A model generated the notes under the pieces. The model saw only the letters and a program-made list of their open reading frames with translations, ran no database searches and had not been told where the DNA came from. A program made the position numbers and the translations under genes. From the NCBI GenBank assembly GCA_050943415.1, contig JBMNPD010000004.1, positions 1-58,986 of the forward strand: a DNA stretch of 58,986 nt. The letters run 5' to 3'. The stretch comes from Candidatus Dojkabacteria bacterium (GTDB lineage Bacteria > Patescibacteriota > Dojkabacteria > SC72). Shown piece by piece: positions 1 to 58,986 of the stretch. How positions within the stretch are numbered: position 1 is the first letter of the stretch; every line of letters begins with the position of its first letter.

Positions 1-1
1 T

Positions 2-190
2 TATTTTATTATTGAATTCTACTCTGATTATGGCTTCCCACTTAAATTTTTAATAACTTTAGCTTTTAATTTGTTTGTTACTGTAATTATTGCGATGATA
101 TCAATTATCTTCTACGATTTATTATCGAAATTATTAGGAAAAATGAATTTCTCGTTTTTAGTTCCCTGTAAAAAACAGGAGAGTAGATAA
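2..190 (+). CDS. 3' end of a membrane protein truncated by the window edge (partial CDS)
   Basis: Frame 2 is open from the window edge to TAA at 188-190. It encodes a hydrophobic tail ...FNLFVTVIIAMISIIFYDLLSKLLGK... and has no start codon in the window. Confidence 0.3.
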   Translation, partial: YFIIEFYSDYGFPLKFLITLAFNLFVTVIIAMISIIFYDLLSKLLGKMNFSFLVPCKKQESR

Positions 191-236
191 ATATTTGTGT
201 GATAACATACAAATTAGTAGATTTTAATAGAATAAT

Positions 237-1622
237 TTGAAAAACACCAATTTATTTAGCAAAACTAAAGAAGAATTTATCAAAGAGATTCTAAAAGAAG
301 GTACTTATGCTACCAGAGAAGAATTGATTGAGGTATTGAATGAACTTGATTTCGTAGCTGAAGAAATTAAAGACAAAAGTGACGATGAAATAGTCGATAT
401 AGTTGTTAAACAATCTTTTGAAAATGTGTTTAAGCAATATAGAGATGAGGTATCATCACATATTAATAATTCTGGTTTCTTCATACCAGGATTTACTACT
501 GGAGTTAGAGTAAACAATATTAATATTAAAGTTTTTGGAGGTGTACGAGATTTAAAAGGAAATCCAATGGAGAGTGATACTATGTTTGATGTTGCATCAA
601 TAACTAAAACTTTTACTCAAGTATTACTGTATAGTTTAATTGAAGAAAATGAAGAGAGAGAAAAAGAGAAGCGAATATATTTTGACAGTATCATAAGTGA
701 ACTTCATCCTAAATTCAAAAACTTAAATGATATTACAATTAGAGATATAACTACTTTCTCAATTACATTTAATACACCAGGAAGAATAGATGAGGATAAT
801 CCTACCGTTGATGAAGCTAGAGAATGTTTGTTTAATGTTGAAGTTATTGAAAAAGGAAAATTCAATAATAACGATATTGGTCCAATGATTCTAAAGGAAG
901 TTATGGAGTATGTGACAGGTTGTACTTATGAAGAATTACTAGATAGATATATAGTTGCACCTCTTGGTTTAAAAAGAACTATGGTAAAAGTACCTGAAAA
1001 TCTGTTAGGTAAGATTACAGGTTCACCAAATATAGAATATGGGAGAGTAAATGATTCGAAGGCAAATGCTTTGGGTGGATTCTCTGGGCATGCAGGAGTG
1101 TGGTCAAGTAGTGATGATTTAATCGCTTTTGCTCATAGTATTCTTAATGGTAAGTTTTTAAGTAAAGAATCAGTAGTAGACTTCTATACTCCTAACCAAT
1201 ATGAAAAGGAGAGAGGTAGGGCAGGTAATGTCTTTGTTCCTAGTAAAGAATGCCAAAAATATATATCTTCCATAGATAGTTTATATTCTTTTGTTGCACA
1301 AGGTTCAACTAGAACACAAGTTAATGCCGAGTTAAATGGAGGTTCAACAATTTTGTTTAATACAGCAACTTTTATGAATGAGGCAAAAGCTAAAGAACTT
1401 GATTGTGGTGTTAGATTGGTTGAGAGAGATGGGGTAACATATGCGTGTTACGATATTAGGTCGTATTTACCTATTGAAGATTCTACTGCTCCTTTGAGCT
1501 ATATTAATGCTAAGACTAGAATAAAACTTATGTTTCTTGAAAAATTAATTCAAAATTATGATCCTAACTATGAAGTTAGGATCAATATTGAATATCAAAT
1601 ACCAGTTGATATTAGAATTTAG
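237..1622 (+). CDS. serine hydrolase, beta-lactamase/PBP-like family
   Basis: 461-aa ORF with a TTG start at 237. It has the SxxK active-site motif in FDVASITKTFT and a later GGFSGHAGVW box, the typical class C beta-lactamase-like layout. Confidence 0.7.
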   Translation: MKNTNLFSKTKEEFIKEILKEGTYATREELIEVLNELDFVAEEIKDKSDDEIVDIVVKQSFENVFKQYRDEVSSHINNSGFFIPGFTTGVRVNNINIKVFGGVRDLKGNPMESDTMFDVASITKTFTQVLLYSLIEENEEREKEKRIYFDSIISELHPKFKNLNDITIRDITTFSITFNTPGRIDEDNPTVDEARECLFNVEVIEKGKFNNNDIGPMILKEVMEYVTGCTYEELLDRYIVAPLGLKRTMVKVPENLLGKITGSPNIEYGRVNDSKANALGGFSGHAGVWSSSDDLIAFAHSILNGKFLSKESVVDFYTPNQYEKERGRAGNVFVPSKECQKYISSIDSLYSFVAQGSTRTQVNAELNGGSTILFNTATFMNEAKAKELDCGVRLVERDGVTYACYDIRSYLPIEDSTAPLSYINAKTRIKLMFLEKLIQNYDPNYEVRINIEYQIPVDIRI

Positions 1623-1669
1623 GTTAAAGAATTACTCTTGGATGCTATAATGAAATAATAGAGGTAGAT

Positions 1670-3652
1670 ATGAAAAACTTAGAAGCATTAAAAAGGAAAG
1701 AAAATATAAACTGGATTAATTATTTAGTAAATACTCAAGAGAAGAATTACAATATTGAGAGGGTAAAAGCACTAAAAGAGATAACTAACAAATCAGTTTA
1801 TGATTATGTCCTAAGATCATTTGAAGTTTTAGTAGAATTGGATTTAGCTGAAGATGTTTACTATTATGTTGCTGAAACATTGAAATGGATGGAAGTTGCA
1901 AAGACAGGTTCTAAGCTTGATAGAAGAAAATGGCGAGAACTTGGTTTTGATTTATATGTTCACAATATTGGTTCAAGTCAGATTTATGTTAGTGAAGAAA
2001 AAACTCCAGATAAAGTAGTAGAAATCTTAATTAAAACTCATGGTTTAGTTGGGCAGTATTTAAGGGGTGAAGTAAATCTTGACAAGAATATTGAACTTTA
2101 TTACTTAATAAGAGATAACTTAATTGATAAAGCAACGTTAAGAGAGATCCTAATAGCCTTAAATAAATGTGTTATCAAGGCAGTGTCTAATGACCTTTAT
2201 AATGAAATCGAAGAAGAAATAATTAAGACTATCGATTTAATAATAAACAATAATTTTGCTAAAGAGGATTTAAGTACAAGACTAAAAAGACTGAATAAAG
2301 ACTTTGATGTGTCATATCTTAAAAATAAAGAAGTAGTAAAAGCTTTAGAATATTTACTAGATACTGTAGAACTTTGGTTTTACGAATCTGCATTAAAAGG
2401 TTTTGATTTTTCTCAAAAAATAAAAATTTTACTTTATATTTCTAAGGATTGTGAAGGTTGCGAGCACTTAACTTTTGAAGAGCTAATGAAAAACATTTAC
2501 TTTGATTATGAAAACAAAAAAACAGTTAATATATATAAACAAAGAGTTATTGAAACTTTACTTAATGATTTAGATGTTGAAGATATTCTACATGATACAA
2601 TGAAAACTAATCCTCATCTAAGGTTTTATTTAAGAAAAAAAGGTAATACTTTGATATTTAACTTTAAGTTTTCTATTCAAACAAGAAAGCTTATTGAATT
2701 TTGTGAAGTAGCATACGGTAGTGGTACTTTATACAACAAGTCTGTTTATTTACTTTATGATCTGTTTGAATTTAGAAGAGACAAGTTTGACAGATTCTAC
2801 AATGAGATGGAATACATTAGTAATATGAATTCATCTCTGGAAAACAAAAAAGTATTACTTGATTTTATCGTTGGTGAAAAAGTTTTAGATGTGGGTCCTG
2901 GTGGTGGAGCTTTGATGGATTTAATTGAAGAAGAATTACCGTATTTAAAAGTTTACGGTATAGATTTAGCAAAAAATGTTATTGAGATTTTAGAAGAGAA
3001 GAAAAGAAAGGAGAAAAGAAAGTGGAATATTGTTGAGGGTGATGCTCTCAATTTAACTAAACATTTTCCAAGCGAAAGTATAGATACAATTATTTATTCA
3101 TCAATTATTCACGAGCTTTACTCATATATTGAATATGAAGGAAAGAAATTTAATATAGATACCGTTATTAAAACATTAAAAGAGGCTTATGCAATTTTAA
3201 GTGTTGGAGGTCGTATCTTGATTAGAGATGGTATCATGACAGAGCCAAAAGATAGTATGCGTGTGATTGAGTTCTTTAACAAGGAAGATATAAGTATTTT
3301 AGATAATTACTGTCACGATTTTAGGGGAAGAGAGATTACTTATGAAAAATTAGATGACAACAAAGTAAAACTTCCAGTAAATGATGCGATGGAATTTCTA
3401 TACACCTATACTTGGGGTGATAAGTCATATGCTCATGAGGTACAAGAGCAGTTTGGTTATTTAACGCCTAGTGAGTATCAAAGTTTAATTGAGGAAAATC
3501 TCCGGAATGCGGAGATTGTCTATTTGGAAGCATTTTTACAAGGTGGATATGAAAAAAACTTACTTACAAAGGTAGCTATTTATGATGAAGAGATGAATAT
3601 TGTAAAGTTACCAGATAGTACTTGTATTATAGTTATTGAAAAATTAAAATAA
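1670..3652 (+). CDS. large protein with C-terminal class I SAM-dependent methyltransferase domain
   Basis: 660 aa. Motif I is VLDVGPGGGALMDL, followed by VYGIDLA, EGDALN and ILSVGGRILIRD. The ~390-aa N-terminal helical region is unassigned. Confidence 0.6.
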   Translation: MKNLEALKRKENINWINYLVNTQEKNYNIERVKALKEITNKSVYDYVLRSFEVLVELDLAEDVYYYVAETLKWMEVAKTGSKLDRRKWRELGFDLYVHNIGSSQIYVSEEKTPDKVVEILIKTHGLVGQYLRGEVNLDKNIELYYLIRDNLIDKATLREILIALNKCVIKAVSNDLYNEIEEEIIKTIDLIINNNFAKEDLSTRLKRLNKDFDVSYLKNKEVVKALEYLLDTVELWFYESALKGFDFSQKIKILLYISKDCEGCEHLTFEELMKNIYFDYENKKTVNIYKQRVIETLLNDLDVEDILHDTMKTNPHLRFYLRKKGNTLIFNFKFSIQTRKLIEFCEVAYGSGTLYNKSVYLLYDLFEFRRDKFDRFYNEMEYISNMNSSLENKKVLLDFIVGEKVLDVGPGGGALMDLIEEELPYLKVYGIDLAKNVIEILEEKKRKEKRKWNIVEGDALNLTKHFPSESIDTIIYSSIIHELYSYIEYEGKKFNIDTVIKTLKEAYAILSVGGRILIRDGIMTEPKDSMRVIEFFNKEDISILDNYCHDFRGREITYEKLDDNKVKLPVNDAMEFLYTYTWGDKSYAHEVQEQFGYLTPSEYQSLIEENLRNAEIVYLEAFLQGGYEKNLLTKVAIYDEEMNIVKLPDSTCIIVIEKLK

Positions 3653-3664
3653 GCGGGAATATTT

Positions 3665-4459
3665 ATGATAAAAAGTTTTAAGTTATATCCAAACAGAGTA
3701 ACTAAATCACTTGAAATGGCTCCTTTATTAGAGGCTAAACTTGTTGATAGTGGTTTTGTTAAATCAGATGAGCCTGACTTGGCGATAGCTGTTGGTGGTG
3801 ATGGAGCTTTTTTAGGAATGGTTAGACAAACAGAATTTCGTATAGATCTTGCATACGTAGGAGTTAATACAGGAACGCTAGGTTTTCTGCAAGAAATAAA
3901 GTTTGAAGAGATAGATGAGTTTGTGGAGCAGTTACAAAGGCAGGAGTACAGATTAGAAGAGATAGCTTTTCAACAGACTGTAGTTAAGACTCCTGATGTT
4001 GAAGATACATATTTAAGCCTAAATGAAATTGTAGTTAGAGATAAGCTATTAAGAACGGCTTTCTTTGATGTTGAAGTAGATGGAAATCAATTACAAAATT
4101 TTGTAGGGGATGCCCTTTTGATTTCTACTCCAACAGGTTCTACAGCTCATAATTCGAGTTATGGGGGAGCTATTGTTGATAATTCGGCTAGGGTACTTCA
4201 ATTGAATTCTATGGGGGCTATCAACAGTAAAGTATATCGTTCTTTAATAAATCCTTATATTATCGGCGAAAATCAAAAAATTGTTATAACACCAGAAGAA
4301 AAGAGAAAAGATATAATGTTACAGGTTGATGGTGAGATTCATATCTATGATAATGCTATGAGTATTACTACAATGTTAGACGAAAGAAAGCTGAAGTTTT
4401 TGAGAATGAAAGATTATACTTATGAGAGAAAGATACGTGAAAAGATATTAGGTTGGTAA
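3665..4459 (+). CDS. nadK: NAD kinase
   Basis: Carries the GGDG motif (AVGGDGAFLG), NEIVV and PTGSTAHNSSYGG. The length of 264 aa is typical. Confidence 0.85.
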   Translation: MIKSFKLYPNRVTKSLEMAPLLEAKLVDSGFVKSDEPDLAIAVGGDGAFLGMVRQTEFRIDLAYVGVNTGTLGFLQEIKFEEIDEFVEQLQRQEYRLEEIAFQQTVVKTPDVEDTYLSLNEIVVRDKLLRTAFFDVEVDGNQLQNFVGDALLISTPTGSTAHNSSYGGAIVDNSARVLQLNSMGAINSKVYRSLINPYIIGENQKIVITPEEKRKDIMLQVDGEIHIYDNAMSITTMLDERKLKFLRMKDYTYERKIREKILGW

Positions 4460-4532
4460 AAAGGAATGTATAATATATTTTGTGTTATTATTAAATCGAG
4501 AAAGGTAGTGTATGCTACACTAGTATATAAAT

Positions 4533-5807
4533 ATGAAGAAATTTCTCGCAATATGGCTTGGTGAGTTTATATCCAACATAGGTAGTGGTATGACTGCTTT
4601 TGCTCTATCCATATATGTATATGAACAAACAAATAGTGTTGGATATGTATCTGCAGTAGCTCTAGCTGCATTTCTACCAACTATTCTACTAAACCCAATT
4701 GGTGGAGTTCTAGCAGATAGGTATGATAGAAGATTGTTAATGTTGATAGGTGATTTTTTCTCTGGTCTAGGAGTATTGTTTATTCTTCTAAATATACACT
4801 TCTTCACACCAAACATATGGCTCATTATCTTTTTTGTAGCATTTAGTGGAATATTTGTTGCTTTACTAGAACCATCATTTAAAGCTACCATTACAGATCT
4901 TTTATCTAAGCAATATTATGCAAAAGCAAGTGGTATGGTACAGATATCTGGTAATGCAAGATATCTCCTTTCCCCAATATTAGCAGGTGTATTACTCTCT
5001 GTATTTGATATTAAGGTCATTTTAATTATAGATATCTGTACATTCTTTGTTACATTGGTAATTACAAGTATTGTTAGAAGGTCTATCAAAGTACCTGTTA
5101 AGAAAGAAGAAAAGAAGAGTTTTACTGTTGAAATGAAAGAAGGTTTTGAATATCTTAAATCTAAAAAAGGTATTAAGAATTTAGTTCTACTAATGGCAAT
5201 ACTTTGCTTCTTCATTGGATTTATACAAACTCTGATAGTACCAATGACTTTGAATTTAAGTGATGCTAAAACAGTTGGATTTTTAGAATCTGCTTGTGCT
5301 GTAGGGATGGTGATTAGTAGTATTCTCATAGGTGTCTTTGGTATTAGAAGTAGATATGTTAAAACATTGAGTTTGGCGGGTATGTCTGCTTCTCTTTTTA
5401 TGGCACTAATTGGTGTAAGTGTTAATCTTAATGTAATTGGTATTGTAGCTTTTCTCTTTTTCTTCTGTCTTCCTTTTTTAAATACAGTAGCTGATGGATT
5501 GATAAGAAACAATGTAGATAATGAAATACAGGGAAGAGTATGGGGAATTATCAGCTTGATTTCTCAGATTGGTACAGCTATAGCGTATGCTTTGAGTGGT
5601 GTTTTAGCAGACCGTATATTTGAACCTCTTCTTTTGGAAAATGGTGCTTTAGCTAAAACAGTTGGAAACATTATTGGTGTTGGTAAGGGTAGGGGAATAG
5701 GGCTGATGCTCATAATTGCAGGGATAGGAATGTTCATAGTTATGTTTGTATTGGGAAGAAATAAGGAAATATCTAAGTTGGAAAGGAATATTAAAACTAA
5801 TACCTAA
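4533..5807 (+). CDS. MFS transporter
   Basis: 424 aa with about 12 hydrophobic helices. The LADRYDRRLLM loop after TM2 is MFS motif A-like. Confidence 0.7.
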   Translation: MKKFLAIWLGEFISNIGSGMTAFALSIYVYEQTNSVGYVSAVALAAFLPTILLNPIGGVLADRYDRRLLMLIGDFFSGLGVLFILLNIHFFTPNIWLIIFFVAFSGIFVALLEPSFKATITDLLSKQYYAKASGMVQISGNARYLLSPILAGVLLSVFDIKVILIIDICTFFVTLVITSIVRRSIKVPVKKEEKKSFTVEMKEGFEYLKSKKGIKNLVLLMAILCFFIGFIQTLIVPMTLNLSDAKTVGFLESACAVGMVISSILIGVFGIRSRYVKTLSLAGMSASLFMALIGVSVNLNVIGIVAFLFFFCLPFLNTVADGLIRNNVDNEIQGRVWGIISLISQIGTAIAYALSGVLADRIFEPLLLENGALAKTVGNIIGVGKGRGIGLMLIIAGIGMFIVMFVLGRNKEISKLERNIKTNT

Positions 5808-6616
5808 TCCTCTGTTTCTATGTTTATCTCACCTATACCACCAGATATCTCTATTGTATTTTTACCATCTCCTGTAACTCCACTACTTATCTTTTCTCCA
5901 TTAAATCTAATCTCACCTATACCTTTCTCTATATCGAAAGTGTAGTTACTGGAATTCTCTAAGAATCTAAAATTCACTTCTCCTACTCCAGTATCAATAT
6001 TATTCTTACCTGTTAGAGAGAGAGTTGCATCTAATTTTCCAACACCTAAATCAGCTTTTAGATTGTTTAACTTACCGTTATGAATAATTATTTCACCAAC
6101 ACCACCAGACATTTTAATCTCATCAGTAACATTTATATCATTTACTTCTAATCCTCCAGCACCTAAGTTAATTTCTGCTTTCTTACAATTTAGTTCTTCT
6201 ATGAATACTTTACCTGCACCAGTCTCTATCTTAACGAAATCTAATGTCTTTGAAGTAGGTAAAGTAACAATTAGTTCGAGATTTTTGTTGTGATAACGAA
6301 GATGATTTGTATTGTCATTGATAACGATAGTGTCTGTTTTCTCTTCTACAGTAATGTCCTTGTTATTTGTAGTTACAGAAAAGTCCTCTCCTGTTTCTAA
6401 AGTTAGTTTAGTTACTTTTGTTCTAATGTCTAACTCCTTATGTTCATCAAATGTAAAAGTAATATTTCTTTTAGTTAAAGGTTCTGTTTCTTGATTCTTA
6501 TCTAAAAAACCTCCAACAAACAAAAGTGCATCTATTGCAAATTTAAATATACCTACAATCAAAATGATTGCAAATACAAGAGCACAGTATTTTATGATTT
6601 TTTGTAAAAGTGTCAT
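5804..6616 (-). CDS. DUF4097/LiaG-like beta-repeat membrane-anchored protein
   Basis: Start moved to the ATG at 6616, which forms an ATGA overlap with the upstream stop. It has an N-terminal TM helix, then repeated GxGx(I/V/L) units (GAGKVFIE, GAGGLEVN, GGVGEIII, GVGKLDAT, GVGEVNFR, GIGEIRFN, GGIGEINI). Confidence 0.6.
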   Translation of the reverse strand: MTLLQKIIKYCALVFAIILIVGIFKFAIDALLFVGGFLDKNQETEPLTKRNITFTFDEHKELDIRTKVTKLTLETGEDFSVTTNNKDITVEEKTDTIVINDNTNHLRYHNKNLELIVTLPTSKTLDFVKIETGAGKVFIEELNCKKAEINLGAGGLEVNDINVTDEIKMSGGVGEIIIHNGKLNNLKADLGVGKLDATLSLTGKNNIDTGVGEVNFRFLENSSNYTFDIEKGIGEIRFNGEKISSGVTGDGKNTIEISGGIGEINIETED

Positions 6617-7296
6617 TTTATATCTACTCCTCCAAATATACATGTTGAATTTATATATATAGTTTTCTTACTCTTTTCATCTTTTGGTTTTCTTTTGTTT
6701 TCAACAGAACCAAAAATAGATGTTTGTAAGACCTTAATTTCTACATCATTAGGAACATATATTTCTATACCTCCAAATACTGATGTCGTATTTATTACAA
6801 CATCGTTTTTAATAATGGCTTTTCTTATGTCGCATACAATACCACCAAATGTAGCACTTAAATCTAAGTTTTTTAATTCATCGTCTATGTTAAGTTTAAG
6901 AGAACTAAATGTTGAGGAGTATTCTTTAGGCTTGTCTTTTTTGTTAATTTCTTTAATTTTTCTTTCAGTTGAGGTATTAGCTATATTCTTAATCAGCAGA
7001 GTTAAACCAATTACAACTAAAATTGTAGGCATAATTAGACTAGTTAACTTTTCAACTGAGATGAATCCTTGAATTAGAAATAGAAGAGAGAATCCAATCA
7101 GTAATCCTATTACATTGCCAACAAAATCATCTCTTTCTAGTAAACCTAAGAAACTAGGAATAATGATGAATAGTGTCCACCACCCATCAAAGAAGATATT
7201 TATATTAGTTATTTCTAATTTATTTAGACCGTATATTACTCCAACGGTTATTAGAAACAATCCTAACAAAACTCTGTTTAATCTTTTCATATTCAT
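6613..7296 (-). CDS. LiaF-like cell-envelope stress membrane protein (DUF2154-type C-terminus)
   Basis: Has N-terminal TM helices. The C-terminal units are ATFGGIVCDI, SVFGGIEIYVP, SIFGSVENK and CIFGGVDIK. Confidence 0.6.
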   Translation of the reverse strand: MNMKRLNRVLLGLFLITVGVIYGLNKLEITNINIFFDGWWTLFIIIPSFLGLLERDDFVGNVIGLLIGFSLLFLIQGFISVEKLTSLIMPTILVVIGLTLLIKNIANTSTERKIKEINKKDKPKEYSSTFSSLKLNIDDELKNLDLSATFGGIVCDIRKAIIKNDVVINTTSVFGGIEIYVPNDVEIKVLQTSIFGSVENKRKPKDEKSKKTIYINSTCIFGGVDIK

Positions 7297-7417
7297 ATAG
7301 TAACAATATTACAATACTAGAATAATAGTAGCACAAATTCGAAAACATTTCTTCATTTTTTGGATCTACTATGAAGAATTGTTAACTATTCAAATTAAGA
7401 ACTTCTAACTGCTATCT

Positions 7418-7960
7418 TTGTTAATCAGAATTTCATTTTCATTCTGTACAATCTGTATGGAAACAATATATCCATATATGATTAAAAGAAAAGTTCTAAT
7501 TAAAGTTAGAAGTATTAAAAATTCTTTTAGAAAAGAGTTAACATCTACTGTTGGCAATATAGATGTGAGTCAGAGAAAACCAAGTAAACATGAAATGAGT
7601 ATGGTAAAGGTTGTAGTGGAAAAGTTTGGTGGAGACATATTTTTTCTACAAGGTAAAGGAGATATAGGATTAAAAACACCCGATGCTATATGGTCGAGTC
7701 TTAAATTAGAAATTAAAAAAGCTACAGGTAAATCTAGTATAGATAGTCAAACAAGAAAAGGATTACAACAGATAAATGGAGATGGAGTAATACTTTTAGA
7801 TGTTAGTAACAATAAGAAAAGTGTGCGAGAGATTAGGAATAATGCTATACATAGAGTAAAAAGATATCTGCTTAGTAATCCTGTTGGTAAAGTGAATATC
7901 ATTATTGTTAAAAGAAAGAAAGTTGTTGATGTTTTGGAAATAAAAAAGGTGGAAGCTTAG
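7418..7960 (+). CDS. stand-alone PD-(D/E)xK nuclease-fold protein resembling CdiA-CT/polymorphic-toxin tRNase domains
   Basis: Contains KTPDAIWSSLKLEIKK (PD...ExK), then a Q...ILLD segment, an order seen in CdiA C-terminal tRNase-type toxin domains. The start is uncertain: TTG 7418, ATG 7457 or ATG 7478. Confidence 0.4.
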   Translation: MLIRISFSFCTICMETIYPYMIKRKVLIKVRSIKNSFRKELTSTVGNIDVSQRKPSKHEMSMVKVVVEKFGGDIFFLQGKGDIGLKTPDAIWSSLKLEIKKATGKSSIDSQTRKGLQQINGDGVILLDVSNNKKSVREIRNNAIHRVKRYLLSNPVGKVNIIIVKRKKVVDVLEIKKVEA

Positions 7961-7993
7961 ACCTGACACAAAGGGGTCAGGTGGCCTCCACCT
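7947..7993 (+). terminator. GC-rich nested stem-loop cluster overlapping the stop codon of the 7418 gene
   Basis: The inner stem is ACCTGAC (7961-7967) / GTCAGGT (7976-7982). The outer stem is AGGTGGA (7947-7953) / TCCACCT (7987-7993). There is no clear U-tract. Confidence 0.4.
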
Positions 7994-8082
7994 CTCTACG
8001 TATATTATACAAAATATTTTCTTAAAAAAGCAAATAAAAATATACGTTCTTTTGGGAAAATTGTATTAAAAACAATCGGTAT

Positions 8083-8132
8083 TACAATCTTATTGATTAG
8101 ATATACCAATCAATATATGAAGATTGTATAAT
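8083..8132 (+). promoter_or_regulatory. nested inverted repeat overlapping a TATAAT box (operator-like)
   Basis: TACAATCTT (8083-8091) pairs with AAGATTGTA (8120-8128). Inside it, ATTGATT (8092-8098) pairs with AATCAAT (8108-8114). A TATAAT at 8127-8132 lies 39 nt upstream of the ATG at 8172. Confidence 0.35.
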
Positions 8133-8171
8133 TATGCTGGTTTGTTATGTAATATCTAATTAGGAAAATAT

Positions 8172-9105
8172 ATGAAGAAAATAGTATTTGGTATATTAGG
8201 AATATTGATAGCATACACTGTTATTCAAGGTATATGTTGTGTTGTAGGTTTACAAAAAGCTAAGAAAAATCTAAATTCATATAATGTTAAGGAAGTAGAA
8301 TTATCATATGGCTTGATTAAATATATAGATGAAGGTGAGGGTGAGGTTATTCTATCAGTTCACGGTATTTTTGGAGGATATGATCAAGCGTATGAAAATA
8401 TTAAAAGTAGAGCAACTAAAAATCGTATAATTGCACCATCTCGTTTTGGTTATCTAGGTTCAAGTGTTAAAGGGGAAGGTACTCCAAAAGAACAAGCAGA
8501 AGCATTTAATGAATTACTAGATATTTTAGGAATAGATAAAAGTGTTTGTTTTAGCAACTTCAGCTGGTGGGACTCCAGCTATTCGTTTTGTATTAGATTA
8601 TCCTGAACGAGTTAAAGGTCTAATCCTGTTTTGTTCTGCAATGCCTGTTAATGAAAAGCCAGAGAAGTATCTTGAATATCAAGCTCCTCCAGAGCCTCTT
8701 TTGTCTGATTATGCCATGTATCTAATTAGTCCACTTATGCCAGTAATGATGGGCTTACCAGCTTCTACTGTGAAAAATATTTTGCCAGTTACTGAAAGAA
8801 AGGAAGGTGTAATTCTAGATGGAAAAATAACAAATTCTGATATGGAGAGAAATTTTGATGAGTATCCAATTGAAGAATTAAAAGTTCCTACATTGATTTT
8901 ACATTCAGAGGATGACAATGTAGCTAGATTTGAGAAAGTAAAAAATGTTAAACATCGCTTTACAAATCTTGAATTAGTAATTTTTCCAGATGGAGGACAT
9001 ATGATGAAAGGTCATGGAGATGAAATTGATAGAGAGTTAGATAAATTTTTAAATAAGTATGCAGCAAGATTAGAGATTGATGAGAATAGTGTACAACAAG
9101 AGTAG
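8172..9105 (+). pseudogene. alpha/beta hydrolase interrupted by a +1 frameshift in an A4 run
   Basis: ORF 8172-8606 (HGIFGG oxyanion region) and ORF 8542-9105 (nucleophile elbow VLATSAGG, C-terminal PDGGHM) are halves of one hydrolase. Deleting one A of AAAA (8538-8541) gives ...GIDKVFVLATSAGG... Confidence 0.7.
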
Positions 9106-9150
9106 GTGTATTATTTAGCTAAGTCTGTTATATAATACACATGTATTTTT
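9106..9150 (+). terminator. stem-loop with T-run after the hydrolase gene
   Basis: GTGTATTAT (9106-9114) pairs with ATAATACAC (9132-9140), followed by ATGTATTTTT. The 3' arm also carries a TATAAT (9131-9136) that could serve the ABC operon. Confidence 0.45.
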
Positions 9151-9169
9151 AAATTTAGAAAAAAATTAA

Positions 9170-9367
9170 ATGAAAAACATTAAAGTAGGCATATCCTTAA
9201 TAATATTAGGAAATATACTATATATACTAAACGAATATTTCTCAGGAAATGAAACAACTGCTTTTGGAGAATTCTCTCAAGGATTGCTACTAGGACTTTC
9301 TGTTGGAATGAACTTGATAGGAATTATATTGATTATTATTTATATATCAAAGAAAGAAAGGAAATAA
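9170..9367 (+). CDS. small two-TM membrane protein, first gene of the ABC-2 operon
   Basis: 65 aa with two hydrophobic helices. Its stop lies 1 nt before the ATPase start. Confidence 0.5.
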   Translation: MKNIKVGISLIILGNILYILNEYFSGNETTAFGEFSQGLLLGLSVGMNLIGIILIIIYISKKERK

Positions 9368-9368
9368 T

Positions 9369-10310
9369 ATGGAAAACCTAATAGAAGTTCGTGGTCTTGT
9401 TAAAAAGTACAAAGAACTAACAGCCATAAATGATGTTGATTTGGATGTTAAGAAAGGTGAGATACTTGGACTACTAGGACCAAACGGTTCAGGAAAGACA
9501 ACCCTCATAAACTGCATACTATCACTCTTAGAATTTGACAAAGGAAGTGTAAAAATATATGGGGAGGAAATGACACCAGAATCATACGATATTAAGAAGA
9601 AGATAGGAGTGGTCTTTCAAGATGTTGGTGTTTTTGATGAACTAACTGTGTATGAAAATATTGATTACTTCTGTAGTTTGTATATAAATGACAAAGATAA
9701 AAGAAAACAGTATGTAGAAGATGCAATAAACTTAGTAGGACTTTCTGACTTCAAGAAGTTTGTACCTAAGAAACTCTCAGGAGGTCTTCTTAGAAGATTA
9801 AATATTGCATGTGGTATTGCACATAAACCAGAAATAATTATCTTAGATGAACCAACAGTAGCAGTAGACCCACAATCTAGAAACAATATTTTGGAAGGTA
9901 TCAAAAAACTAAACAAAAAGGGAGCAACAGTCATATATACCTCTCACTACATGGAAGAGATAGATCTCATCTGTGACTACATTGTCATTTTGGACAAAGG
10001 TAAGGTTATTGCAAAAGGAACATCGGAGTATTTGAAAGAAAGTATAGAGGTAGATGAAAAGATTAGATTTGAAACAGAAGAACTTCCACAAGAAGCATTT
10101 AAAGAAATTAAAGAAGATGAAAATACTTTAGACATACTGTGTAAAGATGGTGTATGCGAAGTAACATATACAAAAGGGCATAACAATCTAGTCAATTTGA
10201 TGAAAATATTGAATAAATATGAGGTTGAATACAAATCAATTAACTTAAGAATGCCAACCCTTAATGATGTGTTCCTAGAGTTGACAGGAAAGGACTTAAG
10301 GGATTCATAA
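9369..10310 (+). CDS. ABC transporter ATP-binding protein
   Basis: Walker A is GPNGSGKTT, the signature is LSGGLLRR and Walker B is IIILDEPT. Confidence 0.9.
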   Translation: MENLIEVRGLVKKYKELTAINDVDLDVKKGEILGLLGPNGSGKTTLINCILSLLEFDKGSVKIYGEEMTPESYDIKKKIGVVFQDVGVFDELTVYENIDYFCSLYINDKDKRKQYVEDAINLVGLSDFKKFVPKKLSGGLLRRLNIACGIAHKPEIIILDEPTVAVDPQSRNNILEGIKKLNKKGATVIYTSHYMEEIDLICDYIVILDKGKVIAKGTSEYLKESIEVDEKIRFETEELPQEAFKEIKEDENTLDILCKDGVCEVTYTKGHNNLVNLMKILNKYEVEYKSINLRMPTLNDVFLELTGKDLRDS

Positions 10311-11419
10311 TGTTTGGAAATATCTATAAAAATTCATTTAAAATTTTAGTAAGAGATAAGGCAACTGTATTTTGGACAGTCATATTTACTATTCTTTTAG
10401 CCATAATGTTTAAGATGACTTTTTCAAAGCTTGATGAGATTGATAAGTTTGAACCAGTTCCAATTTCTGTTAGTCAAAAAGTTTTTGAAGATGAATATTT
10501 TAAAACATATATCGAGGCTATGGAGAAAGAAGAGTATATTAAGTTAATAGATTTGAATGATGAGGGTGAAGAGAAGCTTTTTAAGGAGAAGAAGATAGTT
10601 GCATATATCCAAGATGAAGAGAATATTATTGTAGGAAAGAGTGTTGGAAAAATAAAAGAGACGATAATTAAATCATTGATGGATGGATATATTCAGAATA
10701 AATCAATGATTATGAATGTTCTTAAAGAGAATCCATATGCAAATATTGGAGAGTTGCTAGATTTTAAATCGTTTGTAAAAGATGAATCTAAAAAAAGTAT
10801 AGATATAGTTAGTACATATTTCTATACTTTAATTGGAATGCAAGCTCTCTATTCATATCTTTGGGGTCTTAGAGTTATGTATATGTATGAAGCGAATCTT
10901 TCTACTCAAGGGAAAAGAAATACAATTAGCCCTGTAAATAAGAAATATTCAGTACTATATTCACTCTTAGCTGCTTGGGCATTAAGTGTAATTACAAGTG
11001 TAATATGTTTGATTTTCATATCATTTATCTTGAAAGTAGATATTGGAAGTCAACTGCTAGGTATAATGACTTTGATACTTGTAGGAACACTTACAGGAGT
11101 ATCGTTTGGAGCTTTTATTGCTGTATCTAATAAACAGAATGCTGAATTTAAGAACGGTATAGGTGTTGGAGTAACTATGCTATGGAGTTTCTTTGCTGGT
11201 ATGATGTCGTCTGATGTGAAGATTCTTGTGCAAAGAAATATTCCCATTGTCAACAAGTTTAATCCTGTTGCTTTGATAACAGATGGACTGTATTCTTTGG
11301 CTGTTGATAATACATTAGATCGATTCTATGAGAATTTGTTATTTCTCTCCATCATAATTGTTCTTTTTGTGTTAGGTACTATATTTTTTGTAAGAGGTAA
11401 AAAGTATGAAAGTCTTTAA
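10310..11419 (+). CDS. ABC-2 type permease
   Basis: Has an N-terminal TM helix, a large loop and 5 C-terminal TM helices. Its start overlaps the ATPase stop. Confidence 0.7.
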   Translation: MFGNIYKNSFKILVRDKATVFWTVIFTILLAIMFKMTFSKLDEIDKFEPVPISVSQKVFEDEYFKTYIEAMEKEEYIKLIDLNDEGEEKLFKEKKIVAYIQDEENIIVGKSVGKIKETIIKSLMDGYIQNKSMIMNVLKENPYANIGELLDFKSFVKDESKKSIDIVSTYFYTLIGMQALYSYLWGLRVMYMYEANLSTQGKRNTISPVNKKYSVLYSLLAAWALSVITSVICLIFISFILKVDIGSQLLGIMTLILVGTLTGVSFGAFIAVSNKQNAEFKNGIGVGVTMLWSFFAGMMSSDVKILVQRNIPIVNKFNPVALITDGLYSLAVDNTLDRFYENLLFLSIIIVLFVLGTIFFVRGKKYESL

Positions 11420-12518
11420 AAATTATTTTAAAATAGTAAATAAACATAAGCTTACTGTAGGAATGTATTTCATAATATTTGCTGTTGTTGTCTTTGGAGT
11501 TGCTCAAAATGCTAAGGAACAGGGAGAAAAGTTTGAGGCATACAAACCATCAATATATTTTAAGAATGATAGTGATTCCATAAAAGGTAAGAAGTTAGAA
11601 GAAGTTTTGCAGGATTATACTGTTTTCAATAAGGAGGTAACTGATGATACAGCTGAAGATGAGTTGAATTATCAAACTATTTCAGCAATTGTAACAGTTC
11701 CTGAGAATTTTGAAGATAATGAAGAGGTAAAGTTGAAGATTACTCCAAATAGTGGAACAGGTTTTTTGGTATCACAAACTATTGATAATTTTCTAAACAA
11801 GGTTAGCTCATATGAAAAAGCTAATATCAATGAAGAGAAGGCTTTGGAGTTAGCAGCAGAAGATATTAAGAAAGAGGTAAATGTTGAATATTTGAAAGAT
11901 CAAAAGAATAGTGATTACGGTATACAGACATATTTCAATATGATTAACTACACCATAATGGCACAAGTAATACTTGTGGTAACTATGCTTATGGCTGTAT
12001 TTAACAAAAAGCAAATTGCTGATAGAAATAATGTATCACCAATATCTAAATCTAGATTTACATTTGAACTTACATCTGGTCATTTAGTTGTATCTTTCTT
12101 AATATGGCTTTCATATATTTTAGTTTTTGGTTTTATGTGGCCAGAGGCAATAGGACTGACATCAACCTATATGATGATGGTTAATAGCTTGATCTTTACA
12201 GTAGTTGTAACTTCTCTTGCTGTATTACTCTCTAACTTACTTAAGAGTGATGGTGCTATTCATGGTGTGATGAATACAATATCTTTAGGGTCATCTTTTT
12301 TATGTGGTGCATTTGTTCCTCAGGAGTTTATTAACAAAACAGTGTTGAATATTAGTAAGATATTTCCATCGTATTACTATATTAGGAACAATAATCTGAT
12401 AGCGACAGATTCTGAGAATACAGAGATTATTAGAAATACAATCATTATGTTAGCTTTTATGATCGGATTCATAGCTATTAATATATTGATAAAGTCTAGG
12501 AAGAAGAAAGCAAATTAA
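11406..12518 (+). CDS. ABC-2 type permease (second subunit)
   Basis: Same architecture as the preceding permease, with a 14-nt overlap. Confidence 0.7.
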   Translation: MKVFKNYFKIVNKHKLTVGMYFIIFAVVVFGVAQNAKEQGEKFEAYKPSIYFKNDSDSIKGKKLEEVLQDYTVFNKEVTDDTAEDELNYQTISAIVTVPENFEDNEEVKLKITPNSGTGFLVSQTIDNFLNKVSSYEKANINEEKALELAAEDIKKEVNVEYLKDQKNSDYGIQTYFNMINYTIMAQVILVVTMLMAVFNKKQIADRNNVSPISKSRFTFELTSGHLVVSFLIWLSYILVFGFMWPEAIGLTSTYMMMVNSLIFTVVVTSLAVLLSNLLKSDGAIHGVMNTISLGSSFLCGAFVPQEFINKTVLNISKIFPSYYYIRNNNLIATDSENTEIIRNTIIMLAFMIGFIAINILIKSRKKKAN

Positions 12519-12525
12519 AAAGATA

Positions 12526-12534
12526 TGGTATAAT
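12526..12534 (+). promoter_or_regulatory. extended -10 promoter TGgTATAAT
   Basis: TG is at 12526-12527 and TATAAT at 12529-12534. The ATG at 12544 is only 9 nt downstream, implying a leaderless or near-leaderless mRNA. Confidence 0.4.
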
Positions 12535-12543
12535 GCGCCATTT

Positions 12544-13644
12544 ATGGTAGAGTTAGAAAATTTTGCAAAAGGCGATATACATTTTCCAAACGAAACAGAT
12601 GGCATCGAATGTGGTTCGCCAGACTATATGGAAAATATAAATCTAGAAATAAAGGAGTATTTTAATATACTAGAACCAGACTTCCCCTATTGGTTAAATG
12701 AATATATAAATACGGATATCTTACTAAGACAACAATATATTAGTCCTACCTGTGGCACCATATATTCTGATTTATTTGAGAGCGAATTCTTTTTTTCAAA
12801 TTTAGATCATTCTATTGGTGTTGCTCTTGTTTGTTGGCATTTTACACATAACAAGAAGATTACATTGGCAGGACTATTTCATGATGTTGCAACTCCTGTG
12901 TTTAAACACTCGATAGATTTTTTAAAAGGTGATCATATGACACAAGAATCTACTGAGGAATTAACTTCAGAAATAATATCCAGTTCTGATGAAGTAATGT
13001 CATTGTTAAGAAGAGATAATATTCAGTTATCTGAAATAGATGACTATCACATATATCCAATAGCAGATAATGATGAACCGATGTTGTCATCTGATAGGCT
13101 TGAGTATTCTTTGTCAAACGGTTTGTTTTTCTACAATTTATTAGGTATGGATAAAATCAAAGAGATATATAATGATATTGGAATACAGGTTAATGAAAAT
13201 GGGGTAGAAGAATTTGGATTTAAAGACAAAGATATAGCTAGGGAATTTGTCAAAGTGACGAGCAAACTATCAATAATATATCGTGAAGATAGGTCAAGGT
13301 ATACTTTACAATTCTTAGCAGACATAATTAAAAAGCTACATGAAAAGGATGTCATTACAGAATCAGATTTATATACCCTAAAGGAGTCAGAAGTAATAGA
13401 TATTATAGAGAATTCAAAGTATTCGGATGTATTTAAAATATGGAAGACAGCAAAAAAGGTTAAGACGTCAAAAAAGAAACCTAACAATGTATATTCTGTG
13501 AACACAGGTGCTAAGATTAGATATATAGATCCTTTAGTTAATGGAGTCCGAATTTCAGAAATATGTAAAGAATCGGATAGAATGATTAAAGAGACTTTGT
13601 CATACGATGTGAGTAACTATGTATATTTGGATTTTGATTTTTAG
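12544..13644 (+). CDS. HD-domain phosphohydrolase, SAMHD1/COG1078-like motif order
   Basis: Motifs run in the order NLDHSIGV, then GLFHDVATPVFKH, then SSDRLEYSLSNG (compare HSxGV / HDxGHxPFSH / DxxDYxxRD). Confidence 0.55.
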   Translation: MVELENFAKGDIHFPNETDGIECGSPDYMENINLEIKEYFNILEPDFPYWLNEYINTDILLRQQYISPTCGTIYSDLFESEFFFSNLDHSIGVALVCWHFTHNKKITLAGLFHDVATPVFKHSIDFLKGDHMTQESTEELTSEIISSSDEVMSLLRRDNIQLSEIDDYHIYPIADNDEPMLSSDRLEYSLSNGLFFYNLLGMDKIKEIYNDIGIQVNENGVEEFGFKDKDIAREFVKVTSKLSIIYREDRSRYTLQFLADIIKKLHEKDVITESDLYTLKESEVIDIIENSKYSDVFKIWKTAKKVKTSKKKPNNVYSVNTGAKIRYIDPLVNGVRISEICKESDRMIKETLSYDVSNYVYLDFDF

Positions 13645-13827
13645 AATATTCAGAAGAAAGTTATCAAGTAAATATCTACTTAATATAACAGAAAAAATAT
13701 AAAACGTTGTTAATTAGATAGAACTTGTATAACAGTATTTCTATCTCTATGGGTTTCTTGACACACTATAAACCCTATACTATCCTAGATAAACAGTAAT
13801 GTCATTAAATATATTACCCTATTTACC

Positions 13828-14346
13828 ATGGCTGTAAAAAGAAAGAAAAAAGATGAATTGATACCTACAAGAAGAAGTGTACATGTAATATTCCTTTCCT
13901 GTCCACATTGTGGTAATGAAATAGACGATATAAAACTATGTCCAGAGTGTGGTGAGCCGATGAAAGTAATTGATATTGTAGAGAAGTTTGGAGATGATGC
14001 AGAGAGATTCTTAGAAAGAGCTAAAAAACGATTAGAAAAAAGTAAAGAGAATATCTCGCAGGAGGAAGAAGAAGAGGAGTTTGAAAGTATTGATAAAGAG
14101 GAACCCAATATTATCTTAATGGGAGATGAAAATTTTGATGAAGATGATGGAGGAATAGATGCCTCTGTACAAGTAGAAGATGGCTCTCTTGATGTTATCT
14201 TTCCAGATGACGAAGAACATGCTAAACCAATAATACCTGCAGGAGATGATCTAACTAAAGCTTTAGAGCAGTTAGATACAGAAGAGGAAGAGAATATTAC
14301 TGCAGAAGATTTCGGTTTTGATGATGGAGAAATTCCTGAATTGTAG
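13828..14346 (+). CDS. zinc-ribbon protein with long acidic tail
   Basis: Has CPHCGN...CPECGE (CxxC-x11-CxxC), then an E/D-rich disordered region ending EDFGFDDGEIPEL. Confidence 0.6.
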   Translation: MAVKRKKKDELIPTRRSVHVIFLSCPHCGNEIDDIKLCPECGEPMKVIDIVEKFGDDAERFLERAKKRLEKSKENISQEEEEEEFESIDKEEPNIILMGDENFDEDDGGIDASVQVEDGSLDVIFPDDEEHAKPIIPAGDDLTKALEQLDTEEEENITAEDFGFDDGEIPEL

Positions 14347-14455
14347 TATTCATTAGAAAAAAGTTGAATGCAATTTATCCAAGTATTTGCTAGAATTGAA
14401 ACTAGAATTTTGTTGTAGAAATCCTGCGCTTTAACTTAATTAAACAAGGATATAT

Positions 14456-14932
14456 ATGAATGAAATAGTTATTAGAGATGCAAGAGAAGAAGATATTAAC
14501 ACTGTCTTCGAACTAGGAAAGAACATTAGTGGTTTTGAAGTTTCCGAAGAGATTATAAGTTTTTGGCCTATACAACTATTAAGAAACTCTGTAGGAAAAG
14601 AAGATGTAGTCTTTTTAATTATTGAGAAAGAAGGTAATTTAATAGGTTTTATTATTGTTAATCTAAACTATTCATTATCAAAAGGAGAAGTAGAAGATAT
14701 CTTCATCATAGAACCAGAAAGAAATAAGGGTTATGGAACTATGTTGTTGCAAAAATCAATAGAAATTACTAGGAATAGAGGAGTCATTTACAAAATAGAA
14801 TATGTAAATGCTTTAACCAATACTGCAGAGGGCTTCTTCGAAAAGAATGGCTTTATTAGAGGTAATGTCTTTACTTGGTTCAGCTTACCTTTAACAGATA
14901 TTTTCAAAAGAGCATCTAGGGAAAATCTCTGA
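14456..14932 (+). CDS. GNAT family N-acetyltransferase
   Basis: 158 aa. The acetyl-CoA binding region is ERNKGYGTMLLQKSIE (R/QxxGxG/A type). Confidence 0.75.
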   Translation: MNEIVIRDAREEDINTVFELGKNISGFEVSEEIISFWPIQLLRNSVGKEDVVFLIIEKEGNLIGFIIVNLNYSLSKGEVEDIFIIEPERNKGYGTMLLQKSIEITRNRGVIYKIEYVNALTNTAEGFFEKNGFIRGNVFTWFSLPLTDIFKRASRENL

Positions 14933-14950
14933 CAAATACAAAAAATACTG

Positions 14951-14956
14951 TATAAT
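14951..14956 (+). promoter_or_regulatory. -10 box TATAAT placed 5 nt before a start codon (leaderless candidate)
   Basis: TATAAT is at 14951-14956 and the ATG at 14962. There is no Shine-Dalgarno sequence. Confidence 0.4.
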
Positions 14957-14961
14957 ATCGT

Positions 14962-16131
14962 ATGTCAGATATCTCTTCATTATTTCCAAAAGTAGCCATA
15001 GTCGCAGACCAGATGACTGCATTTGGTGGAGCAGACAGAGAAATGTACTCTATGCTAAAAGTCTTACCTCATGTAGATATCTTTACAATCATATTCAACA
15101 AAGAAAAATATCCTACCTTAAAAAACAAAGTATATACTACATTTGTTCAAAAACTCTCAAAATTCTTACCAAAAGGATTCTACAGACACCTAAAAGTACT
15201 AACACCAATAGCGTATGAAAGTATAGATCTAGAAGGATATGACCTAGTAATATCAATATCGGCTGGACCTGCTAAAGGAGTCATAACAAGCCTAGACCAA
15301 CCACACCTAGCAATGGTAATGACACCTCCTAGAAGCCTCTGGGACAAAGAACTAAATGTAAGAGGATCAAAGCTTAAATCACTCTACAAAGGACTCTCAA
15401 ATATTCTAAATACATACATGAGAGTTTGGGACTACTCGATATCAAAAAGAGTAGATTACTGGAGTGCCAACTCTAACTTTATTAAACGAAAAATCAAAAA
15501 AACATACCAACAAGATGCAGAAGTAATCTATCCAGGAGTAGAAAAGAAATATTTTGCAAAAGTATCAAAAGAAAGAATTGAAAAGATAAAAGAGAGATAC
15601 AGTTTACCTGAGAAATTCTTCCTAGTAGTATCTAGACTCTACGATTACAAGAGAGTAGATCTTGCCATAAATGCATCAATCAAAGCAAAAAAACAGTTGT
15701 ACATAATAGGGGAAGGACCAGACAAAAAGTATTTGGAAAAAATTGCTGGCGAAAACAACAACATACACTTTTTAGGATTTCTACCAAGTGATGATGATGT
15801 AATTGTATTTTACAAATTAGCAGAAGCCTTACTCTTCTGTGGTATAGAAGATTTTGGACTAACACCAGTCGAAGCTATGGCATCAGGTACTCCTGTGATA
15901 GCGTATGAATATGGAGGAGTATTAGAAACAGTAAAAGAGAATATCACAGGACAGTTCTTCTCTAATGAAGATGAGTTAACAACAATCCTTAAAGATTTTG
16001 ACAAAACAAGATATAATCAGGATAAGATTATAAAACAAGCTAAAACATTTTCAGAAGAGGAATTCATAATTAACTTCACTAAATATTTAAAATACATATA
16101 TGAGCAAGAAAACGCCAAAAAAAACGCCTAA
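14962..16131 (+). CDS. glycosyltransferase family 4
   Basis: Has the EDFGLTPVEAMASGTPVIA (E-x7-E region) GT-B C-terminal signature. Confidence 0.85.
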   Translation: MSDISSLFPKVAIVADQMTAFGGADREMYSMLKVLPHVDIFTIIFNKEKYPTLKNKVYTTFVQKLSKFLPKGFYRHLKVLTPIAYESIDLEGYDLVISISAGPAKGVITSLDQPHLAMVMTPPRSLWDKELNVRGSKLKSLYKGLSNILNTYMRVWDYSISKRVDYWSANSNFIKRKIKKTYQQDAEVIYPGVEKKYFAKVSKERIEKIKERYSLPEKFFLVVSRLYDYKRVDLAINASIKAKKQLYIIGEGPDKKYLEKIAGENNNIHFLGFLPSDDDVIVFYKLAEALLFCGIEDFGLTPVEAMASGTPVIAYEYGGVLETVKENITGQFFSNEDELTTILKDFDKTRYNQDKIIKQAKTFSEEEFIINFTKYLKYIYEQENAKKNA

Positions 16132-17290
16132 AGAGAGTAATTTAAGAGTAGCAATATCCTGTGAACCTCTCTACAAAAAAGGTGGAGCAGAAGTACATCT
16201 GCGACACATTATTAACACCTTTCCAAATTGTGAACTGTTTACTGCATATTACGATGAAGAATTTGTTAAAGAGTATTTCTCTGATGTAAAAATCAATCAC
16301 TCTTTCATGCAGTATCTACCTAAAAGAGATAAACTACGAGAGGTATATCTACTGTTACAGCCTCTTGCTTACGGATCTTTCAAATTCAAAGGTTTTGATA
16401 TAGTTCTTTCTCTTTCCATAGCATTTTCTAGATTTGTAAAAAGTAAAGATATTAAACATATAAACCTATGTATGTCTCCACCAAAGTTTTTGTGGCAGAA
16501 AAGTGATAGAACATTGAAAAGTAAAGAACAATTAACAGGTTTTAAAAAGTTCCTCTTTAAAATATATTCTTTCTTTCAAGATACATTCCTAGAGGATATC
16601 TGGAAGAAATGGGATAGAGAGTCTGCACAGAGATGTACAAAAATAATAGCTAATTCTAAGGTTGTTAAGAAGAGAATTAAGAAGTTCTACGATATGGATT
16701 CAGATGTCATATATCCACCTGTAGATGTATCAGGTATCCAATCAATAAAGCCTGTAAACAGAAAAGAAAATTGGTTTCTGTATATGGGAAGAGTAGAAAC
16801 ATACAAAGGCGTTAAGTTAGCAATCGATGCATGTGTAGGTTTAGGATATCCTCTTAAAATAGCAGGAAGTGGTGCTGATTTAGAAGCTATGAGAGAACAT
16901 GTAAAGAAGTTAAATGCTAAAGGATTAGTCAAATTCTTAGGTTTTGTATCAGAGGAAGAGAAACTAGATCTTCTTCTTAAAGCTAAAGCCTTAATATTCC
17001 CCGTTCGAGGAGAAGATTTCGGTATAGTCCCTGTTGAAGCAAATGCTGCAGGTACTCCTGTCATAGCGTACAGAGATGGTGGTGTAACAGAAACAATTTC
17101 AGAGAAGAATCCTAAGACAGGTGTATTCTTTGATGAATACAACAAGAAATCTCTAATGAAAGTAATGAAGAATTTCAATACAGAGGATTACAGTCAAGAG
17201 AATTGTAGGAAACAAGCTCAAAATTTTGCTTCTGAAATATTTGAATATAAATTGCTAAATTATGTAAAAGATGCCTTACATAGTAATTAA
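16100..17290 (+). CDS. glycosyltransferase family 4
   Basis: Has GEDFGIVPVEANAAGTPVIA. It overlaps the previous GT4 gene by 32 nt. Confidence 0.85.
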   Translation: MSKKTPKKTPKESNLRVAISCEPLYKKGGAEVHLRHIINTFPNCELFTAYYDEEFVKEYFSDVKINHSFMQYLPKRDKLREVYLLLQPLAYGSFKFKGFDIVLSLSIAFSRFVKSKDIKHINLCMSPPKFLWQKSDRTLKSKEQLTGFKKFLFKIYSFFQDTFLEDIWKKWDRESAQRCTKIIANSKVVKKRIKKFYDMDSDVIYPPVDVSGIQSIKPVNRKENWFLYMGRVETYKGVKLAIDACVGLGYPLKIAGSGADLEAMREHVKKLNAKGLVKFLGFVSEEEKLDLLLKAKALIFPVRGEDFGIVPVEANAAGTPVIAYRDGGVTETISEKNPKTGVFFDEYNKKSLMKVMKNFNTEDYSQENCRKQAQNFASEIFEYKLLNYVKDALHSN

Positions 17291-17918
17291 GAGATTATTT
17301 GATGTTATTCTTGCATTCGTTTTGTTAATAATATTCTCTCCTCTACTTTTACTTACAGCACTATCTATCTGGTTGTATGATGGAGGACCTGTATTTGTAG
17401 AAAATCCTAAAAGAATAGGTAAGGGTGGGAACAAGTTCTTTATGTACAAATTTAGAAGTATGATAGTGGATGCACATAACAAGATTGAGAAAGATGAGGC
17501 TTACAAAAGTAAGAAGATTGCTAAGATGAAAAACTGTAACAAAATATCTAGCAATGATAGGGAGTTAGTAACAAGCGTAGGTAGAGTAATAAGGAAGATA
17601 GATTTAGACGAACTACCTCAATTGATCAATGTATTAAAAGGAGAGATGTCGATAGTTGGTCCAAGACCTTCATATGAAGATGAGTTGAAGATACACTTTT
17701 CTAAATTTCCTAAGGACAGAAAATTACTGAAAAATATTTGGAAAGTAAAACCAGGTATTACAGGTATATGGCAAGTATCAGGAAGAAACGATATTAAATT
17801 ACATGATAGGTTTAAAATGGAAAGTGAGTATAGTAAAAAACAAAATCTAATTACTGATATGAAGATACTGTTGAAAACACCGTATGTAGTATTTACAAGG
17901 AAAGGAGCATATGAGTAA
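17271..17918 (+). CDS. polyprenyl-phosphate sugar phosphotransferase (bacterial sugar transferase family)
   Basis: Has KRLFDVILAF, GKGGNKFFMYKFRSM and DELPQLINVLKGEMSIVGPRP. Confidence 0.85.
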   Translation: MPYIVIKRLFDVILAFVLLIIFSPLLLLTALSIWLYDGGPVFVENPKRIGKGGNKFFMYKFRSMIVDAHNKIEKDEAYKSKKIAKMKNCNKISSNDRELVTSVGRVIRKIDLDELPQLINVLKGEMSIVGPRPSYEDELKIHFSKFPKDRKLLKNIWKVKPGITGIWQVSGRNDIKLHDRFKMESEYSKKQNLITDMKILLKTPYVVFTRKGAYE

Positions 17919-18519
17919 AGATATAGTTACTGTTATTAAATCAGTTAATTATTCAGAAGCAGACAAGATATTGACTGTTTTTGGAAAAAATTCAGGTAAA
18001 TTTACTCTGTTTGCTAAAGGAATTCGTAAGATTAACAGTAAGAATAGGGGAAATATGCAAACTCTCAGTAGTAGCAAAATATCTTACTACGAAGGTAGAG
18101 GAATGCCACTTCTGACAGAGTCTGAACTAATATACTCTCTTGATTTTGATAAATTAGAAGTGGAGAATGTAAGAAGAGTACTGTTTATGCTAAATAAATT
18201 TCTTCAGGAGTACGATTCATATCCACAGTTATTTGATTCTCTGCAAAGAGCATTAAAGAACAATTTAGATGATAGGGCTACAAATAAATTAAGGATTATT
18301 TTTCTAAAAGAAATGGGCTTCCTAGGTGACTTCTCTTCATGTAGTTGTTGTGGTAGCAAAAAAAGATTATCATATTTATCAAGACAAGATTTTGCACTTC
18401 TTTGTGAAAATTGCTACAGTAAACAAAGTGGATACTTTCTTGGTGATGATCCATATGCTTCTTCAGATTTAACCAAGAGTCTTGATAGATATATTAAAAA
18501 AATAGTAGAGGAGATTTAA
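17911..18519 (+). CDS. recO: DNA repair protein RecO
   Basis: Has an N-terminal OB-fold pattern (VIKSVNYSEADKILTVFGKNSGKFTLFAKG) and a C-terminal Cys4 cluster (CSCCGS...CENC). Confidence 0.7.
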   Translation: MSKDIVTVIKSVNYSEADKILTVFGKNSGKFTLFAKGIRKINSKNRGNMQTLSSSKISYYEGRGMPLLTESELIYSLDFDKLEVENVRRVLFMLNKFLQEYDSYPQLFDSLQRALKNNLDDRATNKLRIIFLKEMGFLGDFSSCSCCGSKKRLSYLSRQDFALLCENCYSKQSGYFLGDDPYASSDLTKSLDRYIKKIVEEI

Positions 18520-20682
18520 ATGAAAATAGGTACTGCCTTAAAAACAATAATAGCTTCTCTTTTCTTTCTTCTTCCTTTCAATTGCTTTGCAGAGGATTTC
18601 AATGTAAATGTTACTGTTAGTGTAAATACAGATATTCATTCATATATAGAATTTGTTCCTCCAACTACAGAGATTTTGGCTCCATCTTTAGGACAAATAA
18701 CTATGGTAGATGGTAACGGTAATCCTAAAGTAGGAAGAAAAACTTTTGTTTACGTAAAAAGTAGTAATGGTGACAAGGTTACTATTACACAACCATCAGT
18801 TACAGACAGTTCTGGGAAAGCTACAGCAAGTATATATGCTTCTGCTAGCGGTGTGTATGAGGTATGTATTAGAGATATAACTGAAGCAACTCATATTGAA
18901 GTAGAGAAATGTTCTAATCTCTATGTTATTCCAACACCTCCTCCAGTAATGCAAACTGAGGAACCGTATACAGATGGTGATAGTAACACTGTTTCTTGGA
19001 CCCCGCAGGGTAGTTTAACATATCAATACTACGCTGAGGTTAGTACTGATCCTGATTTTACATCTGTAGTGAACAATAGTGGCTGGATTTCATCAACTAG
19101 TCATACATTTACAGGATTACAGGGAGGACAGATGTACTTCTACCGAGTAAAAGCTAGGAACGAATACGGAACAGAGAGTGGTTGGTCTAACTATGTGTAT
19201 TCTGCTCAGAGTGTAACTCCTCCTACGATTATGTTGGAGAAAATAACTGTTCCAGAGGATACATACATTAATTCATGGAATAAAGACTCAACTGTTACTT
19301 TTATATATAGGATAAATGATAAGTTGGGAGTATCGAGTGTGAAGTTTCTTTGTGTAAATGGTAATGGTACTAAAAGAGACTGTAATGCTAACATCAGTAG
19401 ACAGAATAATATCTATACAGTTACTCTTAAACTATCGAGTTTAGAGAAACAGCTAGATGGTTCTTCTCTCTTCCCATCATACTCTTTCTGTATGGAAGCA
19501 ACCAATGTTATTGGTACTAAATCATCTAACTGTACAGCTACAATTAACTTTGGTAAAAAAAGTAGTGGAGTAGTAGTAGATGATACAGAGGAAGTTATTA
19601 TGCCACCAGATTCTCCGTCTTTGCCAATTCCACAAAAACCTGAACATTCAGAATCAGGTGTAGGAATAATCTCATATATTACAGGTATTGCAGAAAAAAT
19701 TGTTGGATCGGTAATCTCTGCTTTGACTGAGCGAACGGAAGAAGAAGCACGAAATATTGCAATAACGTCATTAGCTCTTTCTGTACCAGTAGGAACTGCT
19801 CTGTTAACTACATTCATAACATCAATGCCTTACTTAGTAACTCAAATTGTTTTAGGTATCTTGACACTCTTTGGATTGAGAAAGAAAGGTGTTTTAAATG
19901 GATATGTCTACGATTCTTACTCTAAAGAACCTATTAAGCAAGCAATTGTTAGAGTGTTTAACAAAAAGAAAGAGTTGATTTGGACAGATGTTACTAATGG
20001 ACATGGGTATTTTAAAACTATAGATGTGGCGGATGGTCAGTACTATATAGAAGTAAGTGCCAATGGATATAAGTTCCCAACAACAACAGTTTTTGGTAGT
20101 ACAGATTTACCTATGGAAAACATATATCATGGAGGGCTTTTCTCGTCTTCAAATAACCGTATCCCTAAATTCTCTATTCCTTTAGATAGGGCTAAATCTA
20201 AAAAGATTACTGTATTTAAACAAAGATTCCTTAATTTATTTAAACTACTATTACATCTTGTTCATATTGCATTATTTATTGTTGGTTTAATATTTAGTAT
20301 ATACGCCGTTTATGTTAGTCCTACTGTCATTAATTACATAATATTATCTCTGTATATTCCATCAATTCTACTAATTATCTGGCCAATATTCAGTAAGAGA
20401 GAGAAGTACGGTATTGTTAGAGATGAGAAAGGTAACAGATTGGAGGGTATTAATATAGGTTTGTTTGAAGTAGATTTTAATAGATTAATATTGAAGCGTG
20501 TATCGGACAAGGAGGGAAGGTATAGATTTCTTGCTGATAGAGGAGAATATTACATATCAATTTTAAATCCAGAGTATTCACTAGTAGATAAGGAGAAATT
20601 GGCAAATATAGTTGTAAAAAAAGAGACAGGAGAGATGATTAGACCAGATATTACAGTTCAAAAGAATGTTAAAAAGGATTAA
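18520..20682 (+). CDS. large surface/membrane protein with Ig-like, FN3 and carboxypeptidase-regulatory-like domains
   Basis: Has a signal peptide and an FN3-like segment (SWTPQGSLTYQYYAEVS...YFYRVKARNEYG). There are mid-protein TM helices and two CarboxypepD_reg-like segments (GYVYDSYSKEPIKQAIVRV...; GIVRDEKGNRLEGINIGL...). Confidence 0.6.
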   Translation: MKIGTALKTIIASLFFLLPFNCFAEDFNVNVTVSVNTDIHSYIEFVPPTTEILAPSLGQITMVDGNGNPKVGRKTFVYVKSSNGDKVTITQPSVTDSSGKATASIYASASGVYEVCIRDITEATHIEVEKCSNLYVIPTPPPVMQTEEPYTDGDSNTVSWTPQGSLTYQYYAEVSTDPDFTSVVNNSGWISSTSHTFTGLQGGQMYFYRVKARNEYGTESGWSNYVYSAQSVTPPTIMLEKITVPEDTYINSWNKDSTVTFIYRINDKLGVSSVKFLCVNGNGTKRDCNANISRQNNIYTVTLKLSSLEKQLDGSSLFPSYSFCMEATNVIGTKSSNCTATINFGKKSSGVVVDDTEEVIMPPDSPSLPIPQKPEHSESGVGIISYITGIAEKIVGSVISALTERTEEEARNIAITSLALSVPVGTALLTTFITSMPYLVTQIVLGILTLFGLRKKGVLNGYVYDSYSKEPIKQAIVRVFNKKKELIWTDVTNGHGYFKTIDVADGQYYIEVSANGYKFPTTTVFGSTDLPMENIYHGGLFSSSNNRIPKFSIPLDRAKSKKITVFKQRFLNLFKLLLHLVHIALFIVGLIFSIYAVYVSPTVINYIILSLYIPSILLIIWPIFSKREKYGIVRDEKGNRLEGINIGLFEVDFNRLILKRVSDKEGRYRFLADRGEYYISILNPEYSLVDKEKLANIVVKKETGEMIRPDITVQKNVKKD

Positions 20683-22328
20683 CTTAAATCCTTATACATA
20701 TACAATTCTCCTTTAGCAAACGCATTTGATTTGTAATACTTCCTTGTTCCTATTGCAGATATAACTGATATTTTTGATATATTGTTTGCTTTTGTTACTT
20801 TTTCAGCTTCTTTAATTAACATTCTACCTAGACCTAAATGTTGAGATTCTCCATGACCTTTTTGTTTTAGTCCTACAATAGTACCGTAGACATGTATCTC
20901 TCTTACGATACTGCTACCGTTTAATTCTTCTATGAAATTATTACGAAGATACTCTGTTTTAGGAACAGATAATCTTAAAAATGCACAAAGCAAATCATCT
21001 TTTTTAGTTTTGTATGATATGAAGTACTCAGTAGAAACAGTTGTATTGTAGATGATACTCTCTAACTGCAAATCATCTCTATTTATTTCTCTACCTTTAA
21101 TCTCTCTACTTCGAATTTCATTAATCTTTACATTCTTCTCTTTTAGATTTCTCTCAACAATCTGTCTTAAGTTTGTAACCTTACTCCCTGCCTCTATCTC
21201 GTCTGAAGGAATGTCTCGAATAATTCTTGAAAGCCTACAGTATCTTGGAGTAGAAGCTATGTTACTCTCTAACACATCTATCAACTTACCAGTACTGTAT
21301 GGAATATACTTACCCTCATTATATAGCTTTGAAAGAGGAGTGTTTGGTATAACAGAGGTAGGATATATCTTTAGTTCATCAGGACAGAAATCCTTCTCCC
21401 ATAACTTTTTAAATCCTTCTTTATCAATCTCAGGAGTAGATTTGTACAAAGCTACCATCCAGTGACCATGAATTTTAAAACCAGCTCTTCTTAACAGAAA
21501 AAAAGCATTCTTTACTTCCCTGATACCTCTTCCTAAATTGTTCTGTTTAGCAATTTCATCTGAAAGAGTCTGAATACCAATCTGTACCTTAGTAGCACCA
21601 AGCCTTCTCATGGAGATAACTTCTTCCTTTGTTATACAATCAGGTCTTGTTTCAAACACTAATCCAACATTCCTACAGTAAGCCTCTTCATTTCTAACCT
21701 GATTCTTCTCTAACTTGCTCCATGTAGTTTCTTTAAAAGAATCTTTTTTAGGTATCACATACTCATTACTCTTTGCAGTAATATCATTCATTGCCTTAAA
21801 GCATTCATTAACAAACCAAATTCTGTAATCAAGAGGATATACAGACCAACTTCCACCAAGAACAATTAACTCTATCTTCTCAACATTATGTCCTGTCTTC
21901 TTTAGAGCAACTATTCTGTTAAATACCTGAGCGTACGGATCAAACTTACTTAGCAGAGCTCTTTGAGCACCTGGTTCTGAAGCGATATAGCTTTTAGGCA
22001 TATTAGGATCATTAGGACAGAAGATACATTTCCCTATACAAGGAAATGGTTTAGTCAGAACAGTTACTACAGCTACACCAGAATTACTTCTTGTAGGCTT
22101 TAGACGAATTCTGTTTTCTAAAACTTTATTCTTTTCTATAATTTTTTTTGAAACAAGAGCATTGTAAGCTTCTACTAATTCATCATTACGATATATTCTC
22201 TGCTTACTACTTTTATGCTTCCTCAAAAGCTTGTTGAGGGAATTTTTGTTCCATTTTTCAGTAGTAATTGAAAGTATCTCTTCGAATATTTTCTTAAATT
22301 TTTTAGTTTTTGTAGTATCTAAATTCAT
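20679..22328 (-). CDS. elp3: Elp3-type radical SAM/GNAT tRNA modification enzyme
   Basis: Has CIGKCIFC (CxxxCxxC) followed by PKSYIASEPGAQRA. The C-terminal GNAT box is QHLGLGRMLIKEAEK, and the 549-aa length fits Elp3. Confidence 0.8.
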   Translation of the reverse strand: MNLDTTKTKKFKKIFEEILSITTEKWNKNSLNKLLRKHKSSKQRIYRNDELVEAYNALVSKKIIEKNKVLENRIRLKPTRSNSGVAVVTVLTKPFPCIGKCIFCPNDPNMPKSYIASEPGAQRALLSKFDPYAQVFNRIVALKKTGHNVEKIELIVLGGSWSVYPLDYRIWFVNECFKAMNDITAKSNEYVIPKKDSFKETTWSKLEKNQVRNEEAYCRNVGLVFETRPDCITKEEVISMRRLGATKVQIGIQTLSDEIAKQNNLGRGIREVKNAFFLLRRAGFKIHGHWMVALYKSTPEIDKEGFKKLWEKDFCPDELKIYPTSVIPNTPLSKLYNEGKYIPYSTGKLIDVLESNIASTPRYCRLSRIIRDIPSDEIEAGSKVTNLRQIVERNLKEKNVKINEIRSREIKGREINRDDLQLESIIYNTTVSTEYFISYKTKKDDLLCAFLRLSVPKTEYLRNNFIEELNGSSIVREIHVYGTIVGLKQKGHGESQHLGLGRMLIKEAEKVTKANNISKISVISAIGTRKYYKSNAFAKGELYMYKDLS

Positions 22329-22378
22329 AATAATCTGGTATGCTTACTATTATCTAACATTTTAACGATTCTAGCTAT

Positions 22379-22990
22379 ATGAAAAAACCTAAAATGGCAT
22401 TAGAGAGAACATTGATTTTAATTAAACCTGATGTTTTACAAAGACAAATAGTAGGGGAAATACTGACAAGGTTTGAAAGGAAAGGTTTTAAGATGGTCGC
22501 TTTGAAGATGGTGAATGCTACAGAGGAGCAAGTTGGAAAGCACTATATTGATGATGAGGCGTATTTAATTGAGACAGGTTCAAAGGCTAAAAAAGGTGCT
22601 ATTGCTAGAGGAGAGGATGTTTCTAAGTGGAATTCATTGGAGAGAGGAAAGATTATTCGACAGAGAAATATTGATTATCTTACACAGGGTCCAATTATTG
22701 CACTGGTTTTAGAAGGGTTTGGAGTTGTTACTCAAGTCCGTAAGGTTCTTGGAGGAGCAAGTCCTGCAGATAGTGATATTGGTACAATTCGTGATGACTA
22801 CTCTTTAGATACATATGTTTTGGCAGATTATATTTCTAGGTCAACGAGAACTATGTTGCATGCTTCTGATAGTGTAGAGAATGCCGAGAGGGAGTTGAAG
22901 ATTTGGTTTAAGGAGAGTGAGATATGTAATAACTATGAGACAGGTGTGGAGAAGATTTTCTACGATGAGGGTTGGGACAAGAGGAAGTAG
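22379..22990 (+). CDS. ndk: nucleoside diphosphate kinase (long form with internal insertion)
   Basis: Has ERTLILIKPD and the catalytic His in MLHASDS. An insertion of about 50 aa makes it longer than the 140-150 aa of classical Ndk. Confidence 0.8.
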   Translation: MKKPKMALERTLILIKPDVLQRQIVGEILTRFERKGFKMVALKMVNATEEQVGKHYIDDEAYLIETGSKAKKGAIARGEDVSKWNSLERGKIIRQRNIDYLTQGPIIALVLEGFGVVTQVRKVLGGASPADSDIGTIRDDYSLDTYVLADYISRSTRTMLHASDSVENAERELKIWFKESEICNNYETGVEKIFYDEGWDKRK

Positions 22991-22993
22991 TGT

Positions 22994-23632
22994 ATGCTTC
23001 AGGTAAATGAATTACATGAAGAGTTTGATGCTCTTCAAAAGAAGTTTGGTTGTCCTACTTTGTCATCAATATACGGTGCAGGATGTATAGATTCTCCAGA
23101 TATTATGTTCATATTTATGAATCCAACAGGGAGAAATATTGCAAGTGTGAAGTCTTGGAAAGGTATCAGAGCTCAATGGATAGGAACCAAACAGGTATGG
23201 GATATCTTCTCAGAATTACAATTTCTTGATGAAGATATATACAGGAAGATTAAAAGTTACAAACCTGAGGAATGGAGTGAGGAGTTTGCAGAGAGAGTGT
23301 ATAAAGATATTTCTAATCATGGAGTATATATTACTAACTTAGCTAAATGTACGCAGATTGATGCAAGACCTTTGAAGAATAGTGTGTTTAAGGAATATTT
23401 AGATTTAATGAACAGAGAGATAGAGATTGTTAATCCTAAAAAGATTGTTTCTTTTGGAAATCAAGTATCAAGTATTTTGTTAGGAAAGAGTATTAGTGTA
23501 AGTAACTATCAGAATGATGAGAAAGAAGTACTTAATGGGTATGATGTATATCCAACATATTATCCAATTGGGCAAGGTAGAAGAAATATGCCTTTAGCTG
23601 TTAGAAGAATAAAGAGGGTGATGAGAGAGTAG
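22994..23632 (+). CDS. uracil-DNA glycosylase superfamily protein (MUG/SMUG-like xMNP motif)
   Basis: Has IFMNPTGRN in the motif-A position, then ITNLAKC, SFGNQVS and YYPIGQGRRN. Confidence 0.55.
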   Translation: MLQVNELHEEFDALQKKFGCPTLSSIYGAGCIDSPDIMFIFMNPTGRNIASVKSWKGIRAQWIGTKQVWDIFSELQFLDEDIYRKIKSYKPEEWSEEFAERVYKDISNHGVYITNLAKCTQIDARPLKNSVFKEYLDLMNREIEIVNPKKIVSFGNQVSSILLGKSISVSNYQNDEKEVLNGYDVYPTYYPIGQGRRNMPLAVRRIKRVMRE

Positions 23633-23648
23633 GTCTATGTGGGTGTTT

Positions 23649-24272
23649 TTACAATTTCAATATCTCATCAATTTCCTCTCTCTTTTTGAATACATTAGTT
23701 CCACTTTCAGGAATAGTAGATAGAAATTCTTTCAATGCCTTGAAATCTTTTTTCATTATCTCTTTTAAATTAGGATTGTAGAGAGAAGCTGCAGGATGAT
23801 ACATTGCAAATATTGGAATACCAGTAGGGTGTTTAAGTGCTTGACCATGTAAAATAGAAATATTTTCATCTGGTACAAACCTACCTAACGCATGCTTTCC
23901 CAATGTAACTATAACTTTCGGCTTGATAAACATTAACTCTGCATTTAACCATACCCTACAAGCATCTTTCTCATCTTCCTGTGGATCCCTGTTAGATGGA
24001 GGCCTGTATTTAACAATATTACTAACATATACCTCTTCCCTTGTATATCCAATACTTCTTAACAATTCATCTAAAAATTTCCCAGCAGCACCTACAAAAG
24101 GTCTACCTTGCAAATCCTCATTTTTACCAGGAGCTTCACCTATGAAAAGAATTCCAGACGAGGGTAAAGTTATTTCATATACAGGCTGTGTAGCAACATT
24201 CTTTAACTTACAACTATTATGAATTGCATAATACTCATGCAATTCCTTTATAGAGTCAAAATCTTTTTTCAT
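23649..24272 (-). CDS. udg: uracil-DNA glycosylase, family 4-like
   Basis: Has GEAPGKNEDLQGRPFVGAAGKFL, IVKYRPP and HPAASLYN. Start set at the ATG at 24272, which has a minus-strand TATAAT 7 nt upstream at 24285-24280. The ORF track extends to a TTG at 24335. Confidence 0.8.
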   Translation of the reverse strand: MKKDFDSIKELHEYYAIHNSCKLKNVATQPVYEITLPSSGILFIGEAPGKNEDLQGRPFVGAAGKFLDELLRSIGYTREEVYVSNIVKYRPPSNRDPQEDEKDACRVWLNAELMFIKPKVIVTLGKHALGRFVPDENISILHGQALKHPTGIPIFAMYHPAASLYNPNLKEIMKKDFKALKEFLSTIPESGTNVFKKREEIDEILKL

Positions 24273-24310
24273 TCGTACAATTATACATGAAAAAGGAAGT
24301 AGATGTTTTA

Positions 24311-24760
24311 TTAAACCTCTCCCTGAATACTCCAAAACGTAACTTGCCCTATATTCATATTAGGATAAATCTTGACAGGTAATACAGGATTAAGCATTAG
24401 AGTACATTGTTTAATAGAACCTAAATCTATCAAATCAGCTGTTATGTTCACAAAAATACCTAATCTACCTATCGAAGAACGCCCTTTGATTATGGGGACA
24501 TATTCATTACTACCAATGATCTCCTGAGTCTTACCTATATATATCTGATTAGGATCTAACAACAAACCCTCATTTGTAATAGTAACCTCCTCCATTTCAT
24601 TCTCTCCCCTAGCATCTAAAATATCACCCTTGTATATCTTTAATGTCGAATCTATGTGGAAGTCGTAAGAGTTAGCTTGAATATCATTTTCATTAAAAGG
24701 AGAAATAGTAATAGTTCCTTCCTTTACACATTTAATAATTTCTTTTCCTGTTAATATCAT
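24311..24760 (-). CDS. dcd: dCTP deaminase/dUTPase-fold protein, catalytic Glu replaced (TLML)
   Basis: Has MILTGKEI and GRSSIGRLG, but TLMLNP stands where deaminases carry TLE. Confidence 0.7.
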   Translation of the reverse strand: MILTGKEIIKCVKEGTITISPFNENDIQANSYDFHIDSTLKIYKGDILDARGENEMEEVTITNEGLLLDPNQIYIGKTQEIIGSNEYVPIIKGRSSIGRLGIFVNITADLIDLGSIKQCTLMLNPVLPVKIYPNMNIGQVTFWSIQGEV

Positions 24761-24762
24761 AA

Positions 24763-25281
24763 CTATAATCGCTTAAATAATTTACTTGGATATGGGGAAT
24801 TTTGAGTAGAGTAAAACTCTTCATTACCGTAATCAATTTCCCCTTTCGGTTGCCAGAAAGTAACCTTACCTACCTCCATAAACGGATAGATTCTAAGCTT
24901 TTTGATGACATGAATCTCTAAAGTCCATTTATGCGATTTACCTAACTGACCTAAATCTGCAGTAATTTGCAAGAACATCCCTAGTTTACCAATACTATTT
25001 CTTCCTGATAGCGATGTAACAAAATGTTGACTACCTATCTCTTCTACTGTTGTACCTAGATATAATTTGTTTGGTTCTAGTACAAAACCATCTTGTGGAA
25101 GAATTATCTCTTTAGTAAGAGGATCTTTGTTAATATCTCCTACCTCTATGATTTCTAATAGCTTGTTTTCAAGATGATAAATATAGCTATTTGGTGCAAG
25201 GCATTTCTCTTCAAAGGGAGAGATGATAATTCTGCCAGATTCAACTTCTTTTTTTATTTCTTTTCCAGTTAAAATACTTAT
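24763..25281 (-). CDS. dCTP deaminase paralogue without a canonical start codon
   Basis: The frame is open from the stop at 25332-25330 down to TAG at 24763-24765. It translates as (I)SILTGKEIKKEVESGRIIISPF...GRNSIGKLG...WTLEIHV. There is no in-frame ATG/GTG/TTG before the internal Met at 24978. Candidate starts are ATA 25281 and ATT 25275. Confidence 0.6.
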   Translation of the reverse strand: MSILTGKEIKKEVESGRIIISPFEEKCLAPNSYIYHLENKLLEIIEVGDINKDPLTKEIILPQDGFVLEPNKLYLGTTVEEIGSQHFVTSLSGRNSIGKLGMFLQITADLGQLGKSHKWTLEIHVIKKLRIYPFMEVGKVTFWQPKGEIDYGNEEFYSTQNSPYPSKLFKRL

Positions 25282-25325
25282 CTTTAAGGTTGATGAATAA
25301 CTTATTATATAAAGAACTATAGCAG

Positions 25326-25347
25326 ATATTTAAGAAATATTTAAGAA
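25326..25347. repeat. perfect 2 x 11-nt tandem repeat ATATTTAAGAA
   Basis: Copies are at 25326-25336 and 25337-25347. It lies just upstream (minus-strand sense) of a TATAAT at 25309-25304 and of the dcd paralogue. Confidence 0.8.
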
Positions 25348-25675
25348 GCTATGAGTTGGAATATGGTTATTTATCATCTTCACATCTAGTAAGTGTGTAT
25401 ATCTTGATTTAATAAATGAAAAGTAAAAAATATTGAAAATAGTTTTAAATATTTAGAAAGTTATGGATAGGTAATTTATTTGGTAAAGAAATCCTCTAGG
25501 AGAAATGTTTGCTATTGAAAGCATATGAATAAAATCATACATTTCTCCTAGTTTAAGTCTTGGCTTTCGGTGTTATACTTTTGCACTATCTCTGTAGGAC
25601 CTTAACCGAAAGTCAAGTTTGTTGTAAGAATGGATGGAAAGGAGGTGGCACATATATCAAGAAAGGAGGTGGTGT

Positions 25676-25720
25676 ATGGTTCACCAAAAACAAAAAAACT
25701 TTTCCTTCCCCTCTGCTTAA
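25676..25720 (+). CDS. 14-codon micro-ORF behind a near-perfect Shine-Dalgarno sequence
   Basis: GAAAGGAGGTGG (25661-25672) precedes the ATG at 25676. The ORF encodes MVHQKQKNFSFPSA and ends at TAA 25718-25720. Confidence 0.2.
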   Translation: MVHQKQKNFSFPSA

Positions 25721-25771
25721 ATCAAGAAGATTAAGCAATCATTCTTACTACGATAGTCAGTACTCTATCAC

Positions 25772-25796
25772 AAATAGTGGTCTTTTGCCACTATTT
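25772..25796. terminator. bidirectional-looking terminator hairpin overlapping the stop of the 25791 gene
   Basis: AAATAGTGG (25772-25780) pairs with CCACTATTT (25788-25796) around a 7-nt loop. T-rich sequence follows on both strands. Confidence 0.5.
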
Positions 25797-26291
25797 TCTA
25801 GCTTTCTGAGCCTTTCGTATATTTGTTTTCCAAGCTTTTTTCTGTGCATCTGTAGGTTTATCTTTTTCTGGGATATTTTTTTCTGGCTTTGCTTTGAAAA
25901 TATCTCCTTTAACATGCTCAGGTTTTGATCCCAAACTTTTTAGCAGCTTTCTTACAGATGGAGAACTGCTTCTTAAGGTGTTACCGTATTTTTGTGCAAT
26001 ATCTTTAGAAATTAACCAAGCTTGTGTAGCCCATGAGCCACTAGTTCTTCTTCCTGTTACTCTTTCTAATCCTCCTTTTTCTCCAACATCATGTACTTTA
26101 AAAGATGTGAATTGGTGCTTATCTCTTATTTCTATCCTAAAGAATTTACCTTTTCCTGTACTACCTGGTTTCTTTCTTTTTCTTCCTTCAGGTTGTGCTA
26201 AAGTTCTTTGTCTTTTTGTCATACTCTTCCATTTTTGTTGTGCTTTTTTAATATTTTGTTTTGCTGCTTTTATTTGTTTTTTAGTTGCCAT
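25791..26291 (-). CDS. highly basic protein of unknown function
   Basis: Start set at the ATG at 26291 (MATKKQIKAAKQNIKKAQQKW...). The Lys/Arg-rich N and C termini resemble each other (KKQIKAAKQNIKKAQ versus QKKAWKTNIRKAQKARK) and flank a globular core. Confidence 0.55.
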   Translation of the reverse strand: MATKKQIKAAKQNIKKAQQKWKSMTKRQRTLAQPEGRKRKKPGSTGKGKFFRIEIRDKHQFTSFKVHDVGEKGGLERVTGRRTSGSWATQAWLISKDIAQKYGNTLRSSSPSVRKLLKSLGSKPEHVKGDIFKAKPEKNIPEKDKPTDAQKKAWKTNIRKAQKARK

Positions 26292-26369
26292 TATTCTCAA
26301 TTAAAAAGTTATATATTTAAGTATATATCAGGTATATGGGAATGCAAATTGAAAGAAAGTGGGTATACA

Positions 26370-26378
26370 TGACATAAT
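26370..26378 (+). promoter_or_regulatory. extended -10 promoter TGaCATAAT
   Basis: TG is at 26370-26371 and CATAAT at 26373-26378. It lies about 35 nt upstream of the ATG at 26414, with the SD AAGGAGGTG at 26402-26410. Confidence 0.35.
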
Positions 26379-26413
26379 TCTATAGGTCGTTCAAAATTTA
26401 TAAGGAGGTGTAC

Positions 26414-26866
26414 ATGAAGAATATTTTGCCAGAATTGGTAAACAAGGAAACCAAGACAGTGACGAACAGATTTAAAGGCTTTTCTAGACCTTTGCTTGGT
26501 TATGATATAGGAAATGGGAAAGTTCTGTATAATTTGACAGGGAGTCCTGTGGAGGTCGTTTTTGCTAATAATGCAAGAACGGTAGAAGCTTCTTGTTATA
26601 TTGCGAATATACGTATGCGTGAAAACAGAAATGTTGATACGCATCATATTGGTACACTTTTGGCACATAGTGTTGAACACTATGTTAAGGATCTTCCTGC
26701 TGAAGATGGAACTTCTTTGTTTATTGTATCCAGAGATGTCTTTCTATTTTGTAAAGAGCGAAAAGATTTATTAACCTTTTCAGAAAGGCAAGGTGACAGG
26801 ATTACAGATTCTGAAGATAATCTGATAGGTTCCCTTTCTTTACAAGGAAGATTTTTAAATGAATAA
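26414..26866 (+). CDS. hypothetical protein, paralogue of the 28928 gene
   Basis: Start moved to the ATG at 26414 behind the SD AAGGAGGTG. The C-terminal signature LFIVSRDV...DRITDSEDNLIGSLSLQ matches LFLIDKEV...DRIYNNRGGLVGVKYLQ in the 28928 product. Confidence 0.6.
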   Translation: MKNILPELVNKETKTVTNRFKGFSRPLLGYDIGNGKVLYNLTGSPVEVVFANNARTVEASCYIANIRMRENRNVDTHHIGTLLAHSVEHYVKDLPAEDGTSLFIVSRDVFLFCKERKDLLTFSERQGDRITDSEDNLIGSLSLQGRFLNE

Positions 26867-26872
26867 ATGACC

Positions 26873-26935
26873 TAGAAAGGTGTTGACATAAATAGTATTG
26901 AATATTTATATATTCATACAGTTAACACCTTTCTA
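26873..26935 (+). terminator. 15-bp long-loop hairpin downstream of the 26414 gene
   Basis: TAGAAAGGTGTTGAC (26873-26887) pairs with GTTAACACCTTTCTA (26921-26935) with one G-U. The loop has an inner GAATAT/ATATTC hairpin, and there is no U-tract. Confidence 0.35.
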
Positions 26936-27020
26936 ATGAAATCTACGCTATGGTAAATTCTTCAGATAGTCATGGATTATTTTGTTCCATGATATCTATT
27001 CGAATGGTAAACAGTTGTTA

Positions 27021-27854
27021 TTAGTTAGGTATAAAAGTATTATTTTTTGTAAAGATAATAACTCCTTCTTCTTGTTCTAAAACACCTTTCTTATTCTCAA
27101 TATACTGTAATATCTCATTTTGTATTTCGGTAGGTATGGAAACCCAATCGATATTTAAGTAAAACTCTATAATTGCTATCACTTCATCTAAATTTTCTTT
27201 GTATGGGAATTTTAATTCCGATTTATTAAATATTAATTCTGTATTACCAGATTTTCTTTTTAGTATCTGTAAAGCTTTTGTATAGTTTCTTGGTTGCCAA
27301 TCTTTAGGATATCTACTAGGAACTAATTTTCTTTTAAATCTTTGCTTAAAATCTGTTACTTCATCTATCCCCCTTTCTATCCATATTAAAGTACCAGAAT
27401 CTTTTAGAAGAGAGATGAGTTGTGATAGAAATGCTGAATATTCAGTTTCAGGAAAATGATATAGATGTGAGGCAAGGATAATATCAAATTTGTCATTGTT
27501 TTCAATACAGAACTCTTCAAAAGTTTTGTTAATAGCTTTGTATTCTTTATGTTGTTGAATATTCTTTTTTAATTTGTTGAAAAGTTTTGTAGCTGGTTCT
27601 AAAAATATTATCTCAAAGTCATTTCCTTTAGGAAGAGATTGTAGGAGATATGATCCATCTCCTGAACCAACATCTAAGACTTTTACTTTATTGTCTTTAA
27701 ATCTGGAGAGTATTTTACGAAGTTGAATAATTGAAACATCTTTTTCATTTGAATATTTAATATATATTTCAAAAGGAATTAGATTATTAACTTTTTGTTT
27801 GTATTGATGATTATGGGTAGATAGGTGAGCTTGTATAAAACGAATATTAACCAT
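27021..27854 (-). CDS. class I SAM-dependent methyltransferase
   Basis: Motif I is VLDVGSGDGSYLL, followed by IFLEP and FDIILASHLYHF. It overlaps the upstream gene by 8 nt. Confidence 0.75.
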   Translation of the reverse strand: MVNIRFIQAHLSTHNHQYKQKVNNLIPFEIYIKYSNEKDVSIIQLRKILSRFKDNKVKVLDVGSGDGSYLLQSLPKGNDFEIIFLEPATKLFNKLKKNIQQHKEYKAINKTFEEFCIENNDKFDIILASHLYHFPETEYSAFLSQLISLLKDSGTLIWIERGIDEVTDFKQRFKRKLVPSRYPKDWQPRNYTKALQILKRKSGNTELIFNKSELKFPYKENLDEVIAIIEFYLNIDWVSIPTEIQNEILQYIENKKGVLEQEEGVIIFTKNNTFIPN

Positions 27855-28767
27855 TTATCCATTTCATAAACTTATCTCTAACCTCGTTAATATTTAAAGA
27901 ATTTGTGGTTTCAAGCAAAGCATATTCAAACTGCTTTCCTTCTATTTCTCTTAATCTGCTTTTAACAGTATCTTGTGGTATTTTATTTAACTTAATATCG
28001 TTTAATAAGGAGTAATATTCTGTATATGTTTTGTGCATTTCTTTGTTTAATATTGTTGGTTCAAACTTATTCTTAGGTAATTCATCATTTCTTTTTTGAT
28101 ATTCTGGAGATTTTTGAATAAGTTCTATCATTTTTTCTACTCCATACTCCTGATGTATCCAGAGAAGTAGTGCTTGTCCTGTCCTAGATTCTGCAGTATT
28201 TAATTTTTCTTCGTATGTTGTAACATTTTTGAAATCAAAACATCTATTAAATATCTCTGGTTTAGTAATTTGAAGTTGTTTTAATTCTTGCTTTGTTGAT
28301 TCTATGGGGAGAGTCTCTGTTGTATTTTCTACTAATTTTGCCCACCCTTCATCTATGGTTCTTGTTGCAGCTTGTCTTTCTTGATTAGTAATAGACCACA
28401 TAGCGATATGTGCAAATTCGTGTCTAAGAGTTATTTGCAGTCCTGGATATGCTATACCTCTTGTATGTAATTCTTGCAGATATATTTGTTCTTTTTCTTC
28501 TGTGGAGAATCTTTTGTCATATACTATCTCTACAGGTTCAAATTTACTTGGATATACTTCTACATGTCCTAAAAGAAGATTTTCTTTTCCTTCGTTACTA
28601 GCCTCATTTTCTTTAAATAATATTTTTGTATTAGGAAGGTCATAAGTATCAATGCCTAGTGTATTAAGAGAGGTATCTAACTGATGAAGGGTGTTTACAA
28701 TAGTTTCAGTTCTATAACTAGAAGTAATTTTATCTTCAATATTACTTGGTCTAGATTCGAGTTCCAT
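27847..28767 (-). CDS. putative gluzincin (MA-clan) metallopeptidase
   Basis: Has HEFAH followed 19 residues after the second His by the Glu of DEGWA (an HExxH...E(G)xA arrangement as in M1-like/peptidase_MA_2). Confidence 0.55.
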   Translation of the reverse strand: MELESRPSNIEDKITSSYRTETIVNTLHQLDTSLNTLGIDTYDLPNTKILFKENEASNEGKENLLLGHVEVYPSKFEPVEIVYDKRFSTEEKEQIYLQELHTRGIAYPGLQITLRHEFAHIAMWSITNQERQAATRTIDEGWAKLVENTTETLPIESTKQELKQLQITKPEIFNRCFDFKNVTTYEEKLNTAESRTGQALLLWIHQEYGVEKMIELIQKSPEYQKRNDELPKNKFEPTILNKEMHKTYTEYYSLLNDIKLNKIPQDTVKSRLREIEGKQFEYALLETTNSLNINEVRDKFMKWING

Positions 28768-28868
28768 ATGAACTATTGTACCACATAAGCATTTTGTGTT
28801 GAAAATATTTATTTTTGTATAAAGTGTAGTATTGCATATATTCTGTTGGAATGTTGTGTAATTATGTA

Positions 28869-28877
28869 TGGTATAAT
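28869..28877 (+). promoter_or_regulatory. extended -10 promoter TGgTATAAT
   Basis: TG is at 28869-28870 and TATAAT at 28872-28877. The leader of about 45 nt ends in the duplicated SD ATAGGAG ATAGGAG (28906-28919) before the ATG at 28928. Confidence 0.5.
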
Positions 28878-28927
28878 CGCAGATAGACTAGATCTTTAAA
28901 TCATAATAGGAGATAGGAGGAAAAGAA

Positions 28928-29356
28928 ATGTCCTGTGAGAAAGGGTTTGTTGAGGTAATTCTTTCTGATAACACCAAAAGGAAAGTAGAAGTAGTAGATA
29001 TTGATGGTGTAAAGATAATAAATCTCTTATCCTTGCCAACTTCTTTGCAGGTAGAATCTGATGATGGTAAGTTTTTCAGTATACCAAAATCGGAAATTGT
29101 CGCACGGATAATCGAAAGGTTTGTTACATCAGGTCCTTCCTTTGTAAAGAAAAAGATTTTCGAAATTTGGGGATTGCCAGCTGTTATTAATGCCAATTGG
29201 CTATTCTTGATTGATAAAGAAGTAGCTGGGATGGTTGCCAGTATTATTGGTGCTAACCATGTAGTTACAATCCCAGATGCACCAGAAGATCGGATTTACA
29301 ACAACCGAGGTGGCTTGGTTGGAGTGAAATATCTACAACGAGTAGATGTAAAATAA
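28928..29356 (+). CDS. hypothetical protein, paralogue of the 26414 gene
   Basis: 142 aa with a strong SD. It shares the C-terminal signature of the 26414 product. Confidence 0.6.
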   Translation: MSCEKGFVEVILSDNTKRKVEVVDIDGVKIINLLSLPTSLQVESDDGKFFSIPKSEIVARIIERFVTSGPSFVKKKIFEIWGLPAVINANWLFLIDKEVAGMVASIIGANHVVTIPDAPEDRIYNNRGGLVGVKYLQRVDVK

Positions 29357-29372
29357 AGAATAGTCTATAAAA

Positions 29373-29430
29373 GTGTGGTTCTAGCATATTTTGAGTATTG
29401 CTCATTTTGTGTTAGAACTACACAGTTTTT
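29373..29430 (+). terminator. Rho-independent terminator candidate
   Basis: GTGTGGTTCTAGC (29373-29385) pairs with GTTAGAACTACAC (29411-29423) with two G-U pairs. It is followed by AGTTTTTCATTTTT. Confidence 0.5.
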
Positions 29431-29503
29431 CATTTTTGAAGAATTTTTGTTTCTTGAATATATACTTAGTTATTGTTGTAATAGAGTGTAGTATAATCAA
29501 AGT

Positions 29504-30076
29504 ATGAACGAAATGCCAAAATCAGAAAGTGAACTTACTGAGGTTGAAAAGTATCTAACTTCAGGTCCTCAAACAGAAATAACTCCTGAGATAGAGAAGT
29601 TGACATCTGATATTACTGGAACAGTTTTAGAAAAGACCAGAAAGATATTTAATCTTGGAGAGTCAATAATGCGTGTTGAAGATTTTGATGAGAATGTGTT
29701 TAGAAAAAGAACTGCTTCTGAAATAATAAAGAGTAAATATGTTACTGGTTGTACAGATGCAGCTTTGGCATTCTTAGTTATTGCTAGAGCTACAGGTATT
29801 CCTGCTAAATATGTGGAAACGATAGATACCGAATGGTTAAGAAGAGGTGATGATAAATATTCTGGACATATATATGTCCGAATATTTGATAATTCTAAAG
29901 ATGATTGGATATTGATAGACCCTATGAAGAGAAAAATCGATATGTCTGTTCCCAAAGATAGAGTTATTTACAAAGAAGGTCTTGATTCTTGGGATATAGG
30001 GATTAAAGATTTTGAGACATTAAAGAAAGCATTTGATAGTTTTAGAGATAAATGGTTGGTATCAAATTCTGAGTAA
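29504..30076 (+). CDS. transglutaminase-like cysteine protease domain protein
   Basis: Has the Cys in VTGCTDAALAF, the His in YSGHIYVRI and the Asp in WILIDP (a C-H-D triad order). A TATAAT at 29492-29497 lies 6 nt before the ATG. Confidence 0.6.
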   Translation: MNEMPKSESELTEVEKYLTSGPQTEITPEIEKLTSDITGTVLEKTRKIFNLGESIMRVEDFDENVFRKRTASEIIKSKYVTGCTDAALAFLVIARATGIPAKYVETIDTEWLRRGDDKYSGHIYVRIFDNSKDDWILIDPMKRKIDMSVPKDRVIYKEGLDSWDIGIKDFETLKKAFDSFRDKWLVSNSE

Positions 30077-30101
30077 CTTAATAGATATATAATCATAGAG
30101 T

Positions 30102-30986
30102 ATGAAAATTAGTAAGAAAGAAGCTAAATCTGTTCTAACTAGTAGCAAATTACCTGGATCTGACTATGTTGTAAATCCATACTCAGGATGTGCTTTTGGT
30201 TGTGTATATTGCTATGCAGATTTTACTAGAAAGTTCACAGGTCATATGAATGATAAATGGGGTGAGTATGTAGATATTAAAGCAAATACTCCTGAAATAT
30301 TTGAAAAAGAATTGGAGAAACTGTCTAAGAAGATTGTAAAGAAAAATGAATTCAAGAAAGGAGATAAACCAGTAATATTCTTTGGATCTGTTACTGATCC
30401 ATATCAAGGTGTTGAAGCTAAGTATCAACTAACTAGAAAATGTTTGGAGATAGTTTCTAGGAGTTCTGTTAGAGATGATATAGAGATATCTTTGTTAACA
30501 AAATCTCCACTAGTTACTAGAGATATAGATATATTTAAAAAGATTCCTAATTTAGGAATAGGGATAACAGTAACATCTACTGATGATGAGGTAAGTAAGA
30601 TGTTTGAGAGTAATGCACCACCTAGTTCTTTAAGAATAAAGGCTTTAAAAGAATTAAATAGGGAAAGAATAAATACATATGCTTTTGTTGGACCTCTTCT
30701 ACCTCATTTTGTTGCTAATATGTGGTCTCTAGATAAATTATTTAAAAGTATAAAAGAGGCTGGTACGGATAAAGTATGGGTTGAACATATCAATCTGACA
30801 GGAAAGAAAATGGATAGGTTGATGGAGTTAGTCGGAGATAGATTAAATAAAGATGAGTATGAGTTGTTTGTTAGTTCTCAAACAGACGAGTATAAAGAAA
30901 AGTTAAATAGGATAGTTATGGAACTTGTTAAGAAATACGATTTGGAATTAATTGGAGGAAAGGTAATAGATCATATTAAGTTGTAG
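30102..30986 (+). CDS. radical SAM protein (SplB/DNA photolyase-like COG1533 type)
   Basis: Has the CxxxCxxC motif in SGCAFGCVYCYA near the N-terminus. It is 294 aa. Confidence 0.7.
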   Translation: MKISKKEAKSVLTSSKLPGSDYVVNPYSGCAFGCVYCYADFTRKFTGHMNDKWGEYVDIKANTPEIFEKELEKLSKKIVKKNEFKKGDKPVIFFGSVTDPYQGVEAKYQLTRKCLEIVSRSSVRDDIEISLLTKSPLVTRDIDIFKKIPNLGIGITVTSTDDEVSKMFESNAPPSSLRIKALKELNRERINTYAFVGPLLPHFVANMWSLDKLFKSIKEAGTDKVWVEHINLTGKKMDRLMELVGDRLNKDEYELFVSSQTDEYKEKLNRIVMELVKKYDLELIGGKVIDHIKL

Positions 30987-31012
30987 GAAGTGGTAAATGT
31001 TTGAAATAGTAT

Positions 31013-31621
31013 TTATTGAATAATTTCTAATTCTTTCATCTTCTTAATTGCTTTGTCAAAAAGATATTTCATATGAGGTTCTATACTAAGTTCTACCATT
31101 TGATTTACATCTACCCATTTAACACCACTATTTTCTTCCTCTTGTATATGTAAATTTTGTTTTTCATCAGCTTCAAAAACATAAGCAACGCTTAAGTGTA
31201 CGTGAGCGGGAACATATAGACCTCTTTTTACATGTCCAAGTACAGGTAGAGTATCTAGTACAAAAATGTCTTCTGATATTGGTTTTACATTTTTAAGCCC
31301 TGATTCTTCTAGAGCTTCTTTTATTGCAACGGCAAGTAAATCTGGATCTCCATCTGCATGACCACCCATCCATCCCCAAGAGTTATATATATTATGATAA
31401 ATCATTACCACTTTTGTTCTTTGTTTGTTAAGTACAAAAGCAGAGGAAGTTAGATGTCCGTACTCGTTTTCTCTAGTAAGACAATTATCAAAAGAATTGA
31501 GATATTTTAGAAATACTTCTTTATCTTTTTCTTCTTGAGAGTTATATGGTTTGTAGTTTTCTATTTGTTTTAGTATATGCATGACTAGGACTATTCTATC
31601 TCTTCTGAAGTCTTCTAACAA
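31013..31621 (-). CDS. NUDIX hydrolase
   Basis: The Nudix box is GGHADGDPDLLAVAIKEALEESGL. An alternative ATG start is at 31582. Confidence 0.75.
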   Translation of the reverse strand: MLEDFRRDRIVLVMHILKQIENYKPYNSQEEKDKEVFLKYLNSFDNCLTRENEYGHLTSSAFVLNKQRTKVVMIYHNIYNSWGWMGGHADGDPDLLAVAIKEALEESGLKNVKPISEDIFVLDTLPVLGHVKRGLYVPAHVHLSVAYVFEADEKQNLHIQEEENSGVKWVDVNQMVELSIEPHMKYLFDKAIKKMKELEIIQ

Positions 31622-31668
31622 GAGGTATAATTTTTGCCTTTTAAAGTGTTAAGCAGTATATTATCACC

Positions 31669-32523
31669 ATGAGTAGTAACCCTTTCATATCGGAAAAAGT
31701 TAAATTCAAAAAAGTATTGAAAGTTTTAGCAATAGCTTTGCCTGTAGTAATAATATTTGTAATATGTAATAACCATTTTAACCTAATAGATGGTTTTTTT
31801 GGAAAAAAATATCAAACCAAAAAAGTAGAGAAAGAGAATGTCTTAGGAAAAGAGATTGTAGATTTATCAGATTCAGAAGCTGACTATACAGAGTGGTTTT
31901 ACAATGAAGCAGATAGAGTTGTTGATAATTATGATTTTGATGGTAAAGAAATTAAGTCTTTGATACAGATACCAACTTACAAGTTTGTTGCTAACAAGGA
32001 TATATATGAGGAGAGTTACAATCTTTCTTCTGGCGATATCATTGGTGTAAGTTGTAACAAACTAAAAAGTGAAGGTTCTTCTGAATATGAAGTATATGAT
32101 GTTCATTTTTGTAATGTTTTACTAAATTCGAAAGAAGTTTTTACTGCATGGAGTTGGACAGATAATATTGAGATTAGTCCACATATAACAATATTTGATA
32201 ATGAAGATTTAGAATATCCATTGATTGTAGTAGGGGAAGAGTTTGGATCAGGTAGTAGAGATAATGTGTCAGTATATAAGGTTGTAGATAAAGAATTGGT
32301 TCAGTTTGCATATAATGATAATGGTGAAATTTCAAAAACTCGGTATGTTGATCCGTATGTAAAGATATATGTTAAAGATAATCAAGAATATCTAATTACC
32401 TATTTTCATGATCCAGCTATGAGTGCGAAATCTCTTACTAGAATATGGAAGGTAGAAGGTAGTAACTTAAATCTTGTTGAAACAATATTAGAAAAGGGAG
32501 AAGCTAGTTCGTTGTTGTATTAG
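31669..32523 (+). CDS. membrane-anchored hypothetical protein
   Basis: 284 aa with a single N-terminal TM helix (VLAIALPVVIIFVI). No motif was recognised. Confidence 0.5.
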   Translation: MSSNPFISEKVKFKKVLKVLAIALPVVIIFVICNNHFNLIDGFFGKKYQTKKVEKENVLGKEIVDLSDSEADYTEWFYNEADRVVDNYDFDGKEIKSLIQIPTYKFVANKDIYEESYNLSSGDIIGVSCNKLKSEGSSEYEVYDVHFCNVLLNSKEVFTAWSWTDNIEISPHITIFDNEDLEYPLIVVGEEFGSGSRDNVSVYKVVDKELVQFAYNDNGEISKTRYVDPYVKIYVKDNQEYLITYFHDPAMSAKSLTRIWKVEGSNLNLVETILEKGEASSLLY

Positions 32524-32538
32524 TAGAAATGAGAATGT

Positions 32539-32877
32539 ATGATTAAAAATAACTTTATTTCTCAACCTATGGAATATAATAAGCTTGTTAGAGATAAAAT
32601 ACCTGAAATAATTAATGGTAAGGGTGTAATAGCTAAAACACATATTGCTTCAGATGAAGAATATAAGAGTAAGTTAAGAGAGAAGTTGTTAGAAGAGGTA
32701 CAAGAATATTTGGAAGATCCATGTGTTGAAGAATTAGCTGATATATTAGAAGTTGTTTATGCTTTATCTCTTTTAGAAGGTGTAAACAGAGAACAATTAG
32801 AAGAAGTAAGGAAAAAGAAAGCTGATGAGAGAGGAGGCTTTAAACAAAAGATTATACTTGAGAGTACTAATGATTAA
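32539..32877 (+). CDS. MazG-like house-cleaning NTP pyrophosphohydrolase (COG4997 type)
   Basis: Has YNKLVRDKIPEII, EEVQEY, EELADILEV and ERGGF. It is 112 aa. Confidence 0.7.
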   Translation: MIKNNFISQPMEYNKLVRDKIPEIINGKGVIAKTHIASDEEYKSKLREKLLEEVQEYLEDPCVEELADILEVVYALSLLEGVNREQLEEVRKKKADERGGFKQKIILESTND

Positions 32878-33039
32878 CTTTTGAAGATTTATTTGCTTGA
32901 GCATTCCTACTGTTTTCATATGGGTTGATTTTAAAATAGTTATTACTTAAACATTAAACAGCTGATTAAGATTTGTTTTGCATAATGTTTTTATTTGGTA
33001 TACAATTTGTCGGAATTTAAAATAACTTAGAGTATATGT

Positions 33040-34542
33040 ATGATGGAGAAATCTTCTAGTTGTGAACGTAATCAGTCTAATTCAAATTCAACAGGAAATA
33101 CTCTTGAGGAAATACAGACCTCTACACGTTCTGAAGAACATGATGATTATTTAGAGAAATTAAAAAAAGACTTTGGAGAAAAGAAAACACAAGATTCACC
33201 CGAAAGAGAATTATCTGATCCTACATTTGAAAATGCGCTTGCAAATGCACTTAAGGAAGCCAAATTACCTGAAGATATCTCTAATCTTTCTGAAGAGAAT
33301 AAATCTTTATATGAATCTGAATATCTAAAAGAAGATAAATATGGGTTTGCTCCTAAAATAGATAAAGAGATATTTAATGAAATAGCTTCACATCAAAAAT
33401 CTTTTGAAAAAGTATGCTTGTCATTAATGTCTAATTATATTGTACCTAATGGAGAGTTCTCGGATGTTGATGAAAAAAATCCATTTTTCTTCTCTCCAAG
33501 AACATTAGATATTATATCTAATAAAGTTATACTACCACTAATTAAAGATTTAGAAAAAATTCTTGGTAATGTAGATGCTGAACAGGGCAAGGAGTACTCT
33601 TGGAAAGAAATGCATATATCTGGAATTTTAAACAAACTTATAGCATTTGAATCTTTTAAGATGAGTAGGATAATGTCAACTAGAGCTAGAAAACATATAG
33701 AGAAGTATTTCAACGATGGAGATACTATTAGGGTGAAAGAGTATTGTACAGGTGCTGGAATCAATACAGCTCTTTTGTGTAAGTCATTAGAAAGAACAGG
33801 GAAGAAAATTCAAATACATACCGTAGATAATGCTATTGAATCGGTAGCTTGTTCAGCAGGCCTACTCTCATCAATTGGAATACCTGTGAGAATAGTATTA
33901 GATTCTTCAGAGGATGAAACTGATTTTAATGGAGTAACAATATTTTTTGATACAGCTATGCATTTTGCTCAAAGAGAATCTAAATCGAAATATCATATAA
34001 TAGCTACGGATTGTGGGCTAAATTATCTTGATGAAAATGCAGATATACTTAGAAAAACAAAAGAGTATCTTGTTGAAAATGGCTTAGTTCAAATTAGTAC
34101 ATTAGATCCTAAGGTTGAGGCAAAAATGTCCAAAATAAAGGTGCTGTCTACTTTGTTTTTTGGTAATCTCCCAAAGATGTTTAAGAAAAACCATAAAGAA
34201 AATAAGATATATGATTTGGATAAGGGAAAAAGGGAAAGTGGTGAGGAAATCTCAATAATTACACAAGTATTTACTGCTGCAACGTCTCTACAGTATCATC
34301 TACTTCAGTACTTGCTCAGGAATGATAGACATCTTTTTAAGATTTATTTGAAAGGATCCCAAACTTCTGGTGATTTGTCACGGGCTTTGTCTAAAAAAAT
34401 CATCGTTGATTTGAGGGATTCAGAAGCTGTTTTGAAGGAACTCTACCCAGATGGAAAATATACATATCTTCCATCTTATGAAGAACAACCAGTATATTTA
34501 ATTAGAGTATTAGAATTAAATACAGCTAAAGAAAATGAATAG
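33040..34542 (+). CDS. hypothetical protein with class I methyltransferase-like core
   Basis: Has an acidic, disordered N-terminus. It then shows VKEYCTGAGINT (motif I-like), IHTVDNA, IIATDCGLNY and LVENGLVQIS. Confidence 0.45.
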   Translation: MMEKSSSCERNQSNSNSTGNTLEEIQTSTRSEEHDDYLEKLKKDFGEKKTQDSPERELSDPTFENALANALKEAKLPEDISNLSEENKSLYESEYLKEDKYGFAPKIDKEIFNEIASHQKSFEKVCLSLMSNYIVPNGEFSDVDEKNPFFFSPRTLDIISNKVILPLIKDLEKILGNVDAEQGKEYSWKEMHISGILNKLIAFESFKMSRIMSTRARKHIEKYFNDGDTIRVKEYCTGAGINTALLCKSLERTGKKIQIHTVDNAIESVACSAGLLSSIGIPVRIVLDSSEDETDFNGVTIFFDTAMHFAQRESKSKYHIIATDCGLNYLDENADILRKTKEYLVENGLVQISTLDPKVEAKMSKIKVLSTLFFGNLPKMFKKNHKENKIYDLDKGKRESGEEISIITQVFTAATSLQYHLLQYLLRNDRHLFKIYLKGSQTSGDLSRALSKKIIVDLRDSEAVLKELYPDGKYTYLPSYEEQPVYLIRVLELNTAKENE

Positions 34543-36814
34543 TACTGTTCTATTTTATTGGTTTATTGTGTTGCTAGGCTTTGTGTCTAGTATATGGCCT
34601 TTCATGATGTATCTCAGAGAGAGGAATGAAAAGGCCTATATCTACCTTGCTCTTCTTGGTATTGTTGTCGGTCCTATTTGGTCTACTGCTTGTGTTGGTT
34701 TTCTAACTACGAATACATATGAAATTGGTAATATCTGGATAAAGGTTATCTATATGTCTTCCATTGCTATGGGCCTGTTCCATTTCCTCTTTACTAGTAA
34801 TTATTTAGAAAAAAGAAAGGTAAATGTCGTGACTTATTTGATTCTTATTATCGGTGGAGTCATTTTGTCTTATACGATATTATTTACAAACTATTTTGTC
34901 GAATCTATACACATTGGTGAGGAGAATTATGCTCGTGTTGGTATTTGCTATTACATCTGGTTAATATGGTTTTCATATGTCTTTTCGGGTAATCTTTTAC
35001 ATATACTTGAACAGTACAGGAACTTATCTTTCATAAAGAAAGAGCAACATAAGTACTTAATAGTTGCTTTTACTTTAACAAGTATTGGAGCTTTTCCAAC
35101 CAATGTAATTCTTCCTATATGGGGAGTATACAAGTATATATGGATAGGTCCAGCATTATTCTCGATTTCAAACTTCATTGTTTACTACGGTCTTACCCAA
35201 ACTAAGTTTGTAAAAACATCGAAGATAATTAGAGAATTCCTAAGAATAATCTCTAATTATATACTTCCAGTGATGGTGCTAGTTTATTTAATGGTAAATA
35301 ATGAGAAGTTGTTTTTTTTGCTCAATATAGAAAATGATTTGTTTAAGTATGTTATTTTAATATTACTCGTTATTTTCCTTCTTAAATTGATAGAAATATT
35401 GTCGAAAAATTTATTTATTTCAGAAAAAGATATATTAGAAAATTCTGTTAAAAGTTTCTCTTATGAAATTAGTAGAAAAACAGATTTAGAGGAGCTTTCA
35501 GAATCTACTTTGAAATATATTAGTAGTAAGACTTCTATTACTACTTCGAAAATACTGATTTATGATGATGCAAACAAGAAACTTTATGATTTCTCAAACG
35601 GAGAATGGAAGTTGAAAAATCAAGATAAAATATTTATTGAAGTTCCTACATATTGGCGGGATGCTGTAGAAGAAATTGAACCACTAGTTCGAGCAGAGTT
35701 GGAGTATATGAGGAATAAGAATCCTTTGGGTTATAGAAATTTTGTTGGTATATTGAATCTTCTAGAGATAGATAAAATACAAGTGGTATATCCTATTATT
35801 GCAGGCCAAAAGATAGTAGGACTTCTCTTAATCAAAGATTTAGTAGAGAATAGTATCTTTAGTTCATCTGAGTTGCTTCTTTTGGATAGAATCTATGTTC
35901 ACTTTCACAATGCAGTTAACAGAGCACTACTGTATGAACAGCTTCAGACTTTTAATCAAATTTTACAAGCAAGGGTAAATGAGCAAACCAAAGAACTACA
36001 ATTAAAGGTTGAACAACTACAAGAGGCTCGTAAAAAGGAGAGAGATATGATTGATATAATGGGACATGAATTGAGAACACCGGCTACTGTTGTTAAATTG
36101 AATGCTGAATTTTTAAGTAGATTTTCTTCAGAAATACAATCTGATCCAGCTAGCTATCAGAAGTGTCTTAAAAGAATACAAGATTCAATAGAAAATGAAA
36201 TAAATTTAATTAATACTCTCTTAAGTAGTGCGAAGTTGGAAGGAGACAAGATTGATTTAAATCTTGAAGCAGTAGATATCAAACAAGAGATAGAAATGGC
36301 AGTACATGCTAACGAAAGTAATGCTGAAGGTAAGGGCTTACAACTAGTCAATAAAACAGATTCTAATACTCCTCGAGTATATGCAGATAAGTCTAGAACT
36401 GTAGAAGTGTTAAATAACTTGATTGATAATGCGATTAAATACACAGAACAAGGGGAAGTAGAAGTCAACACTCAGTTTGATGATGAATTTGTTACTGTAA
36501 ATGTTATAGATACGGGCCAAGGAATACCTGAGGAAGATATTCCTAAATTGGGTCAGAAGTTCTTTAGAATAAACAACTATGTAGAATCTAGTAAAGATGA
36601 TAAGGTAGATATAATAAGACCAGGTGGTAGTGGTTTAGGTTTGTATGTTGCATTTAATCTAATTGAAAAAATGAATGGTAAGATATCTGTACAGAGTGAG
36701 GTAGGTAAAGGTTCAGTATTTTCTTTCTCTTTGCCTAGGTTCAAAGGTGAGCAAGCAGAGAAGAAAGAATCTTCCAAGAATATGTTTGAAAGGTTAAATC
36801 TAGTAAGAAAGTAG
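34535..36814 (+). CDS. multi-TM sensor histidine kinase
   Basis: Has about 8 N-terminal TM helices. The H-box is MGHELRTPATV, the N-box NLIDNAIKYT, G1 DTGQGI and G2 GGSGLGL. It overlaps the upstream gene by 8 nt. Confidence 0.85.
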   Translation: MNSTVLFYWFIVLLGFVSSIWPFMMYLRERNEKAYIYLALLGIVVGPIWSTACVGFLTTNTYEIGNIWIKVIYMSSIAMGLFHFLFTSNYLEKRKVNVVTYLILIIGGVILSYTILFTNYFVESIHIGEENYARVGICYYIWLIWFSYVFSGNLLHILEQYRNLSFIKKEQHKYLIVAFTLTSIGAFPTNVILPIWGVYKYIWIGPALFSISNFIVYYGLTQTKFVKTSKIIREFLRIISNYILPVMVLVYLMVNNEKLFFLLNIENDLFKYVILILLVIFLLKLIEILSKNLFISEKDILENSVKSFSYEISRKTDLEELSESTLKYISSKTSITTSKILIYDDANKKLYDFSNGEWKLKNQDKIFIEVPTYWRDAVEEIEPLVRAELEYMRNKNPLGYRNFVGILNLLEIDKIQVVYPIIAGQKIVGLLLIKDLVENSIFSSSELLLLDRIYVHFHNAVNRALLYEQLQTFNQILQARVNEQTKELQLKVEQLQEARKKERDMIDIMGHELRTPATVVKLNAEFLSRFSSEIQSDPASYQKCLKRIQDSIENEINLINTLLSSAKLEGDKIDLNLEAVDIKQEIEMAVHANESNAEGKGLQLVNKTDSNTPRVYADKSRTVEVLNNLIDNAIKYTEQGEVEVNTQFDDEFVTVNVIDTGQGIPEEDIPKLGQKFFRINNYVESSKDDKVDIIRPGGSGLGLYVAFNLIEKMNGKISVQSEVGKGSVFSFSLPRFKGEQAEKKESSKNMFERLNLVRK

Positions 36815-37077
36815 AAAGTCTGTTGTAGCTTGGTTACATATGCAAGAGAAGTTTACATTTGATGAAATCAAAGAATATCTTCCTAAAGAATATACAAAGC
36901 TGTTTGAGGAATGGTTAGATTTAGAATATGTGAATATATAAAATTATTATTCTGACTAAAGATTATAACAGTTTTAATATAGTTGGAATGTTTTCTGTTT
37001 TATGTAATCTAGAATGAATTCCGAAAAGTCATACTAAATGATGTATAATTATTTCATATAACTTTAGAAGAAAACAT

Positions 37078-38034
37078 ATGCAATTTCTAACACAATATTC
37101 AGTAGAAGATTTAGTAGAAATTTTTAAAGATAAGTTTGTTCCTAATGAGCAAGTTGTCATAAAGATGCATTTTGGAGAACCGGGTAATAATACTGCACTT
37201 AAACCGGAAGATGTTAAGCCATTTCTAGATGCATTAACAAAGTTGGGTTTTAATACATTAATGGTAGATACGCCAGTAACATATGATTCTCCTAGAAAAA
37301 CAAAAGAGGGATATGAAAATGTTATCAAAGAGAGAGGGTATGATAGAGTTGGGAAGTACATGGTAGAAGACGAATATGTGGATGTTGATATTGATGGTAT
37401 GACGTTTGAGGTAGCTAAGGTACTTGCAGAGGCTAAGAATGTTTTAGTGTTGTCCCATGTTAAAGGTCATGAGTGTGCTGGTTTTGGTGGTGCTATTAAA
37501 AATTTGGGTATGGGTGCATTATCTGCCAAAACAAAAGCAATGATTCATCAAGCCTCTAAACCTAATATTGATTCTGAGAAATGTGTGGGGTGTGGTATTT
37601 GTGCTAACTTATGCCCTGGAAAGGCTATTACTATTGATGAGGGGAAAGCTAATGCTGATTGGAATGAATGTTGGGGTTGCTCAATATGTGAGCTTAATTG
37701 TCCTCATGAGGCTTTGACTCCTAACTTAAGACTTTTTGATGATGCTTTAGCTATGGGTGCATGTGCTGCCATAAAGGTAATGCCTAAAAATACTTTCTAT
37801 GTTAATTTGGTAAAAAATATTACTAAGCGTTGTGATTGTGAGAGTGATCCTGGAGATATTGTGGCTCAGGATATAGGGACATTATTCTCAGAAAACCCTG
37901 TTGATATTGATAGTAAGAGTATTGATATGATTAATGAGAAAGAAGGAAAAAATGTTTTTAAGACTGTTAATCACAAGGATCCTAAATTACAATTAACATA
38001 CGCAGAGAAGTATTGTGCGTTTAGAATGGAGTAA
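37078..38034 (+). CDS. DUF362-type Fe-S protein with two 4Fe-4S ferredoxin motifs
   Basis: Has CVGCGICANLCP and CWGCSICELNCP. Confidence 0.75.
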   Translation: MQFLTQYSVEDLVEIFKDKFVPNEQVVIKMHFGEPGNNTALKPEDVKPFLDALTKLGFNTLMVDTPVTYDSPRKTKEGYENVIKERGYDRVGKYMVEDEYVDVDIDGMTFEVAKVLAEAKNVLVLSHVKGHECAGFGGAIKNLGMGALSAKTKAMIHQASKPNIDSEKCVGCGICANLCPGKAITIDEGKANADWNECWGCSICELNCPHEALTPNLRLFDDALAMGACAAIKVMPKNTFYVNLVKNITKRCDCESDPGDIVAQDIGTLFSENPVDIDSKSIDMINEKEGKNVFKTVNHKDPKLQLTYAEKYCAFRME

Positions 38035-38082
38035 TATATCTGATACCTATGTGATAGATTAGTTTTGATATAGTTTGTATAT

Positions 38083-38643
38083 ATGAAAATTCTAGCTATT
38101 GCAGATAGACCACCAAGAGAAGGCATCTCCAAACTACTAAGTGAGAATTTGATTGAATTGATTTTAACATTAGGAGATTTAGATTATATGTCCTTAAGGG
38201 AATTGGAGGATATTCAAAATATTCCTAAACTTGGTGTGTATGGAAATCATTGTTCTGGGCAGTATTTTGAACCTCTTGGTATTACAAACTTACACTTGAG
38301 AATTGTTGAGTATGGAGGACTCACCTTTGGAGGTTTTGAAGGATCAATTCGCTACAAAGAATCAGAATATGCAAAGATGTATACACAAGAGGAGGCTAGT
38401 TTATTACTGAAAGATTTTCCACATGTAGATGTTATGATTTCACATTCTCCTCCCTTTGGAATAAATGATGAACCAGATAGTGATTCTCATCAAGGTTTCA
38501 AAGCATTAAGAGAATATATCCAATTAAAAAATCCTAAGTATTTCTTGCATGGGCATACTTATCCTACTAAGGAAACTTTGCAAGACAGATTTGAAAATAC
38601 GAGCATTGTATACATATACCAAGATTGTATTTTAGAATTGTAG
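38083..38643 (+). CDS. metallophosphoesterase
   Basis: Has LGDLDY, GNHC, ISHSPPFG and LHGHTY (calcineurin-like motif order). Confidence 0.7.
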   Translation: MKILAIADRPPREGISKLLSENLIELILTLGDLDYMSLRELEDIQNIPKLGVYGNHCSGQYFEPLGITNLHLRIVEYGGLTFGGFEGSIRYKESEYAKMYTQEEASLLLKDFPHVDVMISHSPPFGINDEPDSDSHQGFKALREYIQLKNPKYFLHGHTYPTKETLQDRFENTSIVYIYQDCILEL

Positions 38644-38704
38644 ATGTGTAATTACGATACGGAGATTGAGTAGATAGAGATGAAATAGAAGGTATGTTTC
38701 AAGA

Positions 38705-39313
38705 TTAAAGAGACAGTATCATATCAAAATTTTCAATTCCTTCCTCATTCTTAAACTTACCAGCAATCTTAAATCCATGTTTTTGATAGTAGTTAATAGC
38801 TCTTGTATTGTCTGCAAAAACACCCCCATACAGTATGATATGCTTTTTACCTAGTAATTTTGCTATTTGCAATATATATGGAAATACTAGACTTCCTAAA
38901 CCTTTACTTTGATATTTATCTGCCAAAGTAGGACCAAATCTGCATGTATTATCTATATCTAATGCTAGACCATAGCTAGTATACTGATCTATAACATTCT
39001 GAGGAATGTCTAAAGTAAACTCTAATAATCCTACTATTTCTTGTTTCTGATTCTCTAAAACAAATCGTAATTTGTCATATTTGCTAATAGCATTACATAA
39101 TTCTGTTGCAGTTGTTTTGTCATAGCTATCAAATGTACTTAGTCTTCGTGTCTCTTTTGAAAGATTTTCTAAAAAAGATGTAAGTTTTTCAATATCACAA
39201 TGAGATAATGGACGAAGAATTATCTTTTCTCCTGATTGTGTTTGAAGTTCCCAAGTATATAATTTTGAGTTTTGCTCAAAGTCTTTAAGTGTTAATTTAT
39301 TTTCTTTGTTCAT
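38705..39313 (-). CDS. GNAT family N-acetyltransferase
   Basis: Has YQSKGLGSLVFPYILQIAK (QxxGxG/A), and YYQKHGFK at the C-terminus. Confidence 0.7.
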   Translation of the reverse strand: MNKENKLTLKDFEQNSKLYTWELQTQSGEKIILRPLSHCDIEKLTSFLENLSKETRRLSTFDSYDKTTATELCNAISKYDKLRFVLENQKQEIVGLLEFTLDIPQNVIDQYTSYGLALDIDNTCRFGPTLADKYQSKGLGSLVFPYILQIAKLLGKKHIILYGGVFADNTRAINYYQKHGFKIAGKFKNEEGIENFDMILSL

Positions 39314-39415
39314 AGGAAGATTATATCAATATTATTTACAAAAGAGATAATATAAAAAGTAGAGTAGTAGTATCGATATTGATATACTCTAGTGATAAAA
39401 TAAATTAAGATAAAA

Positions 39416-39946
39416 ATGGGAGAGAAAGTATTACCAAAAACAATAAGAATAGGAGATACCTCATCTTTAGAAAAGCAAGGAAGAATTAATACATCAGCTG
39501 GTTGTTATGTTATACGAAAGATAGATGAGAGTATACAGTTACTTATTATCAAAAAGACTTGGCCAAATGGAGATGTAAGGTATGTTCTTCCTAAAGGACA
39601 TAAGGAAAGAGGGGAAACTTTGGAAGAAACTGCTATTAGGGAGACAAAAGAAGAGTCTGGTTTTACAGATATAACATTATTGAGATATCTTGGCTCAAGT
39701 ACATACGAATTAGATTGGGATGAGATACAGATGAAAACAGATCATTACTATTTAGCTTTGTTAAATAGTGAGAAAGAAGGAGGTAAACAACCTGAGACAT
39801 ATGAAGATGGTGTTGTAATAGAGAATCAATGGATAGATTTAGATAGAGCATTAGAATTACTTACATTTGAGAATAATCCTGAAATACATGATTTATTAAA
39901 GCAATATATAAATCAAGACATTTTGAAGTTTACTAATCCTGATTAG
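39416..39946 (+). CDS. NUDIX hydrolase
   Basis: The Nudix box is LPKGHKERGETLEETAIRETKEESGF. Confidence 0.8.
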   Translation: MGEKVLPKTIRIGDTSSLEKQGRINTSAGCYVIRKIDESIQLLIIKKTWPNGDVRYVLPKGHKERGETLEETAIRETKEESGFTDITLLRYLGSSTYELDWDEIQMKTDHYYLALLNSEKEGGKQPETYEDGVVIENQWIDLDRALELLTFENNPEIHDLLKQYINQDILKFTNPD

Positions 39947-40391
39947 TATACAATACAAGGAAAGGTAAATCTTTTAAATTGTAATTAAACATTTTGTGAT
40001 TTCTATTACCTTCTGTAATATGTGCAGTTCTTACGATTAATGATTTTTTTGTTACAAATGGATACAGTCTAATCTCTTGCATTTGTTCACCATGATTTTC
40101 CCAGATAAAATTTGTAATGAGAGGGGGCATTAGATAGCCAGATTTTAATACTTTATCTACAATGTTCCATCCAGCTCCGAATATGATGTTATGTGGTTTA
40201 GTTCTATTTGTTTTAATTTGGGCTCTAAACTGACATGCAGTACATTGTATATCACATAAAGGAAAGTTTGGTGGTAAAAGCATTAATTCTTTACCACAAT
40301 TAGGACATTTTATCTTTTTAATGACATCTTTTTCACCTTCATCTCCTATAATACGATTAGTGCGAATAAATTCTTGTGTTGTATTTGACAT
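39933..40391 (-). CDS. short DpnI/Dam-replacing-family-like PD-(D/E)xK protein with zinc ribbon
   Basis: CPNCGKEL...FPLCDIQCTACQFRAQIKT resembles, from memory, the CPxCG...DFxCxxC...ExK catalytic-domain layout of DpnI. It is only 152 aa and has no winged-helix domain. Confidence 0.35.
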   Translation of the reverse strand: MSNTTQEFIRTNRIIGDEGEKDVIKKIKCPNCGKELMLLPPNFPLCDIQCTACQFRAQIKTNRTKPHNIIFGAGWNIVDKVLKSGYLMPPLITNFIWENHGEQMQEIRLYPFVTKKSLIVRTAHITEGNRNHKMFNYNLKDLPFLVLYTNQD

Positions 40392-40433
40392 AGAAGTAAT
40401 TGGTTAATTTACTACCCTATTATACATATTTGG

Positions 40434-41420
40434 GTGATTAAGGGATATAATGATATTGTAAATATGGTAGACATTATTTCAAAAGTTGAAAGAAAACCTA
40501 GACAATCGTTAGAGTTCTATAATTGGGCTCATCAGGAGATAAATGAGAACTTAAACAAATGGTTAGGAATGAAGAGATCTGAAAAAATTGAATTAAAAGC
40601 TATGGATGGAGGAATAATATCTATAGTATATGATATTGTAAATCCATTAAATTTGAATGTGGTAATAAAGATACAGGACCAAAAATACGCTTATGGAGAT
40701 ATTTTAGCAGAATCTGTTTGTAAAGAATTAAATATTAAAACACCTCGTATTTATTATCATTCGGTTGTGCATAAGAATAACAGTTCTTATGTTATTGAAG
40801 TTTTTGAAAAAATAAAGTTTCCTCTACTCTCTGATTATTTCTCTCAAACAAAAGATTTCTCTGCAATAAGGCAGCTAGGAGAGAGTATCAGAGTTTTAAA
40901 TTCTAAGAATACTAATGGTTTTGGAGGTTTTAAGAGTATAAGTTTAGATGGAGAATTTAAGAGTCCTAGCAAATTTCTAACTAAACTATTTTTAAATGAA
41001 GAAATAATTAAAGCAAATATTCAAAATAAGATTTTTAATATTGAAGAGGTGGAGATTTTAAAGAAAAAGATTAAAACATTCAAATTTGAAAACAAGTCAT
41101 ACTTTTCTCATGGAGATATTCATTTAGGTAATTGCTCTTATGATAAATCTAATAAAAGTGTATGTTTATTTGATTTTAATCCAAAAGCTGCTCCAATGAT
41201 GTATGATCTAGCGTATTTTAGACTTAAATCACTAGCTAGAGGGAAAAAAGATATATGGGAATCTTTTATTCAAGGTTATGGAAAAGAAAATATAGACAAT
41301 GTTGAATTAGATTTACTTTCTACGTTAATGTCTTTTAAAAAATGTAAACAGTGGTATAAGGAGAAGGATAGTAAAAATTTTCATTGGGTACAAGAGGAAG
41401 TCAAGAGATATATTTCTTAG
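40434..41420 (+). CDS. aminoglycoside phosphotransferase/choline kinase-like protein kinase fold
   Basis: Has HGDIHLGNCSY (catalytic loop) and LFDFN (DFG-like). It uses a GTG start. Confidence 0.6.
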   Translation: MIKGYNDIVNMVDIISKVERKPRQSLEFYNWAHQEINENLNKWLGMKRSEKIELKAMDGGIISIVYDIVNPLNLNVVIKIQDQKYAYGDILAESVCKELNIKTPRIYYHSVVHKNNSSYVIEVFEKIKFPLLSDYFSQTKDFSAIRQLGESIRVLNSKNTNGFGGFKSISLDGEFKSPSKFLTKLFLNEEIIKANIQNKIFNIEEVEILKKKIKTFKFENKSYFSHGDIHLGNCSYDKSNKSVCLFDFNPKAAPMMYDLAYFRLKSLARGKKDIWESFIQGYGKENIDNVELDLLSTLMSFKKCKQWYKEKDSKNFHWVQEEVKRYIS

Positions 41421-41448
41421 TAGCAATAAATACAAGATGAAATAAAAA

Positions 41449-41525
41449 TGGCGGAATGGACGGGACTCGAACCCGCAACCTTCTCAGTGACAGTGAGATG
41501 CTCTAACCAATTGAGCTACCACTCC
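41449..41525 (-). tRNA. tRNA-Asp(GTC), CCA encoded
   Basis: The reverse complement folds as a cloverleaf: GGAGTGG / GCTC..GAGC / TCTCA-CTGTCAC-TGAGA / GCGGG-TTCGAGT-CCCGT / CCATTCC-G-CCA. Confidence 0.9.
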
Positions 41526-41607
41526 ATTAAGGTAAAAGAAGTATATCAAAATAGATGTTAAATGACAATAATCACCCTATTAGGAAGGTCTTCTTGTAGC
41601 ATCTTAA

Positions 41608-41928
41608 TTAAATATGTTTTTCTATAGCTTCTATATATGATTCCTTACTCTGTCCACCTATTAAAGTTTCTACAATCTCTCCATTTTTGAAAAGAAAAAC
41701 ACTTGGAATACTCATAATTTCATACTCAGTAGCAAGTGTACCCTCCTCATCTACATTTACCTTACCAACTTTAACCTTACCTTCATACTCCTTTGCTAAT
41801 TCATCTATGATAGGACTAGCCATTTGACAAGGTCCACACCAAGGAGCCCAAAAATCAACCAAAGCTACTCCACTGTAATCTTTTATCTCCTCTTTAAAAT
41901 TACTGTCTGTTAAACGTATAGATGACAT
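41608..41928 (-). CDS. trxA: thioredoxin
   Basis: Has the WCGPC active site and is 106 aa. Confidence 0.9.
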   Translation of the reverse strand: MSSIRLTDSNFKEEIKDYSGVALVDFWAPWCGPCQMASPIIDELAKEYEGKVKVGKVNVDEEGTLATEYEIMSIPSVFLFKNGEIVETLIGGQSKESYIEAIEKHI

Positions 41929-42011
41929 ATATTAAAAATTTCAAAAATTATGTATATATCTGTAGAATATGGGCATAATCACACATTCTTAGTATAATAC
42001 TACAGTATATC

Positions 42012-43100
42012 ATGAAAATAATAGATGTTAAGAAAAATAAAAAAGAAGCTATGGAGAAAGCTGTAATAGTCTTGAAAAACGGTGGGCTAATCGTATACCC
42101 AACTGAAACATGTTACGGAGTAGGAGGAGATGCTACAAATCCAGAAGCATTGAAGAAGATAATGAATTACAAAACATTAAGAGGATCAAAACCAATATCC
42201 ATAGCAGTATCAGATAGAAATATGGCAGAAGAGTATGTAGAACTGAATGAAATGGCTAGTAATATATACAAAAACTACTTGCCCGGTCCAATAACAGTCG
42301 TTTCTAAAAGCAAAGGTAATCTACAACCTCCAGTAGTATCAGTTAATGGTGGAGTAGGTGTTAGATATCCAGACTATACGTTTACATTAGAATTAATTAA
42401 ACAGTACGGTAAACCAATTACAGCTACATCTGCAAATGTATCATACAGATCTACACCTTACAGTATTCAAAAGTTGATTAAAGATTTGCCTAAACAAAGT
42501 CTTGAGCTTGTAGATCTTTTCTTAGATGCTGGAGAATTACCTAAGAACACACCATCTACAGTACTAGATACTACAATGAATCAACTTGCTACATTGAGAC
42601 AAGGAAAGATACAGTTTGAGAATTCCTTGAAAAAAGACAACCTGTTAGAGAAGAAAGAGAGTAAATCTACTGAGGAAACAGTAGAATTTGGAAAATATTT
42701 TGCTAAGAAGTATCTCTCTGAAGATATGCCTTGTGTAGTAGCATTAAGTGGTGAACTAGGTGCAGGTAAAACTCAGTTTGCTAAAGGTGTTGGAGATGAA
42801 CTTGGTGTTAAAGATGTTATCAATTCTCCTACGTATACAATTATTAATGAATATACATATATGAAGAAAGGTAAAGAGAGAGTATTAGCACATATGGATA
42901 CTTGGAGATTGGAGAGTGATGAACTTGGTAAGAGTGGTTTAGTTGAGCATATTGAGAATGGTGATGTTGTACTAATTGAATGGGCTGACAAATTTTTTCA
43001 AGAAATAAATGCTTTGTGTGACAATATGAATGTTAAGATGTACAAGGTTATTATTAAATATATTTCTTTGAATGAAAGGAGTATTGAAATTCATGAGTAA
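42012..43100 (+). CDS. tsaC-tsaE: fused TsaC/Sua5 (threonylcarbamoyl-AMP synthase) and TsaE ATPase
   Basis: The N-terminal YrdC fold carries GGLIVYPTETCYGVGGDA. The C-terminal half has the TsaE P-loop SGELGAGKTQFAKG and SPTYTIINEY. Confidence 0.8.
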   Translation: MKIIDVKKNKKEAMEKAVIVLKNGGLIVYPTETCYGVGGDATNPEALKKIMNYKTLRGSKPISIAVSDRNMAEEYVELNEMASNIYKNYLPGPITVVSKSKGNLQPPVVSVNGGVGVRYPDYTFTLELIKQYGKPITATSANVSYRSTPYSIQKLIKDLPKQSLELVDLFLDAGELPKNTPSTVLDTTMNQLATLRQGKIQFENSLKKDNLLEKKESKSTEETVEFGKYFAKKYLSEDMPCVVALSGELGAGKTQFAKGVGDELGVKDVINSPTYTIINEYTYMKKGKERVLAHMDTWRLESDELGKSGLVEHIENGDVVLIEWADKFFQEINALCDNMNVKMYKVIIKYISLNERSIEIHE

Positions 43101-44163
43101 AGACATACAGCCGTTGATATTGGCTATAGATACAAGTTGTGATGATACCTCAGTTGCAGTTTTAAAAGGTAGGAGGGTTCTCTCTTCTGTTGTTTCTTCT
43201 CAGGTAGAGATTCATGCTCAATGGGGCGGTGTTGTTCCTGATATTGCTAGAAGAGAGCATGAGAAAAATATCTCTTTGGTTTACTCAGAAGCTTTAAGAA
43301 AGGCTAAGGTAAGTATTGATGATGTTGAATATATTGCTTGTACATACGGTCCAGGTCTGGCTATTGATTTGGAGGTTGGTCTGGCTTTTGGCAAGGATTT
43401 AGCTATTAAGTATTCTAAATCTTTTGTGCCTGTTAATCATATGGAGGGTCATCTTCTCTCCTCTTTGTTATTGAATTCAAAAGGTAAAGGTTTTGTAGAG
43501 GGTAATGTAGATGAACTATTTCCAGGTATAGCTTTACTTGTTTCAGGTAAACATACGGAATTAGTGTATGTAAAAAGTATTGGAGAGTATGTTAAGTTGG
43601 GTGAGACTTTAGACGATGCAGTAGGAGAGGCTTTTGACAAGGTTGGTAGAATGTTAAATTTAGGATATCCTGGTGGTCCTGCTATTGGTGAATTTGCAAA
43701 GAGTGGCAAGAGTGGAAATATAACATTTACTGTTCCGATGAAGAATTCTAATGATTTGAATTTTAGTTATTCTGGTTTGAAGACGGCTTGTTTGTATAAA
43801 ACAAAAGAATTAAGAGAACAATATAGTAGTGACAAGGAGTGGGTATATGATTTCTGTAGAGGATTTTTAGGTACAGTTATTGAGTCTTTGAGGATAAAAT
43901 TGCAGAAAGCTATTGAGAAGTATCCTGATATTAAGAGTGTTTTAGTTGGTGGTGGAGTTATGAATAGTGAGGAGATTGTAAGAAAGATTGGTAGTTTAGT
44001 TAAGTCGTACGGTTTGAGGTATTTGTATCCAGATATTAAGTTTAGGGGTGACAATGCAGGTATGGTTGGTGTTGCTGCATATTTTAATATTTTGAATGGT
44101 AATTATTTAACAAAGAAGAAGGATATACAGGGAGTGGACAGAGAACCTAGGTTGAGTTTGTAA
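43093..44163 (+). CDS. tsaD: tRNA N6-adenosine threonylcarbamoyltransferase TsaD
   Basis: Has ILAIDTSCDDTSVAV and VNHMEGHL. Start set at the ATG at 43093 (SD AAAGGAG at 43075-43081), which forms an ATGAGTAA overlap with the tsaCE stop. Confidence 0.9.
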   Translation: MSKDIQPLILAIDTSCDDTSVAVLKGRRVLSSVVSSQVEIHAQWGGVVPDIARREHEKNISLVYSEALRKAKVSIDDVEYIACTYGPGLAIDLEVGLAFGKDLAIKYSKSFVPVNHMEGHLLSSLLLNSKGKGFVEGNVDELFPGIALLVSGKHTELVYVKSIGEYVKLGETLDDAVGEAFDKVGRMLNLGYPGGPAIGEFAKSGKSGNITFTVPMKNSNDLNFSYSGLKTACLYKTKELREQYSSDKEWVYDFCRGFLGTVIESLRIKLQKAIEKYPDIKSVLVGGGVMNSEEIVRKIGSLVKSYGLRYLYPDIKFRGDNAGMVGVAAYFNILNGNYLTKKKDIQGVDREPRLSL

Positions 44164-44177
44164 TAACTGTATCTCTA

Positions 44178-44222
44178 AGATGAACTTTTTCTGAACAAAG
44201 GCGAGGCCTAGGCCAGGCCTTG
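44178..44222 (+). repeat. repeat copy 1: AAGATGAACTTTTTCTGAAC + GC-rich palindrome
   Basis: The 20-nt core is at 44178-44197. The AGGCCT-aggcc-AGGCCT palindrome is at 44204-44220. Confidence 0.8.
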
Positions 44223-44274
44223 CAAAAATACAAAGCGTTTTTCTTGGTCTAAAGCTCTTTTTTGTTGTGTGTAA

Positions 44275-44343
44275 AAGATGAACTTTTTCTAAACGGAGGT
44301 CTGACCTAGGTCAGACCTAAAAGTGTTATTGAGTTTAAGTTTG
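44275..44343 (+). repeat. repeat copy 2 (69 nt): core + 20-nt perfect palindrome + GTTATTGAGTTTAAGTTTG
   Basis: The core AAGATGAACTTTTTCTAAAC starts at 44275. The palindrome GGTCTGACCTAGGTCAGACC is at 44298-44317, and the tail runs to 44343. Confidence 0.8.
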
Positions 44344-44492
44344 GTAGAGGATTTTCTGTACAGAATTTGGAAAGGATGAGAATGTTTTTTTTAACCTATA
44401 ACAAATCCTCGACAGTGTTGAGGATTTCTAGCACTCATAATACCTCTTCTGCTAAACATATTGCTGCTGTTTGCAAGATGAACTTTTTCTGA
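44310..44492 (+). pseudogene. relic of a DUF1016 (YhcG-like PDDEXK nuclease) N-terminal region
   Basis: The frame translates as ...KSVIEFKFGRGFSVQNLERMRMFFLTYNKSSTVLRISSTH... Compare E. coli YhcG ...EFPGMRGFSARNLWRMRQFYLAY... It has no start codon and only about 60 codons. Confidence 0.45.
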
Positions 44493-44543
44493 ATATGGGG
44501 TAGGCCTAGGCCAGGCCTTGTAATGTTATTGAGTTTAAGTTTG
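44475..44543 (+). repeat. repeat copy 3 (69 nt), exactly 200 nt after copy 2
   Basis: The core starts at 44475. It has the GGCCTAGGCCAGGCC palindrome of copy 1 and the tail GTTATTGAGTTTAAGTTTG of copy 2. Confidence 0.8.
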
Positions 44544-44579
44544 TTGTTTGATAGAATTGTTTATTAATAATATAATAAT

Positions 44580-44665
44580 GCCGAGATGGTGAAATTGGCA
44601 TACACGCTACCTTGAGGTGGTAGTGGGAGTTAAATCCCGTGCAGGTTCGACTCCTGTTCTCGGCA
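44580..44665 (+). tRNA. tRNA-Leu(GAG), type II with long variable arm, no encoded CCA
   Basis: The acceptor stem is GCCGAGA...TCTCGGC-A. The anticodon stem-loop is CTACC-TTGAGGT-GGTAG and the T arm is GCAGG-TTCGACT-CCTGT. Confidence 0.9.
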
Positions 44666-44679
44666 CATCTTTTACAATT

Positions 44680-44757
44680 GGGCGACTAGCTCAGCTGGTC
44701 TAGAGCATCTCGTTTACACCGAGAGGGTCATAGGTTCGAATCCTATGTCGCCCACCA
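44680..44757 (+). tRNA. tRNA-Val(TAC), CCA encoded
   Basis: The acceptor stem is GGGCGAC...GTCGCCC-A-CCA. The anticodon arm is TCTCG-TTTACAC-CGAGA and the T arm is ATAGG-TTCGAAT-CCTAT. Confidence 0.9.
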
Positions 44758-44795
44758 TTTCTTATATAAGCTTTCGTTATCACACAAACAAATAT

Positions 44796-45530
44796 ATGAA
44801 TAAAACAATATTAGTAATTGGTGCATCTGGTGGCATTGGTTCTCAAGTTGCTAAAGATTTGATAAACGAAGGATATTCTGTAATAGGTACTTACTCTAAT
44901 ACTCCAATAAACAATCCAGATGTGAAGAGCATCAACTTAGACTTTTTATCCAAAGATTCTATACAGAATTTTGTAGATAAAATTAAATCTATGGACACTA
45001 ATCTCTATGCTATTATAAATTGTGCTGGAATAGTTGAATATGAAAATAAAAACATAGAGGAGGATTTGAAGATTTGGGATAAAACAATAGCTGTAAACTT
45101 AACATCTAACTATGTTTTGGCAAAATACTTTGAAGATAGAATTGAAGAGCATGGTAGGTTCATTATGATTAGTTCAACAGATGCTATGTTTGGAGGATCA
45201 ATAACTGTAAGCTATGCAGTAAGCAAGGCAGGTGTTAATTCTCTAGTAAAATCCTTTAGCTTGTTATTCAAGGATAAAAAAGTTTCTGTTAATGCTATTG
45301 CTCCTGGTTGGGTTAATACGAAAATGAATGAAGATATAGGAGATGATTTTGTTCAAAAAGTAAAGAATCTAATTCCACAAAACAGAATTGCTGAGCCAAA
45401 AGATATTTCTAATATAGTAACTTTTCTTCTTAAGCCAGAAGCTGGATATATTAACGGACAAGTTATAACTGTTGATGGAGGATATACAAATCAAGATCCT
45501 ACATTATTAATAGAAGAGGAGATTGTTTAA
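44796..45530 (+). CDS. SDR family oxidoreductase
   Basis: Start moved to the ATG at 44796, because the track ORF overlapped tRNA-Val. Has GASGGIGS, and YAVSKAG for the catalytic YxxxK. Confidence 0.85.
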   Translation: MNKTILVIGASGGIGSQVAKDLINEGYSVIGTYSNTPINNPDVKSINLDFLSKDSIQNFVDKIKSMDTNLYAIINCAGIVEYENKNIEEDLKIWDKTIAVNLTSNYVLAKYFEDRIEEHGRFIMISSTDAMFGGSITVSYAVSKAGVNSLVKSFSLLFKDKKVSVNAIAPGWVNTKMNEDIGDDFVQKVKNLIPQNRIAEPKDISNIVTFLLKPEAGYINGQVITVDGGYTNQDPTLLIEEEIV

Positions 45531-45574
45531 GATTTAACTGTTGTAAATATATCTCACTACTTAGAGACTTTGCC

Positions 45575-46144
45575 CTAGAGAATCTTCATAACAGCATCAT
45601 ATTTCTCTTGTATCATTTTCTTACCAATAGGTGTTAATTTCTTGTAACTTCTTTTTAGTTTCTCTTTTACAAAAGTATTAGCATCTTCTACACTTAATCC
45701 ATAGACTCTCATTGCTAAATGGAATAGTGATGCAATTGTATTAAAATGAGACATAGCATCTGCATCTGCAACACACTCTGCTTCAACGGTCTTTTTAGGT
45801 ATGTTCTTACTTCCTCTGTGTGCATATATACAATGTTTGACCTGTTCTATTCTTTCTAACGGATAATTATGTTTTTTTAGAAACTCTTCTGCATATTTCT
45901 GTCCAACGATATGATGATCTTCAGTATCTCCTGTTATATTTGCAATATCATGTAGCCACGCAGAGAGTAAAACAATTTCTTTGTCAGCATTTCTTTTCTC
46001 AGCTAATTGTTCTGCATACATTACAACTGGTTTAAAATGGTTATTGTATACATTCATGCCAAATGGATAACTTGTTTTCTTACATTCTCTAAGAGCATAC
46101 TCCTGTGCAAGTTTTACAATATCTTTCATATTTGAATTATACAT
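45575..46144 (-). CDS. HD-domain phosphohydrolase
   Basis: Has LSAWLHDIANI and HH..GQKYA. It is 189 aa. Confidence 0.7.
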   Translation of the reverse strand: MYNSNMKDIVKLAQEYALRECKKTSYPFGMNVYNNHFKPVVMYAEQLAEKRNADKEIVLLSAWLHDIANITGDTEDHHIVGQKYAEEFLKKHNYPLERIEQVKHCIYAHRGSKNIPKKTVEAECVADADAMSHFNTIASLFHLAMRVYGLSVEDANTFVKEKLKRSYKKLTPIGKKMIQEKYDAVMKIL

Positions 46145-46440
46145 TAAAAAGTGTTGTTTTTTAAAATGGTATATATAGAGAATTTTAACAAATTTATGTG
46201 TAAGAAGTGTTGTAAGTTACGCATATGATAGAGGATTTATGATTACATTAGTAGAAGATCTTTGTATATCCTTTAATCCTGAGATACAAGCATTTACCAT
46301 TAAAGATCTTAAAGATACAAGACCAGAGATAGATATTGTTTGTTCTGCTCAAATTTAATTTTACTCTTGTAAATATAGTTTGCAGTCTCATTGATTTTTG
46401 TTGTGATATAATAACGACAATTATATAGAAGGAAATCAAA

Positions 46441-46944
46441 ATGGAACATGAAGCTGCAGAAGTAGATTTTACTAAAGATAATTTAAAAGGTTATGGTGAA
46501 TCACAGGATGAGGGAGGTGATATTGTGGAAAGGATAAATGAAATTAATGATATGATTTTAGAACTTAGACATAGGGGCGAAAGTGTTAAAGGTATAAGTG
46601 ATGGATTTCATACAATTGGTGATTATGTTGATATGAGGAATCATCTTTTTGTTGCATTGTGTAATATTTGCTCTGACATCTCATGGAAATCAAGACAACA
46701 TTACAATGAAGAGAATGATCCGATGTTTAATGGTTGTTTTATAGCAGGAATGAATACTCCAACAGGGCCAGTAACATTTCATTTAAAAGAAGAATATTGG
46801 GATGATCTAAATATATTAGAAATAGATAGAGCCCCCGAATATGATGGCTATACAGAAGAAGATGTTAAAAAGCGTATAAAAAGTTTGAAACAAAGTGGTG
46901 ATATTCCCAAAAACAAAGTAATTATGAATAAAAAAACAACATGA
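46441..46944 (+). CDS. hypothetical protein resembling phage-borne WDGH-type domain proteins
   Basis: SDGFHTIGDYVDMRNHLF...WKSRQH...FIAGMNTPTGPVTFHL...YWD...RAPEYDGYTEED follows the pattern I recall for phage 'WDGH' proteins (SDGYHTF...WKS...APEWDGHT). This is based on memory only. Confidence 0.4.
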   Translation: MEHEAAEVDFTKDNLKGYGESQDEGGDIVERINEINDMILELRHRGESVKGISDGFHTIGDYVDMRNHLFVALCNICSDISWKSRQHYNEENDPMFNGCFIAGMNTPTGPVTFHLKEEYWDDLNILEIDRAPEYDGYTEEDVKKRIKSLKQSGDIPKNKVIMNKKTT

Positions 46945-47813
46945 TAGATTTACATACTCACACAATTAATTCAGATGGTAGTCAAACAACTATTGAACTA
47001 TTAAAAGAAGCTGAAAAGAAGGGAATGAATTACCTATCAATAACAGATCATAATAGTATTCGTGCTTACAAGGACATAAAAAAGATTAATTTAAAAGAAT
47101 ACTATACAGGTGAAATAATAAATGGTGTTGAAATAACAACACATTACAAAGGTGAACTAATTGAAGTATTAGGATATTTGTTTGACTTAGACAAAATGGA
47201 AAATGGTATACAAAAGCACGATATGTATACAAGTTTTAAAGAGAGATATAAAACAAGATTTAAACTTATTAAAGACGAATATGCTAAAAGAGGTATAACT
47301 TTTGAATATGATTTAGAAGATGAAAATAATGATATGCGAGATAAAAGTATTCATGCAGAAATAATTAAACATTCAGAAAATGATAAGTTTTTCTTAGATA
47401 TTAATCATAAACAAACGAGTGTTTCTTTTTTTAGAAATGAAGTAAATAATCCAAATAGTAAGTTCTATATTGATCAAACAGTATTTTTTCCAAATCTGAA
47501 AACAGTAATAGATCTAATTCATGAATCAGAAGGTTTAGCTTTTTTAGCACATCCATTTATTTATTCTAAAAACATTGTTGCTGAATTGGAGAATATCATA
47601 GGCAATTATTCTTTAGATGGAATAGAGTGTTTCTATACAACTTTTACAGAGGATCAAACGAAGTATTTATTAGAGATAGCAAAAAAATATGATCTGCTTA
47701 TTTCTGGTGGTAGTGATTATCATGGGATAATGAAAAAGGACCATTTTCTAGGTGGATTTTGTGATGATAATAGAGCTGTTTATGAATGTTTTCTTGAATG
47801 GTTGAGAATATAA
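46941..47813 (+). CDS. PHP-domain phosphoesterase (TrpH/RNase AM-like)
   Basis: Has IDLHTHTINSDGS, ITDHNS, AHPF and GGSDYHG. It has an ATGA overlap with the upstream gene. Confidence 0.75.
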   Translation: MIDLHTHTINSDGSQTTIELLKEAEKKGMNYLSITDHNSIRAYKDIKKINLKEYYTGEIINGVEITTHYKGELIEVLGYLFDLDKMENGIQKHDMYTSFKERYKTRFKLIKDEYAKRGITFEYDLEDENNDMRDKSIHAEIIKHSENDKFFLDINHKQTSVSFFRNEVNNPNSKFYIDQTVFFPNLKTVIDLIHESEGLAFLAHPFIYSKNIVAELENIIGNYSLDGIECFYTTFTEDQTKYLLEIAKKYDLLISGGSDYHGIMKKDHFLGGFCDDNRAVYECFLEWLRI

Positions 47814-47840
47814 AATGTTCTAAAAATAATAAAACATATT

Positions 47841-48473
47841 ATGATAGCTACCGCAGATGTTGAAAATCTAAGAGAATATTTAAATACTCTTTCTTTGGAT
47901 ACAAGCAGTTATGCTGATGAATACGGATATGAAAACCCTGTTTTGGTATTGGTAGATGCAGTTCTTTCTATTAACAGGAATTACGATAGATTTGTCAAAC
48001 CACGCTTAAAGATAATTGAGAAAAGTGGAATTAGTTCTTTTGCGGAATTAGAAAGGGAACTTGATAAGGGAGATGAGTATTTTATGACTTTTTGGAATTA
48101 CAGACATATTGAAAGAGTCGAACTATTAAGAAATCTTCTTAATTACTTTAAAGATTTTCAAAAAACTAATAATATACAAGGAGATATTGAAAGTTTACGA
48201 GAATGGGGAAATCAGTCTTCTGTGAAGAAATATAGAGATTGGAATATTCGAGGTATAGCATTTACCACGTATCAGTATCTTAGAATGCTATGTGGAGTAG
48301 ATACTGTTAAACCAGATATACATATTCTAAGAGTAGTAGAAAAAGGTGTTGGTAGGAAAGTTGGTCCTAGAAATGCAATAACACTTGTAGAATGTATTGC
48401 TAAAGAAATGGGTATAAAAGCAAGAAGCTTAGATCATGCTATTTGGGGATATAGCTCTTCAAAGAAGAGTTAA
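47841..48473 (+). CDS. hypothetical protein, possible helix-hairpin-helix DNA-binding/glycosylase-like fold
   Basis: GIAFTTYQYLRMLCGVDTVKPDIHILRVV resembles the HhH plus PVDTHV segment of EndoIII-like proteins. The resemblance is weak. Confidence 0.35.
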   Translation: MIATADVENLREYLNTLSLDTSSYADEYGYENPVLVLVDAVLSINRNYDRFVKPRLKIIEKSGISSFAELERELDKGDEYFMTFWNYRHIERVELLRNLLNYFKDFQKTNNIQGDIESLREWGNQSSVKKYRDWNIRGIAFTTYQYLRMLCGVDTVKPDIHILRVVEKGVGRKVGPRNAITLVECIAKEMGIKARSLDHAIWGYSSSKKS

Positions 48474-48567
48474 CAACTGTCTAGAACTCCAATGCAATTA
48501 ACCATTTCAGACATGATGATATTTTTGATATATAATATTTAATAATTTCAATTTACATAAATCATAC

Positions 48568-48822
48568 ATGAAAACAAAAAGTTCAAAAAGAGAATTTGTT
48601 TTAGGAGGAATATATAGACATTTCAAGGGAGGAATATATCAAGCTTTAATATTAGCTAAGGATTCTGAAACTACAGAAGATGTAGTTGTATATGTTCCTT
48701 TGTATTACAAAGAAGATGCTGAGACTAGAGCATGGGTTAGACCATTAGATAATTTTATGGGAACTAAAGAATTAGAAGATGGTACAGTAGTAAATAGATT
48801 TGAACTTATTAGTGAGAGATAA
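48568..48822 (+). CDS. DUF1653-like small protein
   Basis: Has YRHFKGGIYQ, VVYVPLY and WVRPLDNF. Confidence 0.55.
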   Translation: MKTKSSKREFVLGGIYRHFKGGIYQALILAKDSETTEDVVVYVPLYYKEDAETRAWVRPLDNFMGTKELEDGTVVNRFELISER

Positions 48823-48883
48823 GTAGGTATAGGGTAATTATATTTTTAAACGCTATGTTTAAACTTATTTTTTAAGAAGTAAT

Positions 48884-49333
48884 TTGATGAATATTGTAGA
48901 AAAAATTTCAGAGGGAAGTTCTTTGGTTATTGAGGGTAAATCATATAAAATTTTAGGGAAAGTCTTTTATGCGACTCAGAATAAACCTGAATTGATATAT
49001 GTAAAGATTTTACTAGAAGAAGATTATGTTTTAGTTCTAGTGCCTTCGGATAAAATTGCTTACTTTGGACGTAATGAAGGCAGAATACCTGAATTTGATG
49101 GTTTTAAGAAAACTGTACTCTTCAGAGATAAAAAATTTAAACAGATTAATCATGATTATCAAGTTGTTTTAAGAGTAGACTTAGGTTCATTACTAGATGT
49201 TGAGGGTGAAGTTGAATTTTGGGATTATGAGGTTGATGACTTAATTGTAAGTATTGCTATTGTAAGCCGAAATAAAGAGAGGGCTGATGTTATTGCAAAG
49301 TATCTTTCTTTTTCGGAAATAGAGATTCGTTAA
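48884..49333 (+). CDS. hypothetical protein (DUF4178-like pattern)
   Basis: Uses a TTG start. Has GKSYKILGKVFY and a later EGEVEFWDYEVDD. The assignment is tentative. Confidence 0.35.
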   Translation: MMNIVEKISEGSSLVIEGKSYKILGKVFYATQNKPELIYVKILLEEDYVLVLVPSDKIAYFGRNEGRIPEFDGFKKTVLFRDKKFKQINHDYQVVLRVDLGSLLDVEGEVEFWDYEVDDLIVSIAIVSRNKERADVIAKYLSFSEIEIR

Positions 49334-49355
49334 TAATTTCTAATCAATAAAATAT

Positions 49356-49499
49356 ATGAAAGCAATAATAGAGATAGGTAGTAATAATACTAACACACAT
49401 ATATATGATGGTGATGAATTAGTATTTGATAATAATGTTACTATAGAGTTTAAAAAGAACTATACAGATAAAGTTGCTTTACAACAGCCTTTTGCCTAA
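49356..49499 (+). pseudogene. 47-codon remnant resembling the N-terminus of an ASKHA (Ppx/GppA or sugar kinase) protein
   Basis: MKAIIEIGSNNTNTHIYDG... resembles the phosphate-1 motif (xIDIGSNS). The frame ends at TAA 49497-49499. Confidence 0.25.
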
Positions 49500-49569
49500 T
49501 ACAACTGTACTAGCATACAAGAAAACATACAGAATAACATACAAGATGATTGTGAGATGCTTAGTAAAA

Positions 49570-49578
49570 TGGTATAAT
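49570..49578 (+). promoter_or_regulatory. extended -10 promoter TGgTATAAT
   Basis: TG is at 49570-49571 and TATAAT at 49573-49578. The ATG at 49593 is 14 nt downstream, with no SD. Confidence 0.4.
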
Positions 49579-49592
49579 AGTACATAGTAACT

Positions 49593-50588
49593 ATGAATAA
49601 CTATAACCCTCCATTTGAAACAACCAATGTTATGCTTGATAGAATTTCTTCAATCATGAAAAATGTTGGCAAGTTAGAAAATTACAAAGATTTAAATAAA
49701 ATGCCAATATTAAGAAGAAATAACAGAATTCATTCTATCCATTCTTCTTTAGCTATAGAGGCTAATTCATTATCATTTAACCAAGTCAAAGATATTATTA
49801 ATGGGAAAACCGTTGTTGGGCCACAAAGTGAAATACAAGAAGTTAAAAATGCATATAATGCATATGAATTGATAAAAGAGTTAGATCCATACTCCATTAA
49901 GGATTTGAAAAAAGCACATAGTGTAATGACATATTTAGTTGTAGAAGAATCTGGAAAGTTTAGAAAGGGAAACGAAGGTGTTTTCGATGAAAAAGGTGAT
50001 TGTATTCATGTGTGTCCACCACCAGAACAGATAGATGTTTTGATCAGTCAACTATTTAATTGGATGAAACAAAGCAAAGATACATTACATCCATTGATAC
50101 TATCTTCAATCTTTCACTACGAATTTGTTTTTATTCATCCATTCTCGGATGGTAATGGAAGAATTGTCAGACTATGGCAAAATATACTGCTTTCTAATTG
50201 GGAAGAAATATTTGAATATGTTCCAATTGAATCTCAGATAAAGAAATACCAGGATGAATATTACAAAACAATAAACGATTGTAATTTGTCTAGTAATTCA
50301 ACCGTATTTATTGAATTTATGTTAAAAATGATTGATGAGACAATTGAGAACTTATTAGAAAGTACTATTACTCAGGGTAATCGTGTTAGTTTGTATGTAG
50401 ATAAACTACTAGATGTGATGGAATCTGGAGTAGAAATGACTACTTCTGAAATGATGAGTAAGCTTGGGCTCAAATCAAGAATCTCTTTTAGAGAAAATTA
50501 TCTAAAACCTGCTCTAGAGAATGGTTTAGTTAAGATGACTATACCTGATAAACCTACAAGCAAAAACCAGATGTATTACAAGGTGTGA
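49593..50588 (+). CDS. fic: Fic family protein (AMPylase-type) with C-terminal wHTH
   Basis: The Fic motif is HPFSDGNGRIVR. The N-terminal inhibitory-helix-like segment is SSLAIEANS. Confidence 0.85.
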   Translation: MNNYNPPFETTNVMLDRISSIMKNVGKLENYKDLNKMPILRRNNRIHSIHSSLAIEANSLSFNQVKDIINGKTVVGPQSEIQEVKNAYNAYELIKELDPYSIKDLKKAHSVMTYLVVEESGKFRKGNEGVFDEKGDCIHVCPPPEQIDVLISQLFNWMKQSKDTLHPLILSSIFHYEFVFIHPFSDGNGRIVRLWQNILLSNWEEIFEYVPIESQIKKYQDEYYKTINDCNLSSNSTVFIEFMLKMIDETIENLLESTITQGNRVSLYVDKLLDVMESGVEMTTSEMMSKLGLKSRISFRENYLKPALENGLVKMTIPDKPTSKNQMYYKV

Positions 50589-50596
50589 TATATTGT

Positions 50597-51436
50597 TCAT
50601 CTTGTTCTATTAACTTTCTCTCTTCTTAAATGTTGGTGTATATGCTTAATATAGTATCCTTCTACTTTTCTTCTGTAATCCAAACCATTTGTTTTAAAAT
50701 ATTGGAATATTTCTAAATAATATTTAGAAGGAATATTAGAAGGTACAGTATATCTATTCTTTTTCAGTTGTTCTTTAATGTGTTTCAGTTGTTGAAATGT
50801 AAAAAGTTTTTTTAATGTATCTAACACATTACTGTTCATTTGATTAAAGATATATGTGACAAAATCTCTGTACAATCTAAATTCTTCTTCAGATTTCTCT
50901 TTCTTTGTTATTCTAAGTAATACAATATCTACATTAGGTATAGGTTTAAAATCTTTTCTTTCAAAATTTTCAATAACATATAAATCGTACATAGATGAAA
51001 GGATTGTAGCTATCTGTGTGTTGTTAGGTAGACCCATATATCTTTCACTTGTCTCTTTCTGAACAAAGAGATATGCCTCTATCAATTTAGAATTTATCTC
51101 TGTAATTTTGTTAACAATGTCTGAAGTTAGAGCAAACGGTATATTTGCAAATACTTTGTATTCCTTCTTTGGTAGGGTAGAAGTAAGAAAGTCTTTGTTT
51201 TTTAGAACAACGTTAGAATTATCTGTAAACAAATCTTTTAATATATCAAAGTATCTTGAATCTAGTTCGTACGCTATTACATTGTTACAATGTTTTACTA
51301 ATTCTTTAGTTATGATTCCTTTACCTGCACCTATATCGATTACAGTATCGAAACTATTCCAATGAATGTTATTAATAATTCGTTGTAGATTCTGTTTATT
51401 GGTGTATAAATTTTGAGTATATTTAATATCTACCAT
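50597..51436 (-). CDS. rRNA adenine N6-(di)methyltransferase family (KsgA/RsmA or Erm-like)
   Basis: Has TQNLYT (QNF-like), VIDIGAGKGIIT, ELD, FANIPFALTS, VQKETSERY and FKPIPNVD. Confidence 0.75.
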   Translation of the reverse strand: MVDIKYTQNLYTNKQNLQRIINNIHWNSFDTVIDIGAGKGIITKELVKHCNNVIAYELDSRYFDILKDLFTDNSNVVLKNKDFLTSTLPKKEYKVFANIPFALTSDIVNKITEINSKLIEAYLFVQKETSERYMGLPNNTQIATILSSMYDLYVIENFERKDFKPIPNVDIVLLRITKKEKSEEEFRLYRDFVTYIFNQMNSNVLDTLKKLFTFQQLKHIKEQLKKNRYTVPSNIPSKYYLEIFQYFKTNGLDYRRKVEGYYIKHIHQHLRREKVNRTR

Positions 51437-51483
51437 GTGTAGATTATAGCATTTGTGTCGTAGAGTGAAGCTTTTGGGAAGTG

Positions 51484-51930
51484 TTACAAATCTTTGGTCA
51501 TAGCTTTGTGAGTAACTATACCATCTTCGTTCTTAATATCTTCTGTAAAGTGATACCCCATATGAATGTAGAAGTCATATGATACTAAACTAGCCCAGAT
51601 GGATATCTGCTCGTATCCTTGTTTCTTAGTACACTCTTCTGCAATCTCTACTAACTTTCTTCCTAAACCTCTTCCTTGGTACTCTGGCAAGATATATAGT
51701 GACCTCATATAGCCTTTCTTTGCTAGTACACAACCGATAATCTTTCCATTTTCCTTAGCAACAAAGTAGTCATATGAGTTAATGTAATGAAGAATTTTTT
51801 CTGTATAAATATCTAATGTATGTTGTATATATTGAGGAGAGTAAAGCTTTTTGTGAGTACTGACGAGTGTTTCTTCTATAACCTTTAAAATATCATTTGC
51901 ATCTTTTTCTGAAGCTTTTGAAATAGTCAT
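51484..51930 (-). CDS. GNAT family N-acetyltransferase
   Basis: Has YQGRGLGRKLVEIAE (QxxGxG). Confidence 0.75.
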   Translation of the reverse strand: MTISKASEKDANDILKVIEETLVSTHKKLYSPQYIQHTLDIYTEKILHYINSYDYFVAKENGKIIGCVLAKKGYMRSLYILPEYQGRGLGRKLVEIAEECTKKQGYEQISIWASLVSYDFYIHMGYHFTEDIKNEDGIVTHKAMTKDL

Positions 51931-51961
51931 GACAGTGATTATATAGCAACATCATAATTAT

Positions 51962-53206
51962 CTAAACCCTTCTTGTAAGAGTAACACCCTCTTTAAAACC
52001 ACACGGTTGTATACATGTATAGTCAGGGAAAGTACATCTTGCACCTTTAGAGTGTTGCTTGAGATATTCAAGAATATCAGGATCAGAATTATTCTCTAAG
52101 AACCTATCTAAAATATTCTTTGTTGCTGTTTGAGTCTCTAAAAGAACGTGAGTACATAACCTTTCCTTACATTTAAGAATGAAGTTTGATAAAGTACCCT
52201 GCTCGATGATGTCTACCATCTGTCCCTGAGGAAAAGTATCTTGTACTAACTTCATATCAGCTATCCACTCTTTACGATACTTTGGAAAACTATCAAGTAA
52301 GGTTGGTACATATGCACTAAATTTTTTTGGAATATACATCTGGTAATCAAGAGTTCTATGTCTATGCAAGTGTCCTAATAGAACAAAACTACCAGTATAT
52401 ATTACGCTGTAGGATGAACCAAAATTCTCTTTCCAGAGTAGTCTTTTTTCATCTTCAGTTGCAAACAAGGATAATTTTCTTTTTTTCTCGTTCTTCTGAA
52501 GTTGAGGTATTATTAAACCAAGCTCTTCTATCTGCTTTAAAAACTCATTAATATATGGGGAGAGCTTCTGTGATATAGCATCATTCTTTTTATCATCGTA
52601 ATCTCTTAACCATTTACATATTCTGTTTAATTGTCCAAGAGGAATACTGTATGTCATATTTGTTGGAGCAAAAACAGTTAGAAAATATCTAGCATTCTCT
52701 TGTGCTAGTTTGGTGATTTTTCTCTCATCAAATACATTACCGTATTCTTTAGATATTAACTTAACAAAGATATCAAACCATTTGTTGTATAGAGAGAGTT
52801 CTGTCTTTGTTAGCGATTTATCTTCTGTAGGTTTAGTATAACGATATGACCTTTCAGTAGTTGTATACTGATTCTCATTATTTAAAATCATTGCCAAAAT
52901 CTTTGGAATATTGGTTAATCTTAATGATATTTGAATATGATCATATACACTGTGGTGACCACTTTCTAATATATTCTCACTCCTTTGTAATGTCTTACTT
53001 GGTTCTTCATCATCAAAATCAGAAAAACCTTTTGGGCTGTAACATGCTCCTGCTATTCTTCCTGCTACTAACTTAGCTTCTTTTTTATCGAATTTTCCAT
53101 TGGGTAACAAAAAGTTAGTTAGAGGGCCTAACTCTACTACCATTTGATTAGTAGGCTCTATTTTCTCTCCTGTGTTGTGTGCAGTTTGTGTTCTTTTATT
53201 AACCAT
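51962..53206 (-). CDS. ThyX-fold (flavin-dependent thymidylate synthase-like) pseudo-dimer
   Basis: The N-half has GHHSVYDH and ...TTERSYRY but NEN in place of RHR. The C-half has LGHLHRHR plus LLETQ (Q.EI-like). At 414 aa it is about twice a canonical ThyX. Confidence 0.55.
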   Translation of the reverse strand: MVNKRTQTAHNTGEKIEPTNQMVVELGPLTNFLLPNGKFDKKEAKLVAGRIAGACYSPKGFSDFDDEEPSKTLQRSENILESGHHSVYDHIQISLRLTNIPKILAMILNNENQYTTTERSYRYTKPTEDKSLTKTELSLYNKWFDIFVKLISKEYGNVFDERKITKLAQENARYFLTVFAPTNMTYSIPLGQLNRICKWLRDYDDKKNDAISQKLSPYINEFLKQIEELGLIIPQLQKNEKKRKLSLFATEDEKRLLWKENFGSSYSVIYTGSFVLLGHLHRHRTLDYQMYIPKKFSAYVPTLLDSFPKYRKEWIADMKLVQDTFPQGQMVDIIEQGTLSNFILKCKERLCTHVLLETQTATKNILDRFLENNSDPDILEYLKQHSKGARCTFPDYTCIQPCGFKEGVTLTRRV

Positions 53207-53304
53207 TAGTTTGGGTGTTAAAATTATTTCGTAAAAAAACTATTGCTTCTTCGTTAATAATACCATATCATAAAATATATTCTAATTTAAAAGAATTAAG
53301 TAAA

Positions 53305-53547
53305 ATGACAATAGGAACATTAGTAGCCTTAATAATATTGGCAATTATAGGAGGAGCAATAGCAGGCCTCATAACAAAAAGTCTCGTTGTAGGAATAGGT
53401 TTTCCTGTATTACTGATAGCTTTCTTCCTGATGAAGAAAAGTTTAGATAGGGTTAAGAGAGAGGCACCTACAACATCATCAGAGGTAGAACAGAAAAATG
53501 ATGAGAACATGGAAGAAATTCCTCCTGTTGACAATCCTCAACAATAG
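53305..53547 (+). CDS. small membrane protein
   Basis: Starts at the ATG at 53305 (MTIGTLVALIILAIIGGAIAG...). It has two TM helices and an acidic tail. Confidence 0.4.
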   Translation: MTIGTLVALIILAIIGGAIAGLITKSLVVGIGFPVLLIAFFLMKKSLDRVKREAPTTSSEVEQKNDENMEEIPPVDNPQQ

Positions 53548-53622
53548 TAGTTGGCAAATTTCTTAGAGATTAAAGTTGTAAATATTTCGAATTATATTTC
53601 CAAGATGTATAATCAATGACAA

Positions 53623-53696
53623 GGACGATTAGCTCAGCTGGTTAGAGCACTACATTCACATTGTAGGGGTCATTGGTTCAAATCCAATATCGTCCA
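53623..53696 (+). tRNA. tRNA-Val(CAC), no encoded CCA
   Basis: The acceptor stem is GGACGAT...ATCGTCC-A. The anticodon arm is CTACA-TTCACAT-TGTAG and the T arm is ATTGG-TTCAAAT-CCAAT. A TATAAT lies at 53608-53613 upstream. Confidence 0.9.
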
Positions 53697-53762
53697 GTTA
53701 TTTTGTGTACAAATTAGAATCTAAAGAGTGAGTTAATTACCAAATTAAAATAATAATTTACG

Positions 53763-54401
53763 ATGGATATTTCAGGTGTTAATAAAAAAGAAATTTTAAG
53801 AGAGTTAGGAAAAATAGGAATTACTGAGGATAATGTACTTTCTGTATATCTGTTTGGCTCTAATTATTGGGGTTATGCTAATGAACAAAGTGATATTGAT
53901 TTGTATGTAATAGTTAAGGAAGATGTAGGTTTTAAACAGTTAGATTTAGGTAAAATATCATTTAGATATATTTGTACTTTAGAAGAAACAAAGGAAGCAA
54001 TATTGAAAGGTTCTTGGGCTAGATTCTATGTGTTGAAGTTTGCATCAAGATTGTTAATAGGGAAGAAAGTTGTACTTCCAAATTATCCAAAAGAAAAAGC
54101 TTTAGCATATATTGATGGTAAACGGGAGGATGTAGAGAAGGTAGTAGAATCTCCTCTTAAATGGGGATATATGACATTAATGGTACGTATATTTTTAATA
54201 AATTATCTTTTTCTTGATATTAATAGTTTTGATTTAAAAGCATACGAAAAATGTAATTTGTTAAGTGAAAAGGAAAAAGAATTTATCGACATGTTATATG
54301 ATAATCTGTTTAATCATAAGGATGTAGATATACAAGAAAAGCGAAAGATTGTTAAAATAATAGACAAACTAGAGGAATATATTAGAAAAAGACTAACATA
54401 A
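53763..54401 (+). CDS. Pol-beta-type nucleotidyltransferase with helical C-domain (KNTase-like architecture)
   Basis: Has the LFGSNYWGYANEQSDIDLYV (GS...DxD) motif and is 212 aa. Confidence 0.6.
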   Translation: MDISGVNKKEILRELGKIGITEDNVLSVYLFGSNYWGYANEQSDIDLYVIVKEDVGFKQLDLGKISFRYICTLEETKEAILKGSWARFYVLKFASRLLIGKKVVLPNYPKEKALAYIDGKREDVEKVVESPLKWGYMTLMVRIFLINYLFLDINSFDLKAYEKCNLLSEKEKEFIDMLYDNLFNHKDVDIQEKRKIVKIIDKLEEYIRKRLT

Positions 54402-54421
54402 AACAAAGAATTAGATATTGT

Positions 54422-54898
54422 TTACTTCACACTACTAGTACAGAAAGCACACTTTTTTGCATCTTTGTTAATCTCTGATTTACAATATGGACAAATTTTG
54501 AATTTCTTCCCCTTTTTCTTCTCTTCTTTCTTAGTAAATCTTTGTCCAAAACTAACTATTAAGAAAAGAACTAAAGCAGTAATGATGAAAGAAATTAATA
54601 CATTTATGAAGTTACCGTAAGTAATAACAACTGCACCAGCCTCTTGTGCTGCTTGCAAAGACTCAAACTTTTGCTTACTTAATGCAATATACATATTACT
54701 AAAATCGATACCAGATATTAACTTGCCAATAGGGGGAGTTAAAATATCTTTAACTAGAGAATCTACGACATCCTTAACAGCAGTTGCTAACATGAGACCG
54801 ATAGCTACAGTTAACGTAGAATCTTTCAATGCAAATTTTTTAAATTCCTGTATGAAGCCATTTGACTTCTCTTTAATATTAATCTTTTGTTTCTTCAT
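54422..54898 (-). CDS. mscL: large-conductance mechanosensitive channel with C-terminal zinc ribbon
   Basis: FKKFALKDSTLTVAIGLMLATAVKDVVDSLVKDILTPPIG matches the MscL TM1 region. The C-terminus is CPYCKSEI...KCAFC. Confidence 0.8.
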   Translation of the reverse strand: MKKQKINIKEKSNGFIQEFKKFALKDSTLTVAIGLMLATAVKDVVDSLVKDILTPPIGKLISGIDFSNMYIALSKQKFESLQAAQEAGAVVITYGNFINVLISFIITALVLFLIVSFGQRFTKKEEKKKGKKFKICPYCKSEINKDAKKCAFCTSSVK

Positions 54899-56102
54899 TT
54901 TTCTTTCGATTAAATTTAAATATTAAAAATATTACAGTAGACAGAAGTAATATACCATAGAGAATAACTTGATTGCGAATGACTTGGTCTAATGAATCAT
55001 TCCTGTATCTAAAAAGTAAGACCTGTAAAATTGAAACCAAGAACAGTATTACAATATATCCATATATACTCTGTGATATGAAATAGTTTGCAATCATATA
55101 TACCATTGCAAATCCAGTCATACATAATCCAAAAATTCCTAAATATTTACCTACAGATAGATACTGTTCTCCAACTGTTGCAGTAATTACAAAATCTGTT
55201 AGAAAGAAATATGCTAAAGATATTACTAAACCAATTCCTAAAGATAATAGTAGGGAAATTATCAAACTTTTTCTTCTACTCTTACTTTGCTGTTCATTAG
55301 ATACTCTTGCAAACATTACAGATGCAGTCATAACACAACTAAAATATACTAATTTTCCAAGTAGAGAAACTGCACCATACTCTGCTCTGAATGATTCATT
55401 GACTAAAACGAGATCTAGTGTATACGGTACTGTAAGAAGTAACATAAATATTGTAATTAGAATCAGTTCCTTGTAATCAGTCTTTATCTCCTTTCCTGTT
55501 TTGTTAACTTTCAATGTAGGTAAGACAAGTAATGTGGTTAAAACTGCAGGTAATGAGTTTGCTAAAATTAGTAAGGATATCTCTCCACCCATCCTAATAG
55601 CGATTGCTCCTATGCCAAATTTAAGAATAGTTTCTAACAGAAGTAGTAAATTAACATATACTATTCTCTCTTCACCTAGTAGGAATGCTTTGGATATTGG
55701 TGATACAAAGGCAAAGAAGAGAGTTATGGCTAAATATATGACAATATCTGTTGGTATGGAAGCTAGGGAAGAGATTGGCTCTTTTAATAGAATGAAGATG
55801 GTAGAAAATAGTAAACCGATAATAGTGAATTGGATTAGAGTACTCCATTTGTACTTCTCTAAATTGTTGTTGTCGTTTTTAGCAACGATTTTAGTAAGTA
55901 GAGATTGTATGGATGTTGCAGGAATTTGTACTAGGTATATGATTCCTAAGGCTGCTGTAAATACACTAAATACTTCTTTATTTGTATATTTAACTATGAA
56001 GATATTGAAAAGATAGTTTAGTACTCCAACTATTCCACCAAGTATTGTTGTTAGAAATAGATTACGTAGATATACAACTTCTTTTTTCTGTAAAAATTTC
56101 AT
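54879..56102 (-). CDS. polysaccharide/oligosaccharide flippase (MOP/Wzx-like)
   Basis: 407 aa with about 12 TM helices and no soluble domain. Confidence 0.65.
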   Translation of the reverse strand: MKFLQKKEVVYLRNLFLTTILGGIVGVLNYLFNIFIVKYTNKEVFSVFTAALGIIYLVQIPATSIQSLLTKIVAKNDNNNLEKYKWSTLIQFTIIGLLFSTIFILLKEPISSLASIPTDIVIYLAITLFFAFVSPISKAFLLGEERIVYVNLLLLLETILKFGIGAIAIRMGGEISLLILANSLPAVLTTLLVLPTLKVNKTGKEIKTDYKELILITIFMLLLTVPYTLDLVLVNESFRAEYGAVSLLGKLVYFSCVMTASVMFARVSNEQQSKSRRKSLIISLLLSLGIGLVISLAYFFLTDFVITATVGEQYLSVGKYLGIFGLCMTGFAMVYMIANYFISQSIYGYIVILFLVSILQVLLFRYRNDSLDQVIRNQVILYGILLLSTVIFLIFKFNRKKNEETKD

Positions 56103-56166
56103 TTTTTGGTTTTTCTTCTAAAAGTTATATATAATCATATACTTAAATTTGTAGGATTGTAACATT

Positions 56167-57306
56167 ATGTCAGAAGTAATAATAGGGATAGTTTGTTTAA
56201 TTGGAGGTATTTTACTTGGTATTGGTATCTTCTATATATTAAAAAAGAATCAAGCAGGTAGTAGTGAAGAGATAACAGAAACGATAGAGGGTAAGCTAAC
56301 GGAGTTGTTACCTGTTGTTTTGAATCAGGCTAATGAAGATCTTGTTAGAATGGCAAACGAGAAGCTTTCTTCTGAGACTAAGCAGAACAGGATTGATTTG
56401 GAGAATAAAAGAGAGGAGATTTCTAGAATGGTTAAGGATTTGGAATCGTATTTGAAAGTTGCGGAAAAAGAGAGGATTGATTCTTACGCTACTTTGAAAA
56501 CTTCTGTGGAGGAGAGTAGAAAGATTACAGAGCAGCTTTCTGTGAGTACAGAAGGTTTGAAAAAAGTGTTGTCTGATAACTCTGTGAGAGGGCAGTTTGG
56601 TGAGAAGATTGCAGATAATTTACTTAAGATGTCTGGTTTTGTAAGAGGTGTTGACTATGAATTTAACAAGGAGCAGGCTGGGTCTAAGACTAGACCTGAT
56701 TTTGCAATATTTTTGCCTGACAAAACCAGAGTGAATGTTGATTCTAAGTTCCCTTATGCTAATTTGCAGAAGATGTCAGAGACAGATGATAGGGGAATGA
56801 AAGAGAAGTATATGAGGGATTTTGAAAGGGATGTGAAGGAGAAGATTAAGCAGGTTACTACACGAGACTATATCAATCCTGAGGACAAGACTGTTGATTT
56901 TGTTATTCTCTTTATTCCAAATGAGATGATTTTTTCATATATATATGACAAGATGCCTGAGATTTCTGAGGAAGCTATGGCAAACAAGGTTGTGTTAGCA
57001 GGTCCTTTTAGTTTTACTGCAATATTGAGAATGATTAAACAGGCGTATGAGAATTTTAGAGTTCAAAAGAATATTTACCATATCATTGAGCATGTTAAGG
57101 CTTTTGAGAAAGAGTTTGCTAATTTCTCAGAATCTTTCTTGAAGATTGGAGAGAGGATAGGGGCACTACAGAAACAGTATGATACTGTTAGTACAACAAG
57201 ATTTAATCAGTTAACAAGAAGAGTAGACAAAGTTAAAGAAGAAGGATTGGAGAACCAAGATACCAATGTTGGTATCTTGGATTATCCAGTTGATTCGAAT
57301 CAATAG
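56167..57306 (+). CDS. rmuC: DNA recombination protein RmuC
   Basis: Has an N-terminal TM helix and coiled coil. The nuclease core is RPDFAIFLPDKTRVNVDSKFP. Confidence 0.8.
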   Translation: MSEVIIGIVCLIGGILLGIGIFYILKKNQAGSSEEITETIEGKLTELLPVVLNQANEDLVRMANEKLSSETKQNRIDLENKREEISRMVKDLESYLKVAEKERIDSYATLKTSVEESRKITEQLSVSTEGLKKVLSDNSVRGQFGEKIADNLLKMSGFVRGVDYEFNKEQAGSKTRPDFAIFLPDKTRVNVDSKFPYANLQKMSETDDRGMKEKYMRDFERDVKEKIKQVTTRDYINPEDKTVDFVILFIPNEMIFSYIYDKMPEISEEAMANKVVLAGPFSFTAILRMIKQAYENFRVQKNIYHIIEHVKAFEKEFANFSESFLKIGERIGALQKQYDTVSTTRFNQLTRRVDKVKEEGLENQDTNVGILDYPVDSNQ

Positions 57307-57309
57307 CTA

Positions 57310-57822
57310 CTACTTTTTTGAACTATCTTTACTCCATGCCAATACTCCTAAGAGTACTACTTCTCCCCATCCGCAAAGTTTGAGTAGTCCAAGATATTTG
57401 TCTCTGCCTAATCTCTCACATATTCTCATGTATGCAAGGACAGTAATAACGAGAAGTGCAATTGGGCCAAAGAAAGGTATAAGTAATAGGAATAGTAAAA
57501 ATGGATTTTTCTCACCGAGTCTAAGTTGAAGAATTGAACTTAAAACAGGTATCCAAGCAAACCATGGGCTAGGATCATCTAATTTTTGTGCAATTCTCAT
57601 TAAGGTAAATGAGTAGTATACATATGTTCCTAAAATTATTGGTAAAAATATGAACCACATAGCCACAACCATAGCGATGGCTTCTTCAGCATCAGAATCA
57701 TAACGATCGTAGTCATAATCGTAATTGTATCTGTATGCATTCCTACTTTGAGCGTATGACGTTGTAGTCATAGGCAAAAGGATTGCTAATGCCAAGAAGA
57801 GCGCAAGTAATATTTTCTTCAT
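57310..57822 (-). CDS. membrane protein (DUF5684-like)
   Basis: Has a signal peptide and a YNYDYDYDRYD tract. MRIAQKLDDPSPWFAWIPVL...LIPFFGPIA is similar to the DUF5684 pattern. Confidence 0.5.
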   Translation of the reverse strand: MKKILLALFLALAILLPMTTTSYAQSRNAYRYNYDYDYDRYDSDAEEAIAMVVAMWFIFLPIILGTYVYYSFTLMRIAQKLDDPSPWFAWIPVLSSILQLRLGEKNPFLLFLLLIPFFGPIALLVITVLAYMRICERLGRDKYLGLLKLCGWGEVVLLGVLAWSKDSSKK

Positions 57823-57969
57823 TAAATTATATGATTAAATTAAATCTTGTTTTTAGTATATCACACAGGTTAGAGAGAATATATATGGCTACTTTCTAAT
57901 TAGTTCAGAGGAGTAGATATATTTGTATTGAATATTATCAAGGTATTGATTGTCTTGATTCTATTTTTA

Positions 57970-58782
57970 CTAAAGCTTCTTTACATTTTTTATTATCAAA
58001 TCATCATCTAAAAGTATGTTTCCAGATTTCGTGAATTTTTCTAAATCACCTGAACAGAAATATTCTATGCTTAAATTACCAAATTCTGTAAGTTTACCAA
58101 TTTCTTTTAACTTCTCTTTGGCTATTTCTGCACATTTCTCTGCAGGACTGATTATATTTACATCTATACCTTTATTGTTAAAATAGTCTGCAATAAATTT
58201 GCTTAGAGCAGGAAAATGAGTACAAGAGAGTAAAACAGAATCTGGCCTAATAGTTACCATATCTAAGTACCTATGTACCACTTTCTTACCTTCTTCATTG
58301 TTAGAATTTCCGTTTTCTACTGTGATAACCATGTCTTGTGTAGCAATTCCTTCAACTTTGACATCATCTATTTCTTTCTTGAGGAGAGACTGAATAGAGC
58401 CACTGTTTATAGTGGCTTCTGTAGCTAATAGTAATATGTTTTTACATCCACATTCTTTTACAGCTAGTACTCCTGGATGTATTAGTTCAATAATAGGAAC
58501 ATCAGCAATTTCTTTAATTGCCTTAATTCCATAGATAGATGTTGTGTTACAACCTATTACTAACATTTTTATTCCCAACTTCCTTAATTTCTTGTAAGCT
58601 TCTACTCCTATTTTTGCAATTTCTTTTGGAGATTTTGTACCGTATGGGACATTTTTTGTATCACCAAAATAATAGAACTTTTCGTTTGGCATAAGGCTTA
58701 CCATAGGTTTGAGAATGGTTAGACCACCAACACCACTATCAAATATCCCAATTCTTTTTTCCGTATGATTCTCTTTCTGCAC
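57970..58782 (-). CDS. murI: glutamate racemase
   Basis: Has GIFDSGVGGLTIL, GCNTTS and SCTHFP. Confidence 0.85.
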   Translation of the reverse strand: MQKENHTEKRIGIFDSGVGGLTILKPMVSLMPNEKFYYFGDTKNVPYGTKSPKEIAKIGVEAYKKLRKLGIKMLVIGCNTTSIYGIKAIKEIADVPIIELIHPGVLAVKECGCKNILLLATEATINSGSIQSLLKKEIDDVKVEGIATQDMVITVENGNSNNEEGKKVVHRYLDMVTIRPDSVLLSCTHFPALSKFIADYFNNKGIDVNIISPAEKCAEIAKEKLKEIGKLTEFGNLSIEYFCSGDLEKFTKSGNILLDDDLIIKNVKKL

Positions 58783-58929
58783 TTGTTTATATTGTAAGCT
58801 AAATTTCTATATTCTTGTAAAAACAAAAACATTGTGATTTACAAAAATACAAAAATAGTATACCATTAGACAGTTTAAAATTATGAAAATCTACTTTCTA
58901 CTTCTAACTGCAACAGTTAAAATGTAAGT

Positions 58930-58986
58930 ATGAGAAACAAACATCTAACTGCTGCAGACAGAGGGGCAATTGAGATATTGCTCAGA
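58930..58986 (+). mobile_element. 5' end of an IS30-family-like transposase gene (truncated by the window)
   Basis: MRNKHLTAADRGAIEILLR matches the N-terminal HTH pattern KHLTxxxRxxIExLL of IS30 transposases. Confidence 0.35.

Follow-up and report, generated by a model that had tools for sequence, protein, structure and literature searches.

Between the dcd paralogue and the basic-protein gene of the window (the whole stretch of 58,986 nucleotides analyzed here) lies a structured RNA element that is outside any known Rfam family. To judge by the signals that surround it, the element is most likely an sRNA gene on the strand opposite to that carrying the Shine-Dalgarno (SD) mimics, which would then be ribosome-tail-like CCUCC motifs. 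We give about an even chance to the structured part being a clade-specific sRNA gene on the minus strand, co-directional with the basic-protein gene and directly downstream of it. Among the possibilities raised in an earlier, sequence-only reading of this DNA, an independent sRNA fits the evidence best.

Sequence and gene context of the element

Examination of the gap at 25282–25800 showed that it is real. As the sequence-only reading had claimed, the ~0.5 kb has no credible ORF (six-frame comparison across lineages revealed none that is conserved). The start of the dcd paralogue lies near 25281/25275, where there is no canonical start codon. All of the features which that reading had listed are present where it had placed them (Table 1), and they exceed chance. 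Both strands of the gap fold far below shuffled sequences (z = -5.3 for the plus strand, -4.65 for the minus strand) and the repeat matches are the longest in 59 kb. An enclosing 12-nt stem that had been overlooked (stem c) is among the best-supported helices.

The direct repeat had been described as able to pair over 11–12 nt with the anti-SD tail of 16S rRNA, and it is: matches of the copies to the anti-SD complement AGAAAGGAGGTGATC are 11 and 12 nt long, the next longest in the window being 9 nt, which makes the two GAAAGGAGGTG(G) copies the longest such matches of the 59 kb. The 16S tail was taken as canonical, as the 16S gene is outside the window. Duplexes of the plus-strand copies with this tail have predicted energies of -21 to -23 kcal/mol. 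The duplication is not a general feature, as the exact 12-nt duplication is restricted to the window and in relatives one copy is strong and the other degenerate. The window also contains a short hairpin, GGUGAACCAUACACC, followed by ACCUCCUUUCU, with a second CCACCUCCUUUCC 24 nt away. The arrangement is reminiscent of helix 45 and the anti-SD tail of 16S rRNA.

The convergent gene(s) that relatives have on the other side of the element, namely a 149/152-aa gene, accompanied in some of them by a two-component operon, are deleted in the window, and the edge of the deletion is just outside the element's U-tract. In relatives, the stop codon of the upstream plus-strand gene is 5–15 nt before stem a. 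This 5' (plus-strand) neighbor of the element is variable, being a promoter, the 149-aa gene or a histidine kinase gene, whereas the basic-protein gene is always linked to it. Searches of Pfam, NCBIfam and PDB sequences with the basic protein gave no match, and its gene has no GGAGG-like SD upstream in the window, L090 or L007.

Table 1. Features of the gap and its edges (positions in the window; a dot marks features assigned to neither strand).
Feature	Position	Strand	Remarks
Divergent promoter/5' region, common to relatives	25282..25444	.	within a block ~76% identical overall to L007 7220-8358
Remnant gene start, ATG GAT AGG TAA	25463..25474	+	leftover of the deleted 149/152-aa gene convergent on the element
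Predicted sRNA, ~273 nt	25483..25755 (~25755 to 25483)	-	predicted ends, start ~7 nt after the -10; fold z = -4.17
U-rich tail AUUUCUUUAC after stem a	25483..25492	-	UUUUCUUUC or AUUUUUUC in relatives
Hairpin a, proposed intrinsic terminator stem	25496..25551	-	13-bp base invariant
Stem a	25496-25508 / 25539-25551		13 bp, perfect; extends to 21-nt arms with 86% complementarity
Hairpin b	25559..25617	-	covarying outer stem, conserved inner hairpin/loop
Stem b	25559-25571 / 25605-25617		13 bp, one G-T
Stem c, 3' arm	25621..25632	-	pairs with 25740-25751
CU motif R1' CCACCUCCUUUCC	25635..25648	-	reverse complement of first SD copy; predicted structural, degenerate in relatives
12-nt direct repeat GAAAGGAGGTGG	25637-25648 and 25661-25672	+	
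Exposed motif CAUACACCACCUCCUUUCU, proposed seed	25660..25678	-	reverse complement of second SD copy + ATG
Micro-ORF	25676..25720	+	ATG at 25676 opens MVHQKQKNFSFPSA; 14 codons; not conserved as coding
Purine tract GAGGGGAAGGAAAAG	25698..25713	-	pairs with CU motif R1'
Hairpin at micro-ORF stop	stop 25718-25720		perfect 7-bp, TGCTTAA/TTAAGCA
Stem c, 5' arm (minus reading)	25740..25751	-	pairs with 25621-25632
Extended -10, TGA-TAGAGT	25762..25770	-	TGn-TATACT in relatives; 18 nt after the -35
9-bp hairpin	25772-25780 / 25788-25796	.	spans basic-protein stop codon, overlaps the -35, poorly conserved in relatives
-35-like hexamer, GTGGCA	25786..25791	-	GTGACA in all relatives; overlaps last base of basic-protein stop codon

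Distribution among relatives

The element, of about 270–310 nt, was found in a few close relatives within Dojkabacteria (WS6). Three diverged lineages, all from one narrow clade of Dojkabacteria, conserve its structured part (~25483–25803 in the window), which adjoins the basic-protein gene irrespective of what is on the other flank. Hairpins a and b were sought with nhmmer and a covariance model in 97 sources (512 kb), including ~80 loci with basic-protein homologues from CPR, DPANN and other phyla, and matches were obtained only within the clade. A metagenome scan gave one further lineage copy and lookups via the 149-aa protein added L105–L110; the element was absent from loci reached via distant homologues of that protein. 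This is the clade in which the operon and the basic-protein gene are neighbors; in the more distant relatives L114 and L115 the operon is present while the element and the basic-protein gene are both absent at the site. The genome is present in anaerobic-digester samples, with identical contigs in SRR31066179, ERZ773285, and JGI 3300009680 and 3300026311.

Conserved secondary structure

Helices b and c are kept through fully compensatory changes across the three lineages. The arms of stem c are GUAAGAAUG/CAUUCUUAC in the window, UUGGUGGUG/CACCAUUAA in L009 and UUGAGAGUG/CACUCUCAA in clade C, and four of its nine core pairs are fully compensated. Six pairs of hairpins a and b have changed on both sides, compared with 2.0 +/- 1.1 in shuffles (0/500 reach six), and sliding the partners leaves 0–3 double-changed pairs; with three independent lineages, all close relatives, the power of these covariation statistics is modest and the statistics are thin. 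One compensatory change in clade C, GACC/GGUC to AACC/GGUU, affects the pairing of the purine tract with R1'. The inner hairpin and loop of hairpin b are conserved (GCUAUCNCNGUAGCAUUUURAC on the plus strand), as is the base of hairpin a in all lineages, the apical part of which is variable.

Searches for known RNA families agree with the earlier statement that no riboswitch, RNase P, SRP, tmRNA or 6S RNA could be recognized. Rfam 15 at the gathering score found only tRNAs in the whole window, and at E<=10 gave nothing but sub-threshold chance matches for 25150–25950, and likewise for L102, L090 and L008. ARAGORN found four tRNAs and no tmRNA.

The micro-ORF, proposed earlier as part of a dual-function RNA, has no conserved length, sequence or frame. 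It is 3, 14, 24, 30 or 39 codons long depending on the lineage, the bases common to lineages fall in different frames, and the frame shifts between L010 and L102; in L105 it has three codons and elsewhere it enters the antisense of the basic-protein gene. A dual-function sRNA or type I toxin mRNA was therefore rejected. A small protein was also rejected, as matches in the six-frame comparison were only short and lay over the invariant bases of stem a in several frames on both strands. The suggestion that the gap is the leader relic of a mobile element did not survive either. There is one copy in the window and none outside the clade in the 97 sources, and two pattern scans of viral contigs returned three chance 16-mer matches without the inverted repeat and then zero, so that a mobile or viral origin was rejected.

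Transcribed strand

The plus strand had been assumed in the sequence-only reading, and the conserved expression signals point to the minus strand. The arrangement GTGACA-17-TGnTATACT is invariant in L009, L090, L010, L102 and L105 over a variable spacer sequence, and in every lineage the minus strand continues after stem a with AUUUCUUU, UUUUCUUUC or AUUUUUUC. The element has, as motifs, a promoter of its own upstream of the conserved block and an intrinsic terminator (stem a and U-tract) at the 3' end, and these promoter-like and terminator-like signals flank the block exactly. Because the promoter is invariant and the U-tract follows stem a in all lineages, the minus strand is probably favored over the plus strand, and it is from these signals that we infer the transcribed strand and the RNA ends. 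A simple terminator scanner missed stem a, likely owing to its 3–8 nt loop limit.

The promoter site scores 10/12 with the TG in L090 and L009. The window's own version, GTGGCA-18-TGA-TAGAGT (GTGGCA-18-TGATAGAGT), is weaker than that of relatives, with 4/6 per hexamer and an 18-nt spacer. The promoters of tRNA-Asp (TTGTCA-17-TGnTATACT) and tRNA-Leu (TTGATA-17-TATAAT) in the window match this type, and such promoters are therefore in use in the genome.

Secondary structure does not discriminate between the strands. Alifold on the same columns gave -36.6 for the minus strand vs -34.0 for the plus strand; per-helix energies were mixed, and the MFE of the whole element was lower on the plus strand in three of the four versions folded. 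A choice of strand through G-U pairs or energies was dropped, an unbiased tally giving 14 G-U pairs for the minus reading against 11 for the plus reading.

Predicted RNA and proposed mechanism

The minus-strand RNA folds ~4–5 standard deviations below shuffles in three lineages, and the same architecture is predicted in relatives. Transcription would start at the sigma-70-type extended -10 promoter, which begins at the basic-protein stop codon, and would end at stem a and the U-tract, serving as an intrinsic terminator. The RNA would fold in three parts: a 5' domain closed by stem c, hairpin b, and the terminator hairpin a. Within the 5' domain, the purine tract would pair with one CU-rich motif and leave CAU-N5-6-CCUCC(UUUCU) single-stranded. 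This exposure is predicted by the minimum-energy folds of the window, L090 and L009, in which CAU...CCUCC is unpaired and the other CU motif is paired with the purine tract.

Read on the minus strand, the SD mimics are CCACCUCCUUUC, i.e., anti-SD (16S-tail-like) motifs. CAU-N5-6-CCUCC is conserved, the spacer of the seed being GGUGGUGU in the window, GAAUUU in clade C and AGUAAU in L009; the window and clade C have a seed identical to the canonical 16S rRNA 3' tail. The SD and AUG, at the right spacing in every lineage, equally have the look of a plus-strand translation start. We hypothesize that CAU-N5-6-CCUCC(UUUCU) is probably an anti-SD-like seed for pairing with ribosome-binding sites: the exposed motif would mirror such a site (SD and AUG), pair with the SD/start region of its presumptive target mRNA(s) and block initiation. 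Predicted duplexes of the sRNA with the ribosome-binding sites of cognate neighbor genes were not better than non-cognate ones and yielded no convincing target. The best match of the seed in the window, the ribosome-binding site of the UDG gene at 22994, is at chance level for a 15-mer with three substitutions.

Alternative explanations

An unlikely, though not negligible, alternative is that the RNA is read from the plus strand and forms a structured 3' end to the 149-aa/(RR-HK) transcription unit that converges there, with a real initiation site whose peptide is irrelevant; the window's element would then be orphaned behind that unit's surviving promoter. The SD could act as a ribosome-bound stabilizer of the STAB-SD type, or as part of a switch, with the CU tract that follows it pairing to either of the two purine motifs. 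Such an RNA would account for the conservation of SD-N4-6-AUG in all lineages, for the length and energy of the anti-SD matches, for the closeness of the upstream gene's end to stem a in relatives, and for the retention of the unit's promoter region and start codon in the window; there is also a good hairpin with a T-run at 25772–25803, and the whole-element MFE values lean the same way. An SD-like sequence that binds 30S subunits is known to block RNase J1 while directing no translation (PMC4113751), but STAB-SD elements work near the 5' end and not in a 3' region. Nor is any terminator on the plus strand conserved in clade C, and the A-tract ahead of stem a and the invariant hexamers are left unexplained. 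The three-codon ORF of L105, the antisense course of the ORF elsewhere, and the variable 5' neighbor beside a constant basic-protein gene argue in the same direction. The ribosome-binding decoy suggested in the sequence-only reading is retained only as a minority alternative.

Transcription of both strands, with the minus RNA a cis-antisense partner of read-through transcripts from an operon that lacks a good terminator, and with the duplex controlling that operon through RNase III, appears improbable. On the plus strand the tail after stem a is a weak U-tract; the geometry is convergent, with the operon stop codon abutting stem a; and the element occurs only in the clade in which the operon and basic-protein gene adjoin, L114 and L115 having the operon without it. 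In the window, however, the partner is lost and the RNA would be a leftover, yet the helices are all intact, and the compensatory changes imply that intramolecular structure is under selection, for which a pure antisense has no need. That the element has no dedicated function, and consists of terminator hairpins accumulated between convergent genes along with the decayed start of a lost gene, is highly improbable. Its narrow distribution, junk ORF and position between two convergent stop codons are in keeping with this, whereas the full compensation of helices b and c across lineages, the conserved loop sequence of b, the promoter hexamers invariant over a variable spacer and the depth of the folds relative to shuffles (~4–5 standard deviations; window both strands, minus RNA in three lineages) are not. 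Also highly improbable, in our estimate, is that the RNA mimics the 3' end of 16S rRNA and is a decoy setting the level of SD-dependent initiation. If that were true, it could titrate SD sequences globally in a reduced-genome CPR bacterium, or a factor that recognizes the anti-SD tail (nuclease, methyltransferase or initiation factor), and the conserved, uncharacterized and very basic protein of the gene directly upstream would be a possible partner.

Comparison with known regulatory RNAs

The closest likeness to the minus-strand sRNA proposed here is with the C-rich or anti-SD-seed RNAs of Gram-positives, such as RNAIII and RsaE of S. aureus, with their UCCC motifs, and RoxS of B. subtilis. 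The C-rich-seed sRNAs of Firmicutes pair with the SD/start region and block initiation. They are structured, as is the element, with their own promoter, an intrinsic terminator and more than one CU motif complementary to the SD, although neither sequence nor structure shows homology to them and Rfam gives no match. The element differs in carrying CCUCCUUUCU of the 16S tail in full, followed by a CAU at start-codon spacing, in its greater RNA length (~270 nt) and in its CPR host. The UCCC-motif mechanism has been described for C-rich regulatory RNAs (PMC3868564). In the 3' UTR of S. aureus icaR mRNA an anti-SD-like pyrimidine motif likewise lies a few hundred nucleotides past the stop codon (PMC3868564), and the element would form the 3' UTR of the basic-protein mRNA in the event of read-through. 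In icaR the pairing is with the SD of the very mRNA that carries the motif, whereas the basic-protein gene has no GGAGG-like partner upstream in the window, L090 or L007, and the element has its own promoter-like site.

For the plus-strand reading, the counterpart is the STAB-SD of B. thuringiensis cry3A, an SD-like purine motif that pairs with the 16S 3' end without a productive ORF (PMC4113751). Complementarity of that type is present here (11–12 nt, exact), but the location is not 5'-terminal: STAB-SD shields a long downstream coding region from its place close to the 5' end of the leader, whereas here there is nothing downstream on the plus strand but ~130 nt and a convergent gene. Returning to the minus strand, 3'-UTR sRNAs of the DapZ/MicL type resemble the element in having a promoter that lies at the end of the upstream ORF or overlaps it, on the same strand, and a shared terminator. 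Those sRNAs have their own promoter, share the terminator of the parent mRNA, and are Hfq-dependent, enterobacterial and 80–150 nt long; they show no homology to the element.

Significance

These data carry a methodological lesson: where a non-coding gap shows a perfect SD, ATG and micro-ORF, the true element may be an antisense seed on the other strand, seen in mirror image. The element has limited reach, being present in only a few closely related genomes. Members of the Candidate Phyla Radiation are not in culture, and for that reason none of their regulatory sRNAs has, to our knowledge, been characterized. The locus is a compact candidate for such an RNA, with a predicted promoter, a predicted terminator, covarying helices and a motif of the anti-SD tail that would be exposed.

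Conserved Structure in the Gap

Re-reading 25100-26000 together with a repeat search recovered every feature that the sequence-only reading had listed in the gap between the dCTP-deaminase-like (dcd) paralogue and the basic-protein gene, and revealed an additional 12-nt stem, absent from that list, around the repeat region (stem c; Table). The fold stability of 25480-25810 was far above that of dinucleotide shuffles (z = -5.3 on the plus strand and -4.65 on the minus strand). No sequence in the window matches the complement of a canonical 16S tail for longer than the two repeats (11 and 12 nt); the runner-up reaches 9 nt, and Shine-Dalgarno sequences (SDs) like them serve real genes in the window (e.g., AAGGAGGTG-TAC-ATG at 26402). 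An Rfam scan of both strands of the gap gave no match even at E<=10, in keeping with the earlier statement that no riboswitch, RNase P, SRP, tmRNA or 6S consensus was recognised there. Rfam matches in the whole window were four tRNAs only, and ARAGORN found no tmRNA. At 25177-25258 (+), antisense within the dcd paralogue, a tRNA-like covariance model scored weakly (20.6 bits, E = 0.16), short of the gathering score; ARAGORN made no call there, and the match is most likely due to chance.

Table. Features of the gap and of homologous loci (L-numbers denote loci of relatives).
Feature	Position	Sequence	Description
Stem a	25496-25508 / 25539-25551		perfect, 13 bp
Stem b	25559-25571 / 25605-25617		13 bp, one G-T
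Direct repeat	25637 and 25661	GAAAGGAGGTGG	two copies
Micro-ORF	ATG at 25676		14 codons, end inside 7-bp hairpin
Hairpin	25772-25796		9 bp
Promoter motif (minus)	25791-25786 and 25767-25762	GTGGCA-18-TGA-TAGAGT	explicit search
Aligned block 1	26398-25485		L007 3796-4721
Aligned block 2	25444-24312		L007 7220-8358
Stem c, window	25621-25632 / 25740-25751	GUAAGAAUG/CAUUCUUAC	
Stem c, L009		UUGGUGGUG/CACCAUUAA	
Stem c, clade C		UUGAGAGUG/CACUCUCAA	
SD-ATG, window		AGAAAGGAGG-TGGTGT-ATG	ORF 14 codons
SD-ATG, L009		GAGGAG-TAAT-ATG	ORF 24 codons
SD-ATG, L010 / L090 (clade C)		AGAAAGGAGG-AATTT-ATG	ORF 30 codons
SD-ATG, L102 (clade C)		AGAAAGGAGG-AATTT-ATG	ORF 39 codons
SD-ATG, L105 (clade C)		AGAAAGGAGG-AATTT-ATG	ORF 3 codons

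The window has a G+C content of 31%, and its protein matches assign it to a Dojkabacteria genome (WS6, Candidate Phyla Radiation). Both genes flanking the gap lie on the minus strand. Five other metagenome contigs are 100% identical across the gap and therefore uninformative on variation; the nearest diverged relative is L007/L009 (basic protein 81% identical). Between its two blocks aligned with the window, L007 carries three opposite-strand genes, for a 152-aa membrane-anchored protein, a response regulator and a histidine kinase. The same interval in L010, L090, L102/L011 and L105-L110 holds the 149-aa homologue alone. In the more distant L114 and L115 the three-gene operon is present, and the element and the basic-protein gene are both missing at the site. 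Comparison of these loci indicates that the structured block invariably adjoins the 3' end of the basic-protein gene while its neighbour on the other side differs, and that the convergent gene(s) were lost from the window by deletion. Of the lost gene(s) there remain the promoter region (25282-25444) and, at 25463-25474, the stump ATG GAT AGG TAA. The scar spans 25445-25487, where relatives have the 149/152-aa protein gene with or without the response regulator and histidine kinase.

The element occurs in three independent lineages: the window, L009 and clade C (L010/L090/L102/L105). The 13-bp base of stem a (CTCTAGGAGAAAT/ATTTCTCCTAGAG) is invariant and its apical part varies among lineages. 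In hairpin b the outer stem is wholly changed yet still paired, and the inner hairpin and loop sequence are kept. Stem c is built alike in every lineage, with 9 bp, one mismatch and 2 bp, and is fully compensated at four positions. When six distinct sequences were re-aligned with a covariance model of hairpins a and b, six pairs were changed on both sides, versus 2.0 +/- 1.1 in shuffles (0/500 reached 6) and 0-3 pairs in a slid-partner control. Compensatory changes in homologous loci, which the sequence-only reading had named as the check on its stems, were found for hairpins a and b taken together, and also in the additional stem c. These sequence comparisons confirm the element as real and conserved, and it is outside every described family. 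Searches with the covariance model and nhmmer found no further copies elsewhere in the window or in about 90 other loci, and viral contigs gave chance-level matches alone.

Neighbouring Genes

The basic protein (166 aa, very basic, lysine-rich; 25791-26291, minus strand) belongs to a strikingly conserved, widely scattered and uncharacterised family of >500 members, 50-80% identical, from CPR bacteria, DPANN archaea, Chloroflexota, Planctomycetota, Proteobacteria and Coprothermobacter; it had no match in Pfam, NCBIfam or PDB sequences. The dcd paralogue (24763-25281, minus strand; L007 counterpart at about 7400-7913) retains an intact 172-codon frame with Pfam DCD from residue 3. It has no ATG, GTG or TTG start in the window (ATA AGT ATT TTA) or in L007 (ATA AGC ATA CTA). 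Because the distant L114 and L115 carry ATG at the same position (ATG ATA CTT/TTA; MILTGKEI), the ATG was lost in the window/L007 clade. What gene callers predict is a C-terminal fragment of 71-73 aa alone; either translation begins at a non-canonical ATA/ATT codon or the gene is decaying. The divergent neighbour (start region 26402-26416, plus strand; protein of about 150 aa, no family match) has a listed start at GTG 26408, and ATG 26414, which has the window's strongest genuine SD, AAGGAGGTG, in front of it, appears the more likely start. A nucleotide-metabolism/repair cluster at 20679-24760 is conserved in L105, L114 and L115. It includes ELP3-like radical-SAM, NDK, one or two family-4 uracil-DNA glycosylase (UDG) genes, their number varying among lineages, and two tandem dcd paralogues.

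Micro-ORF and SD Repeat

An SD followed by ATG occupies the equivalent position in every lineage (Table). The 14-codon micro-ORF that had been proposed there is not conserved, its length ranging from 3 to 39 codons. It was rejected as a gene because L010 and L102 do not read the common bases ACCGACGGT(C/T)ACCTTC in the same frame, and no frame on either strand encodes a conserved peptide. The duplicated SD mimic is present in the window, but the exact 12-nt duplication is found there only; relatives carry a degenerate first copy, which reads AAAGGAGA, GAAGAAGAA or AAGGG. Each lineage has a pyrimidine tract further downstream that is complementary to this first purine segment, and one change within clade C is compensatory. 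Neither the micro-ORF nor the exact duplication is among the conserved features.

On the minus strand, a 41-codon ORF with a TTG start (25613-25738) reads through both CCACCTCCTTTC copies, each giving PPPF. Such polyproline stretches are a textbook cause of EF-P-dependent stalling. Relatives do not conserve this ORF, which is probably fortuitous.

Functional Strand

The SD-ATG speaks for the plus strand, as did a count of G-U pairs; the count was dropped because the helices had been defined on the plus strand, which biased it. Structure is neutral on strand, since in a single column set the alifold energies (minus -36.6, plus -34.0) and G-U counts (14 in the minus reading, 11 would-be in the plus reading) are close and helix-by-helix energies are mixed. 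Expression signals, unlike structure, discriminate between the strands and favour the minus strand. A promoter scan of two relatives found the same site at homologous positions just past the basic-protein stop (GTGACA-17-TATACT, TG before TATACT, 10/12). An explicit search showed no variation in either hexamer or in the TG among L009, L090, L010, L102 and L105, while the spacer is not the same in L009, L102, L105 and the pair L090/L010, whose two members are identical. Promoters of the same type stand at tRNA genes of the window, TTGTCA-17-TG-TATACT at tRNA-Asp and TTGATA-17-TATAAT at tRNA-Leu. Past stem a, the minus strand of every lineage turns U-rich (AUUUCUUU, UUUUCUUUC or AUUUUUUC), which accounts for the conserved plus-strand A-rich run before stem a. 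Promoter and terminator motifs flank the conserved block exactly, the inferred start lying a few bases before stem c. Of the options in the sequence-only reading, an independent sRNA fits best, as a conserved structured RNA whose functional strand is probably the opposite one.

Candidate sRNA and Alternatives

On the minus strand the locus would consist of the promoter, a start near 25755, a 5' domain closed by stem c, hairpin b and terminator a, for an RNA of about 273 nt with its 3' end close to 25483. Minimum-energy folds of this RNA from the window, L090 and L009 (z = -4.2 to -4.7) are all predicted to pair the purine tract with a 3'-proximal CU motif and to leave CAU-N5-6-CCUCC(UUUCU) in a large loop. 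This looped sequence corresponds, in reverse complement, to the second SD mimic plus ATG. It is complementary to a generic strong ribosome-binding site and, in the window and clade C, matches the canonical 16S 3' tail exactly. Most economically, this seed would act by base pairing with the SD and initiation codon of its mRNA targets. A comparable mechanism is used in S. aureus by UCCC/C-rich sRNAs and by the anti-SD motif in the icaR 3' UTR; the likeness is one of mechanism and not of family membership (PMC3868564).

The divergent neighbour's SD is the strongest in the window, and cognate sRNA/RBS duplexes were no better than non-cognate ones. The sole near-match in the window to the seed complement GGAGGTGGTGTATGG is the RBS GGAAGTAGTGTATGC at 22983-22997 (+) of a 212-aa UDG-family gene (22994). 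With three substitutions and the ATG aligned, where about 1.5 such matches are expected by chance, this gene is a possible target lead at chance level.

The SD-ATG kept in every lineage would also suit a plus-strand RNA with a genuine ribosome-binding site, acting as a stabiliser like STAB-SD, for which there is precedent (PMC4113751), or as a switch. However, clade C shows no conserved plus-strand terminator, and we regard this reading as rather unlikely. We consider it more doubtful still that the element is half of a cis-antisense pair with the operon convergent on it in relatives. A functionless relic is unlikely because the helices are compensated and the promoter hexamers invariant.

The taxonomic range of the element is very narrow, and to our knowledge no such sRNA has been characterised in the host phylum. 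Overall, the minus-strand signals and conserved folds point to an RNA family that is new but whose kind is familiar, namely a structured candidate sRNA delimited by promoter and terminator motifs and bearing an anti-SD-like seed.
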